Virus record (IMG/VR): IMGVR_UViG_2617270975_000005 | Source of the DNA: a virus | Lineage: Duplodnaviria; Heunggongvirae; Uroviricota; Caudoviricetes | Length of the DNA: 12,420 nt | Strand: one strand, 5' to 3' | Part shown: positions 1 through 12,420 of the stretch, in pieces | How positions within the stretch are numbered: the stretch's first letter is position 1 | Layout of the letters: the number at the start of each line of letters is the position of its first letter | Program-made: the position numbers and the translations under genes | Notes under the pieces: model-generated | What the model was told of the DNA's origin: nothing | Seen by the model: only the letters and a program-made list of their open reading frames with translations | The model's database searches: none

Positions 1-35
1 GATTTAGTGTATGATGGTGTTTTTGAGGTGCTCCA

Positions 36-311
36 GTGGCTTCTGTTTCTATCAGCTGTCCCTCCTGTTCAGCTACTGACGGGGTGGTGCGTAACGGCAA
101 AAGCACCGCCGGACATCAGCGCTATCTCTGCTCTCACTGCCGTAAAACATGGCAACTGCAGTTCACTTACACCGCTTCTCAACCCGGTACGCACCAGAAA
201 ATCATTGATATGGCCATGAATGGCGTTGGATGCCGGGCAACAGCCCGCATTATGGGCGTTGGCCTCAACACGATTTTACGTCACTTAAAAAACTCAGGCC
301 GCAGTCGGTAA
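36..311 (+). CDS. insA: IS1 InsA (small DNA-binding transposition inhibitor, N-terminal Cys-rich zinc-finger-like region), GTG start
   Basis: 91-aa [25 protein letters not shown]...LKNSGRSR matches InsA as I recall it, with a C-x2-C...C-x2-C motif. Start codon is GTG at 36. Confidence 0.93.
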
Positions 312-733
312 CCTCGCGCATACAGCCGGGCAGTGACGTCATCGTCTGCGCGGAAATGGACGAACAGTGGGGATACGTCGGGGCTAAATCGCGCCAGCGC
401 TGGCTGTTTTACGCGTATGACAGGCTCCGGAAGACGGTTGTTGCGCACGTATTCGGTGAACGCACTATGGCGACGCTGGGGCGTCTTATGAGCCTGCTGT
501 CACCCTTTGACGTGGTGATATGGATGACGGATGGCTGGCCGCTGTATGAATCCCGCCTGAAGGGAAAGCTGCACGTAATCAGCAAGCGATATACGCAGCG
601 AATTGAGCGGCATAACCTGAATCTGAGGCAGCACCTGGCACGGCTGGGACGGAAGTCGCTGTCGTTCTCAAAATCGGTGGAGCTGCATGACAAAGTCATC
701 GGGCATTATCTGAACATAAAACACTATCAATAA
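230..733 (+). CDS. insB: IS1 InsB reading frame; expected to be expressed mainly as the InsAB' transposase fusion by -1 frameshifting from insA
   Basis: 167-aa [19 protein letters not shown]...HYLNIKHYQ matches InsB as I recall it. It overlaps the insA 3' end in the -1 frame. Confidence 0.9.
287..293 (+). other. A6C slippery heptamer (AAAAAAC) for programmed -1 ribosomal frameshift, insA to insB
   Basis: AAAAAAC lies in the insA frame (codons TTA AAA AAC) inside the insA/insB overlap, just upstream of the insA stop at 309-311. This is the position described for IS1 frameshifting. Confidence 0.8.
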
Positions 734-750
734 GTTGGAGTCATTACCTA

Positions 751-776
751 GCCTCGCATTCGCGGGGCTTTTTATT
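751..776 (+). terminator. Rho-independent terminator-like hairpin directly after the IS1 right end
   Basis: GCCTCGC-ATTC-GCGGGGC forms a 7-bp GC-rich stem (one G-U pair) with a 4-nt loop, followed by TTTTTATT. The T-tract is only on the plus strand. Confidence 0.5.
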
Positions 777-1067
777 GCCATTACAAAAGCCACTTCCTAC
801 AGAGTGGCTTTGATAATGGTTTATACCCTACACGGGATAACTTAACTGATATCCCTTTTAAAGGATAAAGGTATTCAAGCCTGACACATCATGCGCTGTA
901 TCGTCGCCGTATTCCCGTATTAACAGAGACCGTAGCCCGACGGGGAACTCCTTCTGCGCGAGTGTGCGGGAATAATCAAAAACGATGCACACCGGGGTTA
1001 CCGGGTACACATATTTCATCATGCCAGCGAGTCCGGTTCTGGCACGGAAGAAACCGGACGTTATGAT

Positions 1068-1478
1068 TTAGTGCGGAAATATTTGTGTAGTGTTCTGAAT
1101 GTTCTCAGTAAAGAGTAATGAATTATCAAAGGTATAGTAATACCTTTTGTTTTCGTGGATATTTGTAATCCATCTGAAAACCCCTGCTGTAGCAAGATTT
1201 TTCCTGTATTCGTAAAATGATAACTCTCCTGATTTGAATCCTTTTAAGGTGGCTTCTATAAGGCATTTATTTTTTGAAAATCTTACATTTACAACCTTAC
1301 CCTGTCCTTTTATTAAAACCGTATTATCGTTTTCAAGAACAAGATGAATATTCTCTGTAGCTAAATAGTAAATGTAATGTGAGACATTGTGACGTTTTAG
1401 TTCAGAATAAAACCAGTGATAGTTTAAATTATTTCGCACTTTATCGAATATTTGTTTAAAAATGGCAACCTGAGCCAT
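1068..1478 (-). CDS. Hypothetical prophage accessory (moron) protein, 136 aa, AT-rich; possibly a YbcV/DUF1398-like protein (identity unverified)
   Basis: Six-frame ORF 1068-1493 on the minus strand. I place the start at the second in-frame ATG (1478) because GGAAGG lies 7 nt upstream, whereas the first ATG (1493) has no Shine-Dalgarno. G+C is about 30% by hand count, against more than 50% in the flanking phage genes. It is co-oriented with the upstream 77-aa ORF, about 55 bp apart. Confidence 0.6.
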
Positions 1479-1534
1479 TGTAGTACCTTCCATGTGATAT
1501 GAGGGGCGTAGTCTGCACGATTATCTAAATTGCT

Positions 1535-1768
1535 TCAATCTGGTCTGATCTGTTTTCTGAGCAATTCAGTAATGTCACTCTTTTCTTTGTTTGCTTCAGG
1601 AGAAACTCTTTTTTCTGAGCACAGTCTCCGGCGGCAGGCTTCAATGACCCAGGCTGAGAAATTCCCGGACCCTTTTTGATCAAGAGCGATGTTAATTTGT
1701 TCAATCATTTGGTTAGGAAAGCGGATGTTGCGGATTGTTGTTCTGCGGGTTCTGTTCTTCGTTGACAT
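1535..1768 (-). CDS. Small basic protein, 77 aa, with probable ribbon-helix-helix-type DNA-binding N-terminus; possibly YlcI/DUF3950-like (identity unverified)
   Basis: ORF MSTKNRTRRTTIRNIRFPNQMIEQINIALDQKGSGNFSAWVIEACRRRL... has a basic N-terminus and a strand/helix pattern that suggests an RHH fold. GGGA lies about 8 nt upstream of the ATG. It sits immediately left of cos, divergent from nu1. Confidence 0.6.
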   Translation of the reverse strand: MSTKNRTRRTTIRNIRFPNQMIEQINIALDQKGSGNFSAWVIEACRRRLCSEKRVSPEANKEKSDITELLRKQIRPD

Positions 1769-1934
1769 GAGGTTGTCCCGTATTTAGTGTCGCTGATTTG
1801 TATTGTCTGAAGTTGTTTTTACGTTAAGTTGATGCAGATCAATTAATATGATACCTGCGTCATAATTGATTATTTGACGTGGTTTGATGGCGTAGATGCA
1901 CGTTGTGACATGCAGATGATAATTATTATCATTT

Positions 1935-2140
1935 TGCGGGTCCTTTCCGGCGATCCGACAGGTTACGGGGCGGCGACCTCGCGGGTTTTCGCTATTTATG
2001 AAAATTTTCCGGTTTAAGGTGTTTCCGTTCTTCTTCGTCGTAACTTAATGTTTTTATTTAAAATACCCCCTGAAAAGAAAGGAAACGACAGGTGCTGAAA
2101 GCGAGCTTTTTGGCCTCTGTCGTTTCCTTTCTCTGTTTTT
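1935..2140 (+). promoter_or_regulatory. cos: Phage cos site (cosQ - cosN - cosB): terminase recognition and cutting region
   Basis: Contains ...ATCCGACAGGTTACG|GGGCGGCGACCTCGCGGGTTTTCGCTATTTATG..., the lambda right-end/left-end junction as I recall it. Followed by three GTTTCC-type repeats at about 2020-2035, 2075-2090 (inverted) and 2118-2133, which I read as R3, R2 and R1, with an A/T-rich stretch between R3 and R2 in the position of the IHF site. nu1 starts 189 bp after the cohesive-end start. Confidence 0.9.
1968..1979 (+). other. cosN: cosN 12-nt cohesive-end sequence GGGCGGCGACCT (staggered nick region)
   Basis: Exact 12-mer that I recognise as the lambda cohesive end, preceded by GGTTACG. 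Confidence 0.88.
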
Positions 2141-2156
2141 GTCCGTGGAATGAACA

Positions 2157-2676
2157 ATGGAAGTCAACAAAAAGCAGCTGGCTGACATTTTCGGTGCGAG
2201 TATCCGTACCATTCAGAACTGGCAGGAACAGGGAATGCCCGTTCTGCGAGGCGGTGGCAAGGGTAATGAGGTGCTTTATGACTCTGCCGCCGTCATAAAA
2301 TGGTATGCCAAAAGGGATGCTGAAATTGAGAACGAAAAGCTGCGCCGGGAGGTTGAAGAACTGCGGCAGGCCAGCGAGGCAGATCTCCAGCCAGGGACTA
2401 TTGAGTACGAACGCCATCGACTTACGCGTGCGCAGGCCGACGCACAGGAACTGAAGAATGCCAGAGACTCCGCTGAAGTGGTGGAAACCGCATTCTGTAC
2501 TTTCGTGCTGTCGCGGATCGCAGGTGAAATTGCCAGTATTCTCGACGGGATCCCCCTGTCGGTGCAGCGGCGTTTTCCGGAACTGGAAAACCGACATGTT
2601 GATTTCCTGAAACGGGATATCATCAAAGCCATGAACAAAGCAGCCGCGCTGGATGAACTGATACCGGGGTTGCTGA

Positions 2677-2702
<26 letters not shown>
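2157..2702 (+). CDS. nu1: Terminase small subunit (cosB-binding, winged-HTH N-terminus)
   Basis: 181-aa ORF MEVNKKQLADIFGASIRTIQNWQEQGMPVLRGGGKG... is near-identical to lambda Nu1 as I recall it. Correct distance from cos; 3' end overlaps the A start by 26 nt. Confidence 0.97.
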
Positions 2703-6383
<3,681 letters not shown>

Positions 6384-6403
<20 letters not shown>

Positions 6404-7703
6404 TCTCCCGCATATTGCCAGTATGGCCTTTAATGAGCCGCTGATGCTTGAACCCGCCTATGCGCGGGTTTTCTTTTGTGCGCTTGCAGGCCAGCTTGGG
6501 ATCAGCCGCCTGACGGATGCGGTGTCCGGCGACAGCCTGACTGCCGGAGAGGCACCCGCGGCGCTGGCGTTATCCGTTGATGATGACGGACCACGACAGG
6601 CCCGCAGTTATCAGGTCATGAACGGCATCGCCGTGCTGCCGGTGTCCGGCACGCTGGTCAGCCGGACGCGGGCGCTGCAGCCGTATTCGGGGATGACCGG
6701 TTACAACGGCATTATCGCCCGTCTGCAACAGGCTGCCAGCGATCCGATGGTGGACGGCATTCTGCTGGATATGGACACACCGGGCGGGATGGTGGCGGGA
6801 GCATTTGACTGTGCTGACATCATCGCCCGTGTGCGAGACATAAAACCGGTATGGGCGCTGGCCAACGACATGAACTGCAGTGCAGGTCAGCTGCTTGCCA
6901 GCGCCGCCTCCCGGCGTCTGGTCACGCAGACCGCCCGGACAGGCTCCATCGGCGTCATGATGGCTCACAGTAATTACGGTGCTGCGCTGGAGAAACAGGG
7001 CGTGGAAATCACGCTGATTTACAGCGGCAGCCATAAGGTGGATGGCAACCCCTACAGCCATCTACCGGATGATGTCCGGGAAACACTGCAGTCCCGGATG
7101 GATGCAACCCGCCGGATGTTTGCACAGAAGGTGTCGGCATATACCGGCCTGTCCGTGCAGGCTGTGCTGGATACCGAGGCTGCAGTGTACAGCGGTCAGG
7201 AGGCCATTGATGCCGGACTGGCTGATGAACTTGTGAACAGTACCGATGCGATCACCGTCATGCGTGATGCACTGGATGCACGTAAATCCCGTCTCTCAGG
7301 AGGGCGAATGACCAAAGAGACTCAATCAACAACTGTTTCAGCCACTGCTTCGCAGGCTGACGTTACTGGCGTGGTGCAAGCGACGGAGGGCGAGAACGCC
7401 AGCGCTGCGCAGCCGGACGTGAACGCGCAGATCACCGCAGCGGTTGCGGCAGAAAACAGTCGCATTATGGGGATCCTCAACTGTGAGGAGGCTCACGGAC
7501 GCGAAGAACAGGCATGCGTGCTGGCCGAAACCCCCGGTATGACCGTGGAAACGGCCCGCCGTATTCTGGCCGCAGCACCACAGAGTGCACAGGCGCGCAG
7601 TGACACTGCGCTGGATCGTCTGATGCAGGGGGCACCGGCACCGCTGGCTGCAGGTAACCCGGCATCTGATGCCGTTAACGATTTGCTGAACACACCAGTG
7701 TAA
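6384..7703 (+). CDS. C: Prohead protease / minor capsid protein C (S49 ClpP-like family), GTG start
   Basis: The six-frame ORF starts at 6249, but the lambda-like protein begins VTAELRNLPHIASMAFNEPLM at GTG 6384, preceded by GAGGAGGAG. That start gives 439 aa, the lambda gpC length, and overlaps the B 3' end by 20 nt. Confidence 0.93.
7098..7703 (+). CDS. nu3: Scaffolding protein Nu3, nested in-frame in the 3' third of C (shared stop)
   Basis: In-frame ATG at 7098 gives MDATRRMFAQKVSAYTGLSVQ..., 201 aa, matching lambda Nu3 and its nested arrangement. Confidence 0.85.
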   Translation: MDATRRMFAQKVSAYTGLSVQAVLDTEAAVYSGQEAIDAGLADELVNSTDAITVMRDALDARKSRLSGGRMTKETQSTTVSATASQADVTGVVQATEGENASAAQPDVNAQITAAVAAENSRIMGILNCEEAHGREEQACVLAETPGMTVETARRILAAAPQSAQARSDTALDRLMQGAPAPLAAGNPASDAVNDLLNTPV

Positions 7704-7712
7704 GGGATGTTT

Positions 7713-8045
7713 ATGACGAGCAAAGAAACCTTTACCCATTACCAGCCGCTGGGCAACAGTGACCCGGCACATACGGCAACCGCGCCCGGCGGATTGAGTG
7801 CGAAAGCGCCTGCAATGACCCCGCTGATGCTGGATACCTCCACCCGTAAGCTGGTTGCGTGGGATGGCACCACCGACGGTGCTGCCGTTGGCATTCTGGC
7901 GGTTGATGCTGACCAGACCAGCACCACGCTGACGTTCTACAAGTCCGGCACGTTCCGTTATGAGGATGTGCTCTGGCCGGAGGCTGCCAGCGACGAGACG
8001 AAAAAACGGACCGCGTTTGCCGGAACGGCAATCAGCATCGTTTAA
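7713..8045 (+). CDS. D: Head decoration protein D
   Basis: [43 protein letters not shown]...; 110 aa from ATG 7713 with AAGGGA upstream. The ORF track begins two codons earlier at 7707. Matches lambda gpD. Confidence 0.95.
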
Positions 8046-8063
8046 CTTTACCCTTCATCACTA

Positions 8064-8087
8064 AAGGCCGCCTGTGCGGCTTTTTTT
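8064..8087 (+). terminator. Stem-loop with T-tract in the D-E intergenic region (intrinsic terminator-like or RNA-stability/processing element)
   Basis: AAGCCGC-CTGT-GCGGCTT followed by TTTTTTT: a 5-bp G/C stem extended by A-T pairs, 4-nt loop, U-run, lying between the D stop (8045) and the E start (8101). Confidence 0.5.
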
Positions 8088-8100
8088 ACGGGATTTTTTT

Positions 8101-9126
8101 ATGTCGATGTACACAACCGCCCAGCTGCTGGCGGCAAATGAGCAGAAATTTAAGTTTGATCCGCTGTTTCTGCGTCTCTTTTTCCGTGAGAGCTATCCCT
8201 TCACTACGGAGAAAGTCTATCTCTCACAAATTCCGGGACTGGTAAACATGGCGCTGTACGTTTCGCCGATTGTTTCCGGTGAGGTTATCCGTTCCCGTGG
8301 CGGCTCCACCTCTGAATTTACGCCGGGATATGTCAAACCCAAGCATGAAGTGAATCCGCAGATGACCCTGCGTCGCCTGCCGGATGAAGATCCGCAGAAT
8401 CTGGCGGACCCGGCTTACCGCCGCCGTCGCATCATCCTGCAGAACATGCGTGACGAAGAGCTGGCCATTGCTCAGGTCGAAGAGATGCAGGCAGTTTCTG
8501 CCGTGCTCAAGGGCAAATACACCATGACCGGTGAAGCCTTCGATCCGGTTGAGGTGGATATGGGCCGCAGTGCGGCGAACAACATCACGCAGTCCGGCGG
8601 CACGGAGTGGAGCAAGCGTGACAAGTCCACGTATGACCCGACCGACGATATCGAAGCCTACGCGCTGAACGCCAGCGGAGTGGTGAATATCATCGTGTTT
8701 GATCCGAAAGGCTGGGCGCTGTTCCGTTCCTTCAAAGCCGTCAAGGAGAAGCTGGATACCCGTCGCGGCTCTCATTCCGAGCTGGAGACAGCGGTGAAAG
8801 ACCTGGGTAAAGCGGTGTCCTATAAGGGGATGTATGGCGATGTGGCCATCGTCGTGTATTCCGGACAGTACGTGGAAAACGGCGTCAAAAAGAACTTCCT
8901 GCCGGACAACACGATGGTGCTGGGTAACACTCATGCACGCGGTCTGCGCACCTATGGCTGTATTCAGGATGCGGATGCATTGAGTGAGGGTATTAATGCG
9001 TCTCCCCGTTATCCGAAAAACTGGAAGACATCCGGCGATCCGGCGCGAGAGTTCACCATGATTCAGTCAGCACCGCTGATGCTGCTGGCTGATCCTGATG
9101 AGTTCGTGTCCGTTCAACTGGCGTAA
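8101..9126 (+). CDS. E: Major capsid protein E
   Basis: MSMYTTAQLLAANEQKFKFDPLFLRLFFRESYPFTTEKVYLSQIPGL...; 341 aa from ATG 8101, the lambda gpE length. The ORF-track start at 8074 is a GTG inside the upstream hairpin and is rejected. Confidence 0.96.
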   Translation: MSMYTTAQLLAANEQKFKFDPLFLRLFFRESYPFTTEKVYLSQIPGLVNMALYVSPIVSGEVIRSRGGSTSEFTPGYVKPKHEVNPQMTLRRLPDEDPQNLADPAYRRRRIILQNMRDEELAIAQVEEMQAVSAVLKGKYTMTGEAFDPVEVDMGRSAANNITQSGGTEWSKRDKSTYDPTDDIEAYALNASGVVNIIVFDPKGWALFRSFKAVKEKLDTRRGSHSELETAVKDLGKAVSYKGMYGDVAIVVYSGQYVENGVKKNFLPDNTMVLGNTHARGLRTYGCIQDADALSEGINASPRYPKNWKTSGDPAREFTMIQSAPLMLLADPDEFVSVQLA

Positions 9127-9167
9127 TCATGGCCCTTCGGGGCCATTGTTTCTCTGTGGAGGAGTCC

Positions 9168-9563
9168 ATGACGAAAGATGAACTGATTGCCCGTCTCCGC
9201 TCGCTGGGTGAACAACTGAACCGTGATATCAGCCTGACGGGGACGAAAGAAGAACTGGCGCTCCGTGTGGCAGAGCTGGAAGAAGAGCTTGATGACACGG
9301 GCGACACTGCCGATCAGGATACCCCTCTCAGCCCGGAAAATGTGCTGACCGGACATGAAAATGAGGTTGTATCAGCGCAGCCGGATACCGTGACTGATAC
9401 GGCTGATCTGGTCACGGTTGTGGCACTGGTGACGCTGCATACTGATGCACTTCACGCCACGCGGGATGAGGCTGTGGCATTTGTGCTGCCGGGAACGGCG
9501 TTCCGTGTCTCTGCCGGTGTGGCAGCTGAAATGACAGAGCGCGGCCTGGCCAGAATGCAATAA
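9168..9563 (+). CDS. FI: DNA packaging / head assembly protein FI
   Basis: MTKDELIARLRSLGEQLNRD... from ATG 9168 with GGAGGAG upstream; 131 aa. Lambda-like, but with clustered substitutions and one codon fewer than the lambda FI I recall. Confidence 0.9.
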   Translation: MTKDELIARLRSLGEQLNRDISLTGTKEELALRVAELEEELDDTGDTADQDTPLSPENVLTGHENEVVSAQPDTVTDTADLVTVVALVTLHTDALHATRDEAVAFVLPGTAFRVSAGVAAEMTERGLARMQ

Positions 9564-9574
9564 CGGGAGGCGCT

Positions 9575-9928
9575 GTGGCTGATTTCGATAACCTGTTCGA
9601 TGCTGCCATTGCCTGCGCCGATGAAACGATACGCGGGTACATGGGAACGTCAGCCACCATGACATCCGGTGAGCAGTCCGGTGCTGTGATACGTGGTGTT
9701 TTTGATGACCCTGAAAATATCAGCTATGCCGGACAGGGCGTGCGCGTTGAAGGCTCCAGCCCGTCCCTGTTTGTCCGGACTGATGATGTGCGGCAGCTGC
9801 GGCGCGGCGACACGCTGACCATCGGTGAGGAAAACTTCTGGATAGACCGGATTTCGCCGGATGATGGCGGAAGCTGTCATCTCTGGCTTGGGCGGGGCGT
9901 ACCGCCTGCCGTTAACCGTCGCCGCTGA
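9575..9928 (+). CDS. FII: Head-tail connector / head completion protein FII (GTG start)
   Basis: 117-aa ORF MADFDNLFDAAIACADETIRGYMGTSATMTSGEQSG... matches lambda gpFII. Start-codon identity (GTG) is inferred from lambda; my hand count of that line was off by one, so I rely on the ORF-track coordinate. Confidence 0.95.
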   Translation: MADFDNLFDAAIACADETIRGYMGTSATMTSGEQSGAVIRGVFDDPENISYAGQGVRVEGSSPSLFVRTDDVRQLRRGDTLTIGEENFWIDRISPDDGGSCHLWLGRGVPPAVNRRR

Positions 9929-9939
9929 AAGGGGGATGT

Positions 9940-10518
9940 ATGGCCATAAAAGGTCTTGAGCAGGCCGTTGAAAACCTCAGCCGTATCAGCAGAACGGCGG
10001 TGCCCGGTGCCGCCGCAATGGCCATTAACCGCGTTGCTTCATCCGCGATATCGCAGTCGGTGGCACAGGTTGCCCGTGAGACAAAGGTACGCCGGAAACT
10101 GGTAAAGGAAAGGGCCAGGCTGAAAAGGGCCACGGTCAAAAATCCGCAGGCCAGAATCAGGGTTAATCGGGGGGATTTGCCCGTAATCAAGCTGGGTAAC
10201 GCGCGGGTTGTCCTTTCCCGCCGCAGACGTCGTAAAAAGGGGCAGCGTTCATCCCTGAAAGGTGGCGGCAGCGTGCTTGTGGTGGGAAACCGTCGTATTC
10301 CCGGCGCGTTTATTCAGCAACTGAAAAATGGCCGGTGGCATGTCATGCAGCGTGTGGCCGGGAAAAACCGTTACCCCATTGATGTGGTGAAAATCCCGAT
10401 GGCGGTGCCGCTTACCACGGCGTTTAAACAGAATATTGAACGGATACGGCGTGAACGTCTTCCGAAAGAGCTGGGCTATGCGCTGCAGCATCAACTGAGA
10501 ATGGTAATAAAGCGATGA
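9940..10518 (+). CDS. Z: Tail completion / minor tail protein Z
   Basis: 192-aa ORF MAIKGLEQAVENLSRISRTAVPGAAAMAINRV... matches lambda gpZ in length and sequence. Confidence 0.95.
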   Translation: MAIKGLEQAVENLSRISRTAVPGAAAMAINRVASSAISQSVAQVARETKVRRKLVKERARLKRATVKNPQARIRVNRGDLPVIKLGNARVVLSRRRRRKKGQRSSLKGGGSVLVVGNRRIPGAFIQQLKNGRWHVMQRVAGKNRYPIDVVKIPMAVPLTTAFKQNIERIRRERLPKELGYALQHQLRMVIKR

Positions 10519-10910
10519 AACATACTGAACTCCGTGCAGCCGTACTGGATGCACTGGAGAAGCATGACACCGGGGCGACGCTTTTTGATGGTCGCCCCGC
10601 TGTTTTTGATGAGGCGGATTTTCCGGCAGTTGCCGTTTATCTCACCGGCGCTGAATACACGGGCGAAGAGCTGGACAGCGATACCTGGCAGGCGGAGCTG
10701 CATATCGAAGTTTTCCTGCCTGCTCAGGTGCCGGATTCAGAGCTGGATGCGTGGATGGAGTCCCGGATTTATCCGGTGATGAGCGATATCCCGGCACTGT
10801 CAGATTTGATCACCAGTATGGTGGCCAGCGGCTATGACTACCGGCGCGACGATGATGCGGGCCTGTGGAGTTCAGCCGATCTGACTTATGTCATTACCTA
10901 TGAAATGTGA
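10515..10910 (+). CDS. U: Tail terminator protein U
   Basis: 131-aa [48 protein letters not shown]... matches lambda gpU. ATGA overlap with the Z stop. Confidence 0.95.
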
Positions 10911-10917
10911 GGACGCT

Positions 10918-11049
10918 ATGCCTGTACCAAATCCTACAATGCCGGTGAAAGGTGCCGGGACCACCCTGTGGGTTTATAAGGGGAGCGGTGACCCTTATGC
11001 GAATCCGCTTTCAGACGTTGACTGGTCGCGTCTGGCAAAAGTTAAGTAA
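10918..11049 (+). pseudogene. V: Major tail tube protein V, 5' fragment (43 codons) cut by an IS66-family insertion
   Basis: [43 protein letters not shown] matches the lambda gpV N-terminus, which is about 246 aa. It then runs into a stop supplied by the IS terminus (GTAA); downstream sequence is IS66-family, not V. Confidence 0.88.
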
Positions 11050-11098
11050 CCGGCTCATTTAAACCGTCTGGTCTGTTTCCTCCGGCTCTACAAAAATA

Positions 11099-11776
11099 AT
11101 GTCCATCATTTTTAATGGACACTATCGTATGAAACACCGGACCTGGATCACTGAAGCTTTACGTCTTCACTTTGAAGAACATTTACCCCGGGTTGTGGCC
11201 GGGCGTCGCCTGGGTGTACCAAAATCAACAGTTTGTAGTATGTTCGTGCGCTTTCGGAGAGCTGGCCTTTCGTGGCCTTTGCCCGCAGGCATGTCGGAGC
11301 AGGAACTTGATGCCTGCCTTTACGGACAATTTTCCACGGTACCAGTCGTACGTCCTGAAAGCACCGTTATATCCGAAGCCCCCGTGGTAAAAAAACGTCC
11401 CCGGCGGCCCAACTTCCCTTATGAGTTTAAAATCGCCTTAGTGGAGCAGTCACTGCAGCCCGGAGCCTGTGTGGCGCAGATCGCCCGGGAAAACGGAATC
11501 AACGATAACCTGCTCTTCAACTGGCGCCATCAATACCGGAAAGGTGGCCTGCTGCCTTCCGGAAAAAATATGCCGGCACTGCTTCCCGTGACGTTAACGC
11601 CGGAGCCGGATAATAAAATCCCGGCCCCCGCACAGGAACCAGAGCAGATAAATACACCGTCCGACAGTCTGTGTTGTGAGCTGGTTCTGCCGGCCGGAAC
11701 TCTCAGGCTTAAAGGTAAACTGACGCCGGCGTTATTACAGACACTTATCCGCGAAATAAAAGGGAGCAGCCACTGA
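11099..11776 (+). CDS. tnpA: IS66-family orf1 (TnpA-like accessory HTH protein); start uncertain (ATG 11099 or ATG 11129)
   Basis: The C-terminal part ...RRPNFPYEFKIALVEQSLQPGACVAQIARENGINDNLLFNWRHQYRKGG... has the HTH motif typical of IS66 Orf1 and IS3 OrfA proteins. Its stop overlaps the orf2 start (TGATG). Neither candidate start has a strong Shine-Dalgarno. Confidence 0.8.
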   Translation: MSIIFNGHYRMKHRTWITEALRLHFEEHLPRVVAGRRLGVPKSTVCSMFVRFRRAGLSWPLPAGMSEQELDACLYGQFSTVPVVRPESTVISEAPVVKKRPRRPNFPYEFKIALVEQSLQPGACVAQIARENGINDNLLFNWRHQYRKGGLLPSGKNMPALLPVTLTPEPDNKIPAPAQEPEQINTPSDSLCCELVLPAGTLRLKGKLTPALLQTLIREIKGSSH

Positions 11777-12123
11777 TGATATCTCTCCCTGCAGGTTCGC
11801 GTATCTGGCTGGTTGCAGGTATCACCGATATGCGAAATGGCTTTAACGGCCTGGCATCAAAAGTTCAGAACGTCCTGAAGGATGACCCGTTCTCCGGACA
11901 CCTGTTCATCTTCCGCGGACGCCGGGGTGACCAGATAAAAGTGTTGTGGGCTGACAGTGACGGACTGTGCCTCTTCACCAAACGCCTGGAGCGGGGCCGC
12001 TTCGTCTGGCCAGTCACCCGTGACGGCAAGGTGCACCTTACTCCGGCTCAGTTATCCATGCTTCTTGAAGGTATCAACTGGAAGCACCCGAAACGAACGG
12101 AACGCGCTGGAATCCGCATATAA
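11776..12123 (+). CDS. tnpB: IS66-family orf2 (TnpB accessory protein)
   Basis: 115-aa ORF MISLPAGSRIWLVAGITDMRNGFNGLASKVQNVLKDDPFSGHLFIFRGRRGDQIKVLWADSDGLCLFTKRLERGRFVWP... is the conserved IS66 Orf2 family pattern. Confidence 0.9.
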   Translation: MISLPAGSRIWLVAGITDMRNGFNGLASKVQNVLKDDPFSGHLFIFRGRRGDQIKVLWADSDGLCLFTKRLERGRFVWPVTRDGKVHLTPAQLSMLLEGINWKHPKRTERAGIRI

Positions 12124-12142
12124 CCCGTTGTAAAGTGAGGAT

Positions 12143-12420
12143 ATGGACACCTCACTTGCTCATGAGAACGCCCGCCTGCGGGCACTGTTGCAGACGCAAC
12201 AGGACACCATCCGCCAGATGGCTGAATACAACCGCCTGCTCTCACAGCGGGTGGCGGCTTATGCTTCCGAAATCAACCGGCTGAAGGCGCTGGTTGCGAA
12301 ACTGCAACGTATGCAGTTCGGTAAAAGCTCAGAAAAACTTCGTGCAAAAACCGAACGGCAGATACAGGAAGCACAGGAGCGAATCAGCGCACTTCAGGAA
12401 GAAATGGCGGAAACGCTGGG
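12143..12420 (+). CDS. tnpC: IS66-family transposase TnpC, N-terminal ~92 codons (3' end outside window)
   Basis: MDTSLAHENARLRALLQTQQDTIRQMAEYNRLLSQRVAAYASEINRLKALVAKLQRMQFGKSSEKLRAKTERQIQEAQERISALQEEMAETL: heptad-like Leu/Ala-rich N-terminus typical of IS66 transposases. GAGG lies just upstream. The ORF is open to the window end. Confidence 0.85.
   Translation, partial: MDTSLAHENARLRALLQTQQDTIRQMAEYNRLLSQRVAAYASEINRLKALVAKLQRMQFGKSSEKLRAKTERQIQEAQERISALQEEMAETL

Follow-up and report, generated by a model that had tools for sequence, protein, structure and literature searches.

The window analysed here is the entire 12,420-bp contig JNQZ01000078.1 of the draft assembly GCA_000704425.1. It begins within an IS1 insertion sequence (1–748, plus strand), followed immediately by two hairpins, two minus-strand moron genes, the cos site and the head and tail genes of a prophage, and it ends within an IS66-family element that splits the last of these genes. 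From position 892 to 11045, which amounts to 81% of the window, the sequence is 96.8% identical to phage lambda and 97–98% identical to its closest phage relatives. The host prophage appears to be a lambda-like one of the DLP12 type, as suggested by relatives with quuD-ompC-essD-rrrD-Rz.

The cosN cohesive-end sequence GGGCGGCGACCT, a 12-nt string that we take to be the lambda cohesive end (lambda left end), is found at 1968–1979 on the plus strand, within a region 99% identical to lambda-like phages. Past cos the genes follow the lambda-type layout, starting with nu1 (2157–2702, plus strand; Pfam Phage_Nu1), which encodes the small subunit of terminase and is the first gene of the head operon, and continuing with A, W, B, C, D, E, FI, FII, Z, U and a truncated V. 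Directly upstream of nu1 there is a long hairpin of the lambda type, followed by TCTGTTTTTG (2076–2132, plus strand), with a folding energy of -33.2 kcal/mol and a z-score of -4.6, which is conserved in deposited lambda-like phages. This structure, located between cos and nu1 on the strand of the late transcript, is nearly perfect, with 17 pairs plus an inner stem. An Rfam scan of positions 1–2800, with E-values up to 1, returned only two chance hits to miRNA models, both on this same hairpin.

Between IS1 and cos, the minus strand carries a DUF1398 (YdfO-like) moron gene at 1068–1478 (Pfam PF07166) and a YlcI/YnfO-family (DUF3950) gene at 1535–1768 (Pfam PF13132), both of them annotated in relatives. 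In phage Kati the corresponding segment runs in the order Q, a minus-strand gene, holin, endolysin, Rz, small ORFs, hairpin, minus-strand genes and nu1. An earlier note on this DNA had placed the IS1 upstream of cos, in the interval between the lysis genes and cos. The position of cos and the synteny of the right flank with relatives bear this out for the right-hand side of the element; the left flank we can only infer.

At the other end of the window, an ISCro1-like element of the IS66 family (11046–12420, plus strand), with tnpA and tnpB annotated in relatives, interrupts the tail gene V after position 11045, as located by the breakpoint relative to phage Kati, and runs off the contig end. 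Because V is split at 11045/11046, the prophage is defective.

The IS1 copy and the limits of the contig

The IS1 sequence in the window corresponds to element positions 21–768, its first 20 bp being cut off, together with the left flank, at the contig start. The earlier note had described a 768-bp IS1; its identity stands, with more than 99% identity to annotated copies (6 mismatches in 748 positions relative to the copy in strain ET201 and 7 in 748 relative to that in strain 2EC1), and its full length does not, as 748 of the 768 bp are present. Two open frames were translated on the plus strand, insA (36–311, 91 aa) and the insB' frame (230–733, 167 aa), the latter being linked to insA by a -1 frameshift at the A6C motif (285–295) to yield the InsAB' transposase. 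The motif, TTAAAAAACTC, begins at 285. A gene call spanning 36–733 gave a joined product of 232 aa with the Pfam domains Zn_ribbon_InsA, HTH_Tnp_IS1 and DDE_Tnp_IS1 (PF03811, PF12759 and PF03400). The right terminal inverted repeat, ...ATCAATAAGTTGGAGTCATTACC, for which we assume a length of 23 bp, occupies 726–748 on the plus strand and is matched exactly by the right end of IS1 in loci L001 and L002. The right end of the element, ...GTTGGAGTCATTACC, finishes at 748, where the tip of the repeat reads ...GGAGTCATTACC; the left repeat, presumably GGTGATGCTGCC..., would fall outside the contig. In its right repeat, insA, insB' and A6C site, the element is like IS1A/IS1B-type copies of E. coli, with no notable difference, and on this comparison positions 1–748 represent an ordinary and apparently intact IS1 copy. 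The element is oriented with the phage late genes, and a promoter scan of its right end detected no promoter-like site reading outward.

Both ends of the contig are assembly breaks in repeats, the left one within IS1 and the right one within the IS66-family element. As the contig starts at IS1 position 21, the left end of the element, its target duplication and its left flank are out of view, and what IS1 interrupted cannot be claimed from the contig itself, whose edge is a break in a repeat. The internal IS1 sequence at the end of a draft contig may, moreover, combine bases from several copies. In Logan, the independent assembly of run SRR1186741 contains a contig (L004) that is identical to the window over 1928–11074 only, starting just 5' of cos and ending 29 bp into the IS66 element, so the junction between IS1 and the hairpin receives no confirmation from it. 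The region left of cos was treated as repeated in that assembly too. A look-up with the terminase large subunit returned these two contigs, the window itself and L004, of which neither extends leftward beyond IS1.

A conserved hairpin at the end of the lysis module

An intrinsic-terminator-like hairpin with a T tract (hairpin 1; 750–777, plus strand) begins two nucleotides past the IS1 end (748 to 750), in agreement with the earlier description of a strong hairpin plus T tract within 3 bp of the element. It is formed by AGCCTCGC-ATTC-GCGGGGCT (750–769), with arms at 750–757 and 762–769 flanking the loop ATTC and eight pairs, including six G-C and one G-U, and it is followed by the T tract TTTTTATT at 770–777. 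Its free energy was calculated at -13.6 to -14.1 kcal/mol, and the region 740–830 had a folding z-score of -6.8 with respect to shuffled sequences. A scan for terminator patterns was by itself at chance level (3 sites, with 3.1 expected in shuffles); it is because of its conservation in relatives, with constant position, and not because of the scan, that we consider hairpin 1 to be above chance.

This conservation can be followed in genomes in which the site is empty. In strain 2EC1 the site is uninterrupted, ...CAGTCATTACAAATACCAGGATT|TAGCCTCGCATTCGCGGGGCTTTTTATT, and the DNA corresponding to that right of 748 is 99.9% identical to the window; a 50-aa ORF follows the Rz-type lysis gene there, and its stop codon is 33 nt before hairpin 1. 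The uninterrupted site, ...ACCAGGATT|TAGCCTCGCATTCGCGGGGCTTTTTATT, thus has the hairpin 33 nt past the stop of the last small ORF in the lysis cassette. A 120-nt probe for the empty site was covered over at least 80% of its length in 1360 of 5426 complete E. coli genomes, and it also matched the deposited phages Kati, mEp460, Ayreon, PhiR47_1, HK620, CUS-3, Sf101 and epsilon34, which, having been deposited as phage genomes, we take to be plaque-forming, in line with what is generally known of them. The record of Salmonella phage epsilon34 (EU570103, 41071–41094) annotates the homologous 24 nt, downstream of gene 67, as a Rho-independent terminator, an annotation for which the record states no evidence.

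An alignment of nine sources showed hairpin 1 and its T tract to be nearly invariant, the variants seen being a C-to-T change in the loop in epsilon34 and a change of one G-C pair to G-U in phage Huey. A covariation test of the stem was uninformative because the stem is essentially invariant. The epsilon34 terminator and hairpin 1 share the sequence AGCCTCGCATT(C/T)GCGGGGCTTTTT, as do the equivalents in HK620, Sf101, CUS-3, mEp460, Ayreon and Kati, and in all of these phages it has the same position, about 33 nt past the small ORF that follows Rz/Rz1. The window differs from epsilon34 in one loop base and in having IS1 instead of the native DNA up to 1 nt from the stem. In both lambda-like and P22-like phages the terminator is preceded by the conserved 50-aa ORF, which overlaps the end of Rz and corresponds to gene 67 of epsilon34; this ORF is located at 5816–5968 in L002, 1374–1526 in L008 and 1372–1524 in L009, and its translation looks hydrophobic by eye.

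A second hairpin, with the core AAAGCCACT...AGTGGCTTT, occupies 777–820 on the minus strand (-21 to -22 kcal/mol) and is followed on that strand by TTTTGTAA. It is likely the terminator of the minus-strand moron genes, facing hairpin 1, so that the two hairpins would make up a face-to-face terminator pair. The terminator annotated in the Ayreon record corresponds to hairpin 2. The two structures are distributed differently among relatives. Similarity to the P22-like phages HK620, epsilon34 and Huey and to an O104:H4 prophage stops immediately past the T tract of hairpin 1, and prophages with a KilA-N gene upstream match the window only from about 777. Two of the latter kind, in strains WS0115A and ET201, have no hairpin 1; at the site of hairpin 2 they carry a divergent sequence in which the stem can still be folded (AAGCCCA...TGGGCTT). 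The window has a sharp mosaic boundary between phage modules at 770–780. From this boundary and the module-wise conservation, hairpin 1 can be attributed to the lysis module, as its 3' end, and hairpin 2 to the moron module.

As a fallback, the earlier note had suggested that the hairpin could be the native terminator of a gene beside which IS1 had landed. The occurrence of the same hairpin 33 nt past the lysis ORF at the empty sites of 1360 E. coli genomes and of phages, together with the epsilon34 annotation, favors precisely this, and sequence comparison strongly supports that hairpin 1 is the native, terminator-like 3' end of the lysis module and predates IS1. It should consequently be annotated as the conserved lysis-module end of lambda-like and P22-like phages, and not as an IS1-associated structure.

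The probable insertion event and IS1 in related prophages

Similarity to the empty site, which reads ...ACCAGGATT|TAGCCTCGC... in 2EC1, Kati, Ayreon and epsilon34, ends exactly at the last base of IS1. According to this comparison, IS1 would have entered a non-coding spacer, at a point 32 nt past the stop codon of the final small ORF and 1 nt short of the pre-existing hairpin; the site is intergenic in the relatives, and by this criterion the element interrupted no annotated gene. The predicted target duplication, of the 9 bp that are usual for IS1, is the sequence TAGCCTCGC, whose right copy (749–757) overlaps the 5' arm of the hairpin and whose left copy would lie beyond the contig. Since this duplication would copy the 5' arm of the stem, the insertion is predicted to have rebuilt the hairpin to the right of IS1, where it is intact, and to have left a half-stem on the left.

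Searches for the right junction itself gave no exact match for its 35-nt sequence among the GTDB species-representative genomes, and a 121-nt junction query was covered over at least 80% by no record among the 5426 complete E. coli genomes. Its absence from both sets points to a strain-specific event and, as the same insertion turned up in none of the complete genomes, the left flank cannot be recovered in that way.

Other IS1 copies were found in the same interval in other strains. In ET201, an IS1 is inserted at the window-equivalent positions 943–951 with the 9-bp duplication GGGAACTCC, and in strain 10 another is located between gnsB and ydfO of a Qin-like prophage with the 9-bp duplication AATCTGATG. 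In these two strains the element is the same, has the same orientation with respect to the late genes and is found in intergenic AT-rich targets between the lysis/moron genes and ydfO/ynfO/nu1, as in the window; they differ from it in their insertion points (943–951 and after gnsB, respectively) and in that the 9-bp duplications are visible. Recurrence of IS1 at other sites of the interval is as expected from random traffic of insertion sequences in an AT-rich moron region.

The principal alternative to a simple insertion is that IS1 marks the endpoint of a deletion or rearrangement, with an unrelated left flank, in which case the head genes would be physically separated from Q and the late promoter, and the question of the terminator would be moot. 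A case of this kind exists in the same prophage family: in ET734, an IS1 lacking a target duplication (L011, 4110–4877) joins ynfO/cos-proximal DNA (window-equivalent about 1884) directly to cusS. The IS1 located upstream of the prophage remnant in 2EC1 also lacks a duplication, and the contig analysed here ends inside IS1, with its left flank outside. On the other side of the balance, three further IS1 copies were examined in the interval, and two of them are simple insertions with 9-bp duplications; the right junction in the window is clean and falls at an intergenic site, and there is no sign of sequence loss in the window. Because of the ET734 case we still give this explanation about one chance in four. 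The ET734 deletion, bounded by this IS1, removed the entire head and tail region from a sister prophage.

The empty target contains, 14–22 nt upstream of the insertion point, the 9-nt sequence AGTCATTAC, which is identical to the outermost bases of the right end of IS1 (GGAGTCATTACC). It is found at 5981–5989 in L002 and also in Kati, Ayreon, epsilon34 and HK620, and by a rough estimate a match of this kind would be expected by chance in about 1–2% of cases. End-homology in the vicinity of IS1 hotspots appears in old reports.

Expected late transcription across the insertion

IS1 is classically strongly polar in ordinary operons, and r14 in cII is one of the classical IS1 insertions in lambda. 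The main reading of the earlier note was in this line: IS1 and the hairpin would form a polar block before cos and nu1 that, together with the disruption of V, silences the late operon. Several features of the window agree with it, as IS1 is located ahead of nu1 and past the place where the lysis genes are expected, and is oriented with the late genes, hairpin 1 has the shape of a good intrinsic terminator, V is interrupted as well, and IS1 insertions are known for their polarity. In spite of this, we regard such a block as improbable. Hairpin 1 is native in deposited lambda-like and P22-like phages, which have it between the lysis and the packaging genes, and for this reason it is expected to be in the path of the late transcript in the first place. 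A much stronger terminator-like hairpin (2076–2132, about -33 kcal/mol) already precedes nu1 in the window as well as in deposited lambda-like phages, and the presence of IS1 at several other positions of the interval elsewhere argues against a site-specific pairing of the element with a terminator. The silencing to which the V disruption was to contribute finds no support; the split in V by itself suffices to make the prophage defective, whatever IS1 does.

The properties of Q weigh in the same direction, as a Q-loaded polymerase suppresses both termination at hairpins and polarity: Q prevents terminator hairpins from forming, in a processive manner that extends over tens of thousands of nucleotides (PMC9388147), Q-lambda suppresses polarity (PMC12360218), and a 27-gene late transcript requires Q (PMC10695390). 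In a lambdoid late operon a hairpin that looks like a terminator is therefore no sign of silencing, since the late transcript is made under Q antitermination. There is a parallel with r14 and similar insertions in lambda and with the suppression of polarity by lambda Q (Forbes and Herskowitz 1982), in that an insertion sequence stands in a phage unit read by an antiterminated polymerase; the cases differ in that the account given for the window is a prediction from sequence, and in that lambda has Q-lambda whereas the Q upstream in the relatives of the window is QuuD-like.

We therefore favor a reading, to which we assign a probability of roughly 0.78, in which an ordinary IS1 landed beside a native hairpin, generated its target duplication and persists as a near-neutral passenger in a defective prophage. 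Under it, hairpin 1 would stop transcription that is not antiterminated, including any read-out from IS1 and, natively, any leakage from the lysis genes, and by doing so it would insulate the moron genes from antisense transcripts. After induction, an RNA polymerase loaded with Q, coming from the putative late promoter to the left of IS1, would be expected to read through hairpin 1, as the late operon of related phages requires, and Q should also largely suppress Rho-dependent polarity within IS1. IS1 is most likely near-neutral in a prophage that is already defective, although some partial polarity on the late genes is conceivable. None of the parts is new, whether IS1, the lysis-module terminator that the epsilon34 record annotates, or the cos site and late operon of the lambda type, and the finding is real but ordinary, reflecting routine decay of a defective prophage and not a new silencing device; its significance beyond annotation is little.

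A more elaborate proposal would be that IS1 was directed to this site by the hairpin or by AGTCATTAC, and that by rebuilding the terminator through its duplication it became a self-insulating insertion, with the lysis genes cut off from their terminator and read-out from IS1 prevented; we find this very hard to credit. It is also very improbable that the IS1/hairpin junction is a chimeric artefact of the draft genome, absent from the cell, for despite the repeats at both ends of this draft contig and the lack of support from the SRR1186741 contig (1928–11074), similarity is lost precisely at the final base of a canonical IS1 end, as in a transposition product and unlike a mis-join, and the contig continues for 748 bp into IS1 with no irregularity.

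The disruption of V also has counterparts in relatives. The exact V/IS66 junction of the window was present in 0 of the 5426 complete E. coli genomes. A V/IS66 junction common to the window and WS0115A, which would have dated the IS1 insertion as the later event, was considered and rejected, as the junction is in no complete genome and the positions differ. In the relatives the same IS66-family element, with its orientation unchanged, is inserted at other points nearby within the first ~130 nt of V, the start of tnpA lying 122 nt after the stop of U in GZ2408C, 172 nt in WS0115A and 189 nt in the window. By their positions, these look like recurrent independent hits, possibly in a hotspot. In the relatives the element extends over about 15163–17924 in L006 and about 15245–17948 in L007.

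Follow-up and report, generated by a model that had tools for sequence, protein, structure and literature searches.

What kind of genes occupy the interval between the lysis genes and cos in this phage genome, and do they act together? The window analysed here (the whole stretch of 12,420 nt of the Caudoviricetes record IMGVR_UViG_2617270975_000005) opens inside an IS1 element and continues through cos into the head genes (Table 1). A sequence-only reading of it had described two co-oriented minus-strand genes in the interval between IS1 and cos, divergent from nu1, and had placed them in the slot where lambdoid phages carry non-essential genes. Both ORFs were found in this arrangement. The slot is indeed the non-essential one that separates the lysis genes from cos, and the two genes run antisense to the late operon. 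The position homologous to the cosN of the window is the annotated cos site in phage DE3. The 136-aa form of the downstream gene begins at an ATG (1478) preceded by GGAAGG 7 nt upstream, and the same 136-aa form is given in RefSeq, where a 99.9% identical locus is annotated. The stop codon of the upstream gene lies 56 nt from this ATG and 41 nt from the alternative one at 1493.

Table 1. Features of the window around the two minus-strand genes.
Feature	Coordinates	Strand	Basis or remark
IS1 (InsA/InsB frames)	1..748		window opens inside element; IS1 end at 748
InsA frame	36-311
InsB frame	230-733
DUF1398 gene (YdfO/YbcV family), 136 aa	1068..1478	-	ORF, Pfam PF07166
Longest DUF1398 ORF, 141 aa from first ATG	1068..1493	-	alternative upstream ATG at 1493
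Spacer between DUF3950 and DUF1398 genes	1479..1534	-	read from sequence
DUF3950 gene (YlcI/YnfO family), 77 aa	1535..1768	-	ORF, Pfam PF13132, NCBIfam NF041551
Direct repeat and PdhR-like box inside tail-coding part of DUF3950 gene	1538..1621	-
Region upstream of DUF3950 gene, as far as cosN	1769..1967	-	includes cosQ-containing right-end terminal sequence
cosN 12-nt cohesive-end sequence GGGCGGCGACCT	1968..1979	+	exact match; context only
cosB R-repeats (three)	2021-2032, 2075-2086, 2122-2132
nu1 (terminase small subunit)	2157..2702	+	Pfam Phage_Nu1 4.5e-100; divergent neighbour
A gene	2677-4602		right of nu1

The families of both proteins could be assigned. The 136-aa protein matches PF07166 (DUF1398) with 147 bits (cut-off 22) over profile positions 1-119 of 119 and the NMR structure of E. 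coli YdfO (PDB 2HH8) at 1.4e-69, agreeing in fold as well as in family. The 77-aa protein matches PF13132 (DUF3950) with 74.7 bits (cut-off 25; 5.3e-21) and the NCBIfam family NF041551 (YlcI_YnfO_N) with 35.7 bits (cut-off 30). An earlier guess that the two proteins resemble YlcI (DUF3950) and YbcV (DUF1398) is borne out by these Pfam, NCBIfam and PDB matches. Both genes are already known, being annotated in RefSeq and belonging to named Pfam and NCBIfam families of uncharacterised function, and we found no established function for either family in the literature. Of 5426 complete E. coli genomes, 4893 match this 1.4 kb over all or part of its length, and 2491 of these contain 80% or more of it; matches also occur in 240 phage records, lambda among them.

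The layout is that of the ynfO-ydfO pair of the Qin prophage of E. coli K-12, as we take it to be from the K-12 map. The order 'ynfO > ydfO < gnsB' listed in a study of PdhR backs this arrangement (PMC7660256). Lambda, DE3, HK629 and DLP12 carry the same two genes, differing by an extra segment of ~0.5 kb between them that bears ybcW/lambdap79 on the opposite strand. The slot in lambda and DLP12, between Rz/bor and cos, is the slot of the window, which has no bor. Between these phages and the window the DUF1398 proteins are 76% identical and the N-terminal domains of the DUF3950 proteins about 93% identical, whereas the DUF3950 protein of lambda and DLP12 (64 aa, against 77 aa here) has a different, shorter tail. 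In lambda this 64-aa ORF, with its ATG ~190 bp from the right end, is unannotated in NC_001416, as it is in the DE3 record.

The 136-aa gene has a G+C content of 0.311 and the 77-aa gene one of 0.436; the values for nu1, A and positions 2157-12420 are 0.529, 0.542 and 0.563, respectively. The description of the locus as an AT-rich cassette therefore holds for the former gene (31.1% G+C) and fails for the latter (43.6%), which is not strongly AT-rich. The base composition of the downstream gene is foreign; its departure from that of the head region (0.311 vs 0.563) is of the kind that marks a moron, as is the orientation of both genes, antisense to the late genes. The 136-aa product is rich in Tyr, Asn and Lys, as had been noticed (N 11%, K 8.1%, Y 7.4%), and the 77-aa protein is basic (pI 10.6 as a whole, 11.5 for residues 1-50). 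The lambda morons bor and lom are likewise non-essential, antisense or independent within the late region, and of atypical composition; unlike the two proteins considered here, which have no known phenotype, they are envelope proteins with known phenotypes.

The explanation that we favour, and hold to be probable though far from assured, is that the locus consists of two separable accessory genes, a regulator and an optional cargo, lodged in the slot between lysis genes and cos. Lambdoid phages have a non-essential accessory segment at their right end, and the region is the Qin-type (ynfO-ydfO) version of it. YnfO/YlcI (DUF3950) would be the constant element of the lysis-cos junction, its basic N-terminal domain of 50 residues most likely forming an Arc/Mnt-like ribbon-helix-helix (RHH) dimer that binds DNA as a small transcription regulator, and its C-terminal tail being a mosaic appendage determined by whatever DNA was joined downstream. 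YdfO/YbcV (DUF1398) would be the optional, AT-rich cargo, acting most likely through binding of a partner rather than through catalysis. Both genes would be read leftward, opposite to the late pR' transcript, and could then be expressed only from their own promoter(s), in the lysogen or early in infection. Of this account, the identity and anatomy of the genes, their distribution, their separability and the selection on them are shown by the data, and the DNA binding of YnfO, the binding role of YdfO and the regulation are inferred.

In a sample of 80 viral contigs seeded with the BP-4795-type DUF3950 protein, the DUF3950 gene is found in all 80 on the opposite strand, after Rz and before the first of the packaging genes, and this placement is the same for Nu1/A and for HNH-TerS-TerL, two unrelated packaging modules. 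In all sampled contexts the first 50 residues of the protein hardly vary. Among 38 distinct alleles of this domain, mean pN is 0.062 and mean pS 0.36 (maximum 0.80), giving a pN/pS of 0.17; such near-invariance of residues despite divergent DNA indicates that the protein itself is under strong purifying selection. Together with the pN/pS of 0.39 found for DUF1398, this leads us to regard both genes as encoding real proteins. Homology between phages of the Nu1 and HNH types begins at the DUF3950 start codon and ends near codon 50, after which at least seven unrelated tails are found, shuffled between packaging types. In 104 of 105 cases DUF1398 directly follows the YnfO-type tail, which is the tail of the 77-aa protein here; the association is accounted for by physical linkage, and a contact between tail and DUF1398 protein is equally compatible with it. 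The DNA upstream of DUF3950 (1769..1967) is conserved among Nu1-type phages and unrelated in those of the HNH type, which rules out a shared operator there. That no upstream operator is common to the two types, despite the near-invariant domain, speaks against the view of DUF3950 as a regulator.

Distant DUF3950 members, 38-50% identical, were found in a satellite-like element of Morganella and a plasmid island of Klebsiella. They keep the motifs I-R-F-P, I-E-x-I and N-F-S-x-W-V, the series I-R-F-P ... N-F-S-x-W-V being invariant even in members that are only 38% identical. The genes in question are each single, lie on the opposite strand and diverge from an Icd-like gene, which in Morganella lies inside an int-alpA-antA ... 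icd ... primase array. A position divergent from an Icd-like operon is typical of a repressor. YlcI/YnfO has also been listed among the accessory genes of cf-PICIs (PMC13612085), in agreement with the Morganella element.

An RHH fold had been proposed for the 77-aa protein on the strength of its basic N-terminus and residue pattern. The basic N-terminus is confirmed, and the fold itself is plausible and unproven, with no significant match. In the AlphaFold2 model (pLDDT 69.5) an extended basic N-terminus precedes helices at residues 19-32, 34-51 and 60-73; the model is of a monomer, and the strand of an RHH protein pairs only in the dimer. The best Foldseek matches are RHH or RHH-like (TCP domain, ParD2, Reg576), at weak E-values of 4.8-10. 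An hhalign comparison with Arc and Mnt, whose query sequences were checked against the PDB, gave an E-value of 0.13, or 0.035 with the distant members added, and placed the proteins in the register N-x-R-aromatic-P (P 0.035), with R-N-I-R-F-P of DUF3950 aligned to F-N-L-R-W-P of Arc and F-N-F-R-M-P of Mnt. Profile searches of the PDB with DUF3950 alignments yielded no RHH match, and a lenient Pfam scan not even a weak one. The DUF3950 protein resembles Arc and Mnt of P22 in its small size, its N-terminal N-x-R-aromatic-P motif (FNLRWP in Arc, RNIRFP here) followed by two helices, here predicted, with a G/N-x-S turn, and its location in a phage accessory region, and differs from them in that no sequence or fold match reaches statistical significance. 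As judged from these models and alignments, an RHH of the Arc/Mnt type is the most likely, if unproven, fold of the N-terminal domain.

The tail-coding part of the same gene harbours DNA elements that may bear on expression of the cargo. A 15-nt direct repeat, TGCTCAGAAAA[C/A]AGA, occurs at 1549-1563 and 1607-1621; two matches to it were found in none of 200 shuffled sequences, and it is kept in Qin-type loci, the two copies being read in different frames. A PdhR-like box, AACAGATCAGACCAGAT (1554-1538), overlaps the proximal copy and is one base off the K-12 PdhR SELEX site in ynfO/ydfO (PMC7660256). The spacer contains a -10-like GATAAT (1525-1520), ~25 nt downstream of the proximal copy, as well as the Shine-Dalgarno-like GGAAGG. 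By sequence, the repeat, the box and GATAAT could constitute an internal, regulated promoter for the DUF1398 gene. The region 1769..1967 presumably holds the putative promoter of DUF3950. In a consensus scan no minus-strand promoter met the criteria, the only promoter-like site lying on the plus strand (1905-1932) and pointing into cos and nu1, and an Rfam scan of the whole window found no RNA family.

Published data on the K-12 relatives make regulation by the host probable. Expression of ybcV and ybcW rises more than 1000-fold in K-12 when MotB of T4 interferes with H-NS (PMC7827196). Genomic SELEX placed sites for PdhR in the ybcV-ybcW interval and within ynfO/ydfO, and ybcV mRNA is 10-fold lower in a pdhR mutant (PMC7660256). 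The ydfO gene is stress-inducible, responding strongly to an ionic liquid (PMC4077768), and an RNA-seq study of K-12 lists ybcW-ylcI among overlaps of convergent transcription (PMC12288877). By analogy with K-12 ybcV, the DUF1398 gene is probably kept low through silencing of the H-NS type and modulated by PdhR-like host regulators. The statement that overexpression of YdfO raises resistance to oxidative stress (PMC4077768) is set aside as a mis-citation, the paper cited for it (PMC3105296) containing yfdO and not ydfO.

The DUF1398 protein, cytoplasmic and of 16 kDa, has an orphan alpha-alpha-beta-beta-beta fold that is internally duplicated. Neither a catalytic motif, in keeping with the earlier impression of the 136-aa product, nor an N-terminal hydrophobic stretch was seen in it on reading the sequence, and no such stretch was seen in the 77-aa DUF3950 protein; both features were judged by eye, no predictor being used. 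A fold search of BFVD returned nothing useful for DUF1398, and no fold similarity to known anti-defence, capsid or envelope proteins was found. The labels 'putative envelope protein' and 'head protein' (PHROG 413) carried by its lambda homologue, lambdap78, were rejected as inherited and unsupported, since there is no N-terminal hydrophobic stretch to be seen, some family members are solitary chromosomal genes, and the fold resembles no capsid or envelope protein. Conserved charge as a hint of nucleic-acid binding was likewise ruled out, the pI ranging from 5.8 to 9.7 across homologues. We tentatively infer, with low confidence, that DUF1398 is a binding protein rather than an enzyme. The evidence gathered gives no positive indication of a binding partner. 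The lambda gene, lambdap78, is non-essential by CRISPRi (PMC10695390).

The most interesting alternative gives the slot a role in phage conflict. Its exchangeable genes (DUF1398, ybcW/lambdap79 and others), with DUF3950 as the resident regulator, would act in superinfection exclusion or counter-defence, or would be sensed by host defences. Lambda DNA exits the capsid right end first, and what follows DUF3950 is highly mosaic, comprising at least seven types of tail and cargo; ybcW is present in only 2009 of the 5426 E. coli genomes, against 4184 for DUF3950. The antisense position is also moron-like (PMC7067206). Further evidence comes from lambdap79, which lies between the same two genes in lambda and is reported in a 2026 preprint to activate the Vulcan NADase defence: lambda-vir escapers from this system delete lambdap79 and are viable, and recombination with Qin, whose layout is that of the window, was proposed by the authors as their origin (bioRxiv 10.64898/2026.09.04.749371). 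Against this role stand the absence of any similarity to the folds of known anti-defence proteins, the non-phage contexts of the solitary chromosomal DUF1398 genes, and a PADLOC scan of both proteins that gave no credible match (a chance-level hit of DUF1398 to Csx23, E 0.025, and nothing for DUF3950). As a full account of the locus we regard it as fairly unlikely. A bolder synthesis goes further and is, in our estimation, more doubtful again: DUF3950 would be an Arc-like resident repressor, both next to cos and opposite the PICI-like icd operon, with an exchangeable conflict slot behind it, of which ynfO-ydfO would be the natural 'trigger-less' allele and DUF1398 an exclusion or counter-defence protein of new fold.

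The sequence-only reading had implied a functional pair, and a toxin-antitoxin or repressor-effector unit would indeed suit the window itself, in which a small basic gene stands first and the co-oriented partner follows after 41 nt. On this account the RHH protein YnfO would autoregulate the operon and neutralise or control the DUF1398 protein through its C-terminal tail, whose predicted helix (60-73) occurs almost exclusively together with DUF1398. DUF1398 lies directly downstream in 79 of 80 viral contigs with near-identical YnfO, and in 79 of 80 such Qin-type contigs a gap of 16-44 nt separates DUF3950 from the longest DUF1398 ORF; these near-identical loci are, however, not independent observations. 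In the wider survey the two genes do not consistently co-occur across genomes. By tblastn, DUF3950 was found in 154 phage records and DUF1398 in only 43. From the BP-4795-seeded sample of 80 viral contigs with DUF3950, DUF1398 is absent in about 55: about 38 have HNH-TerS-TerL packaging and no DUF1398, about 14 have Nu1 without DUF1398, and about 24 have both Nu1 and DUF1398. In lambda and DLP12 the two genes are separated by the opposite-strand ybcW/lambdap79.

Conversely, distant DUF1398 genes are solitary chromosomal genes. Homologues with 25-60% identity were found in Kluyvera, Pseudocitrobacter, Salmonella enterica diarizonae and Raoultella and as E. coli ycgX, which adjoins bluR, and two further solitary genes lie on metagenome or read-assembly contigs. 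They are flanked by ordinary chromosomal genes; a search of 4 kb around the genome loci found neither DUF3950 nor Nu1, and neither was called within 5 kb on the two metagenome or read-assembly contigs. The occurrence of DUF3950 without DUF1398, together with the solitary DUF1398 genes, argues against a toxin-antitoxin or repressor-effector unit, and this distribution is hard to reconcile with DUF1398 as a toxin in need of a DUF3950 antitoxin.

Nor do the proteins resemble such a system. As in type II modules with RHH antitoxins, such as ParD-ParE, a small basic and possibly RHH protein is encoded directly upstream of a larger one; unlike in those modules, the genes form no obligate adjacent pair, and the downstream protein neither belongs to nor resembles any toxin family. 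No similarity of either protein to toxin, antitoxin or defence families was detected. Two apparent fusions of the two proteins were discarded. The 233-aa P0014 is probably a gene-calling artefact and not a Rosetta-stone fusion, given that its protein sequence, from which this was judged, has Trp where the window has a TGA stop and then continues in frame; P0010, a second two-domain 'fusion', is a truncated, mis-joined call. The toxin-antitoxin reading is consequently disfavoured, and a paired function of either kind seems to us very unlikely.

We give equally little credence to a role in packaging, in which the DUF3950 protein would bind near cos and modulate access of terminase or leaky expression of nu1-A in the lysogen, or would affect interactions with cos-using satellites. 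DUF3950 is always the gene nearest to the start of the packaging module, in both unrelated packaging systems, and the plus-strand promoter-like site points toward cos and nu1; family members are, moreover, found in capsid-forming PICI satellites (PMC13612085). However, the DNA between DUF3950 and the packaging genes is unrelated in Nu1-type and HNH-type phages, and in satellites the DUF3950 gene adjoins icd and antA rather than packaging genes. The function of lambda cos is known to need only cosQ, cosN and cosB together with terminase and IHF. Lambda escapers in which the segment was, as their authors propose, swapped for its Qin version are also viable (bioRxiv 10.64898/2026.09.04.749371).

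Finally, the conserved element might be DNA or RNA, either a transcript antisense to the late mRNA or a linker for recombination, with the ORFs incidental. This is suggested by the antisense orientation, by exclusion through an antisense RNA of the late region of a Salmonella prophage (PMC7067206), by mosaic joints that coincide with the ends of the conserved 150 nt and by the repeat read in two frames, but is exceedingly improbable in view of synonymous divergence of up to 0.8 in a preserved protein, identical motifs in members of only 38% identity, the lack of an Rfam match and the solved protein structure for DUF1398.

Two separable accessory genes, a probable regulator and an optional cargo, thus remain our preferred reading of the locus. 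The finding as such adds little, as the genes are annotated and occur in lambda and in the majority of E. coli genomes; what value it has lies in stating more clearly a long-standing gap in the most thoroughly studied of phages, lambda, whose reference record still lacks the DUF3950 gene beside cos. The N-terminal domain of DUF3950 is strongly conserved across differing packaging machines and satellites and is separable from DUF1398, and the neighbouring lambdap79 was recently shown to be sensed by a defence system. Were DUF3950 indeed a DNA-binding regulator of an exchangeable conflict slot, a trait shared by very many enterobacterial prophages would have its explanation.

The boundary between the two genes of the cassette carries two kinds of minus-strand sequence feature with a potential regulatory role. 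A PdhR-like box, differing by one base from the PdhR SELEX site in ynfO/ydfO of K-12 (PMC7660256), lies approximately 25 nt upstream of a -10-like hexamer, and on sequence grounds the two may constitute a candidate internal promoter immediately ahead of the DUF1398 gene. In addition, the DNA encoding the variable tail of the DUF3950 protein contains two copies of a 15-nt direct repeat, spaced 58 nt apart and each translated in a different frame. Across 200 shuffles, two matches to this repeat never arose. The repeat is also kept in Qin-type loci (those with the ynfO-ydfO layout of the K-12 prophage), and its two copies may represent paired operators.

Sequence features of the cassette, its flanks and related loci
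Feature	Record	Position	Strand	Remarks
IS1 element	window	1-748		left end cut off by window edge
54-aa ORF	window	858-1022	minus	between IS1 and the DUF1398 gene
-10-like GATAAT	window	1520-1525	minus	immediately ahead of DUF1398 start
PdhR-like box AACAGATCAGACCAGAT	window	1538-1554	minus	1 base off K-12 ynfO/ydfO SELEX site
15-nt direct repeat TGCTCAGAAAA[C/A]AGA	window	1549-1563 and 1607-1621	minus	within DUF3950 tail-coding region
Promoter-like site GTGACA-16-TATCAT	window	1905-1932	+	10/12 matches
lambdap78	L002 (phage DE3)	2675-3208		annotated length 177 aa
64-aa DUF3950 ORF	L002 (phage DE3)	3742-3936		
64-aa DUF3950 ORF	NC_001416	48139-48303	minus	position of the tblastn match
ycgX	L022 (E. 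coli)	4001-4405		third DUF1398 paralogue of E. coli
Distant YlcI/YnfO member	L193	4001-4195	opposite to Icd-like gene	
Distant YlcI/YnfO member	L194	3953-4135	opposite to Icd-like gene	

On the other strand, a promoter-like site is oriented across cos and into nu1; such sites are no more numerous in this region than in shuffles. In Stx-type phages, the start codon of the DUF3950 gene is separated from the start of a divergent HNH endonuclease gene by only 41 nt (phage BP-4795; L110, 3094-3728), and the promoter of the DUF3950 gene must therefore be located within the HNH coding sequence.

On the left flank, IS1 ends 320 bp from the 3' end of the DUF1398 gene and occupies the place taken in intact relatives by the end of the lysis cassette; the prophage copy in the window may therefore be disrupted upstream. 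The small ORF in the intervening region is probably not a gene, because it has no match in Pfam, NCBIfam, PHROG or PADLOC and is unannotated in the RefSeq relative.

Phage lambda possesses an intact YlcI-type DUF3950 ORF approximately 190 bp from its right end, which is unannotated in the reference record as well as in several other lambda records. The conserved length of the DUF1398 protein is about 136 aa, versus 177 aa annotated for lambdap78, so that the latter's N-terminal extension, about 41 codons long, was probably over-called. Labelling lambdap78 a 'putative envelope protein' or a 'head protein' (PHROG 413) also appears unfounded. Two apparent DUF3950-DUF1398 fusions look like gene-calling artefacts: P0014 (233 aa) has a Trp at the TGA stop of the window, and P0010 (177 aa) seems to be a mis-joined call. 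Lambda ybcV, ybcW and ylcI are present on many contigs or 'plasmids' of ~3.5 kb (protein matches on ENA contigs of ~3.4-3.6 kb; plasmid matches H163-H166) labelled as unrelated organisms, such as Staphylococcus, Acinetobacter, Xanthomonas and Klebsiella. These look like lambda control-DNA contamination, the source of which was probably the nanopore 3.6-kb control strand. Finally, overexpression of YdfO has been stated to increase resistance to oxidative stress (PMC4077768, citing PMC3105296); however, the cited study contains yfdO (CPS-53) and never ydfO, and the claim reflects a gene-name mix-up.

Members of both families also occur singly. E. coli ycgX, whose product is 44% identical to the DUF1398 protein of the window, is solitary and flanked by bluR and the e14 prophage remnant (mcrA, pinE). 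Of two distant YlcI/YnfO members (38-50% identity), one is carried by a satellite-like element of Morganella (int-alpA-antA ... icd ... primase) and the other by an island of a Klebsiella IncL/M plasmid. Both are lone genes divergent from an Icd-like gene, which, as judged from the gene arrangement, is a repressor-like position.

Follow-up and report, generated by a model that had tools for sequence, protein, structure and literature searches.

What ended the major tail gene of this lambda-like prophage, and could the prophage still build a tail of its own? The window, by which we mean the whole stretch of 12,420 bp analysed here, is the entire draft contig JNQZ01000078.1 (assembly GCA_000704425.1), and near its right end the reading frame of V closes after 43 codons. 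We consider it highly probable (about 0.9) that a 2,699-bp IS66-family IS transposed into V between nucleotides 128 and 129, duplicating the target AAAGTTAA.

Gene V and the element that follows it

An earlier note on this DNA had stated that every packaging and head gene upstream of V is full length, and this was borne out. The 11 genes from Nu1 to U each have a single terminal stop and the length of their lambda counterparts, except FI (131 vs. 132 AA), with protein identities to lambda of 90.2–100%. The most diverged of these late genes was FI (9168–9563; 90.2% identity), the other ten being 95.7–100% identical. The region 749–11045 showed 98.1% identity to the isolated phage Kati and 96.8% to lambda. 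On the left, the contig opens at base 21 of an IS1 copy; on the right, it breaks off within the IS66-family element. It stops there because short-read assembly fails to span a repeat present in many copies; both contig ends are repeat-induced short-read breaks and no biological ends, and the right one is not the end of the prophage. The interruption of V by the IS thus explains the position at which the contig ends.

Table 1. Positions of the features discussed in the text; coordinates are those of the window unless a record is named.
Feature	Position	Strand	Basis or remark
IS1, from base 21 to its right end	1–748		InsB at 230–733
Nu1, A, W, B, C, D, E, FI, FII: packaging and head genes, full length	2157..9928	+	Lengths and identities vs. 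lambda; Pfam
Z, tail completion gene, intact	9940..10518	+	Pfam Minor_tail_Z, E 8.9e-82; 192 AA, 97.9% identity to lambda Z
U, tail terminator gene, intact	10515..10910	+	Pfam Phage_tail_U, E 2.2e-61; 131 AA, 99.2% identity to lambda U
V 5′ fragment, major tail tube gene, codons 1–43	10918..11046	+	Translation; 43/43 vs. lambda gpV; Pfam Phage_TTP_12, E 1.9e-8
Target site AAAGTTAA, left copy of the 8-bp duplication	11038..11045	.	Adjoins IS left end; same 8 bases after IS right end in L024
TAA stop of the V fragment, IS bases 2–4	11047..11049	+	Direct sequence reading; translation
Left 1,375 nt of the 2,699-bp IS66-family IS (PGAP: ISCro1 family)	11046..12420	+	0 mismatches to L001 copy; contig ends in tnpC
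Left terminal inverted repeat, imperfect, GTAA start	11046..11071	+	GTAACCGGCTCATTTAAACCGT vs. reverse complement of full copy's right end, GTAAGCGACTCGTCAGAACCGT
tnpA, 225 AA, IS66 accessory protein with HTH domain	11099..11776	+	NCBIfam NF038385 (IS66_access_TnpA), 295.8 bits; Pfam HTH_Tnp_1
tnpB, 115 AA, IS66 Orf2	11776..12123	+	Pfam PF05717 (TnpB_IS66), E 4.7e-40; NCBIfam NF033819 (IS66_TnpB)
tnpC 5′ part, first 92 of 523 codons, ended by contig end	12143..12420	+	Pfam LZ_Tnp_IS66
IS66-family copy at Z/U junction, RMDEC332	L001 6001–8699		Duplication GCATCAAC
IS66-family copy in V, WS0115A	L002 6530–9228		Duplication ACTGGTCG
IS66-family copy in T, PK8241	L028 4362–7060		Duplication GGACGAGG
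IS66-family tandem copies at U, O103:H2 strain 129	L029 about 1–5194
Broken V loci (W67 stop, Q74 stop, 1-nt deletion)	L016 9743–10483; L017 9743–10483; L023 72–811

Translation of positions 10918–11049 gave 43 residues and a stop. All 43 residues are identical to those of gpV in the deposited lambda genome PV340536.1, and the first 128 nt of V differ from that genome by a single nucleotide. The fragment by itself clears the threshold of Phage_TTP_12 (PF16461) with 34.8 bits against a cut-off of 26.1, covering only positions 1–26 of the 135 in the profile. Both the sequence match and the position directly after Z and U place it with gpV-type proteins, whose Pfam domains are Phage_TTP_12 and Big_2; the open reading frame ends after residue 43, short of the complete gpV tube domain (residues 1–156). 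As judged from its sequence, the V fragment is a gene fragment and no functional gpV-type member.

The break lies at 11045|11046, where lambda reads GGCAAAAGTTAA|AGACCTG and the window reads GGCAAAAGTTAA|GTAACCGGCTCATTT. The first base of the IS (G, 11046) becomes the last base of codon 43, so that AAG and its lysine are kept, and the next three bases form the stop. The earlier note had described V as matching lambda gpV for 43 codons before being cut, with its stop supplied by the IS terminus, and our reading agrees with it on both points.

An identical left junction was found in at least four other assemblies, namely CYAI01000056.1 (L004, an entry that has 10 further similar places besides the one listed), the Logan assembly of SRR1186741 (L008), an ENA metagenome contig (L011) and an IMG/VR contig (L013). 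Identity to the window was 99.98–100% over 9–10 kb for L004, L008 and L013, and 99.3% for the 2.6-kb L011. None of 5,426 complete E. coli genomes carried the exact left junction, and the two junctions of the insertion were never met on one molecule. Absent from those complete genomes and common to several draft assemblies, the V::IS junction GGCAAAAGTTAA|GTAACCGG is a precise lineage-specific marker. Six further contigs with a 43-AA V product (L005, L006, L007, L009, L010 and L012) were rejected as carriers of the insertion; they end at V codon 43–44 and read intact AAAGTTAAAGA there, and they do not count as evidence because an exact look-up of the 43-residue product selects contigs ending at that point. 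One of them, the Logan contig L006, has at 9150–9420 an inverted 3′ part of V (from about codon 60) fused to the middle of Z, which probably reflects a chimeric assembly or a rearrangement at this locus.

The sequence to the right of the break has the anatomy of an IS66-family element. Three co-directional genes, tnpA, tnpB and tnpC, follow one another in the IS66 order, the tnpB start codon overlapping the tnpA stop (TGATG), and TnpB reached 128.9 bits on NF033819 against a cut-off of 50. The 1,375 bases of the IS present in the window show no mismatch to the full copy in the complete genome of RMDEC332 (L001) and one mismatch to that in WS0115A (L002). Both full copies are 2,699 bp long and encode TnpA, TnpB and TnpC proteins of 225, 115 and 523 AA. 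In L001, TnpC comprises LZ, zf-IS66, DDE_Tnp_IS66 (E 2.5e-103) and C-terminal domains, with 477.9 bits on NF033517; in the copy of the window, the contig ends before the catalytic part of TnpC is reached. The left end (GTAACCGGCTC...) and the reverse complement of the right end (GTAAGCGACTC...) form imperfect inverted repeats that begin with 5′-GTAA. The same IS ends (GTAACCGGC... and ...GTCGCTTAC) recur in three other insertions, which are flanked by 8-bp duplications of their own (Table 1).

Gene order, tnpA/tnpB overlap, GTAA repeats and 8-bp duplications are shared with the IS66-family elements of E. coli (PGAP ISCro1 family; relatives IS679 and ISEc8). The sequence matches RefSeq-annotated copies (TnpB WP_000624622.1, TnpC WP_000381395.1) without any difference, and none in structure was noted; PGAP names this TnpC an "IS66-like element ISCro1 family transposase". 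The name ISCro1 is used here as the PGAP label; for ISCro1 in EC958 a length of 2,824 bp has been published (PMC8764528), vs. 2,699 bp for the present copies. The downstream element had been described in the earlier note as encoding IS66-type orf1, orf2 and orf3, on the understanding that an element of another family would overturn the reading. Profile matches of TnpA, TnpB and TnpC, the GTAA ends and the 8-bp duplications all support that description, and every applicable test placed the element in the IS66 family.

The right junction and competing explanations

Scans of IMG/VR and of the JGI metagenomes for the exact pattern GTCGCTTACAAAGTTAAAGACC(TG) gave no right junction, and look-up of a representative 160-AA V′ fragment (P0007), V′ being the part of V distal to the IS, yielded gapped metagenome scaffolds only. 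Past the IS, the earliest in-frame start of V is M87, from which a gene caller would be expected to predict a protein of 160 AA. Exactly this protein was present in the protein collection (P0121), and one of the contigs encoding it is CYFX01000091.1 (L024), from a sibling draft. There, 86 nt of the IS right end are followed by AAAGTTAA and then by AGACCTGACG..., which is V from codon 44. Past V′ come G (140 AA), T (144 AA), H (853 AA), M (109 AA) and L (232 AA). When the V fragment of the window was joined to L024, leaving out the IS and one of the two duplicated targets, an open V of 246 AA was obtained.

The earlier note had proposed to look rightwards for the IS right end, the rest of V and the downstream tail genes, and had expected an 8-bp target duplication. 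All of these were found in L024, where the junction reads ...GACGAGTCGCTTAC, AAAGTTAA, AGACCTG...; the right junction was not recovered from GCA_000704425.1. Of the duplication, one copy of AAAGTTAA thus precedes the IS in the window and the other follows the IS in a different assembly, on separate molecules. The two V fragments have ENA protein accessions of one series (CTT/CTY/CTZ..., e.g., CTZ78696 and CTZ82199), which fits, without proving, the presence of both junctions in the same genomes. Based on the matching right junction in L024, the original event reads as a simple insertion by transposition, with the distal tail genes surviving in the lineage to which both assemblies belong.

The position of the IS at the very end of the contig could also be understood as a rearrangement breakpoint of this one genome, at which recombination between IS copies, subsequent to the first insertion, removed or moved distal V and the tail genes and left the prophage as a truncated remnant. 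The contig does start inside one IS and end inside another, and the element is abundant, with 11,857 places in 4,229 of 5,426 complete E. coli genomes; in one complete genome (L029) tandem copies are accompanied by lost DNA upstream of U. A contig end within an IS is, however, uninformative here, as short-read contigs break at any multi-copy IS. Moreover, the sibling L024 retains the exact right junction, the duplication and the tail genes from G to L, and sibling contigs with the same left junction are 99.98–100% identical to the window. We consider a rearrangement improbable. That the V/IS junction is an assembly chimera, with V and the IS lying apart in the genome, might be suspected because the contig comes from a short-read draft and is bounded by repeats on either side; yet separate assemblies in NCBI, Logan, ENA-metagenome and IMG/VR records all show this junction, V gives way to the IS precisely at the terminus set by three other insertions, and a reciprocal junction is on record together with the fitting 8-bp duplication. 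A chimera is effectively refuted.

A further alternative accepts the broken V and concerns the cell. Another lambdoid prophage could supply gpV or whole tails in trans, in which case the cell would not be tail-deficient and the DNA would still be packaged and transferred. Lambdoid prophages whose head modules differ do contain V-type genes that are nearly the same at their 5′ ends (e.g., L005 and L022), while no second V lies within the window. We regard supply in trans as possible, with the odds leaning against it.

Expected tail defect and related prophage lesions

For the preferred reading, insertion of the IS into V, the following course can be proposed. An IS66-family IS carrying tnpA, tnpB and tnpC would land between nucleotides 128 and 129 of V and double the 8-bp target AAAGTTAA, so that gpV would end at 43 residues with a stop supplied by the IS. 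A gpV product that stops after 43 residues, or one restarted at M87, would not be expected to polymerise, which would leave the prophage without a tail tube of its own. Provided that it is otherwise inducible, such a prophage would make filled heads and no infectious particles, unless a co-resident lambdoid prophage gave it V. Its early, regulatory, replication, lysis and integration regions lie beyond the contig.

Loss of gpV, as in lambda V amber mutants, leads to tailless heads that can be completed with tails from another source. The prophage in the window resembles these classical mutants in that gpV is likewise lost, and differs in being a natural prophage whose lesion is an insertion of 2.7 kb.

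Residues 1–156 of gpV make up the tube-forming domain and residues 157–246 an Ig-like domain (PMC8718954). Without the Ig-like domain gpV still forms tails, and changes in the 50–78 loop block tube growth (PMC8718954). As the tube domain spans residues 1–156, we can soundly infer that the prophage would be tail-defective, and annotation should list it as defective in tail formation.

That IS elements inactivate morphogenesis genes of prophages, and that co-resident phages rescue such prophages, is well described (PMC2669165). In prophage Sp4 of E. coli O157 Sakai, nu1 is disrupted by ISEc8 of the IS66 family (PMC2669165). Sp4 is likewise a defective lambda-like prophage in which an IS66-family element hit an essential late gene and the other morphogenesis genes are conserved. 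It differs from the present case in the gene affected, which encodes the terminase small subunit and not the tail tube, in the member of the IS66 family involved, and in the strain.

A closer parallel was found in WS0115A (NZ_CP035882.1), whose prophage is 98.1–98.3% identical to the window. The same gene is interrupted there by the same IS (1 mismatch in 1,375 nt) in the same orientation, and PGAP annotates V as two pseudogene fragments. The insertion is nevertheless an independent one: it follows V nucleotide 111, 17 bp upstream of the site in the window, and its duplication is ACTGGTCG in place of AAAGTTAA. Directly past the IS, WS0115A has the remaining V and the genes G, T, H and M, and the sequence retrieved runs out within the first part of L. 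The interruption of V in the window is ordinary IS-mediated prophage decay, an event of a known kind, and its anatomy departs from neither the IS66 family nor lambda.

Neighbouring insertions and the left end of the contig

Counting that of the window, five independent insertions of the same IS66-family element were found within a stretch of about 2 kb in lambda-like tail modules: at the Z/U junction, in U, at V codon 37, at V codon 43 and in T. The Z/U site had 12 further matches with the same span and features, NCTC86 records among them, and was checked in RMDEC332. At U, in the O103:H2 strain 129, two copies stand head to tail (L029 2490–2520), the right end of the first adjoining base 7 of the second, which lacks GTAACC; the tandem copies take the place of the DNA upstream of a 5′-truncated U.

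All five insertions are co-directional with the late operon. An orientation bias was considered and rejected, as the search could detect one orientation only: BLAST places were joined solely from same-strand pieces near the query, which made inverted insertions undetectable. For this reason no preference for site or direction can be derived from the clustering or from the common orientation. We find it very doubtful that the Z-U-V-G-T stretch is a preferred landing zone for IS66-family elements, or that such insertions are selected for disarming the prophage while its other genes are kept, both searches being biased towards finding such cases.

In other strains, V seemed to be broken in different ways. 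Logan assemblies contained a stop at W67, a stop at Q74 and a 1-nt deletion at V nucleotide 75 (Table 1), in contigs retrieved through look-up of the 160-AA product, which selects for a broken V.

The IS1 copy at the left end of the contig has a history of its own. The IMG/VR contig L013, which is 99.98% identical to the window and shares its V::IS junction, has no IS1 at the position corresponding to 748/749 and runs on into the lysis genes Rz, R and S. Since L013 has the V::IS junction without IS1, the IS1 reads as having entered afterwards, at the level of the strain, about 170 bp downstream of Rz. The exact IS1 junction of the window was absent from the complete E. coli genomes searched; O104:H4 strains have a nearby, different one. 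Directly to the right of the IS1 end, at 749–775, there is a terminator-like hairpin (GCCTCGC ATTC GCGGGGC, then TTTTT). Two minus-strand genes, encoding DUF1398 (1068–1493) and DUF3950 (1535–1768) proteins, occupy positions 1068–1768 between IS1 and cos/Nu1, and at the corresponding position the deposited lambda record has YbcV and two minus-strand hypothetical proteins.
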